This document shows, piece by piece, positions 1 to 64,000 of a stretch of 64,000 nt of DNA. The DNA is from Azolla caroliniana (lineage: Eukaryota; Plantae; Polypodiophyta): contig JBHGNT010000004.1 of assembly GCA_043228905.1 (NCBI GenBank), positions 24,056,001 through 24,120,000 of the forward strand, in the 5' to 3' direction. The notes beneath the pieces were generated by a model, which ran no database searches, had not been told where the DNA came from, and saw only the letters and a list, made by a program, of their open reading frames with translations. The translations under genes and the position numbers were made by a program. The stretch's first letter is position 1; every line of letters begins with the position of its first letter.

Positions 1-13
1 CCTCATCGAGGAC

Positions 14-811
14 GTGATATGCCGGTACGGGTGCGTCGGGAAGATCGTGGCTGATCGCGGGGAGTTGGACGCCGAAGAGGCCGAGGAGTTGTTCGACCGG
101 CTAGGAGTCAAGCTCTCGCTTACCACTGCGTACAATCCGGAGGCGAATGGGAAGGTGGAGCGCGGACACGGACCGATCGTCAAGGTGTTACTTCGGGCAT
201 GCGGAGGGCAAGTCGGGAACTGGCCACGACTGCTGCCTTACGTGTTGTGGGCTGACCGAACTACGCACAGTTCGGTAACCGAATTCATGCTGGCAGAGCT
301 CATGTTTGGGCAGAAGCGGATCATGCCGATGGAACGAACGATCTCCTCATGGGCAACCGTGGACTGGAGAGACGAGATGAGCCGGGAGGAACTGTTGACG
401 GCGCGCATACGACAGCTCGAGCGAAGACCGGAGGACGTGGAGCAGGCTACGGAAAAGCTTCGGGTGGCAAGGATGAGGAACAAAGCCCGGTTCGACCGAA
501 CGCACCGGCTCCGACCGAAGAAGATCGAGGAAGGCTATTGGGTGCTAGTCTACGACAACAGCCTCGACAACCAGCACCGAGCGACACAGAAGTTCGCAAG
601 AAGGTGGTTCGGGCCTTACGTGGTACAAAGCGCCAACGACAACGGGACGTACCATCTAGCGGAATTCGACGGTACGAGAATGGCGATACCGGTAGCTGGG
701 AAGCGGATCAAAGCGTTCAAGAAGCGTCACGACGACGAGCCGGATCCGGTTGACCTAGACCGCGACGACGAACGATCCGAAACCGAGGAAGAACCGACGG
801 GCGGGGAATGA
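14..811 (+). CDS. Ty3/Gypsy integrase C-terminal part (element truncated by window start)
   Basis: rve core motifs (IVADRGE, YNPEANGKVERGH), GPY/F motif RWFGPY and an acidic tail; followed by a PPT and an LTR. Confidence 0.93.
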   Translation: MICRYGCVGKIVADRGELDAEEAEELFDRLGVKLSLTTAYNPEANGKVERGHGPIVKVLLRACGGQVGNWPRLLPYVLWADRTTHSSVTEFMLAELMFGQKRIMPMERTISSWATVDWRDEMSREELLTARIRQLERRPEDVEQATEKLRVARMRNKARFDRTHRLRPKKIEEGYWVLVYDNSLDNQHRATQKFARRWFGPYVVQSANDNGTYHLAEFDGTRMAIPVAGKRIKAFKKRHDDEPDPVDLDRDDERSETEEEPTGGE

Positions 812-884
812 AGGCTGGACCAGTTTTCTCCGTCCCAACTCAATTTGGCGCATGCCGATGGATGCGCGGTTAGGTGGGGGCGGA

Positions 885-1527
885 TGTCGTGAAGAAAACC
901 GTCCACAAGCGGAATCGGTGCGCCGGAGCGTAGGAACCGGCTCTTCTTGCACGTTGTACATAAGAGAGAATGTTGTACATAGAAGATCCTAGGCAGGTAG
1001 ATTCGGTAGGTAGGGAGTTAATGGGAAACGGCTCCTTCCTTGCCTATAAAAGGAGGGAGACGAGGAGGGGCGAAGGGATCGCGGAGAGTCGAGGACGAAG
1101 TGTTGTCGGTTTGTGGGCCGAAGACCTCTCTCTCTCTCTCGCTCGCAAACTCCGTAGCTTCTTGCTGTGTAGGTTTCGGGAGGCTCGCGCTGCTCTGAGG
1201 AATGCCCAAGTGCTTCCGGCAGCACCTCCAACCTACTCTTTCCTTTCTGTGCGTTTACGAACAGGCATCGGCATCTGTTCGCCGGCCTGTTCGGTTGTAA
1301 CCGACCACGTGTTTCTTGTTGCTTGTTTTGTTAATATATATATTTACCTACATTCGTGTCTCTCTGTGTCGGTGTCCCACTCGCGTCTTTGTGTCGAAGG
1401 GCCGTGTCCCTGTGAATCTACGCTCGCACGTGGTGGGTCCCCTCCCTTCTCCTTTCTCTCTTGCTCTTCGGTACAAGACCCCCGAGGTCCCGCCTCATTC
1501 CACGCATCCGCGAGGAATACCTCGACA
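885..1527 (+). mobile_element. 3' LTR of a Gypsy element (TGTCG...CGACA)
   Basis: Preceded by PPT GGTGGGGGCGGA. Starts TGTCGTGAAG and ends CTCGACA; TATAAAA near 1044 and (CT)n. Its end interrupts the integrase ORF of the minus-strand element and is followed by ACGT. Confidence 0.85.
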
Positions 1528-4345
1528 ACGTATTTTCTAACTTCTTAAAGACTTGTGTCCAGAAGTCACTAGTAAACTTTGGATCTCGATCACTCACGAT
1601 ATCCATCGGTAACCCATAAAAACGAAACAATTCGTCCACGAATTGGTAAGCCAATTCAGGAGCTGTTACCGTGGTTTTAGTAGCAATAAATCTGGCCATT
1701 TTAGTTAGTCGATCAACGACAACCCAGATGGCATCATGACCTTTTTGGGTGCGAGGAAGGCTAACAATAAAATCCATGGATATACTTTCCCACTTATTAT
1801 TGGGAATGTCCAAGGGATGTAAAAGTCCTGCGGCTTTAAGTCGCTCGGCTTTGTTAACCTGACACTGGTGACATTTAGTCACATAGGTATGTATGTGAGG
1901 ACGCATCTTAGGCAAATAAAATTGAGTGGAGATGAGAACGAGTGTACGATGTATTCCAGGGTGCCCTGCTGAGGGTGCATCATGGCATTCAAAAAGAATC
2001 CTCTTTTTGACCTCGGGTAAATCTGGAACACAAACCTTCCCATTACGGTAGAGCAAACCGTTAGCAATGTGGAAGTATTCCTTCAAGGATGTGGTGATGT
2101 CTGTTCCAGCCTCAACTCTTGCCCAGTATTTTGCGAAATAACTGTCATCAGGATACTTTCCTCGAAGGTGATCATAAAGATCTGATGATATTTCAGTGAA
2201 GCTAAGCGTGTTAACTTCACGGATGCGACTTAGTGCATCAGTGACAGTGTTCATGGAACCTTTACGATATCGTATGGAAAAATCAAAGTCCTGGATGAGA
2301 TCAGCCCATCGTGCCTTACGACCTTTCAGGTCTTGTTGGTCACAAAAATATTTCAAGGACTCGTGGTCCGTAGTTACCACAAAGTGATTTCCATAAAGAT
2401 AATGGCGCCATGTTTTGAGCGCACGTATAACTGCAAATAATTCCTTTTCTTGAACGGTATACCGACATTGAGCAGAATCAAGTTTCGTACTCTCGAATGC
2501 TATTGGTTTACCATCTTGATACAAGACAACACCTATAGCATAATCGCTTGCATCGGTTTCAACCTCAAAAGGTTTTGAAGGATCAGGTAAAAGAAGTGAA
2601 GGAGCCTTGCAAACCATGTGCTTGAGTTCCTTAAAGGCGAGGTCTAGTGTACCATTCCACACAATAGGTTTTGTAGACTTACGCGTTTGACCTTTTAAAA
2701 TATCAGTAAACGGTGTCGTAAATTGGGAGTAATTACGAAGAGACTTTCGCAAAAACCCGACAAAACCAAGGAATGATCGAACTTCTCGAATATTCCGAAG
2801 AGTGGGCCAAAGCTTGATTTTCTCAATGCGAGAAGGATCAATTTCAACTCCTCGTTCGGTTATGAGAGGTCTAAGATAAGTAATTGATTTCTTGAAGAGA
2901 TCACATTTTGAGATCTTCGCATAAAACTGTTTGTCACGCAATGTTTGTAAAACAAAGCGGACATGTCTAGCATGTTCTTGTAATGTACGGCTATAAACTA
3001 AAATATCATCCAAGAAAATAACGACAAATTTTCCAAGTTGTTCTCGGAAAATGTCATTCATTTCTTGTTGAAAAGTAGTCGGAGCATTGGTCAAACCAAA
3101 AGGCATAACCAAAAACTCGTAATGGCCATAGCGCGTACGAAATGCCGTTTTAGGAACATCGTCCTCACTTATTCGTATTTGATGGTAGCCAATACGGAGA
3201 TCAAGTTTCGTAAAATACCGAGCTCCTTGGAGACGGTCAATTAGATCGTCAGCCCGGGGCAATGGGTACGAATTCTTGATCGTCACTTTATTTAAGCGTC
3301 GGTAATTAATACACATACGCCATGTGCCCTCTTTCTTTTTAACCAAGAGAACTGGTGCACCCCATGGAGATCTACTATAACGTATATAACCCATTCATAA
3401 ATAGTCCTTGAGTTGCTTAGATACCTCATCTTCCTCGGATCGACTTAAGCGATACGGAGGTATACTTATTGGTGCAACACCAGGTACAATATCTATACGA
3501 TGGTCTATACAATATCTAAACCAGGACATTATCAATATTGTAAACGTGAATGTCCGGATCAAGTACACAATAAAATAACGTAGAACAAGACAACTCGGAT
3601 ATTGATGAACACGAGGAAACAATCGAGAGGGATTGTTTTTTTACACATTGAATAAAATGCGTACAATCGTTCAGTACAAAAGAAATGGAATGACGAACCC
3701 AATCAATAAATAAAGAAGAGTTTTTATTATAAAACATGGGATAACCCAGTATTACATCGGTGGTACAAAGATTCATTACATGGAAGTCTACTTCCTCTAT
3801 ATAAGTATCAATAGAAATTCCTAATGAATGAATCGCCCCGTTGATGTATTGTACTCTTCCATCAGCCAAGTCCACCGTGTAGGTGTGATCACTTATGGTG
3901 GGTTGGATTCCCCATATCTGAACCAAACGATCATTCAAAAAATTGTGTGAGCTTCCCGAATCAAATAAAAATTGTACGGGATATCCATTGATATACCCGT
4001 TTGCACGTAGTAAATCATTGGGACCCAATACATAGTGAGGGAAAGAACATTGACAATTACATAAATGATGTGTATAGACCTGAAGGACATTAGGAATCTG
4101 ACCTTTATGGTCTGCAGCTTTAGCTTTGTTGTCGTGCTCTTTCCGTTGGAGCTTTCGACATTGATCTTTTGTATGACCCTTCCTTTTGCAGAATACACAA
4201 AAAGGATGTTGTCGCTTACAATCGCAATCCAGGAATTCGTTGGGTGTCTTACGTTTCCCAACAAATTGCGACTGCTTACTCCCGGGCGCTTCGTTGGGTT
4301 TGTTATGGTCCTCTTGATATGTGAATCCTCACTTGAGCGTTTGTA
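1528..4345 (-). mobile_element. Degenerate chromovirus-like Ty3/Gypsy gag-pol (zinc knuckle, protease, RT, RNase H, integrase N-part)
   Basis: CVFCKRKGHTKDQC knuckle near 4160-4205; protease FDSGSSHNF; [15 protein letters not shown]; RH TDASDY; integrase H..H..CHQC and SMDFI. Premature stop at 3395, a frameshift, and truncation by the LTR at 1527. Confidence 0.92.
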
Positions 4346-7300
4346 ACCCATCTTTGTGAAATCGAATGTGCATTATGTGGCTTGTGATTGTAAATATGGG
4401 CCTTTTGAATCGAGGTCCTACGAGGAGTGGAAAAGTCTCAAACATATTCTTATTGTGGCTTCCATATCATTGATTATAACCTAACATTATCAACACATTT
4501 GTTGTTGGCAAGGTGTAACATGTCTACCTTAGTTTTGTGGGTCTATGTCGCTTTCAACAAACCCATGTCCTAATTGTGTTATGCTCTCCATGTAGAGCCT
4601 AACCTAAACGATCACAATTTGTAACCTATTGTTCCATGCACCTAGAGTGTTTATACATCTGAAACATGTTCACATACATAAGCTCATTCCTAGGATTTAA
4701 GAGCATGTTGTTTCTTGGGTCTCGCCACAAGTAAATAGGAGTGGAGAACCTCACATGGAAAGTCATAATATTGATCATTGTAAGGAAACATGAGGAAAAT
4801 TGGCATCGAGATGGCCACAAGGTTTTCTAGATTATAGCTTTTCCTTGTTTGTCATCTCTACCATACACACAAACTTGCATCCTTGTGATGTCAATAGTAA
4901 TGTAGTAATGCCAATGTCATTGAAAAATGTGACTCAATGTGAAGCATATGGTACATACTTAATATCAACTTGTTGCTAATAAATTAATAATTGCATCGTA
5001 GCAACCGGGATTCATTGCCATGCATATAAATGAGAATACTTCCCTGAGAACCAAAGTCCACGAGAAACAAGTTATATTCCCAACATATGGGACATGTTGG
5101 TGACATATATTGGTCATAAAACTAGTTGGGATAGTGTGGGTGGGAAGGGAAGTGTAGAGAAGATATCCACAAACATCCAAAATAATGTGGTAATAAGACA
5201 ATCACTTGGTAAAGATAAAAGTGAAAGCATTGTCTTAACATACCACCAAGAGTCTTTAGACATTTCCCACACTCTCCTAAGAATCGTTGAATGCTAGAAC
5301 ACTAAATATGTTGCAATGCCAACACACACACACACACACACAAGCAATGGGAGCTTCATCATTCCACATAAATGCATGCACACAACTCACGAAAGAGACC
5401 AAAAGACTAATGAATGGCTTAATTTGTGATGAGTCGCCAGGATTAATGGTTTTTGTGCAAAATTCATCCACCATCTCCTAAGCCACATTACCTCGAACAC
5501 ATCATGATCAACATTTTGCATAAACCCCCCTTTAGGAGTGTATAGGGTTCCATTCATTGTTTAAAGAAAACCTAAGGTGGTATGCCATTAGTGTTAGGGC
5601 ATTAATTATCATTTCCACTCATTGTCCATGTGCAAGGTTGTTGTGCGCCTTGTTTTAGCACTACTCTAGATACTAGTGTGTGTGATCTCAAAGTAAAGTG
5701 CTTGTTGTGTTGGACTCATTGTCTTTATCACCATGTAGATATGTTATTAGCACCAGTAAGGCTAAGTTCTCTTCTTTGGATCCCTTATTCAACATCCAAG
5801 GTATAACATAAAAGCGATATATTGGTGGGATGGGACTCCAATGATATTTTATTTACATCTCATGTCCTTCATTTGGGGGTGGTCGATGTGGTTAATCACC
5901 CATAATCTATTATTCTCCAAAATATCTAGCTATTTTGCTCATCATCAATTCAATCCATAGTAATGATAACATATTATCGCCTATAAAGTTACATCTAGTG
6001 TACACATGTACATATGGTAAACTTCTTGTGTATAATAGGTAAACGTGTAATTTTTCAACTCGTGCCTCACAATCTTGAGATTGCGGGTTCAAGTTTGTAG
6101 AAATGTTTTGTTCATTACGGAACATCTTCGTGTCTTACTCATCCTAAAGTGGGGTTTAGACTAGATGGTGCCCATTATATGTTCAAGCTTATATGGCATA
6201 GGAGATGGTAGACAATTTTGCATAAAATTCATTAAATAAATAGAATATCTACAAAAGTCATTCATTACTCATGGAGTTCATACCAACAACGAAAACTACA
6301 TTTGTGGGATGTAGAGAGATGTAGAGAGGAAGGGCATTTGTGGGATTAAAGAAGTGATGGAGGGGAGTGGGGGCATTTAGGAGAATAAGGAAACGCAGAA
6401 ATTTCCTTAGAAGTATACATCGTCGTGTAGGCGTTTGGTTTTCTTTCTTTTGCATCTTTTTTCCACGTTGTTTTTTCGCTATATAAATGTGTCATGTGTC
6501 TATGACATCATCTTGATGTCTTAATCCTCTCTTGAGCTTCTACCCATCTTTGTGAAATTGAATGTGGATTATATGGCTTGTGATTGTAAATGTGGACCTT
6601 TTAAATAGAGGTTCTATGAGTAGTAGAAAAGTCTCAAAAATGGTCTTATTGTGGCTTCCATATCATTGATTATAACCTAACATTATCAAGACATTTGTTG
6701 TTGGCAAGGTGTAACATGTCTACCTCAGTGTTGTAGGTATATGTCACTTTCAACAAACCCAATGCTCTCCATGTAGAGCCTAACCTAAACACGCACAATT
6801 TGTAATCTATTGTTGCCATGCACCTAGAATGTTTATACATCAACATGTTCACATACATAAGCTCATTCGTAATGCTTAGGATTTTAGAGCATGTTGTTTA
6901 TTGGGTCTCGCCACAAGTAAATAAGAGTGGAGAACCTCACATGGAAAGTCGTAATATTGATCATTGTAAGGAAACATGAGGAAGATTGGCATCCAGGTGG
7001 CCACAACATTTTTAGATTATAGCTTTTCCTTGTTTGTCATCTCTACCATGCACACAAACTTTCAGCCTTATGATGTCAATAGTAATGCCAATTGCATTGA
7101 AAAATGTGACTCAATGTGAAGCATATGATACATACTCAATATTCGCTTGTTGCTAATAAATTGATGATTGCATCATAGCAACCAGGATTCATTGATATGC
7201 ATATAAATGAGAATGCTTCCCTTGTGAACCAAAGTCTGCGAGAAACAAGTTATATTCCCAATATATGGGAGTTGTTGGTGACATAAGTTGGTCATAAAAC

Positions 7301-7502
7301 TAGTTGGGGTAGTGTAGGTGGGAAGGAAAGTCTAGACAAGATATCCACAAACATTGAAAATAATGCGGCAATAGGACAATCACTTGGTAAAGATAAAAGG
7401 GAACGCATTGTCTTAACATGCCACTAAGAGTCTTTAGACATTTCCCACACTCTCCTAAGAATCGTTGAATGCTAGAACACTAAATATGTTGCAATGCCAC
7501 AC
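4345..7502. repeat. Diverged direct duplication of ~1 kb (about 4345-5320 and 6541-7502)
   Basis: Colinear from ACCCATCTTTGTGAAAT to GCTAGAACACTAAATATGTTGCAATGCC in both copies. Confidence 0.9.
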
Positions 7503-8983
7503 TAAATAATTTGAGAATGAGACATTGGTTCATTGTTCTCCATATGTGCAAAAACCCAATTGAAGGAAGATAGACGTACTCCGGTTAGAGACATCCACAC
7601 TAAACTGATATACCTCCAAACCATCCTTGCCATCGGGCAGGAAATAAATCGATGCCTACTATGTTCCAATTCTACCGAACAAAAGAAACACAATCCTTTA
7701 GTAATGTTTCTTTTTTTTAATGCATCCCCCAATGGTAAAGCTCCAATCATAACTCTCCAAACAAATACCTTGGCTCGTAGCATTAATCGAGAACACCAAC
7801 CTGCCTTGATCACATGAAGCCACCAAGTAATGGGCTTATGAAACCCCCATATCTTTATAACCCTTTCTTCCAACCACTTATGATTGTTAATCAACGTGTG
7901 ATAAGCAACATTTGTTGAGATCATAGTCAATCTCTTATTTCCAACGAACCTCCAATCAAGCTCTTGACATCGCCCATCTAAATAAGGAATTGGCTCATAC
8001 GAAGACAATATTTGTTGCAACTTATCCCAAATAAAGGTATAACCTTTTGGAATACGAAATGTTGATCTGGTTGTTTGAAAAGCCATTAATTTTCTTTGTG
8101 ACACCAATATAGCATCCTTAATTGTTACCAAACCCAATCTAGCCATCCGATTAAATTGAAGGTTAAATATCTGCTTACCTTCCCACTTTAACAACCTTGA
8201 TGTCGCCAAAACCTCCATTTGTAATGAATTAGCACATCCCCTTTCTAGTGGGGGATGCCATTCCACAAAATCTAACATACTTTGCCATGATGTCAATAAA
8301 TGATCAACTATCATAGACCCTGCACATTTGACAACCCACATCAGAATTAATTACATTCCACCAATTTGCTTCAACCTTCATGTTTCCAAGCTTTATTTTG
8401 TTCTTCTCTATAAAATATGCCACCATTTCTGTCCAAGGTTGTACACCTTCAAACATAAATCGAATGAAAGTAAATCGGCGAGCCACCATATGCTCATATA
8501 GATTTAATATTGATGCCCCGCCAAGACGCTTCGGAGTACAAACATGATCCCATGCCAACCACGACAAGGCACTTTTCCTTTTCTTTTGCATAACATTCGC
8601 ATCGAGCGTGTCAATATTTCAAGAGCTTTCTTTGACCATGGGAGCAAAAGAAGATAATAAGATACCATAGAGACCATAATCAATTGGACCACCTTAAGTC
8701 GTACATGAAAAGGCCAAATTTGAGACCTCCAATACATAAACTTATCCTCCAACCTTTTGGACACCCGCTCAATAAGTTTCACATGAGAAACTTCTACCCC
8801 AATTGGATATCCAAGGTGACGAAAATTCATACCACGATGTACTATCCTTCCTGACCACCCCAACTCCAACACATCTTGTTCTGTACATGAAATGAGGACA
8901 GATTTATGTATATTAATTCTCAACCCTGAAGCATTTGAAAACAATTCCCACACATCTCTTGTCTTACTAATATTTTCCCACAC
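7502..8983 (-). mobile_element. L1-clade LINE ORF2 fragment (RT C-terminus to zf-RVT), frameshifted
   Basis: RHLGYPIG, WDHVCTPKRLGG, KVFVWR..GALP and CFFC..E...H.FISC spread over three overlapping ORFs. Confidence 0.85.
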
Positions 8984-9299
8984 ACATCCTTTTTACGCGT
9001 TGTTTTTTGGTTATATAAATGTTCTGTGTCTGTGATTCTATGTAAATCCTGTTTCTGTCTCTCTGTGTATGTGCGTGTACGTGTTCATTTCATCTGTAAA
9101 TTCTCGACCCCCCTACGACTGAAAGAAGCGTTTTTTTCTGCAGACCTTCATCATCTTCTTTTGAAGGATCTGAAGCTTTCTCCTCGGCCTCGATATTCAT
9201 ATATATTTCTTTCGATCGTGTTTTTCTAAAGAGGAATTCGCCTCTGTTTTCCATTGTCTCCTCCATACGCCAGTTTTTGTTCTTTTCTGAGAGGAATTT

Positions 9300-9621
9300 A
9301 TGGGGCATCATCATCGTCATGGCCATGGTGGTCATCATCATCATGGAGGGTACCCACAGCAGCAACAAGGTAATTTGAAAATTTAACCCCAATTAGACGA
9401 AGGGTATACATTACAATTTACACACATATTGTCCATTAATTGAATGAATGATTTGCGTCATGTTGCAAGTATTTTTCCTCCTTTGTAATGTTATTGTTGC
9501 ATTTGTTTTGTAGGTTATTATTATCCTCCACCACCGCCACCATAACAGGGGATTCTTAAAAGGATGCTTGGCTGCCTTGTGCTGCTGCTTTTTCTTTGAG
9601 GAATGTTGTTGTTGCATGTGA
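9300..9621 (+). CDS. CYSTM (cysteine-rich transmembrane module) protein, 2 exons (9300-9369, 9514-9621), apparent 1-nt frameshift near 9540
   Basis: MGHHHRHGHGGHHHHGGYPQQQQG|YYYPPPPPP, then in the shifted frame HNRGFLKGCLAALCCCFFFEECCCCM*; GT-AG intron 9370-9513; TATA near 9012. Confidence 0.8.
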
Positions 9622-12600
9622 AAGAAAGGCCTTCCAACACTAATTTTTAGCAATGTATAAAGTTTTATAGCTTGATTTCCATTCCATATGATAGTGATAC
9701 TCCAGTTGGATCATAATGTATGTACACACTTGATTAATGCAGTCTTAATCTCTTTTTGTTATATTTGTGTGTTAATTTCTGAAGAAGTTTGAGTGGTTAC
9801 ATGATGTTTATCATTGTGAAAATTTACATGATCGACAGTCAGCTCATTCCTTAATATCTTTTTGTTATGTTTGTGTGTTATGTCCTGAAGAAGTTTGAGA
9901 CGCTATACTTTATCATTGTGAAATTTTACATGATCGACAATCAGCTCATTCGGTCTCTTTTTTGAGCTGTGTGCATGTATGGTCGAATGAAGCTCCTCTT
10001 GTTTGTTGCTTGTTTGTTGCTGATTTTGGCATTCATGTGCTCCCTGTAACATATTTTCATGTTCTAGTACTTCTTGTGATGCCCAAGTCCATTCTGGATA
10101 TTTACAACATTGTTTTTTTTTATGTTAGTGTCTATTGAAATGAATGTCATTGATGAGATTCTACCCAAATGCCTACATTTTTGTTTACGATTTGCGGTTA
10201 CCATTACAAATTTACATAAACCCAATTTTAATTTACCTTTCTCCCCCCTATCATCATAACAAATTTAAAAGAATAGAAAATAGTTCGGTTAAAATCAATA
10301 GTCTACAGTTGAAAGAGTTTGTGCATGACGAGCAGAAAAATCAAATTCAATTCAATTGAAGAATAACCAAACAAGGAACTGCAATTTTAATGAGGAAACA
10401 AAACACATCTGTTTGCTAAGATTCCAACTCTTGGTCTCCAAATTGGCAAGAATTGCCATTAAGGTAGTGTTAACCACTTGAAGTTTCAGGGTGATGATGC
10501 ACAAATGACATGCATGTTATTGTGATCATGATGATGATATCTGTGAAGATGTGCAAAACATTAGCTTTTGGCTTACACTGCCAAATCTGCTTTAGCTTTT
10601 CTTGGTTTCAAATATTCAGAAAGCCACATAAAAGCAAGCATACCAGCCCAAAAACCCTCTCAATTGGTCACACCCCTCCTTGTTCCATGGCCCCACTTGT
10701 TATCACTTAAAATTTTTAGGCTCTTTGTACCACAGCTTTCATCCTTCCTCTTGATTAACAAGCATTTGATGGTAGGACGGGCTCTTTCCACTGCTAGCAT
10801 GAACATAGCGGGATTTATGCAGAAATCTCCAATGAAATGTTTCAGAAATATGAGTTTCTACTGTCTAAATTCAATGTCCCAATATGAGTTTATTTCATCG
10901 GCTACAAATATCCCAAATATCCCTGTAACGTGGAATTTTTTGGTATCTGTATTGCTCCCACTGGATTCATCCCAATGGTGTGTGTATTAGCACCTTGAGA
11001 ATTACAGTTTGGTGAGAGGGGCGAATTAGGTTTCATATTTCACTCTTTTTGAGGTTAATGGGGTTATGATTGAAATTTGAGAGGATAGTCAAGTGCAGAT
11101 AGTGGGGTACAAATTAACTTGGTAATGGAGCACACCATTTTCGAATCTAGGAAGAATCCCATTGCTTTCAAGGATCACAGTTTTGTGAGAGTGGTGCGAA
11201 TTAGGTTTATATTTCACTCTTTTTGAGGTTAATGGTGTTATGATTGAAATTTGAGAGGGTAGTCAAGTGCAGATAGTGGGGTACAAATTAACTTTCCATG
11301 TGACTTCTTTTCCTTGTAAGAATGATGGCAACACACTGTCTGCTTTGTAGTCTCTGAAGTGCATTGGAGAGAATATAAATCAACTCCCGCCTGATATTCA
11401 AAACTCCATTTAATGAAGGTTGTGGCATTTTCATGGTTGAATGAGCATTTTGTCATCACAAGAAATAATCCTCAAAACTTCATTACTAAAAATATGATAA
11501 TGGTGAAAGTCTCCACTCAGACATTGATCATTGCGATGGCAAGGATATCCTTCATATCACCACCACCCCCTTATGGGGGTCGAATATATTTTGCTAACCT
11601 AACATGTAAGCCTTGTTAAGGAGATCGTCACTCCTAGAATACATAGGCAGATGTATATACAGGCCTAGGAGTTACGTACTTTCCAGCTTCCAATATGTCA
11701 ATCAAAGTCTAGATAAGTTAAGTAAAAATTCTAGATATGATGATGATGCACGCAAGCTCTCTACTTGGACGTCACAATGTTTCCAACAGCAACATTCATC
11801 CAGAGTCGTCGCAACTTTTAAGGGATCTTTTGGATTCACTTTTATGAATATGAGTAAGATATTATAACATGTCACTCTCATGGTAAACATAAAAGATCAT
11901 CGCCACTTAACATCACATAGTCCCCAACTGCAACTGTCAATTCAGAGTCATAATTTATAATAACAATTGATATAACTTCACAACTACAATTAAGAGGTTC
12001 TTACTCTCTGATAAGAAATTTTAGCAGCACAATGAAAAGAAACTGGTGAATGTTACGATTCATCATAAACCGAACAATCCCTTAAGATATAAATTTGATC
12101 AGCATGATAAACAACTAGAACGTGCTTTATAATAACCTATACAACCATCCTGAATAACACAGAATCAGGCTATACTTCGTCAGCAAACGAGTGAATCACT
12201 CAACAAAAAATTTGACTATTGAAAGCTCAATTTTCGAATACTTGACTTTTTCGAATAGATTAGCCAACTAAAGAAAGAACTTAAAATTGAAAGCCCAAGT
12301 CACGTTGAAAACTCAGATGACCCTGACTACCAGAATCTTATATTAACCCCTGACTTTGTGAAACATGGACCAGGTAAAAGAAAAAAGAATTAAGATGGAA
12401 ACCAAAAAGAAGGGAAAATATGATCCTACATTTGTAATCATAATATCTATGAATCGTTAAATAAAAAAACAATACCCAGATACTCAACAGTACTCCAACT
12501 CCATCTTCTAAAACATGAGATACCATTAATCAGAATAAATAGCTCGTATTGAAAGCTCAGATAATTCCAATTAATGGCCCAGTTCAATGATTCAGCCTAA

Positions 12601-12667
12601 GCCGGAAAAAGAAATACAATCCGATATGTAAAATCCCATCAACACCAGACAACATGAATAAAACCAT

Positions 12668-13219
12668 CTACAGACCAAGCTTGGTCCTTCTCCAATGCCT
12701 CCTCTTTGCATTATATCTGATACAGAGAAACAAATTCACAAACTACAATAGAAAATTGAAACATTTACTAGTGTTTTTAGAGCGATAATGTTCGCATAAA
12801 TGTAACAATTTAGAACAAGACGATTGAAATACCTGATAGTGTTATCAGTTCTCATGCGGATCCAGTGTGGAATAGGCCTATTCTGGCGTTGCTTCTTCGC
12901 TAGCTTCTTCTTGATGATGAAGGTCTTGTGAGAAGGCTGCACATAACAAGAAAACAAAGAGAAAGGCATCAACGTCGTGGACGATGACAAATCGAAAACC
13001 GAAATGCGAGCTGGATGATGCAGGAATCTTAAATATAGATATAGAAACCCTAACGAGATGAAGAAATCCTTGCTATAGGTTCAGAAACCGTAACTGCAGA
13101 AACAGAGATTCTGAGACGTATCGACGCATAATGTCGCCTAATTACATTAAGAAATTCCAACAATGTATGGATGGACGGGGGCGGGGAGACAGACAGACAG
13201 ACAGACATCCACTCACCAT
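12668..13219 (-). CDS. RPL39: 60S ribosomal protein L39 (eL39), exons 13217-13219, 12833-12936, 12668-12716
   Basis: Spliced product [51 protein letters not shown] (51 aa) with canonical GT-AG introns. Confidence 0.97.
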
Positions 13220-15179
13220 GGTTTCTGCTGCTGAAGCTTCGCTACTCGTACCAGGGAGAAACAGAGAAGACAGAGAAACCCTAGATAGAACCCACAGAGA
13301 TCAAGACCTTCCGTTTCACATTTGTCCGGACAAAAAGATGATTGGGGCATGGAGTAAGCATATCATGTAACACGCGGAACATCGGTAACCATTCAAAATG
13401 TCGCACACCCCGATAATGAAGACGAAACGATCGAGCAACAAACCAACAAAAAGGAAATTCCGGTCTAACAATGGCAGAGAAGGCATAATATCTGTGTCCC
13501 TGGAAAACGTGGTGTCGGAGCTACTGACGTTACACGTTTAGTATGTGAATATCAATAACACTTGGAAGGCTCCAAGGAAAAGTGTCCCATGCTCAAGAAA
13601 CAACCCAGGGTTTGACGTGACGCAACACAACAGAGTGTGTGAAACGTGGGGCAAACTCTTGGTTGTTGACGTACACGAGAAACTATTCCAAGTGGTGCGA
13701 GAAACGTGGGCTTGCAAGGAATTTATGCCTCGGAATATTCCCAATGACTTGTGGATATGTTTGAATTTTATGTTCCTTGCAAGACAGTTATGTGTTGACG
13801 ATTGAGTACAATGACATTCTGTGCAAATAAATGCAATTGATGATTGTTTGTACTTGTAGACGAGATTATACTTCCATATAGCCCACGTGAAAAGTGCATC
13901 ATGCAAGACTTGAAACATAACCTAATAGTTAAGATAATTGGTTGTGTTCAGTTTTCATCTTGAGTTTCTTCATAAGGATAATAAGTACATGGTGAGGAAA
14001 GTGTCAAACACCCAATCAAACCAGTCTTTCAAGTAATAAACTAACCACTTTGTGTCACTTGTATCGAGTGGTTTGTATCGCTCTCTTCTTTCATTTGGAT
14101 GGATTTTTTAAATCATTTGTCATGGAGTCTTCTAGCGCACACTTACATTAACCAAACAAACATAATGTGGGCTCTAAATGCATGCCCCAAATTAATCTCC
14201 CTAATGGCTTAAAGATAAAGATATTATTCAATAACTGGTTGAGTTCCCTCTCCTTGTACTAGAATTCGAGAAGGTTGTTTGTTATACAACATATTGCTTG
14301 GATGAGAATCAATAAGGTTGTCTTTGAATTTTAGGATAAATTGAAGTGGACTCTCCTTTGGCAACCCTAGACTCGCATATGTGTATAATTGCAAGGAATA
14401 TATGATTAGGCATGGAGATGGAGCTAGGTGCGTGTATTGTAGGAATACATTTGATAATGGAGACAACTAATTCAATTTAGTTTTCTTTCACCTATGACAT
14501 ATGTTCTTCATCTATGCATGATGGTTGGTGTAGTAACATTCATCACAATCAACACTCATGGCTCGTGTCTATTCTACATCAAATCATAAAGAGGGCTGGC
14601 GAGGGAATCGCGGCCACAGACGATGCAGGTCGCTTAAAGGAAGGCGAGTGCGATCTACACCATCAGATTTCGATAAGGAAGAACGCGCGAAAAAAAAAGT
14701 TGTCAGAGGTTGCCCAACTCTGACTGTTGCAAGTCGCCCAACCGTTTTAGGTCACCCAACCCTGACATTTGCAGGTTGCCCAACCGTTGCAGGTCGCCCA
14801 ACCAAATGTATCATTTCGACCAAAATCTTCAAATAAGCTTGTTCATTACCCTTAAAACTTACAATAACATATCAAACAATCACAAAATCCAACCTTAAAT
14901 TATTCAAAATCGACGATCCTTACCATACTTATGTTAAAACAAATAATCATATTAAAACATAAAAGTTTAAAGTTAAAAAACATAAAACTTAAAACAGAGA
15001 ACGTAAATCCACTTTAAACACCGTAAACCCAAATTAAAGGATGACATACTTGAAACAAGAAACTTAAAACATAAATCAACATATGACATACTCCCAAATG
15101 CACTCATAAATCAACATAAATCCACTTGAAACATTGTAAACCCAAATGCATCGGTCTGCAAAACCACTCAAGCTATGTT

Positions 15180-16321
15180 TATGGCTCATCTGGAGATGAT
15201 GGCAAGGTGTGACCACAATTCTTGCAACAATCAACATTTGAGTCCCGTGATCTAAAGGTCAAGGCATCGCATCTTCTCTGTTGCACATATTGGGAATCAC
15301 ATCCTAGCTCGACTTGTGCCTCTTTGCATTTTTCCTGTGTGTGCCTTGGAAGTGTTTGGGGAGCTGCTAATAAGATCTTGTGAAATGTTGATTGATGCTC
15401 CCCTTTTTGCACCAATTGCTTGCTTACACCCTATGGATCCACGGTCTTCTTCATTGGTTGGTTTCGGTGCACCTAGGTGATACACTAGCGTCTGACCTAT
15501 TTCTTCAATGGACTCCATACATGCCAAAATTGTTGCACGGTCGAGGGATCATAACCCTTGCCTAAGACATTGAATAGCCCCCTCAATTGTTTGTATTTTT
15601 TACTCCCATTCCTCCATTTGTGATGTTATAGGGTTTGTCTCCTCGACTGGTTCTACCTCTGTCTCCACTTCCGCCTCTGTGAAATGGTCATTGCGCATAT
15701 GGGTTGCATGATCTATAAAAGGCAACGACCCACATAGATGTGGCACGTGCCTCTCAATAATCATCTTGATGCCGAGTATATGCTTACATTTACTCGTAGG
15801 GTCTTGGCAATCACAATATGAACATTGGAGTGATACATTATACCATACATTCGGTTTTGTCAAGCTCAATATTTTAAACCAATATCGGGGCTCGTCCACA
15901 ATATGCATTGTCGCGTAGCCTTTCGGCCTCTTTAAAGTCTTGTTGTTTGATCCCTACAATTTGCACGTGGTGCAAATCTACCACTCACACATATTTATTG
16001 GCGTTGCTTGTACCATTCAATGACAGTACCCCAGATGCAAGTGCCAGTTTGACTCTCCCCGATTAAAACATGCACAAGATCGGTAATTGATCGGTTTATC
16101 CTCCCTCTTAAGGCAGTATATTTGATAAACTACCAATGTCTCTCCACAAGATTGGTAGTGTCAACATGTCCGTAGTTGAACATTCTACCAAATTTGGGCC
16201 ATAGTTTCCTCCACACACATGTCAAGCCACACCATCCTCCTTCTATATATTGCCAAACACTTGGCTTGTTTGCATATTCTACCTTTAACTCCTCACATTG
16301 GGCATTGAATGTGGATTCCGT
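15180..16321 (-). pseudogene. MULE transposase 3' part with SWIM zinc finger
   Basis: DTTNLVERHW motif and SWIM C-D-C...CKH (YCDCQDPTSKCKHI); broken by stops and frameshifts. Confidence 0.82.
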
Positions 16322-17606
16322 TGTCGTGAAGATTTTTGGTAATAGTGTGAAAATCCCATAAAACGTACGAAATCGAGTATGAATCACATAATACAATAAT
16401 TGTGAAGATAACATTTTAAATAAATTTAATATCTAAGTACAAAATGATGGAGGTTTCGAATGCACTTTATTACACGAGAAACGGACAACTAAATGTCAAG
16501 ATATGAGGGTATAAAGTTTGTGAAAGGAAAAGAGAAAATTGTGAGATATCCCACATAGGCACGACAAATACGGCTCTCATAATATATAAGGTAGAGCAAA
16601 AGATATTATCTTTGTGTCTATGTGTGGAGCATAAAGAGTTCAAGGTAACTTGAACTAAGAGTGGAGGTGGGCTAGCTACTCGTAAAGGGTTTTGGCCAAC
16701 CAAAACCGGACCGGCGATGGATCCGGTGATCCGGCGGCAATCCGGCATCCGACGAGGCACCGGTAACCGACGGCAACCGGCGACGGCATCCGGCGGTGGC
16801 ACCGGTATCTGGCGCCGGTGAGACGACGACATCCGGCGATGGAGTCGATGATCCGACAACACCAGTATCCCGCGGCAACCGGCGATGGCATCCGGGGTCG
16901 GCACCGGTGAGACGACGACATCTAGCGAGGCATCGGTAACCGACGACATCCGGCAGCGGCACCGGTATCCGGCGCCGGTGAGACGACGACATCCGGCGAG
17001 GCACCGGTAACCGACGGCATCCGGCGACTAGATAAATAAATATATAAATATATATACATATATACATATACAAGGAGGGCAAGTAAGGATTCGAACCTTG
17101 CACCTCCAAGTTAGGAGTCAATTGGCTTACCATTAAGCCATGCTAATTAGTTGAATTTATATTTCTATCATTGTACTTTTACATGTAAATTCTTATACAT
17201 GAGAGCTAAAATGAGTGACATGGTTATCATGCACCACATGTAATACATAAGTGCCAAATGGCAAACATGCAATTTATGCATGTCTTGTACCCTCACATGC
17301 ATCATATGCATGAGAGCATCTATAAAAGAAGGAAGGGGGAGGAGAAAAAACACGGTTTTTTTTATGAAATTAAGAAGAAGAAATTCGTTATCAAATTGAT
17401 CGTGTAACTTGTTTCTTAAATATAAAGTTAAAAGTTCAATCAATCTCTCTCAATCGTGTAATCTCAACTTCTCTCTTTCCCAATATATCTTAAGTACTTT
17501 CTCGCTAAAGCTTGCACCAAAGCTTGTACTGACTTTGAATCCTTCCGGTTCAGAACCCCGGCGGTTCCGCCTCACGATCCACGGGTAGTGACGGATCTTC
17601 ACGACA
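16322..17606 (+). repeat. 5' LTR with GC-rich short-repeat array (~16706-17028), tRNA-like module and TATA near 17321
   Basis: Matches 32151-33435 at offset 15829. Confidence 0.96.
17075..17147 (-). ncRNA. tRNA-derived Pol III promoter module (SINE-head-like) inside the LTR; second copy at 32904-32976
   Basis: Minus strand: A box TGGCTTAATGG (17140-17130), anticodon-like loop CTCCTAA, B box GGTTCGAATCC (17097-17087) at tRNA spacing; D and T arms fold but the acceptor stem does not. Confidence 0.75.
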
Positions 17607-17614
17607 TAATAAAG

Positions 17615-17632
17615 TGGTGAACCCGACGTGAA
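17615..17632 (+). promoter_or_regulatory. Primer binding site complementary to the tRNA-Trp 3' end
   Basis: TGGTGAACCCGACGTGAA is the reverse complement of the plant tRNA-Trp end TTCACGTCGGGTTCACCA; also at 24314-24331 and 26300-26317. Confidence 0.85.
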
Positions 17633-17667
17633 AGAGGCGGTAGGAAGGATCAAGTCGAGATTAATAC

Positions 17668-19872
17668 TTGGTGATGTCGTCTTCAAGCAACCAAGCGGGA
17701 GAGCTCGAAAGGATGATGCTAATCGTCGAGCAAATGATGAGATCTCAGGACAATGACGCGAGCGTGGAGAAGGTTGTCGATCGTGTCATAGAGCTCGAGG
17801 GCCAATTCGATGGAAGGAACGTTACGAAGTTCCTTGATGCATATAGAAGGGAGATGAATCAGAGGGACGTGTCCGAGGCACGTCAAATCGCAAGCTTCGA
17901 GAGAGTTGTCGCCAACAACATCCAAAGACGCATCATCGAGCTTCAAGAAGGTAAGACAACATGGTCTGAGTTCGAGAAAATGATACTAGCGGAGTTCGTG
18001 ACTGAAGACTCAACGAGGATGACTCGACATGCCCTGATGAAGTGGATAGAGAAGAAGAATAAGAAGATGAGCGTCTCGAGGGTGTACGACGAATTCGACC
18101 AGATGTTTAGTCGTCTCCCCAATACGGACCAAGTGTTGCTTGAAGAGGACAAGACTTTGTACTTCTTGAAGGCCGTGGACATAAAGGATAGACGGGAGTT
18201 GGGGACTCTTCTCGAAGATGATACCCAAGCAAATGGGCTCGTAGCGGACTGGATCGCAATGAAGCGGGCATGCAATAGGCTCGACAAGCGTCGCCAATGG
18301 GTTGATGACACCGACTTGACGGGACCGACTACCACGGAGAAAGCAAGACTACCGAAAGTAGCTGAGCCGCCAAGACAAAGTAACGTGGAATAAAAGAAGA
18401 TTGACGACGACATCATTGAAGAGCTAGCGAAGAAGTTCGAGAAGGTCACGCTAGCCAACATGAATCGTCGGGGCCCTAAAGGAAAAGAACCCTTTAGATG
18501 CGTGTGGTGCGATAGCATGGACCACATGAGAAGGGATTGTGCGAGCCTTCGAGAGGCGATTCGACAAAATATCGTATACATAGAGGACAACATGATTTGC
18601 TCAAGCGAGACTAGAAGACCCCTACGGGTGAATTTCGGAAGAGGAGGAATGAAGAAATCTATGGAGGATGCCGATGCGACTCATGTGGATGTGATGCACT
18701 ATGTTGCGTCGGCCGGAATAAGAGTCGGGAAAGACAAGACTGAAGTTGCTAGAGCGGGAGCAAAGTTTTGGACTTCCGTTCTCGAATATGAGAAGAAGGG
18801 AAAAGTCACATCGAACGAGGTAGAGCTTGCGGACCGAAGCGTGCAAAGCATAACCGGGTGGTCGGATCCGGTGGACGACAACACCATACTCGCAGAGGTG
18901 ATGTGCGACAACCACGAGGTGTTCGTCGAAGAAAAGAGAAAGAGAATAGAAGAGCAAGGCCCATAAAAAAGACATGAAACAAGGAACGCAAAAAAGAAGG
19001 ACGATGCAGAGACGAGTCGACCTTTACAAACAAAGGAACGAGAATCAAGCTGAAAAGGGGAGTCGGGCATACGAGTTGAAGAAACGGTTCGGCCCGTGAA
19101 GGTTGGTGTCGAAGACCCCACTTGGAGGACAAGGACTATACCTACCTATAAGCTAAGGTCGGACATAGAGCAGACGACGGACCTAAAGAAGATTCTCAAA
19201 GAACGAGTTCTTGATAGCCACGTAACTTTGTCCTTGAGGGAATTGCTTGGCATTATGAAGAAGGAGTTCCATGACACGATCGCGGACCTTGTAAAGAGAA
19301 AGAGACAACAATCGGACGAGGAAGAAGAGAAGCCGCAAAAAGCAAAAACGAATGCCATAACGATGGCAAGAGATGAAATTGATGAAGATATGGTGGACAG
19401 CCACTACACTCGACCTCATTGGGCACGACCGACAACGGAGACGCCGGTGAAGATCGGGGAGAAGAAAGAGACCGTGGTAGCCTTGATCGACCACGGCTCG
19501 GAGATCAACCTCATGTCAACCGACTTCTACAAAAAAGGAAGATGGCCAATCAATACAAACCACGGATGGAAGATTCGCGCGGCAACAAAGTCTACGGAGG
19601 ACTTGTACGGAGCTTGTCCCAATATCAAAGTCACGATCGAGGATGTGGAGATGGATCAACACTTCTTCGTACAAGAATCGGCGTCGCATCCTGTCATCCT
19701 AGGGCAACCTTATATCACATCATCTCGGATGGAGACCAAAGTGTTCGATAATGGAGCAGCCTTCGCACAAATAAAGAGTCTTGACAACCAAAGATCGGTC
19801 CAATTCCTAATGGTGCGAGCCAATCATGAAAGGAATCGAGATAGTCTCGGAGGCGAATCCTCAGATTTTTAG
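17668..19872 (+). pseudogene. Gypsy gag (CCHC knuckle CVWCDSMDHMRRDC) plus aspartic protease (LIDHGSEIN), with premature stops
   Basis: ORFs 17668-18393, 18460-18966 and 19096-19872 lie in one frame separated by stops. Confidence 0.85.
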
Positions 19873-21415
19873 AGCGGACTATTGAAGCATGGGGCACAAA
19901 TAGTCTGAGCAATCACAAGACCCCACAAGAAAGAAGAGTGTGTGGATTGCAAGGAGAAGCAACATGTGTCACACCTAGTGGCGCATGTAAACTAGTACTA
20001 CCGGACAAGAAGCACAAGCGCCGGATACAAGAATTCGAGAAGATGCTGAAAGAAGAGAACATAATAGAAGAAGGAGAGTTCGTGACTCATATTATGGAAG
20101 AAGCCTAATTTAACGACACCATCGGCGAAATCGAGGACGTCGTGGACTTGAGCTATCTTCACAACCAACGCGTGATTTCGGTTAACTCCGTCAACATGTA
20201 CGCTATCATCGATGAATACCGTCATGGCATCTCGATGAAGGAAGCTGACATCAACATGAAATATAAAACGGTGGATAAGAAGATCAATCCAGTTGCGGTT
20301 CCGCTACCGGAAGATAGTTGGCAAAAGATGAAGGAAGTCGCTAACGATCCAAGCTTAAGAGATCCGAAGAAGATAGGTCATGTCTTCACCAAAGAGACGA
20401 AGGGGAAGCTATGAGTTGGAAAGGAGGATTTCCTTCTTCCTGAAGAGGAGCGAATGTTTCGCGATATGCTTGAGAGACATGGGAAGGCTTTCGCATTCTT
20501 CCCACGAGAAATCGGATGCGCTGACCCAAAGGTTATAGAGCAGATGGTGATCTTCACGGTGCCTCATGTGCCTTGGAATTTGAAACCGAAACCGGTTCCG
20601 AGAGCACACCTTCCGAAGCTGATCGAGCTCTTAAAGGAGAAGGTGAGTATGGGAATTCTAGAACCGTCGAATGCTCCTTATTCCAATAGGTGGTTCACGG
20701 TGCCGAAGAAGAATGGATCATTGCGATTCATCCAAGATCTTCAACCCGTCAACAAGGTGACAATTCGAAATGCCGGAATCGGTCCGAGCGTGGACGAATT
20801 TGCCGAAGCGTTTGCGGGCCGGTCTATCTACTCCATTGGCGATCTCTACTCCGGATATGACCAATTCCAATTGGCGATTGACAGTCGGGACATTACAACC
20901 ATGAGGACTCCGATCGGGCTTGTGCGGATGTGTACCTTACCCCAAGGCGCAACGAACTCGGTGGTGTCATGAACACATGTGGCTCATATGGTGAATGCCA
21001 TGAATAAAGTCTTGAAGGATTGCATTCTGGACATCACGATGCCATTCTTGGATGATATTCCGATAAAAGGATGTTCGGATGAGGAGAAAGATGAATCGAA
21101 AGATAAGGAAGGTTGTAGAAAGTTCGTTGTGGATCATATGAAAGATTGCGAGAAGGTGCTTCAAAGGCTCGAAGATGCAAATTTGACATTTTCGGGAGAA
21201 AAATCCGCATTCGGGCAACCGGAGATCTTGGTGGTAGGTCACTTGTGTGGAGCATACGGCCGGAAGCCCTCGCCATCCAAAGTGAACGCAATCCAAGACA
21301 TGAAAGAAGAATGCGAAAACCAAACGGAGGTTCGAAGGTTCCTTGGAGCGTGCACGTTTTATCATATATGGATTCCTCACTACGCTCATGTCGCCGAACC
21401 ATTATATGGACTACT
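19870..21415 (+). pseudogene. Gypsy pol, reverse transcriptase part
   Basis: GDLYSGYDQF, LPQGATNS and FLDDIPI; premature stops and an 18-bp insertion near 20965; cut at YGLL by the TIR element. Confidence 0.92.
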
Positions 21416-23703
21416 AACACCGGGTCATTTGAAACAGGTAATATTTCGCATTCTCTTTTTCATATCTTAGTGAGATGTTAAAAAATGCCTTATTTAAGCA
21501 GATTTTCAACAAGGCACGACGCATGTGTATGTGGTTTATGAAAACATAGCGAAAAAAAGAACTAACTAATATCACGTCAACAAAATCATCCGACGTATAT
21601 TCTATCTACCATGTTTTTGTCCAAATCTTAGACAGGGGTGTATTTGTCAACACAAGTATAATAGTAACACGGGTCCTTGTGCATATTCTAAAAAGCATGC
21701 CCCATTGAATAAGTGACTTCTTCTAATTATGTGTGTATATTTAAATATAATACATCTTAAAGCAAATTGTGAACCTTGCAATTAAGAGATACTACTATGT
21801 CAAGAGAAAATTTCCATTGACACATGATACATGACATTGTCAATGTATAAATAAACTAGTCTACAATAACATCCCAATCATACGAGTAAATGATAGAGTA
21901 TAAACTTATCTCCGATATACCCCAAATGATAAAGGAGAGTTTAGATAACATGTACACATACAAGTATACTTAATTTCTAAGTTCAATGATTGTTACACGA
22001 AAATGATAAGTAAGCTCAACTTATATATTACGTCAAAATTTAACAATTCATATTGTTCAAAATTTACAATAAGCCATAACCATTCAATCGAATAATAAGT
22101 CTGGTAAAGCCGTCTACTCAGGATTAGCTCTTTTATTAGGATTGTCCTCATTGGCTTCGTCAGTACGCTAAGTTGAATTGTTAGTATGTTCAGACTCTGA
22201 AACGTCTTCTAATTCAACAAGTTGCCCTGCGTCTTCATCTATAGTTCCACAAGTTTTCTAAAAGTCACATGGAACATCTAAGTTTTATTGATATGCTTTG
22301 CCCCAACTTCTTGGTCTTGATCAGGACAACCCCAGATACCTTGGATCCTCATTTTGATGACATTAACTTGCTCAAGGTCCTTCTCTAATGCAACAGAGTT
22401 CCTGATAATCTTTAAGGCATATGTTTTAGTAGTACATGACAGTAGAATGAAATTGCACAGGTAACATCAAACTGAAGAATAGAATATAACGTTAATCTAA
22501 ATTGATGTAAGTTTTATATTATATACCTGTGTCAGAAAACTAATCTAAAACCCATTGAAAATTTGAAACAATAAAATTTGAAAAAATAAAAAATCTTGGA
22601 TTTTTAATTGGAATCCAATGCGATGCACTAGATTTTAGTTGAAAATCCAAGTTTTTTTATTTTTGTAATTTTTAAAATTTTTTCCATTAAAAAATAAAAA
22701 ATGGATTTTCAGCTAAAATACTATGCACTACATTATATTTTAGTATATATAGCTAGAATCTAATGCAATGCGTTGGATTAGAGTCAAAAATCCTTTTTTC
22801 TTTTTTCTTTTTCCAATGTTATTTATTTATTTATTTTCCATATAAAAAAATAATAAACGGCTTTTCAACTAAAATCCGATACACTACATCAGATCGTAGT
22901 CTATACAGCTAGACATTGATGCATTGCATCAAATTTTAGCTGGCAATCCTCTTTCTTTTCAATTGTTTTTCATTTTTTCAAAAAATAAATAAAAATATAT
23001 TAAAAAAGTGGATTTCCAACTGAAATCTAATGCACTACATCAAATTTCAATTAAAAATCCAAATTTCTTTTAGGTTTTTCATAAAACAATGAGATAATAA
23101 AAAAATATTACATTTTCAACAAAATCTGAACCATTGAGTCGGATTTCAATTGCAAATTAATGTTTTATGAAAAAACATAAGAAAAATATTGGACTTTCAA
23201 CGGAAATCCGATGCACTGCATCGGATTTCTGTTGAAACTCAATGATTTTGAACGGAAATCCGATGCAATGCATCGGATTTCCATTGAAAATCGTGTTGAA
23301 AATGATCTGTTTTCAACGGGAATCCGATGCACTGCATCGGATTCCCGTTGAAAACACATCATTTTAAATGGAGAAAATCACAATTTGTTTATTTTTAACA
23401 CTATTTTAGAGAAAAATATAAACAAATAAGAAAATTTGTAAACAAACAAGAAAAAGTGAACTTTCAATAGAAATCCGATGCAGTGCATCGGATTTCCGTT
23501 GTCGTAGTGTAGGTTGCACACTATGTGGAAATTATATTTTTGTCCCTCCGGATAGAGAATGGAGTGCTCGGTGAGAACCGGAAGAAAACGGCATACCGGC
23601 AAGGAGGAAAAACGGCATACCGGCAAGGAGGAAAAACGGCATACCGGCAAGGAAGAGCCGGATAAAGAGACATAAATGTAAAAACAAAGGAAATACTCAC
23701 TAC

Positions 23704-23775
23704 TGCACAGGGCGTGATTCGAACTCTACACCTCCACGTTGACAAACCCCAACCTTACCATTACATTAACTTATC
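23704..23775 (-). ncRNA. Degenerate tRNA-like module in LTR-A
   Basis: Minus strand TAATGTAATGGTAAG...TGGAGGTGTAGAGTTCGAATCA, A-box-like and B-box-like at tRNA spacing. Confidence 0.6.
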
Positions 23776-24356
23776 TTAAGTGCTTTAAATATAGATTTAA
23801 TACGTATAAGACCTTTATTTATGCATACCTTTATTAAAAGGTAAATCGTGTATTTTTTAATATATGAAAAAGACGAGACACTAAAAATAACTCATGCACA
23901 TCTAGCGTGCATGAGCCCTATACTTAGGAAATAAAAAAGCATCACATGCACATTTAGTGGACATGAACACTTTTTGTAAAAAAAAAAAAAAAAAGCATGA
24001 AGCCATGCTTAGCTCTTCCTTCCTTATATAAGGAGGAGAGAAATATGTAAAGGGTTGTTGATTATTTGGATTAAGTATTAATCAATACAAAAAAATATTC
24101 GTGGGATTCACGATTTATACATCTACTTCTCTCTTAACACCCTAAGTACCAATTAATATAGTATACTCGTGTGATTCACGAGTTTCTTATCTTTCTCTTT
24201 GCTATTTACTCATAATTAATCTCTATCTTACGAGCTTCTTCCTCCTAGTCCAAGACCTCTGTGGTTCCCACCCGACTCACGCAACGATCCGGAGCCGAAA
24301 GGCACGACACATTTGGTGAACCCGACGTGAAGAGCAGCAGGGGAGGACGAAGATGG

Positions 24357-25871
24357 ATGGCGAATATCTCATGGAGGCAAGTCCAAAAGTTCTTCTTGGA
24401 AAACGGTTTAATATGGAGGACGCCGAAAAGACCGGATGGGATACCACTTCGAGTAGTCGGGACGAGAGAGCAACGAAACCGGATAATGTCCGAGTTCCAC
24501 GAATCCGATTGGGCTGGACATCGAGGAACATGGGCAACTTTTGTGAAAATCAAGCAAAGATATTGGTGGAAGAACATGTATAAAGATGTCGCGGAGTTCA
24601 CAGAAAGCTGCGAGAAATGTCAAGTCTACTCCGGGGTCCGACACCGAGATGAGCTGCATCCGACATTCTCACCGACAATCAACTTCAAGTGGATGGTCGA
24701 CATTGTAGCTATGCCGACCGGGATTGGACAAAAGAAATACTTGGTGTTAGCTCGAGAAGATCTCACAAACCAAGTTGAAGGTCGAGCGCTTCGGAGGAAA
24801 ACGTGTGCCGCGGTGTGCCAATTTCTTTTGGAAGAAGTGTTTTGTAGGTACGGCTGCGTAGGACAAGTGATTGCGGACCGGGGAGAACTCGACTCGGACA
24901 AAGCTAGGGGATTCTTCACCAAACATGGAGTTCGGTTAACGTTGACAACGGCCTACAATCCGGAGGCCAACGGGAAGATCGAACGAGGACATAGTCCGAT
25001 CGTGAAAGCACTTGCGAAGGCATGCGACGGAAGGGTGAAGGATTGGCCACAAATGCTTCCGTATGCACTATGGGCGGATCGGACGACGCATAGCTCCGTG
25101 ACCGGTTACATGCCGGCAGAACTCATGACCGGACAAGCACCGGTAATGCCAACGGAAACCGCAATCGCGACATGGACAATACTACCGTGGAAGGAAGAGA
25201 TGAGCCGGGAAGAACTACTAGCGGTCCGAATACGACAACTGGAGGGAAGACCGAAAGATGTAGCGGAAGCGTCACGCCGACAACAAGAAGCACGGTTCCG
25301 GAACAAAAGCCGGTTCGACACAAAGCACCGACTACGACCGAGGAGGATTGAAGAAGGAGATTGGGTGATCGTCTATGATAGTAGCTTGGACCATCAACAT
25401 ACAACGATGCGGAAATTCGCGAAAAGGTGGTTCGGGCCGTACGAGGTTCGGAAGGTCTTCGACAACGGGACGTACCGACTGTCCGAGTTGGATGGAACAA
25501 TACTACGAGTGCCTATAGCCGGGAAGCGGGTGAAGATTTTCAAGAAGCGGACCGACGACAAACCTTATGTGATCCAAGTCGAGGCCGACAACGAGGAGCA
25601 ATCGGACGAAGACCACAATGATGCGGGAAGCGAAGAAAGTGGATTACAACTCATAGTCGACATAAGGGGAGAATCGGAGGAAGCTTTGGATGAAGACGGA
25701 TACGAAGAATCAAGAACTTCGGCACATACCGGAGGATGTGCGGGTTTGGAGGGGGCGAGAAATGATGTCGCGAAGATTCGCGCGTGCGTGTGCTACTCGA
25801 GCATCATTTTTCTCAATTGTCGGAGCGGGAACAAAGATTGGTGGGGGTCGATAAGGTCCTTATGTTCGTGA
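24357..25871 (+). CDS. Uninterrupted Gypsy integrase-only ORF directly downstream of the PBS
   Basis: MANISWRQ joined to VQKFFLENG; HHCC (H..GH..CEKC), D(WMVD)-D(IADRG)-E(ERGH), GPY motif and acidic tail; no gag, PR or RT between PBS and integrase. Confidence 0.85.
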   Translation: MANISWRQVQKFFLENGLIWRTPKRPDGIPLRVVGTREQRNRIMSEFHESDWAGHRGTWATFVKIKQRYWWKNMYKDVAEFTESCEKCQVYSGVRHRDELHPTFSPTINFKWMVDIVAMPTGIGQKKYLVLAREDLTNQVEGRALRRKTCAAVCQFLLEEVFCRYGCVGQVIADRGELDSDKARGFFTKHGVRLTLTTAYNPEANGKIERGHSPIVKALAKACDGRVKDWPQMLPYALWADRTTHSSVTGYMPAELMTGQAPVMPTETAIATWTILPWKEEMSREELLAVRIRQLEGRPKDVAEASRRQQEARFRNKSRFDTKHRLRPRRIEEGDWVIVYDSSLDHQHTTMRKFAKRWFGPYEVRKVFDNGTYRLSELDGTILRVPIAGKRVKIFKKRTDDKPYVIQVEADNEEQSDEDHNDAGSEESGLQLIVDIRGESEEALDEDGYEESRTSAHTGGCAGLEGARNDVAKIRACVCYSSIIFLNCRSGNKDWWGSIRSLCS

Positions 25872-26099
25872 AGTCAATCGATCGAATGGAAAGGATGGCG
25901 ATCGGCCTCAAACACGAAGAAGGATGAAGCTGCGGTTGAGTTCGATGGAGAGGTTGCATGCGGGAAGGAGGAGTGACCAGGAGTCCAATCGAAGGACACG
26001 CGCGGTGGACGAAGGAAGAGCGGTCGTATCGACGACATCGTTCGGTAGATCTACTACAACCGATCGAGGAAGAAAGGATATCCCCACACCTAATCTAGA

Positions 26100-26476
26100 G
26101 ACTTCGGCACCGTTGAAATAGCTCATTCGTTCGACTACTTTGTCGACGGCTTGTTGGGCTTCATTTCTTCTTTTCTCTTCTCTCAGAAACTCCATCATCC
26201 TTCTTGCCATTGCCTCCATGAGATATTCGCCATCCATCTTCGTCCTCCCCTGCTGCTCTTCACGTCGGGTTCACCAAATGATGTCGCGAAGACATCATTT
26301 GGTGAACCCGACGTGAAGAGCAGCAGGGGAGGACGAAGATGGATGGCGAATATCTCATGGAGGCAATGGCAAGAAGGATGATGGAGTTTCTGAGAGAAGA
26401 GAAAAGAAGAAATGAAGCCCAACAAGCCGTCGACAAAGTAGTCGAACGAATGAGCTATTTCAACGGTGCCGAAGTC
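26100..26476. repeat. 186-bp inverted repeat with 5-nt loop, made of PBS plus gag start
   Basis: 26100-26285 is the reverse complement of 26291-26476; no mismatch seen. Confidence 0.93.
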
Positions 26477-26878
26477 CAAAGTTTCCTAAAAGTCTACAAT
26501 GCGGAGATGGATTCAAGAGGTGTGGACAAAGCTATGAGGCTAGAGTACTTTTGTCGGGTGGTGTCTCAACCGATCTTCAAAGATGTAGAAGAGCTTCTAG
26601 AAGCTCATGATTCGTGGGCGACTTTCGAGAAGGCTCTATTGGAGGAATATGGCTATGAGAGACTGAAGGGACGAGATCGACGCAACTTCGACCAATGGGT
26701 GACATCAGCGAAGACCCACCAAGGTGCGACACAAGCATTCGTAGACTTCGAGCATCATTTTTCTCAATTGTCGGAGCGGGAACAAAGATTGGTGGGGGTC
26801 GATAAGGTCCTTATGTTCGTGAAGTCAATCGATCGAATGGAAAGGATGGCGATCGGCCTCAAACACGAAGAAGGATGA
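26339..26878 (+). pseudogene. Truncated Gypsy gag N-terminus
   Basis: VDKVVERMSYFNGAEVQSFLKVYNAEM aligns with VEKVVDRVIELEGQFDGRNVTKFLDAYRREM of the 17668 gag. Confidence 0.8.
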
Positions 26879-27770
26879 AGCTGCGGTTGAGTTCGATGGA
26901 GAGGTTGCATGCGGGAAGGAGGAGTGACCAGGAGTCCAATCGAAGGACACGCGCGGTGGACGAAGGAAGAGCGGTCGTATCGACGACATCGTTCGGTAGA
27001 TCTACTACAACCGATCGAGGAAGAAAGGATATCCCCACACCTAATCTAGAGACTTCGGCGGTTGTGCACGTGCGCCAACGTGAGACCGGAGAGACGGAAT
27101 GTGTGGACAAAAAAGAGGACGACCGGAAGGGCGATGAAGAAGACAAGGTAAATGTGCATGAGCGAAGGGATTCCTTCACACCGGTTGCGGAGACTTCGGC
27201 AGTCAAGACCGTGTGTCGGCATAAGACCGAAGATAAAGGAGGTGGCGAAGAGGAGACAATATGGCTCACGGCGAGCATACACGGAGGGAAGGATATGGCC
27301 GACGAGCAGGCCAAGGATGAAGCTGCGGTTGAGTTCGATGGAGAGGTTGCATGCGGGAAGGAAGGAAGAGTCGAGAACCGGTTGAACCGGAAGACGATCC
27401 GGCCGGGATTCCGACCCGAACGAAGGAAGATCCACATGGGAGCCAATCGACCGGGGCCGACCCGGCCGAAACCTGATTCGGCGAAAATCGATCGGACGAT
27501 TCCGATCCAAAAGGGGGCCAACCCAGCCAAAATCAATCGGTCGAGCCCGACCCGGGGAAATGTGAATGCAGACGAAGGCCAACCAAGCCAAGAAGCGATC
27601 GGTGGAGACCGATCCGGACAAGGGCAAACCCGGCCTAATCGGAGATCGACACGAATGATCTACAATACCCAGTTGAAGACGGTGAGTGAGATGAATAAAC
27701 CAAGGATGTGCAACATTGCACATGCACTTAGCAAATAAACCTAGCCTAGTGGCACTTGAGTTCATACAGA

Positions 27771-27840
27771 GGGGTGCAAGCAAGGATTGAACCTTGCACC
27801 TCTAAGATACAAGACAATTGCCTTACCACTAGGACAACTA
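27771..27840 (-). ncRNA. tRNA-like module in LTR-B, homologous to the one at 17075-17147
   Basis: Minus strand TGTCCTAGTGGTAAGGCAATTGTCTTGTATCTTAGAGGTGCAAGGTTCAATCCTTGCTTGC. Confidence 0.68.
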
Positions 27841-30114
27841 TCATATAGTGTAGATTCTATGTATTTCCTTTTCATATGCAAATTATAGACGAAACAACCA
27901 TAGAAAACCATGTGCACAAAACCATGGTTTTAAACCCATGGTTTGTGCATGACATAAGCAAAACCGTGTGCACAAAACCATGGTTTTAGCCCATGGTTTT
28001 GTGCATGTCACGAGCATGGAAAGACCTATAAAAGCCTCTAGTTGGGCTTGTGTAGGGGGGGCTCAATATGTGATATCACCAACACCATTATCATCAATAT
28101 AATATTTGTCTTTATCTTCTTCATTATTTTTCTACTTCTCAAGTGTACAATCTTTCTTCTTCTCGAGTAAACCAATTTCATCTAATCTTACATTGATCGT
28201 CATCTAGCTTCGATAATTCCGCGAACGTCCTCCCCAGTCCAAGACCCCGGTGGTCGCTCGAGTAGCACACGCACGCGCGAATCTTCGCGACATCGTTGAA
28301 AATCCATTTTTTTCAATTCCTATATATTTATTTATGATAAAAACAAAAACAATTCAAAACAAATACAAAAACAAATTCAAAATATCTGAAAAATTGGAAA
28401 CAAATAAGACAAAATGGATTTTCAATAGAAATCCGATGTAGTGCATCGGATTTCTGTTGGAAACCCATTTTTTGCAATTTTTATTTATTTATTTATTGGA
28501 AAAAATGAAAAAAATTTTAAAAAATACAAAAAAATATTTTAAAATATGAAAATTTGGTAACAAATAGCAAAAAGTGGACTTTCAATAGAAATCCAATGCA
28601 ATGCATTGGATTTCCTTTGAAAATTCATTTTTTCAATTTCTATATAGTTATTTATGAGAAAATAGACAAACAAAATACCAAAAAAATTCTAAAAACTATG
28701 AAAATTTGGAAAAAAAGAAGAAAAAGTGGATTTTCTACGGAAATCTATTTTTTCAATATTTATTTATTTATTATAGAAAAAATTCCAAAAAATTCAAAAA
28801 AAAAAGCAAATTTGGAAAAAAAATACGTAAAAGTGGACTTTCAACCAAAATCCGATGCAGTGCATTGGATTTCCGTTGAAAATCCATTTTTTCGATTTTT
28901 ATTTACTTTTTTATGGGAAAAATAAAAACAAATTCAAAAACAATTCAAAAAATAAGAAAATTTTCAAAAAAATAAGAGAAATTGGATTTACAATTGAATC
29001 CGATGCACAGAATTGGATTTCCATTGAAATCTAAATTTTCAATTTTTATTTATTTATTTACGAGTAAAATAAAAAATGTTTATTTATTTATTCATGGGAA
29101 AATGTTTTAGTTTTTCAATTTGTATTTATTTATGTATTTTCGGGAAATCCATGCAATGTATCATATTTTAGTCTATGTAGCTAGAATTCAATGCAATGCA
29201 TTAAAATGCAAGAGTATTTTTTTGATGGAAAGTTTTAAAAGAATTTCAAGACTTACAGGAATCTGATGCATTATATCCAATTCTAGATGTATAGAGTAAA
29301 ATTTGACATGTTGCGTCAAATCTAGATGGAATGAATCGGATTTCTGTACGACATCAAAGGCTTACTATGAGAATCTAAGAAAAATGGAAAACATCTTTAA
29401 GACATTTTTTAGATTCTAATGATTTTGGTAGAAAGCTTCTGTCACATAATCTAATCTTGTAAATGGAAAGTACATAATGAAATATCATAACCAAAAAGTG
29501 AGGAGGAAAGATGCATCAAGCACATCTACACTTACATTGGATAATGTTTATATATTAGTGTATGACTTATCTTTGACCAAAACAAGTTATCTGTGACAGA
29601 CCACAATGAAGATACTAAAAGAGGATCTGGAATGTGGCTTCAGACACAACACAAAGACAAACAAGAAGCATGACTCATAAACTCGATGAGGTTGGATTGC
29701 AATTGGATCAACACAATGCATTAGTTGCCATTGATGATGAGGATGAGACCTCATAAACTCGTACTAGTTCATCAAATGGGTATGAAGATGATGACATAAA
29801 CTTGAAAAATGATTGTCCTGATACGTTAACTATAAATATTGTATTGCACATCAAGATTTGGATTCAGAATTTCTATAAATATTGGGGTTAGTCATTTTGG
29901 ACATTCATTTGTAAGTTTGGCATGTCCATTATTTAGGCATTTTTTTGAACCCCTAAATTTCCGTACATGTTAAAAATCAATATATTTTTGGGTCATTTTT
30001 AAAATTCCTTCACGCATGCGGCACCCCTTTTTGTGAATCACCCTAATTTGTGTCATTTTTTGATGGATAGTTCTCAAAATGCGACATATTACTTGTTTCA
30101 AATGTCCCGGTGTT

Positions 30115-32078
30115 TACTAAAGAAAAGAATAAAGTTCGAATGGCGAGATGAGCACACAAAGGCGATGCGAAGATTAAAGAAACTGCTTCTTGAAGCTCCG
30201 GCACTAAGGAAGGCCGACTATGCCGAAGGGAAACCAATTTACGTGACCGTAGATACGAGCCCAACCGGAATCGGGTGGGTCATCAATCAAGAAGGTGAAG
30301 ATAATGCGCGATATGCCGTCCGGTTTGGAGCAAAGGTTCTCAGCGAACGGCAACAAAGATATGCCCAAGTCAAGCGGGAACTTTGGGGTATTGTGTCGGT
30401 AGTGAAGACGGACAAAGATTACCTGATCGGGTCAGAAGTGATAATAGAGACAAATTGTCTCCCAATTCTCGGAATGGTCTCTGGATGTGCGACCCCAGAT
30501 CTTGCTATGCTAAGGTGGATCGCCTACATCAAGTCTTTAAACCCAGAGATCCGTCACATTGTAGGGAAGAAGAACGCCATGGCTGACATGCTGTCGAGGG
30601 CAAGATTTTCAAACGGAAGTAACATGGTTTTGGAAGATGAAGATGTCGCCCTCAACTTCTTCAAGATGGCTCGATTGACGGCGAAAGACCAGGACACGCA
30701 AACCCTCCACGCCTTCAACGAGAACGAGTACGAAGGAGAGTGGTTACTCATCGGTAGATTCCTAAGAACATTGACGACAGATGCTTCGTTGACAAAGGAG
30801 GAGACCCTATGAATCCGAAAGAAAGCTTACCGATACTTCTTGAAGGGAGGATTCCTTTGGCGACATCCAAAAACAAGGACAGGAATACCACGTCGAGTGG
30901 TGGTAAAGAAAGAAGAGCAAGAGACGCTGATGACCGAATTCCACAAGAGTGCTTGGGCAGGTCATAGAGGAACATGGGCGACGTTCGAAAAGTTGAAGGA
31001 GAAGTACTGGTGGCCAAGCATGTACAAAGATGTACTCCATTTCGTGTCCACATGCGAAACTTGCCAAATATATTCAAATATACGTCATCGTGATGAGTTA
31101 CAACCGACATACCCACTCACCATACACTTCAAATGGATGGTGGATCTGGTCTTGATGCCAATGGGAGTGGGACAAATGAAGTACTTAGCGCTGGCAAGGG
31201 AAGACTTGACAAATCAAGTGGAAGGACGAGCCTTGACAAATAAGACGACTTCAGCCGTTTGCAAATTTCTACTTGAAGATGTTGTTTGCCGATATGGATG
31301 TGTAGGGAAGATAGTGGCCGACTGAGGGGAGTTGGACGCGCACGAAGCGACAGATCTCTTCGAAAGACTAGGCGTGAAGCTCTCCCTCACGACTGCCTAC
31401 AATCCGGAAGCAAATGGGAAGATCGAGCGAGGGCATGGACCTATCGTTAAAGCCATCATACGGGCATGCAACGGTCGAGTCGGGAATTGGCCACAACTAT
31501 TACCCTATGCCTTGTGGGCCGATAGAACGACACATAGCTCGGTGACAGGGTATATGCCGACGGAGCTTATGTATGGACAAAAGCCGATTATGCCCATCGA
31601 AAGAACGATCACCTCATGGGTAGCGATACCATGGGAGAACGGGATGAGCCGAGAAGAGTTATTAGCGGCGCGGATAAGGCAACTTGAAAGAAGACCTGAA
31701 GATTTAGAAAAAGTGCGAAAGATGATGAAGGCAGCCCGAGTAAAGAACAAGGTTCGGTTCGACAACACACATCGACTTCGTCCCAAGAAGATTGAAGAAG
31801 GGGATTGGGTTTTGGTTTACGACAGCACCCTTGACAATCAACACAGTACAACAAGGAAGTTCGCAAGAAGATGGTTCGGGCCGTATGTGGTGACAAGTGC
31901 CAACGATAATGCCACATACCACCTTGCGGAACTAGACGGATCAAGGTTGGCCGTACCCATTGCGGCAAAAAGAGTAAAGATTTTCAAGAAAAGACAAGAC
32001 AAGGATCCTGACCTCGATTACCTCGACGATGAACATAATAGGCCGGATGAAAATAAAGACATGGAGGAATCTAATTGA
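30115..32078 (+). pseudogene. Gypsy pol, RNase H and integrase part
   Basis: Resumes LKKRIKFEW; RH VDTSPTG/ADMLSR; integrase H..GH..CETC, WMVD, ERGH, RWFGPY; stops at 30810 and 31323. Confidence 0.93.
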
Positions 32079-32150
32079 TCATCGTAGCCGAAATCTCACT
32101 TTCTCTCTTCTTGGCACGTACCGGAGGACGTGCGGTTTGGTGGGGGTGGA

Positions 32151-33435
32151 TGTCGTGAAGATTTTCGGCAATAGTGTGAAAATCCCATAAAACGTACGAA
32201 ATCGAGTATGAATCACATAATACAATAATTGTGAAGATAACATTTTAAATAAATTTAATATCGAAGTACAAAATGATGGAGGTTTCGAATGCACTTTATT
32301 ACACGAGAAACGGACAACTAAATGTCAAGATATGAGGGTATAAAGTTTGTGAAAGGAAAAGAGAAAATTGTGAGATATCCCACATAGGCACGACAAATAC
32401 GGCTCTCATAATATATAAGGTAGAGCAAAAGATATTATCTTTGTGTCTATGTGTGGAGCATAAAGAGTTCAAGGTAACTTGAACTAAGAGTGGAGGTGGG
32501 CTAGCTACTCGTAAAGGGTTTTGGCCAACCAAAACCGGACCGGCGATGGATCCGGTGATCCGGCGGCAATCCGGCATCCGACGAGGCACCGGTAACCAAC
32601 GGCAACCGGCGACGGCATCCGGCGGTGGCACCGGTATCTGGCGCCGGTGAGACGACGGCATCCGACGATGGAGTCGATGATCCGACAACACCAGTATCCC
32701 GCGGCAACCGGCGATGGCATCCGGGGTCGGCACCGGTGAGACGACGACATCTAGCGAGGCATCGGTAACCGACGACATCCGGCGGCGGCACCGGTATCCG
32801 GCGCCGGTGAGACGACGACATCCGGCGAGGCACCGGTAACCGACGGCATCCGGCGACTAGATAAATAAATATATAAATATATATACATATATACATATAC
32901 AAGGAGGGCAAGTAAGGATTCGAACCTTGCACCTCCAAGTTAGGAGTCAATTGGCTTACCATTAAGCCATGCTAATTAGTTGAATTTATATTTCTATCAT
33001 TGTACTTTTACATGTAAATTCTTATACATGAGAGCTAAAATGAGTGACATGGTTATCATGCACCACATGTAATACATAAGTGCCAAATGGCAAACATGCA
33101 ATTTATGCATGTCTTGTACCCTCACATGCATCATATGCATGAGAGCATCTATAAAAGAAGGAAGGGGGAGGAGAAAAAACACGGTTTTTTTTATGAAATT
33201 AAGAAGAAGAAATTCGTTATCAAATTGATCGTGTAACTTGTTTCTTAAATATAAAGTTAAAAGTTCAATCAATCTCTCTCAATCGTGTAATCTCAACTTC
33301 TCTCTTTCCCAATATATCTTAAGTACTTTCTCGCTAAAGCTTGCACCAAAGCTTGTACCGACTTTGAATCCTTCCGGTCCAGAACCCCGGCGGTTCTGCC
33401 TCACGATCCGCGCGTAGTGACGAATCTTCACGACA
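32151..33435 (+). repeat. 3' LTR
   Basis: Copy of 16322-17606, preceded by a PPT. Confidence 0.96.
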
Positions 33436-35414
33436 CCGTAATGCATTGCATGAGTTGGCACATCCAATTATAAAGATGGTTTCTCTCAGTTGCGCTTACC
33501 TTTGGCAACAAGTTGTCCAACCATGATTTTTTTGTGTGGAAGTGACACAACAAAAGTCGAAAATGTGTTTGCGACCTTTGCCCATTTGTAACTATCCAAG
33601 ATAATCGGTCTGTTGCAACTAGATTACTTATGGCATTATATGATGTCCAACTTTTATCGATGACTATGGCATTTGGCCTCACATTGGGCATCCGTGCGAA
33701 TATGACTCTCAAGCAAGTTTCTAAAGCTACTTGCTCATGGTTAGACCCCTTATTAGAACTACATATCATGTACCATAATGGGATACCAACTCCCATGGCA
33801 TTTGGGGCCACAACTGCATATAATGGCAAGCCAAATTGGTTTGTTTTCTGCCCTGGATTATGGTTAGGTGACCATATTAAAGGAGGTTAGGGAACCTGGA
33901 TTATGAGGTTTGGGCAACCTGGTTGGGTGACCATATTAAAAGAGAATTAATTTTAAGAGGTTTGGGCAACCTGGTTGGGTGACCATATCAAAAGAGAATT
34001 AATTTTAAGAGGTTTGGGCAACTTGGTTTATTACCATTGATGTTTTTTACAAGGGTTGGGAGATAGATTGGTTTAAAACAACTTTTTCAAATTAGCTCTT
34101 TCGAAGAGATTAGTTTTTTCGCGAATCAATTGGTTTACATTTGAGATTGGTTTAAAACAACAAACCAACTTGAGATAAACAACTTGAGATTGGTTAAAAC
34201 ATCAAATCTATTGGAGATCACAACTTGCGAAACTTTTAAAACAACAAATCAACTTTAGATCACAACTTAGATTGGTTTAAAACAACAAATAAACTTTAGA
34301 TCACAACTTGTGATTGGTTTAAAACAACAAATCAACTTGAGATAAACACTTGTTGTAAACAACATTTCCATTAATAAGTAATCGCGATATACAATGAGTC
34401 AATTCTCGCTATACAAAATTTGTGTGGATTCCAAAATATAGTTACAACATCAGCTCTATAACAAAATCTGTGTTGAAAACAACATTGACAAAATTTACAA
34501 TATGGAGCCACCGGTCGCAGGTGCAAATCCTAGTACCCTTCGTGCCCACTCATCCACATGAATCAGAAGTAAATCCACTTCGTGTTTGGTGAACCATATC
34601 TTTGTGCCCTGTCACCAAATATGTATAAGAACACATCTATACACAATCCGCATGAATAAGGCATTGCAATTACACTTACAAAAGTCGGAGATATCCATCC
34701 TTGCAAGAACTCCCCCACCAGCAGGAATATAGTTGTACCTCGAAACAACCCTAACCTTCAACTTCTGGATATATGTTTGCCGATTTCTGTTGTACTTGAT
34801 TTCGGGGTCCATGAATCTTCTGAGTGATCTCTGACGCTCATAACTATTAAAGCATGCCCCCGGAATACCCTCCTCCTCCTATATACGCATCCCTTGTGGT
34901 AGGACTATGTCTATTCCATGTTCCCTACGTAAATGTGATTCCATGTCACTTTTTTTGCGATACCACCTTAGCGAGAGGCGGCAATACTGAGTATAGATAC
35001 ACGCACGGGCCTTGTTCCCATTTGCATCTCTTCCAACCTTATACAACGAGTCTGGGTGAGGAGCATCTGTTCCTTCTGTATGTGTTACATATTTAAGATT
35101 GACATATTGCAACAACACCAAATCCACATATCATTTGGAGGAGCATCTTGGTCGAATGTTGCCATGGCATGTATGGGCTCGATTTGAGGCGCATGTGTCT
35201 GATCCATTCTGTCCCCACTGGTACACATGTCGGCTGACAAACTTCATCAATGTCTTCTAATGAAGACCCTTTAACAAATCACGAGTCAACATACATGCAT
35301 CAAACCCTAAACTAGTATTAGGGGAGATTGGTTCGTGACATACCTCTCTTGAGTAGGATATATGTCACTGTTATCGAAATCCCACCAATCTTTGTACTTG
35401 GACTTGGAAGCCAT
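33436..35414 (-). pseudogene. MULE transposase 5' part (N-terminal exons and MULE domain)
   Basis: Putative start MASKSKYKDWWDFD at 35414 with a GT donor; KTNQFGLPLY, IVIDKS and CHFH motifs; the frame rejoins at 16321 across the Gypsy insertion (MQCIT|ESTFNAQ). Confidence 0.75.
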
Positions 35415-37959
35415 CTACCACCATTCAAGTAATCAAACATTTTTTGAATTTAATACTCAAACACACACAATATTAAGTTTAAGCAAGCAAATCATTAAAT
35501 CCTAAACCTGAAACCCTAATCCCTCACTTCCAAATCTCCCCATATGTTATATCCTACTTATCATGTTGCAATAATTAGATTAAGCAGGAATGAGACTCAA
35601 ATCCCAATGTCCTATAAAATGAGTGCTTTTTACATGATTAAGCTTATGTAGGATGAGGCCCTAGTCCCTAAAGATAAATAGTTTTACATTAATTCGAATT
35701 TCAACATTTGTCTAAGTTGTAACAATGTCGAATGAAACCCAAAATCCCCCCAAAAATGGTTAGTATTTTTCTATAATTTCAGCTATAACCTAAGTTTCTA
35801 GGAATGCAAATTGAATCCCAAAAAACAAGCAAAAATCATCATCATAGCCAAAATCAGAACCTTACTATGTTGATCAAGAAAAACCCATTTACATTACTCT
35901 TGTCTACCATCTTCACACTTCACTAACCTCATTCGCCATATCTTATACACAAAATATCACAAATTGTGATCTTAATCACACCAACATTTGTTATTTGTTT
36001 GTAATCGATTATTTGTTGCCATGCCTCGACTAATCATGATTCACAGCATCTACCCACCCCATCAAGCAGCCCTATTATATATGCAACATGCTATAACATT
36101 TACAAAACAGGCTAGAAATGGCAATATGCCACATTCTGCTTTGTGATATGTAATTTCAAATTGAAGTTGCCTACACTACTATTGCACTTCATAGTAAAAT
36201 ATGTTATACACTACAGTTACATTTCATAGGAAAGCATGCTTTATTAAATAAATATACTTCTAAAGCACAAAATAATGAGGGAGCTTAGACAAAATGAAGG
36301 CAACATTGCTCCACTCTACGTATTCAGAACAGATCTCAAAGATGCCAAACTTTGTAGTGTCCTTTCATCCATGAAACGCAGTCTACAAGTGAACTTCGTG
36401 AAACACCCCAACATGGAAAAAGAGAGATGATTGAATAAACTTTTATTGAGTTGCATCTTTTATTGAGTTGGTTGGGTGACCAACTCAACTTACTTATCCT
36501 TGTAATCCCTCAACTACTCCAAACCCTAATCCCTCAACTATTCCTACCACATGTAAAAAAAACAGAAAAAGTGATGTGATAGGGTTTAGTACATACCTGG
36601 GAATAGTGATGGAGGAGATTGATTGTTGTGTATGTCGTGATGGAGGAGATTGTGTATGTTGATTGCAGGCCACCTGACACCCAACTCTTTCCCGGCAAAA
36701 GAAACCTGTCAATCTCGTTTGAAAAAATGAGAGATAATGACAGGTTACAGGCTTTTATAGTCATCGGTTGGGCGACCTACATCTTTTATTGGGTTGGTTG
36801 GGTGACCAACTCAATATAAACCCTAAAGCAGTTGGGCAACTTGCTTAAATTGGTCACCCAACCGCTTTAAAAATAAACGGTTAGGCAACCTACATCTTTT
36901 ATTGAGTTGGTTGGGTGACCAACTCAATATAAACCCTAAAGCAGTTGGGCAACCTGCTTAAACTGGTCACCCAATGGTTGGGCGACCTCTGACAGGGTTG
37001 AGCGACCTCTGCATAGCTTTATTTTTCGCGCCTTCATCCTTATCGAAATTCGACGGTGCAGATCGCACGCACCTTCTCTGAGCAACCTGCACCGTCTGCG
37101 ATCGGGATTCCCTCACCATCCCTCTTTATGATTTGTGTCATAATAGACACGTCGACACTCATGTGACCTTTCTAAAACATGCATGCATAATATCAATCTC
37201 CCTCATGAATAGAGATATTAATGTGTTATATTCATTTGTTTTTTTCCTACTCCCATTGCATTGTAAAGTGGTATTTTAGTACTACAAAGTTCTCCGTCAT
37301 ACATTAAAATATTGCATCCAAAAACAACAACATATTCCCAGTTTGGTTGTTATATTATACATCAATTTGTCATATCCATTCATAATTTGGTAAGGGAGGA
37401 CATAAACTATCAAATAGGTTCATTTCGTTTTAACCCAAATGAAGCACTATTGCCAACATGATGTGCTCATTAATAGGTAAACTACTTCGGATCACAATGT
37501 AATATTACAATGTTTTGACTCGACATCTAGCATTATGTTGTCTATGTAGGCCCAAGCTCCATAGTTTGCAATCCGTCTTGATGAACTTTAAATAGGCACC
37601 TATCTATCTAAAAGGCATGGCCAATATTGATAAGGAATATAGAATCACAAAGTATTGAGAACGATTGATTCAAGGTGCAAAGTTGGATCATGGAATATTG
37701 TGATGCCTTCACTAGACAAGCAACAAGATCACACAAGGTTATCCAAAATAGGCAAAAACCATAAGATGCAGACATTCTCGTGTATTGTTTTGATGAAGCA
37801 AGCCAAATTACATTCGAGGGATGGATGCTCTTTACAACTGGACGAATAGGGTAGGGGTTTTCTTCTAGAATCCACCACAATGAGAAGGAGGCCATTGTGA
37901 GAGCAGAAGAACATATATATTGTCCTAGTGGTACAAGAAAGACAATATGTATATGTAGT

Positions 37960-39080
37960 GGGATGATTCCCAAGAGGGGAAAGAAAGAAAGATATATTAA
38001 CGTCTTCTTAAGGCCCAAATTGGTCCATGAGATAGTTGGTTTACAACAAAATGGGTATTTATCCAATCATCAGAACTAAAATAAAATAAAGTGAAAATAG
38101 AACTTAAACTAAAAGAGTTCTAGTAGTGTACAAAATCATGGTATACTCGATAAAAGGAAGTGACTTTGCACTAAGCCTAATTTCATTCCACCCAAGCCTC
38201 TCGAAAAGAAGTGGGCGGTCAAAGGGTTTTGGTGTGGGTGACCCATGATCTCAGTGTCTAGAGTGCCCCAGCCATGGCTTATAATCGGTGTAGCTCACGT
38301 TCCCTTATTTTCTTTATTGCTTCTACACTATGTTGAGTTGCTTTGAAACTCGACATTTGAGGGCGTTTGGTTCTTCTTTGGTTTTCTGCTTCATCAAGGA
38401 AAAGGTCTAGTGGTGTAGGTGTGTTGACAATCGTTGTCTCCCCCTGTTCCTAAAAAACTTCATTTCTTACATGTTGGTGAACATTAGCAACATTTTGTAA
38501 CTTATTCTCCCTGTGTTGTTTTAGCTCTAGGATGTATCTGCCTAATTTCTTTATATCTTGAGTATCTAATAGTTTGGGGAGGGTAGGAGAGGAACCAAGT
38601 ATGTCTTGGTATTTTGCCCTTATCTCAGCGTAGGTGGGACACTTGCATGTAAAGTGGTACTCATCCTCTATCTCTATGTGGCATAACCTACATATCCTTT
38701 CCTCCCTAGGGACTCCATTAGTACGCCCATTCTCAATCTCAAGTTGGTGAGATGATATTCTAAGTTGTCCAATGACAACACTTAGTGCATGTGGTAAGAA
38801 TATATCTAGATATTTTGGCCGCGTAATAAAACCTAACTTAGAGACGTGCATGAAGTGTTCCTTATAGTACAACATTTTAGATGGGAGTGGCTCTAGTGGG
38901 GCGATCCATTTTATACCGAGTGTAAATTTGCCCTATTTCTTGGCGTATTACTTTATTGCGGTCCTCATGAGAGATTAAAGTGTTATCAATCGTGTGGTTG
39001 TACCTAAGGGGAGGGAGGTTATTAATGTCCAGACCGTTCGCAAGAAGCCAACTCACCATCATGCCATACCATGAGCTAGT
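37960..39080 (-). mobile_element. 5'-truncated non-LTR retrotransposon (RTEX/L2/CR1-like C-terminal domain)
   Basis: GQLRISSHQLEIENGR...ERICRLCH..IEDEYHF..KCP.Y; 3' end GACGTTAATATATCTTTCTTTC shared with the intronic copies. Confidence 0.75.
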
Positions 39081-39334
39081 AAGGAAGGGAGAGATGCAGA
39101 CCGAGGCAGGGGTATTATGGTAAATATTGAAAATTTAGACTAAGGAAGGGGGGGGGGGGGGGGGGGGGGGTTATTTTTGTGAATTTCCCTAAACCAAACC
39201 TTACAATGAAGCCTCCCCCCCTCCCCCCCAACTGTCAAAAACAGGCGCCATCACAAAGGTTCCTCCCTGTGCTCTCCTTTTCTGCATCGATTTCTTTTTG
39301 GAATTCTCCATAATTCTCTGCAGGAGAGAAAGCG

Positions 39335-42300
39335 ATGGACCCCTCTCAACCCCTGGTCTTTCTTTTTTTCTTTTCTTTACCATTCTCTTTCATTTTCTTT
39401 TTTCATTTCTGTTTTTCCTTATTCCTGCTCCTGTTTATCTAAACCTCGTGCCAACAAATCACTCCGTTCTTCTTTCTTTTCTTTTTTTGCAATGCAGAAT
39501 TTGGAATGGGTCTTTGGCCTCACCAGCGACACTAACGTTGGAGTAATAGATCTAAGAACTGATGAAAGTAATGACAGAATTGCATATGTATCTGGTCATA
39601 CAATTGTTCTTCACGACACATCTCAACATAAGCAGGCATTTTATCTTCTTTCTTTATTTCTATACACGCCTGTTGTTTTTAGTTCCTTTTTTTTTCCCCC
39701 TCTACACATGTGGTGTATTTCAATCAAGAGCGTCAAAAAAAATAAATCTTTCCCCTTAATGTGTGGTAATTAAACTTAGAACTTAAAAAATATCAGTTCA
39801 TTGGCATAATTATCTATGCATTAACATTTAGAGCTGTTCTTCAATGTTTTCGTTAACCTGCTTGTTGATTGCCATTGGCTAGAGATTGATGGAATGATGT
39901 TAGATTGCCTATCTATCTTGTAGAAAGAAATTCTTAAAAATGTGGACCCATGTCAATGCTATAAATTTCTTGGAGAGAGGTAGGTTTACAACACCACTAC
40001 TTTGTGAATGCAGCAAACTAAGGATGCATTATTTACAATTTTTTCATACGAGCATGCTTCATTTTCTTTTAAATGAACATGCTTGTCTAGATTAATCTTG
40101 TTTTTTTCAATCTTGTTGCAATCAGGTATTTTTACAAGGACATGTCCATGAAATACAATGTTTCGTGGCTTGCCCGAAAAAAAAGTTCATTGCTTCTGCA
40201 GATTGTGGTTCAGATGCAATGCTCATTGTCTGGAATACTGAAGATGGCCAGGTTAGATATATGCCAACATTGCTTTCACTTAGAAGTTACTGGGCTTTGT
40301 GGAATGCGACATATGTATGATATACCTTTCCCTTTCGACAATAGCTGGATATTAAATGGTTTTTTGTTTGTAAAGTTTCTCAGTATTTCCCTGATAGCTC
40401 AGCTTAGCCTTAACACCAAATTCTTGTTTCATTTCTCTTAATATCAAGTTAGTTTTGGATCATTACAATGAAGCATTATACTTATCTTTAAGGGGTAAAG
40501 AAGATGTAATAGATTTGTACCTTTGCAGGTAGTAATGACTTCTTGAAAGTTTTTCATTCTTTTATAGACATTTTTTACTTTTTGTGGTCTAAAAGCTCAG
40601 ATATACTAGGGTGGTTGGTAACAGAAATATCTTGTTAGATAGATTCTCCTCACAGCCATCTATTATGTTCAAGTACCTCTTTGTCCAATTACCTATTACG
40701 TTTTATCAAACAAACCTTCCTGTATATGCGTTTCTTGATACAAAATAAGTTTCTTGTAAAGGATTAAACTGAAAATGAAGTGAACAATTAACAAGATATT
40801 GAAAGTACTTAATGGATTGATAAGATGTAAGAGACAATACTTTGTTAACAAGGTATTGGTAATATTTAAACGGATTAATACCTTTTGGAGATGAGGTGGA
40901 TCAAAATGGTCCTTTTTGTAGCAATGAGAGGGAATTCAGACAGCAGAATATATTAGAGAACAGTGCAAGGAAACAATGCAGGACGCAATAGCTAAAATTA
41001 ACTGTTTCTTTTGACTATAAGGATCTGAGACCAGGGTGTAGGAAACATAGCAGGAAACAAGAGCTGAAATTGACAGTTTCTTCTGACTATAAGGATCTGA
41101 GACTAGGGTGTGTCGTATTAATGCACTCTGGCCACATACTTATCTTTTCCTTATGCTCACCTTTCATCTAAGAGGAAATTGAGAGGCAGATATTATAGTC
41201 AGATTTCAGTCCATCATTGCGTACTTTTGGGATTTCCCTGCGCATTTCTTTAATAAGTTGAACATTATGTAAAGACCGATGTGAGACAAGTTGGGATGAT
41301 GCCCATGGGGACTATGGCTAGTACTATTCTAGAGCTGCATGCTCCATCGCACAGCTCTAGTACCGTTCTAGGATGGTAGCTTTTTCATTTAGTTAATACA
41401 TTACTTAGCTCATAGTTCAGCTCACAAAGCTTTGATTAAGTGTCATACAGTATCATGATTGTAACAATTTTAGGTCTCATAAGTAATCGGCCCACTATCG
41501 CCTCTTTAGAGACATTCATACCAAAGATGTTAAGTGCTTAACTAATGACAATATCTGGTACCTGGGAAGTTTTTCTAAGTTCATTATATTTAATTCAGTT
41601 TATTGCTCTCAATGATGAGATGGCCTTTTAAGATGCACTGTTGGGGCTCATTGAATTCAAGAGACATAGAAAGAAGTTGTTGGAGGACAAAATACTACCA
41701 CAACAGCTCATCAATAAGAAAACTTCACAATGTCCTTGATCTCTATCAGTCCTCATGCTGCAAGTCAATCAATGGTACACAAGTAGGGTAGGCCTTACAC
41801 ACAACATTTGAGAGGGTTAGATCGAGCTATAGCAATTTTATGTAGACACAGGCCATGTCCATTGGAACCATGCCTCATCACCCTTATTATCGACACATAA
41901 AGGCCATTATGACCCAACACCCTTCCATTTTGAATCAATCCAAGTTGGAGATCTTTTTCAGGCATAAGTTTCAGTCTGCCTTGGCCTAAAATGTTGGAGA
42001 CCTACCAATTTAGTTATAGTTATTCTGGTTTCTTTTTCTCAAAGATGAGACAACATTCTAAGCTTTAATCTCTTACTGGGCTTCATAGGCCATTTTGACA
42101 TCTTAAAAAACGCTAATATATCTTTCTCTCTTCTTTCATCATCAGCAGTTGGGGGGAATCAATATTCTACCTTAGTCTAGTACTTAGGCAGGTCTACCAA
42201 TTTAGTTATATTTATTCTGGTTTCTTTTTCTCAAAGGTGAGACAATATTTTAATTTTTAATCTCTTGCTGGGCTTCATAGGCCATTTTGGCTTCTTAAAG

Positions 42301-45300
42301 ATGCTAATATATCTTTCTCTCATTGTTGGTATGCTGAAATGCAGCAATGGTTCAAGTCACATGGCATGAGTATAAATGCACTGCCCCCGTTCCAATATAG
42401 CTTGGACTGTCCCCATCTCAATATGACCAATGTGGAAAAGAATAGAGTGATCTGAACTAATATTATTAATTTGGAAAACAAGATAACATGGATCAGCCCC
42501 AAAATACCACTTGGTACAAAGATGGCCCACTATAAGACACACTTCTTACATACATTGGAGGATGGATTTGTCATCAGGCCACCTTATATGGACATACATC
42601 TATCCTATGCGCTGTGTAGTGTGATAGGGCAGCTGCGAGCTTCATCACATCAGCTACAAATTGAGGTAGGCAGATATACACGACTACCTCTAGAAGAGAG
42701 AATTTGCCAATTGTGTCATCAAGGAGTGGAATCTGAAGAACACTATGTTTGTCATTGTAGTGTCTTTTATGAAATCAGAGGGAGATACCATTGCCTCTTT
42801 AAACAAGGCTTTGGCCCACTACACAAGGTAATGGAATATGAGGACCAACGATGCCTAGGACTTTTCTTGCTAGAGCTCAAGAGACATCGGGAAAAGTTGT
42901 TGAAGGATACAGCCACACAAGCTCATCCACAAAGAACAATCACAACTTTCTTTAGCCCCATCACTCCTAATGCTAGAAGTCAACCCCAAGATACAGAAAT
43001 GGGATCCAGACCAGGATATAACAAAGGGGTTACAATTGATCGGGCAATGGCAATTTGCCGTGCACGTAGGCCCCGGCCCCGTGGACCACGACCTCGACAC
43101 CCTTGTCATTGACAAATAAAAGCCATTATCTCCCGCCATCGTAGGTGCTTCCCTCGCTTCGGAGACATTTCCATTCTGGATTGACCTATGCTAGAGATCT
43201 TTCGAAGACAAAAGCTACAATATACCTAACTTGAGGATCTCACATGTGCTAAAAACCAGATTCCCTCTTTTCTTTTCTTTTCATGCTATTTACTTTTATA
43301 TTTACTGTGTAATATTTACTTTATTTTGATTTGTTCTCAAAGACGAGACAACACTTAAGATGTAATCTCTTATTTGGTCTTATAGGCCATTTTGGCCTCT
43401 TAAAAGACGTTAATATATCTTTCCTTCTTCTTTCTTTCTTCTTTTACCCTCAGCAATAGAGGGAATCAATAATTTATTATGGTTTTATCCTAGACCAAGA
43501 ACGTTTCACTTCTTTCTGAAACTAGTTAAGAGTTCCTTGAAACACAAGAACTTTAAGCATGATAACTCCATTATTATAGTGTATCCTACTTATAGTAATT
43601 ACCTCCTTCTAAGATTTTAGGAGCCATATGTGGGGATTATTGAGAACAATTTCAAAGCTATTAGGCCTGCCAAAAGCTACTTTATGTGGACTTTACAGAA
43701 AATAATGAAAACAAGAAACACACTTATTCACGTATGAAACTAAAAATAGTACCTTTTTCTATTTGATTTATATTAACTACACCCACTGTGTAGGGCTGTT
43801 GTCACAAACCGACATGTTGCTCCTAGGTACATAGCTCAATACCTCAAAATGAGACTGGAGGGATCATTTCTCTTGATTTTACAAGTGATGGTGATCGATT
43901 TGTGACCTTGAGTGTGATGGGTCAGTGCACCTTTTTATAGTTTGCTGTTCAGTTTTTTAATTGATTCATTCTTACTGTTTCAAGTAAGTTATTATTGAGT
44001 TCAATCTGGTTAATGTTGTGCCACCATACATAAATGATGTATCAGTAGCCAATTCATTTTTATAATAGATATCCATGTAATTTCTTTGATATCTTGCTTG
44101 AGAACATTGAAAACTTGAATTGGTTGCAAAAGTGCTTGTGAGCATGTAAAAAGTTGTCTTTTTTAGAGCTTCCTAAAAACTTTTACACAACCTCCGTCCA
44201 AGATAATGCATAACATAATAGAATATTAAGCAAAGCCAGCGACAACAAACTTAGAAATAAAATAAAAAATCTATAAGGCCCGTCAAGCTTGATATTGTAT
44301 CACATGCGGAATAGAAAAGGGAAAAATAGTGACTCAGAGATGCATAAACAATGGATAAAATCAAATTTAGATGGTCTCAAGGACGTTTTAACATTACAAA
44401 TTGACCCTAATCATGAATATGAGCCCTGTAAAGGGGAAAGTGGCCCATTTGCTAAGGATGAGAAAATAATGGAAGAAGGGGTCAAAAACAGTGCGAGTCA
44501 TTTGGGGTCACACAGCCAAATTGACAACCACAAGTTTTCTAGAATTATGCACTCATATGCATTGCTATATGGTTGACATATGTGAAAACTATGGCTATAT
44601 TCTGGCTATCTATAATGACATACCTAAATGCTTGGGTAGTTGCTAATGTAGATAGGGAACAATCTAAGAACTGAGAGACATGGAATCATGCAAAGTTGTT
44701 TGAGCTTTAGATTATTATTTAATTTTGTGTTCTATAATGCAACTCATTAAAGTTGGAATGATAAGAAAACACATGTTTATAATCATGAATTGCACTTTAA
44801 GAACTTCGTATCAACAGGAAAAAATAGAAAGCAAAAGCTGTGCATATGGGATATTGATTCGATCAAATGTAAATTGACTGTTAACTTCTCAGTTTTCTCA
44901 ACAGATCCCCAGGTACAAAAAGGGCGTTTTTAATTCCTTTTTAAAATGGAAAAAGTGCATTCTTTAATTGAGATTTAGCATAATTTCAACTTTCTGTAGC
45001 CATACAAAGTATTAGGGTTCGAAAAATCAAAAGAGCTTTTGAAAAATATTGTGGCTGTAATTGATGGAAAATGAGTGAATGAATAATATTTGCGATTGAG
45101 GTAGGCAGATATACATGTATACCTGTAGAAGAAAGAATTTGCCAATTGTGTCATCAAGGAGTGGAATTGGAAGAACACTATTTTTGTCACTGTAGTGTCT
45201 TTTATGAAACCATTGCCTCTTTAAACAAGGCTTTGGCCCACTAAGCAAGGTAATGGAATATGAGGACCAATGGTTCCTAGGACTTTTCTTGCTAGAACTC

Positions 45301-48300
45301 AAGAGGCATAGGGAAAAGTTGTTGAAGGACAATAGTACAGCCATACAAGCTCATCCACAAAGGACAATCACAACTTTCTTTAGCCCCATCACTCATACTA
45401 ATGCTACAAGTCAATCAAGGGATAGACAAATGGGCTCCCAACCAGGACATAACAAAGGGGTTACAATAGATCGGGCAATAGCAATTTGTCATGCATGTAG
45501 GCCCCAACCCCTTGAACCACGATCGCAACACCCTTGTATCGACAGATAAAGGCCATTATCTCCCGCCATCACAGATGCTTTTCTTGCTTCGGAGACCTCT
45601 CCATTCTGGACCGATCAATGCTAGAGATATTTTGAAGACAAAAGTTACAATATATCTAACTTGAGAATCTCACATGTGCCAAAAACCAGATTCCCACATC
45701 TGTTTTTATCTTATTTACTTTTATATTTACTAAGTAATACTTATTTTATTTTGATTTGTTGTTCTCAAAGACGAGACAACACTTAAGATGTAATCTCTTT
45801 TGGTCTTATAGGCCATTTTGGCCTCTTAAAAGACGTTAATATATCTTTCTTTCTTCTTTCTGGTCTTCTCGGATTTTACAAGCTAAACGAAAAGAAGGGT
45901 TTTCATGGAAACAATGGATTCACACTCATAATAAACATCCTGTGATGCGAGATGAAGTAATGAGGATAGGTGTATCTGTAGGAATCCTATGGAAACTACA
46001 ATCCCATGGTGGAGTGGATCCTACAAAAGTGCTTAACAATGTTTTTTTCTGAGGTAAAATCACCCTGTATGATGCTCTTCTTAATGCACGTATCCGTCTG
46101 TCTCCTGTCATCAGTGTTTGCCTATAAGTAGTTATGGATGAACTCAAGATTGCGATATGATATCTCTATAATGGTCTGCAGCGAGAAAAAAGATTGTGAT
46201 ATCATATCTCTATAATGGTTTGCAGTGAGAAAAACTTGATTTATTGTTAAAGCTCTTCTTAAATCAAGTTTTGCAAAGAAGAGTTTTCGAGAAGAGAAGA
46301 GAAATAAACAAGAGGTCAAGCATTTTGGTGACTTCAACGAACTGGAAAAACATCAATAAAATATCCTAGAGAAACTTGGTTTGTTGGGGCTCAATAGAAA
46401 ACCACAAATCCTAAAATCCATCTTTATGGAAAGCTTATCATTGCGCTTATGAAGCTTGCAATCAACCATATCATATGCATTACATACGTAAGGATCTGTT
46501 CATATGAATCGTGCATTAGAGCAACCAGCGTAAGGTTTCAACATCATGGAGGGTTCATGTTCCAAATAATCCAAGTAGTCAATGATTCCAGAACATCTCC
46601 ATCCAAACTTTACAGTCACTTTGTGGCTTCTATCTCATGATGCAAAGGAATAATTTAATATTGCATTATTACTAGTGTTTCAGCAATCCATTTTTATATC
46701 AAGGCCAAACAGACCTGTATATCTATCATTTTTCTGTGTTTGATTAATGAGATGTGCATTGTGTTTGTTGTTGAAATCTGGCATAATGATTTCTCTACAT
46801 ATTCATAGACATGTTTACGCCTCAACAAAGATGATCGAGATGAATTTGTAACAAATGGGAAAGAAGCTGTATTCTTTTGGCGACTTTTCAAGGTTGGCGC
46901 ATACACTTGTAACCTTTCGTTATATTCATATTGAACATATGCATTATTCTAGATGTCTAGGTGTTATCTGCACGCAACTAACTACTATTCTAATAAATAT
47001 ATATATTTATAGAAACTCATTTCATATGATACAGTGATCAGTTTCCCTTCTGGTCTGACTTTTCTCCAGTCTACTTGGTTCTAACCAGGATAAAGGATCT
47101 GAAATTCATACAATAAAACGTGAAGAGGCAAATTCTAAGACAGCTGATGTGCAACAAAACATGCCTGAGCTTTCAGTTTCTTGCTTTGTTCCATGTAGTG
47201 ACACTGCAATAACAGCTACATTCTCTGGAGATGTTGTAGTCTGGAAAGAGCAGCGGTAAATACGTGTTTTATATGAAAGCTGAATCCTGAATTTGGTTCA
47301 GATTAATATATGGTAAGTATAAAGGTTGCCCAGATTTTTTTCATCTTGTGCAGGTCAGCCACTGCTAAAGAATTGCCCAAAGCTATATCATGTTTTGGTT
47401 TGAAAGTTGACTCAAAGAAGCGATCATCTGTGCGCCAAATGCGTGCACTGAAAATTGTTCGTTTGCACCAATCTGCCATTACACATTTATCAATACAGGA
47501 AAACTATATTGTAACTGGTGGTGCTGATGGTTATGTACGTTTTTATGATCATCGTATTGGGCTTGTCAGTTGGTTTGAGGAATTGCACGCAGGTATTAAT
47601 AGAGAACCCTCATATGAAAATGCAATTATCAAGGGTAAGGCTCCCACTTAGCTGATTAGTTATATAGATAAGACACAGAATATAATGTAGGAGGTGGAAA
47701 TATGAGCTATGAAAACCTTCATTTTCATCTGCACTGCGTATAAAAAGAAAATTTTGATGGTTAAAGGAAACGTTGCTCTGGAACTGCATTATGGTCAGCA
47801 TTATAATTTATTGGATGGATTGGGACGAGTTCAATAGTTTAGAATCAAACATCATGAATGTTGCACCAATAGAGCAAGCTGCCTTCAACTGAATCTTATT
47901 GTCATACACTATTTTCATGCATGCCATGACCCAGTCTTTCGCTTCTATTCATGATCAATTGACCTCTAATGGGGACTTCACAACCACTGGAAGTCACCAT
48001 TTGGAGAAACTCGATATATTTTATTGCCTGATAGGCTACATCTCATTGTAGGTAATGTTGGCATTTCTCTTGGTATATCCATGTCAGATGATTCAAATGC
48101 CTGAATCTTTAAAGAGAGTATATGGATCTCATGGTTACCCAACTTTTCATCCATATGTTTTCAAGAAAAGGAAGCTACATGCCATATCCTCAACCTTCAT
48201 GCTGCTCATAATGCAATCTCACCCACAATACTGAAAATGGACCACTTAACCATAGCTATTAAACCTCTGATAGACGTGGACAGATTTGCTTATTGGATCT

Positions 48301-51300
48301 GTGGAAAGATTATAGCACTAAAGTTTTTTCCTCTTAGCAAATCCCATCGCCAATAGGAGTGCATTGAGAGATTATTTTAGCACATTACAGACGAATATAG
48401 ACTTGATTCTAGCTTTACCATATAGGAAGGTATACTTTATGCTACATTTGAGTTCCATAAGAAACCTCTTGATAGGCACTGTCCTTCACTGCTAGGTCAT
48501 GTAGATAAGCTGTGAAATCTAAAAGTGAAGGATGTGGAGTCTAATTCCAGTTCTCTTCGAGTCAGCACAACAATATGATTGAAACTCTTGTTTATTAACA
48601 CATCTGGAATATTTTATACTACCTGAAAGAGAGACTAATAATCATCCTGGAAGGCAAGATATCTGTACTTCTGAATGTCTCTTTAGAAAAAGGAAACCAC
48701 AAATTTAATAAGTATCTTGTTTTGTTGCAGTAAATATCTCCCATTTACAATAAGGTTAATCATGTATTTCATGTAAGGAAATCACACTTAATGTGCCGTT
48801 TCTATAATATGGAATCCTTATGATTACTGACACACTCGAAATATTGTTCTTTAGGAGGAGTTATGTCTGTTTCATTCTCAAGAATTGATAATTTCATTGA
48901 AGAGGATACACCACTTAATCTCAGAGTCCCGCCCTTTCTAGTTGCTACAAAGACAGGACATATAATATTCCTTAATGCGGTCACATTTGAGGAGCAACCA
49001 GGAACTCAAACATTGAAAGTAATAGATTCTGCGAAAGATTCTGGTTTTCCTGCATTGCCACAGATTACATGTGTATATGTATATGCATAATGATGTTTAA
49101 GGTTTCACCTCACATTGAGCTTCCCCCTACTATGTCACTTGTATTACTAATAAAGTGTTTGCTTGTGCTCACACATACACTCTTTTCTTAAGTAACACCT
49201 TTTGGAAAACATACAAGGAAACCATAGAGGAACCTCTTGTACATGATGTAGACGCATGTACGTCCATGACAAGAAGATTTCTCTTTCCTTTTGAACTTAG
49301 TACTCCAAGTAATTAACATGTATTTTTAAACGTGCAGGGAAAAGAGATGATAGATTATGTACCAAAGGGGATTTGCAGTGTGGCAGCACATCCTTGTTTA
49401 CCACAATTTGCAGTCATAAATGTTGATGGATGTCTTCAGGTTGTTTTCCAGTTCAAAAAATAGATTATTGTTTTTAATTCCTCCATGATCATAGACTATC
49501 TCATAATAAACAAATAGACAAGCAGAAAGATAAATAAAATTTAAATGCAAAAGACATGCAATCAAGTAAATGGTGTGCTCATCATAATAGGCTACACTGT
49601 AGGATGCCAGAAGCCATGAATATTCTATTCCCATCTTGGAAATCTTTCTGCTTGTGCATAATGACATTGAGGTTATGACTTGTCTAGATGTGGCATTCCA
49701 TAATTTTTTCATAACTGGGCAATCATATTTCAATCAGGATGTGAATGTTAATTTTATTGTATCATGAAAACAGGTTTGTGACTGCAATGTGCGCAGGATT
49801 TCTACACAACGTGAATTTTCCAAGCTCAAAGTAAGTGTGTTTGATGATAATTTTGCATGTAAACTGATGACTATCCTATTTTAAAAGCCAAAAAAATTTA
49901 TATATACATTCTCTTGTGTATTATTCATGTTGGTTTTAAGAACTCAACTTTATCGTTATTCTTAGAGATGCACACAGATAAACAAATGAAGTCTCACAGT
50001 GGGAAGTACCCTCAAGAAATGTTGTTGAGCATATTCTATATTTATCATGATACCTGGGGCCTTCTACCTTTGAACAGCTAGTGTACACCTATTCTTTTTA
50101 GGTGGATAAGGTCAGCTGAGATTGTTCACTCCTCTTGGGAATTTGGGCATGGATCAAGGCTGATATTGGTGTGGGTCCTTCCATTGCGTCAGGTAGCCAT
50201 ACATGCGGTGGAAATTGCGCAGACTTAGCTATCGGGCCTAAGAAGAGTAAAAGAGCCACGCTATTAGCAAGAATGGCATCGGCACTACGAGTATCGATCA
50301 ATTTGACAAATTGTTGACATAGTTCACAAATTTCAATTGATTCTGGTTCGTAGTTGGGATGCAGGGATAGAGTTATTTCTTCCTCGAAGAACTGTATGAA
50401 CGATTAGGCCACTGCAATTTCCACACACAGACATGCGGATTCAGCATGAAGGGTGGACAATTTATCCCCTAGTTAAGTTATGAACATGCAAGGGCAAAAA
50501 ACACCTGTATGTCGGATGTGCGACCAATTAACTGTCCCAATTTGTAGAGAGCGACCTTTTGAGGGAGAGGATGAGACTCACAGATCCAGTTAGGCTGAAA
50601 ACTCTCGGATTTCTTCTGCACAGGCATCACTGGGGGACACATTTATTGGTGTACATGCAACCATCCTTGCCAAAGTATAGTGGTGGCTCATTGGAGGAAC
50701 ACCATATAAGGCATTTTCTCTTTGTCATGGAGGCTTCCAATACGAATCTGGAACAATTCCCTGATTTGCACATCTTCACAAGATCAATTTTATAATCATA
50801 CAAATCTCTTTGTCATGGAGGTTGCGAATATGAACCTGGATCACGTTTCTGATTTGTATGTCTTCACAAAATCGAAGTTAAAATCATACAGCATGACAGA
50901 CGCCTTCCTCATCCCATTGAGCTTTCCATATTGGATTAGACCATCATGAATATCTTCAAGGAACAATTTTAGCTCCAGCTATCAGGCACCTAACCTGAGG
51001 TGTTCATCACTCATGGTAACAGATCTTCAAAGTATTTAGTTCTAGGCAGCGAGAATAGAAACACAATTTCTTTTGTTAATTGCCTTGACGAGTTAAGGTA
51101 AACATTTATTATCTTTGTTAAATCTCGTAGGGCATTATGGTCTTTTAGAGTAAACCCTGTGCTTAATGATATTTAAATAGCAATATGCGTTAGTTTCTAA
51201 TTGATCTAATGGTGTATCGTTTTCCCAACTTTATTAAAAATCTTACCATTCAGTTTTATCCCTCTGCAATCTGTGTATTATTGTTATGGTTATTTCTTCC

Positions 51301-54300
51301 TTTTAGAGTTTCAGATTCTGTGGAATAGTGAACCGACAAATTGACTTCTATTTTATCTTTCAGGCAGAAGTTATAGTCTACTCTCCTTCAGGATCAGTTA
51401 TAGCATGTGGTTTTGCAAATGGTCTCTTGAAGGTCAGTAAACCCAGTTTTTATTCATAACTTACTGTTATAAAGCCAAATGTTTTATTCAATGTGGCACT
51501 TGGCTATGAAGTTTGCAGATAGTTGAGTCAGATGTACTTCATGACATAGAAAGTATTGCAGTTTCTAGAACAAGAATTATCAAGGTAAGGCATCTCTCCA
51601 TCCCTCATGATATTAATAAAACACAATAGGCAAAAATACCTCTGTCATTACACTCCGTATTTGCTGATGTGTTTGGAAACTAGATGAAGGTAAATAGAAA
51701 CATTAACTCCTCAAAGAGTTTAATTTTCAGAGGGGAACCGATGCCATTAGGTCCTATGCATGAGTATGAAAATTTTAAAAATGACCCAAAAGTGAATTTC
51801 TCACTTTCAATTAGGTGAATGGCAACACAAAATGATTTGCTAAATTATAAGTGAAAATATTTGGGAAGTACGTGCACTAGATTTCACCAAATCTGGAGAG
51901 GCAATTGATTCTAGTATGTCTACAAATTATAGTAGACGATTAATGAATGAGGCAGAGCCATGAGAGTAGGCTTATTTTCATCTAAATTTTAACATATGTA
52001 AAAATTATATGATTTGTTTAGATGTGTAATCTGTTTACAATGCTCATACATTTTAATTAAAGAACCTACCTATTAATCTTTTCTGAGTCTCATACCTTTT
52101 AATTAAATCACATTATTGGCTCCATTTGAAGCCAAATTCTTTGTTAATTGACCTAAATAATCATTCTTGGGTAAGAATTTTGTGGTTACTATATTTAGTC
52201 TGCTGCTTTAGATGAATTCCATCTTAAAAGTTGCCAGCATCACTTTGAGGTGCATCTAGAAGAAGCTGATATTCTCACATAACTGGTGGCCCAGTCTATC
52301 TGGAAACGTTTGCCTCCGTATGGCATGAGATTAATTAATGCCATTAGGAGGCACTGGCATATCCTTGAAGCAAGCTTGATAATTCTTTGTTTCGGTGTTG
52401 TATGCCACTTTGGAGTCCAAATGAAATAATGAAAAACATACCGAATGCAATAATGAAAAACATATTTGTATGCCACTTTGTTTACAGAAGATTATGTATT
52501 TAGTATAATGTATCTAAATACGTGTGCAGCTTGTATTTTCAAATGATGAATCATATTTGGCGGTAGCGGACGCAAGTTTTGCTGTATCACTTTTGAGTTG
52601 CACTATCAATAAGGTGATAACCAATTTCTTCTAAATATCAGTTGTTGCGTCTGAATATAGCAGGTTATAACTGTTACATAGTTGTTGCTACTAACTTCTG
52701 TTGGGTATTTTCTGACTTTATACACGTTCCTTGCGAACCAGGAACACATTGAAGACAAATGGAAATATATTGGAAAATTCCGATCACATGCAAAACCCAT
52801 AATCGGGCTTCATTTTACCAACGATAGAGATGGGTGTAATCGACTCTTTAGTGTTGGACATGTATAGCTTTTCAAGCCTCTCAAGCTCATTAAATCATGA
52901 ATTCCATCCAAACTCTTTCTGTCTCTCAAGCTCATAAAAATATGGATTCCAGTCCCAACTCATTTTATTTTTAAATAGTTTGTGATGCCAGAGCACTACA
53001 TATCTTAATAATTGCTTGATCAAAGGGCTAATGAATAGAATCAATCCATCTTTTCAGGATTGTATGATTGTGGAATATGATCTACTGAATTCCACAGAGG
53101 AGAAAGCAATAAAATTGAAGGGGACCTGGCCTCTTAACACATCTGGAGTACCAACAGCAATGATTTCCATAAATGGTTTCAGAGGAGAGGTATATTGCTG
53201 ATTGACAATAGCCATTGAAATAATCTTGCAATCATATGTTTCGGAACCTGCACTTTCTCATTCTGTCTGAATCAACTAGTATCTTTCCTTTTTTGGCGAA
53301 CTGTGATTACACTTATTAATGGTGTTTTATTACAAATATTTACTACTGGAAATCTCAAAATTAGGATGGAAACTGATGGAAAGTAAGTACAATATTGAGA
53401 TCTAGATATTCATATAATATTGTCAGCCATACTCTAAAGGTTCTCATGCCTGGAAAGTACGAGTTGTGTTTCATATAATGGAACCCATGTGAAAAGCCCC
53501 AACCACTGTTGGTTCTCATATTCCAATACCTTTTATAGTGAGCCAAAGCCTTGCTTAAAGAGGCAATGGTATCTCCCTCTTATTTCATAGAAAACACTGT
53601 AGTGACAAACATAGTGTTCTTCAGATTCCACTCCTCAATGACACAATTGGAAAATTATTTCTAGAGGTATTCATGCATATCTGCCTACCTCAATCTCTAA
53701 CTGATGGTCTTTGAAATATTTGAAATATTTAAATTTATAAATGCTTCCTGGGGACATTCTTGTCTTTTCTTCGATTGGTCTTTGGAGATATTGTTTGCAG
53801 GTATGGTCCCCTGCAATGATTTAATATGCACAGCTCTTCTCAACCCTCAGATACGATAGTTTTAGCACTTGTACAGACACTTGTTTTGTATATAAGAATC
53901 AGGCTGATATTTTCTTGGTACACTAAGATTTAAAAAGTTTTCTACACATTACTTTCTTTTACGATACTACACATTTATTGATGAGAAAATGTGGATAGAT
54001 TAATATTCTAAGTGAGGCTTTGTTTTACTTGCAGCTTTATGTCCTAATATCAGATTCTGACTTTAAAATCAGAGTTTATGATACTGAAACGTTTGCTTGC
54101 CATAAGACATTTTTGGGTCCAACATTTGGAACTCCAATAAAATCAATGCATCGGATCTTTTCAAAAGATTGCTCAAAGGTTTATTTTAAAACACTGTAGG
54201 AAGTTCAAAGTATAATATTATGCCTGGTCCAATCATAATACTTAATATGTGCTACATTTGAGTTATTTGATATATGCTTTTAGGACTATCTAGCTTTTTC

Positions 54301-57300
54301 AACGGAAGATCAAATTGTAGGAATCATGGTTTTGCAACTAGCAAGGAACAAGAATATACGATATCTTGGTGTCATTGGCCATGCAGGTTCTATCAAGGAC
54401 ATAACATTATCTCATCATCACACATTCTTGCTAACAGTAGGTGTTCGTGATAGGTAAGTATTTATGAAAGTCTATTTAATTGAATCTTGATATTTTTTAT
54501 AGAGTGATTTTGTATGTAATATTCCAAGAGGTTCAAATCCATCCCTAAAGAGGCAGTGGAAGTGTCCTCAGGTCTGGTAGCATGCCGTGCAGCAACATAT
54601 GTAGTCTGCTTAGACATTGCCTCTGTATGCCAAGCCAACATACCCTCTCTGGTCAGGATGTACACTTATATACCTAGATGTCTCTATCTCAAGCCGATGT
54701 GATGAGTTATGAATCTGTCCAATGGTGAACTCAATCCACAAAACAGATGAATATATTTATATATTCATGGCATAGTTTAAATCCATCCATAGTTATGTGG
54801 AGAAGTTTCTCAAAAGAAGGCCAGTTTGAAGCATATCCTCTTAGTCTCTAACTAAATGAGATATTTCCTAGGACTTTGCTAAATCTATGAGTGATTGAAT
54901 GTGAGAGATGGTTCATCAAGGAGTATTGGAAGGATGTTTGGAGCCTCTACGTCCAGCCATGGGAACCCTTATAATCTCGTTGGGTGTGGATGTGTTAGCC
55001 TGAATCATTGTAGAGATCATGGATATAATAGGTCTCTCCATTGATCTCCTCCCATCAGGGCGTTTCCAAAGCTGCAATAACGATCCAAAGTAGGCCCCCC
55101 ATGCAGATAGTCACATCTTGGTTTACATACCCCATCAAGTTTCGAGCCTGTGCAGCACCTCTCAATGGGATGCTAGGTCTGATGACCGCTACATCAAGAT
55201 AATATATGAATCTTCATAATCCACTCTCTCCTTTCTATACAAGATATCAGGCATGCACCCCCTCATCCATTGTGATGTCATATTAAACATCACAATATTG
55301 GTTTTCGAAGGCTTGGTTCTTTACCTACCATATGAACATGGGCTTGTATAATATCTCCTACTTTTTGCGTTTGCTAAGTAATCTAGATACTGATAGGGTT
55401 TAGGGTTAACAAGTTAACACAAGGATTCTGCAAATTGAGTTACCATGGACATTCTTACTGAAAATGATACTAAAAAGAGATTTCTTCTGTAATAGTTTAG
55501 AGCTCTAAAATTTAATGTCTTTTTTTGTTAATCTAAATTGGTGGCTGGGCCTTGTTTCTTAATCACAGTCTAAATTTGTGGCGAATAAGCTTGCCATTGT
55601 TAGAAAAGCACTTTGCCAACGAAGTTGATCCTATTCTTACACACTTCTCTGGGGCCTATGGTGCAAGCAGTCTCCAATTACTGAAGCAATGGTTTTTTAC
55701 TTCCCAGATATGTTCCCAGGTACTCAAAATTTGTTCCAATTAATTTTCTTCTGAAAGCAATTAAAGTAAGGTTTTTTTCTTTGGAAATTAATTAGATGCA
55801 TCTTCAACAAATAATAAAATGATTAATTGTGATTACAAAATTCATTTACAGGGTGTAGATTTTCCAGATGAAAGAATTCTAGATAGTTCTTTGAAAATAG
55901 ATCAGGTGCAGAACCTGCTATGTGCTCTTGGAATCTTTCCATCCATCAGTGAAATGAAAGAGATTCTTATGGAGATCAGGTTTGATAGACTTTTCCTTGA
56001 AGTAGCGACAGATAAGCAAGTTCTGTTTCATTATATTTTTAGAACTCATCTCTTTTTACTTCGTATTAACACTCCATGTTGCCTCATTGGTATGGGAGAT
56101 TGAATGAAATTAAATTGCACAACATCGATTATGAAAGTGTTAGTCTCCCTATCCAAGAGCACATATATCTATATGGGATTCCATTTGTCACTTCATTTGT
56201 CTCTCCATGTTTCGACACATATATTATGCTCAATCCATCAAGGAAAACTGAAGAAAGGAGAGAAGGTAGGAAGTGAGATCATATTGATATCTACAAAGAT
56301 ATATGAGAACCCAATAATAAAATATCATCGTTGCAACATATGTCATAGATTCATTACTGTGAGAGTTGTCTAAATCTCCTGAAAAATTTGTGCATTATAC
56401 AAATAACCTTCATTATGAAAGGTTCAACTTAGTGCCAATGTCAAGAAGCTTCAGTTATCGTTGAATGCATTACGGCAGCAACACTAACACATGAACTTTT
56501 TCAGCCATACTTTGGAATTCCATTGGCTACGAAGAGACTCTATTTATGTTCCTTCAATAGTACTTGATTGTGTGTGTTGTTCAGAGGCCTCAAATATTTA
56601 AATTCTTTGATGATATATTTTCTTTGGAATTCATTTTAGCTGTATTATGTTGTACAGATCTTCGGGTGAAAGGATAAGTTTCAAGGATTTCTTAGCAGTC
56701 TTCATCAACTATAGACCTGTCATGGATCTTGATGCATCTCTTATACAACATGCTTTCAGCGTTAGTATATGAAAGATTGGAGTGCTGTTTTACTTTAAGC
56801 ATGTAAAATATTAAGTCTTTGTATGGAAAACTACATTACCTGCTGTGTACATACAGGCTCTTGGTTCAGATCCAAGGACAGGACGGTTGAAGTTAGAGCA
56901 GTTACTACATATTCTACAAACAGAAGGTGAACAAATGACCAGGTATGACCTATCCTTCTAAGTTTGGGCTAGTAGTTAAAACCATTTTAGGAAAAAAGGA
57001 TTGTTTATCAAACATGGCTTGCAGTTCAGGTGGATATTTGAGCATTTTTAGGTTGGAGTGAAGATGGACATTAAACATTTTTAGCTTGGATTGAAGCTGG
57101 ATATTATAGCTATGTAGCATAAGACAATAAATTGAGAATATAAAGTTTTCAAAAAAAATTCTACCAAGGATAACCCCTAGGTAGAATGAAGAAGAAAAAG
57201 AAGATGATGCTTCCCTTGCCATGCTTGTGTGAAGGGTTTTTTTTAATGCGAGGCTTTCAATTGGACCAACACATTTGCAATCTTTTAGGCTAAACGACTT

Positions 57301-57798
57301 ATTTGGCTTCATGGGAGATTGATTCATCTTCTTAAACGACTTATTTGGTTTCATCTGAGACTGATTCATATTCTTAAACTTTCTTTTTCAAAGGTATGTG
57401 TGCACTACGTTCCTCAAGTATGAGAGCACCAAGCCTTAGTAATCACAGCATGTGTAGCACAAAAGAGATTCACGTGTATCTTACTGAACCACTTATTTGG
57501 CTTCATGTGAGAATGATTCATCTTCTTAAACTTTCTTTTTCAAAGGTATGTTTGCACTAGTTGCTTCAAGTATGCGAGCACCAAGCTTATTAATAAAAGT
57601 ATGTGTAGCATGAAAGAGATTGTATTGATTGTATCTTGTCTGTTTCATTAGCTTTCTTCAATTGATAGAATGAAGTTTTTTTTTTCTTGTAGGGATGAAA
57701 TACAACAGTGTTTCAATACAATCATGCGTGTGAAAGTAGAAGCTCTTCCAACAGAAGTAAACGCAGCATGGTTTTCCAACGAGTTAATGAATCTATAA
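39335..57798 (+). CDS. CFAP251: Cilia- and flagella-associated protein 251 (WDR66), WD40 repeats plus C-terminal EF-hand-like region, ~23 exons
   Basis: Exons include 39335-39355, 39498-39635 (LEWVFG), 40126-40251 (FLQGH..ASADCG..LIVW), 43827-43920, 44818-44912, 46809-46892, 47354-47592 ([11 protein letters not shown]), 52742-52861 ([10 protein letters not shown]), 54035-54178 ([12 protein letters not shown]), 55852-56015 (ALGIFPS), 56658-56760 (FINYRP), 56857-56942 (GEQMT) and 57693-57798. Motifs match WDR66 from memory; some middle exon borders are approximate. Confidence 0.88.
42330..43440 (+). mobile_element. Intronic 5'-truncated non-LTR retrotransposon (same family as 37960-39080)
   Basis: ORF 42471-43112 [16 protein letters not shown]...[17 protein letters not shown]; (TTTC)n tail; two extra 3'-end fragments at about 42030-42320. 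Confidence 0.8.
45095..45860 (+). mobile_element. Second intronic copy of the same non-LTR element
   Basis: Colinear with about 42660-43430; another short minus-strand fragment at about 53450-53705. Confidence 0.8.
50141..50340 (-). pseudogene. ndhF: Nuclear plastid DNA insertion (NUPT), ndhF fragment, within a CFAP251 intron
   Basis: [36 protein letters not shown] is the NdhF signature (FPLHVW, PTPISA), unlike mitochondrial Nad5 (IGLHTW, PTPVSA). Confidence 0.88.
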
Positions 57799-58899
57799 GC
57801 ATGCTGTTGCATCAATCATGTTCTGGGGCAGAAAAAATGATGTATCAATAATGATATAACAGAATTCAAGAGAAAACATTGTTACTGGTAAATTTAGGCC
57901 TCTCAATGACACTGTTCTCTAGCTGTTAGAATGCTGCAAACCTCCTGATGGCTCCTTACTTGTAAATACGACATCGAGCTTCAGTTTTTTCAGTTTCACA
58001 TTGACATCGAGCTTCTCCTCGCATTGTGACTAGAATCTTTATAGCAAATCCCTATATCTTTCTTCTTGACTTTGTACCAATTTGATGTCTTTGTATGTGA
58101 CCATTAATTTTCATCCATTTTTGGGCAAAATCCAATGCCCGGCTATTGTATGGCTCTTATTTGACTAGGTGGTGGTCAAAATTCTAGGAAAATCACAATG
58201 ACCGGCTACCATGAGCAAGGAAGGATTCTTGGTGTTGGCCATGATAGATAGGGTTGGTTTGGAAATCCTACTCAACAACTACAATTGAGGACAACTATGC
58301 ACCTTTCATTAGAATATTTGCCTTTCATTTTTGTTAGGTAACAATGCATTGTTTACAGATTGTTTAGATCAGTTTGTGAAACGTGTGCTGGCATCGAAGT
58401 ATGCAATTAAATTTGTTTCCTACACCATATTTCAAATTTTAACTTTAGGCTCTCTATTGATGATGCGACTAATAATAGCTTAAATATGTAATGATGCAAG
58501 CGAGGGTTTTTTTTTCCAAAAAAGCAAGAGAGGGGTTTTTTGTTTTATGTTCGAGTGTTTGTAATAATTTTGGAAAATCTAGTTCAACATGATAGTAATG
58601 TTTTCAGGAATATTTAGAAATTTACACTTTTTTGTATATTTAGATCTTAGACCTCCACCAAAAGTCTCTCATTTCCATAGTAGATACTCAAGTTCTTGTT
58701 TTCATACGTAAACCCATCTCCAAAATGTGTTAGCATATACACAAATATGCTATATGTAAAGATCCATCAGCCCTAGAACCTTCATTCCCAATGCACTCAG
58801 GGAAGAATAATTCTCCAATGCACTTGGGTAACAAAATGACACGAGAAGATGTTAACAACAATACAACTCTTTGATTAATGATGAGGATAAGAGGGATAA

Positions 58900-60200
58900 A
58901 ATGTTGGATGTGATTTTGGTGTTGTAAACATGGTAACAAATTAACAAATAACTAAGAATAGACTAGATAGTACTTGATGTTAGATAACCTTGTTATATTA
59001 TGATGTCTCTTGGTTGGGTGGATAACACTAGGTTGATATGAAACTAATTAACGTTCCAATGTTCTACTTCAAGTGGAACAAGTAGAGGCAAAGTCAATAC
59101 TACACGAGTTCAAAGTAAAAAAAAGCTCCTAGTATGGATGAGCACACTATATATTTGAGGGCTTTAGTGGAAAATGTTGATAGATCTCATAACGTCCCAA
59201 CATTCCAATGTATCAAGCTCGGGGTTACATGAAAGAAACAAAAACATGAACAACACATCAACTTGATAATCACATATGCTCAAAGGATTCGTTGCGGGTC
59301 AGGTAATGTGATTTTGGCTTTGAAGCCAGCCTTTCATAGATTGATTTGGAAGCAACAACACATATTCTAGGTATGTGGATCACTTCACATATGAACCATT
59401 GGAAGATTGATCTATATTTCCATTCTAATACATCTCCAAAGTGCTCAAGTTGTTCCATATGGATGGAGCCAAGCCTCTTAATAAACCATTTTTAGTGTAC
59501 TTGAGACTAGGCAAGGAGGATTGCTTGAAAATTTGAAAACATCATGGAACAAATGTAGATTATTCTATATTCATTTGCAGTCTGAATCTATACCATGGTG
59601 GGCAATAGACATGAGTTGTTAATGGTGGCATGTCTAACCTTGGTGACAAGCATTCAAAGGTGGTAAAGACAATGATATGATGCTTGAGTGGATTAGACAC
59701 TAAGGCTTGTGCCTTGGAGTGGGTGAAGCAATTGTCGTTGAATTTCAGATTTTGACTCCACTGGATTTGTGCAAAGATGTCAAGACATGTGTATGTTTTC
59801 CTGTTGACAAGTAGAGCCATATCATTAAGGTCATGGCTTTAGAGTTGCACAATTGTTTCAGTGATAAGATCAGAACATGTTATAGCCATGATAATGTGCA
59901 AAGAAGTACTGTGGCTTTCTCATTTGACATTTGATGTTAGAGCAATCCGTTGAAGTCTAACTCTCCTTAGTTACAAAAATAGTGTAGTCACAAATTCAGA
60001 ATGGCTAGAAACTTGATATTTTACACAAAGATGAAGCACATTGAAGTGTGCCACCGCTTCATTTGAGATTGCAAACGTTGAAAAACTAAATAAGTATGTA
60101 CAACATACAATCTAATTGTTGATACACTTAATTAGGTCCAACCTGTGGCTCACTTCTTGCACTATAGTGAATTGGTGTAGATGTCTAAACTTTTTTCTCT
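58900..60200 (+). mobile_element. Highly decayed Ty1/copia RT-RNase H remnant
   Basis: DLEATTHILGM near 59344 (copia DLG.A..ILGM) and MKHIEVCHRFI near 60030 (KHI.VR.HFI). Confidence 0.6.
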
Positions 60201-61379
60201 CTAATATCGCTATCATGCCCATTCAATGGGAGATTGGAAATGCACATTGTAGTATCTACTTTTGTACAAGTAAGAGGTAATGACAAAGGTCAAGACAAAG
60301 GTTACCTATACATTTAACTTTATGATGCTACTAAGGGTTAGTGAATCAAGATGGTACTTTGTCATGAAAATAATTGCAGTAGCTTAGGTAGTGGTGTAAC
60401 TTCATGTTTTGTTTATACAAATACATTTACATATTACTACTTGAAAGAAGACTCTCCCAATAGTAATGAAGAAGTATTGATGGTAGCTCACATATAGCAC
60501 CATCACCAATGAGACATAACCATTAAGGTAAATATGAAGGAGAAAGTATCTAGGATAGCTTTCAATGCATAAAAATCCTAAAGTATCCAATTATGATTGA
60601 TGTAACCTTGGGTTGAGGCACAAAACCATTACTTAGATAATATATTAGAAATCTTGAAGCACACTCATGACATTCATTCATGTTGCATGGAGAATCCAAC
60701 ATTATCATTTTTTCTATGCTAGTAAAAGAAGAAATACAAAATGATTCATCCACGTTATCAATTAAATGTCATGATTTTAAGGGTGACCAATCATTGCACT
60801 TAGTTAAAATTAAGTAGATACATAACAACTCTTTGACAACATCTATAAACTAGAAGGGAAGAAATTTGCCATGCTAGTCCATCGTGATCTCTAGAAAAAT
60901 TAAACAGAAATGCATTTGAAATGCAATGATGCATAAACCAAATGATACATGATGTTAATACAGGTTCAAAGATATAAATTGTTATGATATATCCATGTAA
61001 TGAAGCTATGAAGAGTGAGAATAAAAAACATAGTTTGCAACACTTATAACAAAAAATGCAACCCATTTACCAAGTGTCCATGTCCAAGCGAAGAGTTAAG
61101 AAGTATGTCCATCAAAAACTATCAAGAAGCTAGAACCTAATCCTTATTTGGTGAAATAAAAGTGGTTAACTTTATTTGAAACACACGGAAAACCTTCATT
61201 TCGATAATGATTTGTTTTGGACATTCCTTTTATGAATTTGCTAATTGGCCAATGGAAATTATTGTAGAAGATATTGTTCTTATGGACATGCAACTTGCAA
61301 GTATTTCCATTCTCACTCCCTTGTGACTTGTAGAAGGAAAAAGTACATGTTGAGGGTTGTTTTTGAAGATGCCTGTTGG

Positions 61380-61622
61380 AAGGCCGTTGAATCCCATCAT
61401 TAGTTAACATCATTTATCAATGTTGCCTTTCACAATATTATGATGCCAACCCTTGGGTTTCCATGTGGAAAGTGAATTTCTACAACTGTTTTTGTAAGGG
61501 AAGGCCGTTGAATCCCATCATTAGTTAACATCATTTATCAATGTTGCCTTTCACAATATTATGATGCCAACCCTTGGGTTTCCATGTGGAAAGTGAATTT
61601 CTACAACTATTTTTGTAAGGGA
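61380..61622. repeat. 121-bp tandem duplication
   Basis: AGGCCGTTGAATCCC... at 61381 and 61502, nearly identical. Confidence 0.9.
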
Positions 61623-62514
61623 AGATAATTAAAATTTAAAAATGAGATGAAATCTTATTATGAATGCAATACAAGTTGCGACTTGTTCAAACTTTGACCC
61701 TCTCTTGAACATATATTTTTGGCATGTAATATTTGGTTTAATTGTTGTATCACTATTGTTCAATCTCCTTGAGCTTGGCCTTGAACACTAATTTCTAGTA
61801 GGTAATGTTTTACTTAATTGTTAGATAGCAAACGAAATCTTGTGCCTATTAATGTCAGTCTTAATAAATAAGTACAGATAACAAGCTAATTGTGTTTGTT
61901 GTGCGATTGTTGTGTATCAAAACATGTATTCTGATATGATTAGTGTGCATGAACTTAAGGTTCTCGATATGATTGAATAATGTTATTTAGAGTTATTCCA
62001 AGTTTTCGATCCCTAATTCTTAGCATAGCTTCTACATCTCAATTCAACTGATAAATCTTTAGATTGTGGCATTCTATCAATAAATTGGGAAAACCTGTAC
62101 GTATTTCAATTCTAATAAGATCTGTTTTGCATTTAATATATATATATAAGCCCAATCTCTACCAAATGTTGTGAAAAGTTTTAGAATGAATATAACATAA
62201 GACAATTGTTACTCGGAATTTCAACAATTTGGAAACAAGGAAACACAAATAGGAATGGGAACAAGAATGGACGATGCTCAAAATTTCAAATAATAGATAT
62301 AGTGTCCCCTTCCATAAGGATCATTATAGAACATCATAATAGGAGAATGTTACATGAAAACTAACTTATAAGCAAAAACATGTTTAGTCATTCTATAACA
62401 ATATTTTGTCACACAATATATCTTTCATTTTTGGATTGCTAGTACCTTGATTGTTTCTTTGTCTCTTTCTAGCTTATGGTGGTGAGAAATTATTCTTGAA
62501 ATTGAGGAGCATGC

Positions 62515-64000
62515 TGTCGTGAAGATTTTCAGCAATGGTGTGAAAATCGCATAAAACATACGAAATCGAGTATGAATCATATAAAACAATAATAGTGAAA
62601 ATACTATTTTAAATAAGTTTAATATCTCAGTACAAAAAGATGGAGGTCTTCAAGAGCTTTCGAATGCACTTTACTACATAAGAAACGAACATCTAAGTCT
62701 CAAGTTATGTGGGTAGGAAGTTTGCAAAGGAAAAAAGAAAGATAAATTGTGAGATATCCCACATAGACAGGACAAATAAGGATCTCACCATATATAAGGC
62801 AGAGCAAAAGCTTTCGTTGTGTGTATGTGAGGAGCACAAATGTTCCGGAGACTTGGGTAGTTGTAGAAAGCCAACGTGAGACCCAAGAGATGGACGATGG
62901 TGATACCCACGTAGGACACTCCATCTAGAGACTTGGGCAGTTGTGTTGAGAACCAACGTGGGACCCAAGAGATAGATGGTAGGAAACGAATGTAAAATTG
63001 AAAGGTAAAAAATTAGAATGTAAAATTTGGGTGTCTATGTGAGGAGCACACATGTTTCGGAGACTTGGGCAGTTGCAGAAAGCCAACGTGAGACCCAGGA
63101 GATGGACGATGGCGATACCCATGTAGGACACTCCATCTTGAGACTTGGTTAGTTGCATTGAGAACTAACGTGGGACCCAAGAGATAGATGGTAAGTGAGA
63201 TGTATGAAAGGGGAGCGATGTATTAATCAAGAAATTAAAAGTAAGAAATTCATTATCAATTGGAGACTTGGTTAGTTGCGTTGAGAACTAACGTGGGACC
63301 CAAGAGATAGATGGTAAGTGTGATGTATGAAAGGGGAGCGATGTATTAATCAAGAAATTAAAAGTAAGAAATTCATTATCAATTGGAGACTTGGTTAGTT
63401 GCGTTGAGAACTAACGTGGGACCCAAGAGATAGATGGTAAGTGTGATGTATGAAAGGGGAGCGATGTATTAATCAAGAAATTAAAAGTAAGAAATTCATT
63501 ATCAATTGGAGACTTGGTTAGTTGCGTTGAGAACTAACGTGGGACCCAAGAGATAGATGGTAAGTGTGATGTATGAAAGGGGAGCGATGTATTAATCGAG
63601 AAATTAAAAGTAAGAAATTCATTATCAATTGGAGACTTGGTTAGTTGCGTTGAGAACTAACGTGGGACCCAAGAGATAGATGGTAAGTGTGATGTATGAA
63701 AGGGGAGCGATGTATTAATCGAGAAATTAAAAGTAAGAAATTCATTATCAATTGGAGACTTGGTTAGTTGCGTTGAGAACTAACGTGGGACCCAAAAGAT
63801 AGATGGTAAGTGTGATGTATGAAAGGGGAGCAATGTATTAATCAAGAAATTAAAAGTAAGAAATTTGTTATCCAATTGATGTATCAATTTTGTTCTTCAA
63901 ATGTTCAATCTTAATATCTCTCTCAATCTAAAGTCAAGCGTTCTATCTTATCTCAATCTCTCTCTTTCAATCTATCTTAATTCATTTCTCACTAAAGCTT
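62515..64000 (+). mobile_element. LTR related to the 16322 LTR (runs off the window end) with a different central region
   Basis: Starts TGTCGTGAAGATTTTC; first ~320 bp and last ~100 bp align to 16322-16630 and ~17420-17513. Confidence 0.85.
63140..63877 (+). repeat. Tandem array of 6 x 123 bp inside the LTR
   Basis: GAGACTTGGTTAGTTGC recurs at 63140, 63263, 63386, 63509, 63632 and 63755. Confidence 0.95.

Follow-up and report, generated by a model that had tools for sequence, protein, structure and literature searches.

A backward tRNA-type A/B-box unit upstream of the TATA box in LTRs of coding, Phygy-like Gypsy elements

Several LTR families of coding Gypsy retrotransposons carry, upstream of their TATA box, a tRNA-like unit with the A and B boxes of a Pol III promoter, placed on the minus strand so that it points away from the element. 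Judged from sequence, this arrangement is real and non-random, and the unit is likely to be selected. The evidence supports the unit being a standing part of these LTR families and not a fresh SINE insertion. Four units of one type, T1, lie in the window (the whole stretch of DNA analysed, 64,000 nucleotides):

17074..17147, minus strand: T1 tRNA-like unit in the 5' LTR, A box 17130-17140, 32-nt spacer, B box 17087-17097
17074-17107: 3' hairpin around the B box of this unit
32903..32976, minus strand: T1 unit in the 3' LTR, identical to the 5' LTR copy, A box 32959-32969, B box 32916-32926
23703..23775, minus strand: diverged T1 unit in LTR-A, A box 23758-23768, B box 23715-23725
27770..27843, minus strand: T1 unit in LTR-B, A box 27826-27836, B box 27783-27793

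The first-pass annotation had placed units at 17075-17147, 32904-32976, 23704-23775 and 27771-27840, and all four were confirmed there on the minus strand. In the 1285-bp LTR (LTR1) the A box is TGGCTTAATGG and the B box GGTTCGAATCC, with no mismatch to the type-2 Pol III A/B box consensus that was used for scoring; the unit of LTR-A has three box mismatches and that of LTR-B two. The 32-nt distance from A to B box is that of an ordinary tRNA gene and is identical in all four. Each unit lies upstream of the TATA box, with 180, 190 or 256 nt between it and the A box, in agreement with the 180-260 bp and the outward direction given earlier. A strict scan of the window recovered three of the four units, missing that of LTR-A, against 0.35 matches per shuffle (40 shuffles, maximum 2). 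A profile seeded on the window units and extended with metagenome copies found the four units in 64 kb and no other strong match, the next having an E value of 0.06. The LTR-B region holds in addition a sense A-box-like motif (27734-27801, also present in the metagenome locus L076) 31-32 nt from a near-palindromic B box, so that this unit could be readable in both directions.

The units sit in a nested set of elements, whose parts are as follows:

16322..17606, plus strand: 5' LTR of a Phygy-type Gypsy element, termini TGTCGTGAAG...CTTCACGACA, target site duplication (TSD) CCGT before it
16700..17026, plus strand: GC-rich short-repeat block of the 1285-bp LTR family, highly variable
17141..17327, plus strand: predicted Pol II promoter block with five CATGCA/TGCATG (RY-type) motifs and the TATA box CTATAAAA at 17320-17327
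17615..17631, plus strand: primer-binding site (PBS) TGGTGAACCCGACGTGA, tRNA-Trp type
17665..21415, plus strand: gag, DUF4100 region and RT, stop-broken, cut at 21415 by a nested DNA-transposon-like insertion
23500..24309, plus strand: LTR-A, 810 bp, TATA box 24024-24031, left end of a chimeric nested element, Trp PBS at 24314
27684..28292, plus strand: LTR-B, right end of the LTR-A/LTR-B chimera, TATA box 28026-28033, 5'-truncated by 33 nt relative to L076
30115..32078, plus strand: RNase H and integrase of the same element as the gag at 17665, stop-broken
32151..33435, plus strand: 3' LTR, 99.0% identical to the 5' LTR, TSD CCGT after it
885..1528, plus strand: 3' LTR of another element with the TGTCGTGAAG terminus and without the unit, an internal negative control
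62515..64000, plus strand: relative of the 1285-bp LTR with the TGTCGTGAAG terminus, in which GC block, unit and RY-TATA block are all absent

We take the CATGCA/TGCATG motifs to be RY elements of B3 factors. The two 1285-bp LTRs (TGTCG...CGACA) differ at 13 positions, none of them inside the unit. At 62515-64000 the place of the unit and promoter block is taken by sequence in which a 123-bp tandem array has incorporated some of the LTR sequence from farther downstream. A single rearranged chimera has LTR-A at one end and LTR-B at the other; it is nested in the DNA-transposon-like insertion at 21416-30114, which splits the Phygy pol region, is rich in palindromic repeats and has terminal inverted repeats of about 33 nt and the 4-bp TSD TACT. 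The interval 25765-27100 holds a 186-bp perfect inverted repeat, with a pair of primer sites placed back to back at its centre, and a 312-bp segment present in two exact copies (25797 and 26748); these reflect either rearrangement by template switching or an error of assembly. A further Gypsy pol, with protease, RT, RNase H and integrase, on the minus strand at 1418-4328 enters the 885-1528 LTR from the opposite strand.

In a Pfam scan of 25 ORFs of at least 150 aa the domain order of the host element is gag, DUF4100, RT, RNase H and integrase, with the RT-RH-INT order of Gypsy and no chromodomain match, and there is neither an extra ORF nor an archaeal RNase H; the named relatives of the integrase are from Riccia, Calypogeia and Ceratopteris. 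The host is probably a seed-free plant, perhaps most likely a moss. The earlier description of a Trp-primed lineage is borne out by the tRNA-Trp primer sites at 17615 and 24314, the former being near-identical to a tRNA-Trp PBS in the available supplement of PMC10886601. Both the CCGT/CCGT duplication of the 1285-bp pair and the CCGT/TCGT flanks of the chimera fit a 4-bp NCGN rule. Phygy elements, as tabulated in the accessible part of Neumann et al. 2019 (PMC6317226), have a tRNA-Trp PBS in 81% of cases and a 4-bp NCGN TSD. Because of the Trp primer site and the NCGN duplication, the host elements appear to fit the Phygy lineage of Ty3/gypsy (non-chromovirus), which they also resemble in having no extra ORF and roughly in length, the host element being about 7.1 kb without the nested insertion against 7.7-10.0 kb in the Phygy table. 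They differ from it in the unit itself, the available Phygy description mentioning no tRNA-like LTR module (both PMC6317226).

How far the unit has spread was followed in metagenome contigs, using a search pattern (LTR end plus primer site) that is blind to the unit. At least 122 loci were retrieved, 42 of them with 300-nt flanks only; 15 of the 122 failed the primer-site or U5 filter and 107 were kept, most of them from one accession series and thus not independent samples. With the A/B consensus fixed in advance and up to three mismatches allowed, 66.7 kb of LTR-side DNA (the 107 loci and four window LTRs) gave at least 12 matches, three of them the window's own and nine from outside it, compared with a shuffled mean of 0.17 and no match in 83.6 kb of internal DNA. 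Among the matches listed, 10 of 12 are antisense, all with the 32-nt spacer; the remaining two have the sense orientation and lie in the LTR's 3' part. The unit of L042 was added by the profile search. In 19 of 31 complete LTRs in the loci listed, the LTR is preceded by NCGN and in the rest by a PPT, both tags being part of the selection rule.

When one probably non-plant locus (L034) is excluded and LTR-B is merged with L076, 5 of the 23 families that have a complete LTR bear antisense units, among the matches listed; three of the five include window LTRs, and two (L007 and L062/L065) are new. Contigs carrying three organism labels cover the unit jointly with its neighbouring DNA in the direction of the TATA box. 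Single copies can decay, L042 having GGTTTGAATCC and L071 lacking most of the unit. Besides the 18 families without a unit among the matches listed, two further window LTRs have none. As 18 of 23 families and these two LTRs are without it, the unit is not needed for Phygy replication.

Sense A/B-box-like units were seen in the 3' part of the LTR in L065 (343 nt before the LTR end), L128 (208 nt) and L044/L033/L104; that of L128 resembles type T1 (67% to L007), and those of L044 are two copies with a longer spacer. The last 500 nt of the LTRs of L054 and L072, both unit-free, hold many AAACCCTAAT repeats, which presumably correspond to plant telomere or telo-box motifs. A viral collection contained no integrase relatives, no unit and no tRNA-Trp-like gene, its six primer-site matches lying in unrelated DNA without a tRNA. 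Two pattern matches in prokaryote genomes were unsupported by the profile and are taken as chance.

The unit has the features of neither a functional tRNA gene nor a fresh SINE insertion. A cloverleaf with acceptor stem is not kept (48% of cells paired overall, 27% in the acceptor stem), the anticodon position drifts among CCT, CTT, TTC, TGT and GTC, and neither ARAGORN at default settings nor the Rfam tRNA model called any unit, ARAGORN at lowered thresholds producing hundreds of noise calls; together these speak against a functional tRNA gene. Flanking direct repeats of 8 nt or more and a tail are absent at all five units tested, which speaks against a fresh SINE insertion at each of the five, and the earlier statement that SINE tail, TSD and acceptor stem are lacking stands. 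Tail-less and without body or TSD, at a fixed LTR position and with no free copies in the DNA searched, the LTR unit differs from tRNA-derived SINEs (SINE2), with which it shares a tRNA-type head with A and B boxes. That search covered 204 kb of loci and the 64-kb window, about 21 kb of it beyond complete LTR starts, and found T1-type units confined to LTRs, degenerate tRNA-like copies in the L026 flank aside. These are three spaced copies in host flank outside the LTR (L026:2250-3042), which to us resemble initiator-Met tRNA. Of the proposal that the unit is an inherited LTR component, the part that holds is that it stands in certain LTR families, without tail or TSD, in a fixed place and joined to the promoter region; that it belongs to the whole lineage does not hold, with 5 of 23 families bearing it among the matches listed.

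An origin from the tRNA-Trp primer was considered, the units being antisense as the PBS is. Counted by hand, the unit of LTR-A agrees with the 3' end derived from the PBS at 8 of 12 non-universal places (post hoc binomial 0.003). The other units show no PBS match, and CCT stands at the anticodon place in three diverged units, both of which speak against such an origin.

Comparison between families gives indications of selection. Identity between LTR1 and LTR-B is 81% in the unit and 42% and 38% in the flanks, the latter being shuffle level, which fits the unit standing out from its surroundings and the earlier remark that the LTR types are otherwise hard to align. The gag linked to LTR1 and that linked to the LTR-B family, a link checked via L076, are 28% identical. 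The gag tree has many half-filled rows and L007, L076, L062 and L065 are absent from it, so that it shows only that the LTR1 gag is far from the LTR-B-linked gag. What LTR1 and L076 have in common is confined to the 69-nt unit; L007 shares with LTR1 this unit and the first 56 nt of the LTR, and neither has the promoter block of LTR1. With L065 and L062, conversely, LTR1 shares a 183-nt RY-TATA block (77% to L065) and not the unit; these two carry, at the site and in the orientation of T1, an unrelated A/B unit, T2, which is doubled and whose spacer is 38% identical to that of T1, again shuffle level. This crossed pattern of sharing suggests that unit and promoter shuffle separately and yet that their pairing recurs. 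The unit thus looks to have been exchanged between families, and its 81% identity between shuffle-level flanks, together with the unrelated doubled unit at the same place, points to selection on the boxes. Three or more RY-type (CATGCA-type) motifs occur in all five unit-bearing families, and two or more in 3 of 18 others, in a post hoc comparison of related sequences. A GC-rich short-repeat block, which had been said to face each unit, is not a general neighbour: the complete LTRs of L076, L007, L062 and L065 have none, and the GC-rich DNA adjoining the LTR-B unit lies outside the LTR, homology to the complete relative L076 beginning at 27684.

In contigs from three DNA runs aligned over 17070-17215, variants at a frequency of at least 8% are found at none of 11 B-box positions and at one of 11 A-box positions (a consensus R), although the left end of this alignment may under-call variants; they are found at 11 of 18 positions of the central spacer and 12 of 17 positions upstream. 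The boxes vary less than the whole 32-nt spacer (p=0.017), but not less than the 58 nt adjoining the unit toward the TATA box, where 3 of 58 positions are variable and the DNA is as invariant as the boxes.

We place about half of our confidence in the reading that the unit is a predicted docking site for TFIIIC at the upstream edge of the TATA promoter, which would help that promoter to stay open or shielded. TFIIIC binds A and B boxes and sets TFIIIB on AT-rich upstream DNA (PMC13578239, available sections). The unit may have been captured from a tRNA gene or the head of a tRNA-type SINE, perhaps Arg-CCT, then copied into both LTRs through normal reverse transcription and exchanged among families via recombination in U3. 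Host TFIIIC would bind the boxes, TFIIIB is predicted to be positioned on the AT-rich stretch that separates the unit from the RY-TATA block, and the bound factors are predicted to maintain a border, poor in nucleosomes or low in methylation, at the Pol II promoter. Facing away from the element as it does, the unit cannot be the source of the genomic RNA, and because the first run of four Ts (T4) lies from 5 to 381 nt after the B box across units, and from 13 to 381 nt within one family, there is no common transcript length. With the anticodon drifting and the T4 position variable, a common Pol III product is thus not expected from these sequences. Titles cited in PMC13578239 describe TFIIIC sites as barriers in yeast; for plants, our literature search found no report of such a barrier. 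Boundaries formed by B2 SINEs in mouse lowered the expression of their neighbours (PMC8136502, available sections), so an effect of the unit could have either sign. A 10-bp 3' hairpin is kept in T1, with 89% of cells paired and two double-sided changes, a weak signal that 55 of 500 shuffles reach; since a pure DNA site needs no hairpin, its retention counts against docking and leaves room for a role of the RNA. More tentative is the wider proposition, possible but not one that we would lean on, that coding plant retrotransposons captured tRNA promoters more than once, as portable TFIIIC barriers before an RY-TATA promoter, swapped them as cassettes between families and so gained a cis escape from silencing.

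If the RNA is what counts, the unit would be a working Pol III gene whose antisense transcript matters as a short structured RNA or as an siRNA decoy. We consider this doubtful, although the LTR1 family has perfect A and B boxes with AT-rich upstream DNA and CAA at about -6, the conserved T1 hairpin includes G-U pairs on the minus strand besides its two double-sided changes, and in L065 a T run follows 5 nt after the B box. A precedent exists in the Pol III cassettes of foamy-virus U3 (PMC6950176, in part). The scatter of the first T4, even within one family, speaks against it, as do the weak covariation of the hairpin and the second unit type, T2, which has neither the spacer sequence of T1 nor a long hairpin.

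It is unlikely, in our judgement, that the units are neutral remnants of one or two old SINE or tRNA insertions, hitchhiking in high-copy LTRs and spread by LTR recombination. The 18 of 23 families without a unit among the matches listed and the loss or decay of single copies would suit such an origin, as would the remark that in Repbase "not a few LTRs" hold tRNA-like pieces (Kojima 2024, PMC10886601, available text). It accounts poorly for the exact 32-nt spacing in 10 of 10 antisense matches listed amid unalignable flanks, for boxes that vary less than the spacer, and for an unrelated second unit at the same site and in the same orientation before the same promoter; the absence of tail and TSD and the confinement of T1-type units to LTRs in the DNA searched, the L026 flank copies aside, also oppose it. 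That the unit serves as a landing pad attracting Pol III-targeting elements is highly improbable. Targeting of Pol III start sites by Ty3 is established (PMC6673722, in part), but none of 11 unit-bearing LTR copies (four in the window, seven in the loci) has an insertion between A box and TATA box, and one there would break the element's own promoter.

Cassandra TRIMs had been named earlier; a closer precedent is found in Helenus TRIMs (PMC10886601), and another in the foamy-virus U3 cassettes (PMC6950176), as far as the accessible sections of both sources go. Cassandra and Ajax TRIMs likewise have a captured, sharply bounded Pol III internal promoter in LTRs that otherwise diverge, but theirs is a 5S type-1 promoter in a non-coding host, and that of Cassandra drives the element RNA (10.1101/2023.07.14.548913, PMC10946416, PMC10886601, available parts). 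Helenus TRIMs (TRIMp3) carry in both LTRs tRNA-derived sequence that is conserved around boxes A and B, is not a working tRNA, is patchily distributed and probably has several origins (PMC10886601, available text). They are non-coding and 311-1263 bp long, and their Pol III promoter has been proposed as a substitute for that of Pol II; in the three Helenus LTRs compared, including the only plant family (Selaginella, 5-bp TSD), the unit is in sense (same source, in part). The Phygy units differ in being antisense, in having gag-pol hosts and in the retention of the TATA promoter. Their LTRs alone measure 608-1285 bp and flank gag-pol, unlike a short non-coding TRIM (less than about 1.3 kb in total), and with 10 of 12 matches listed antisense they depart from a Pol III promoter that transcribes the element.

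According to the available part of PMC10886601, autonomous partners are not expected to share such LTR sequence. Kojima 2024 retained TRIMs only (same article, available text) and nevertheless notes tRNA-like LTR pieces, so the unit may sit unremarked in Repbase; the word Physcomitrella appears in neither the text nor the supplement of that article, as far as these are available. The foamy-virus cassettes, too, are Pol III units of a coding retroelement; they occupy its U3 in one to five copies and precede the Pol II start (PMC6950176, available sections). Foamy viruses are animal retroviruses, however, and their cassettes are miRNA precursors, dumbbells of about 120 nt with promoter and terminator, for which transcription was shown in two viruses (PMC6950176, in part); the Phygy unit is tRNA-shaped and lacks a fixed terminator. 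In a literature search of mostly non-subscription sources, no description was found of a tRNA-like LTR module in Phygy or another coding plant Gypsy, and the accessible text of a Physcomitrium TE expression paper (PMC7466625) mentions neither tRNA, SINE nor Phygy.

Earlier descriptions of Pol III promoters in plant LTRs concern short elements without coding capacity, in which they are considered to take the place of the Pol II promoter. The present ones face backward and belong to coding elements that retain Pol II, which calls for another use. Such units could inflate the counts of tRNA pseudogenes and SINEs in genomes of this kind. Ready-made controls exist in the families that lack the unit beside those that bear it, and in the occurrence of two unit types before the same promoter. 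If the units are barriers, these elements would offer a natural high-copy test of chromatin insulation by TFIIIC sites in plants, and a cis route by which retrotransposons escape silencing.
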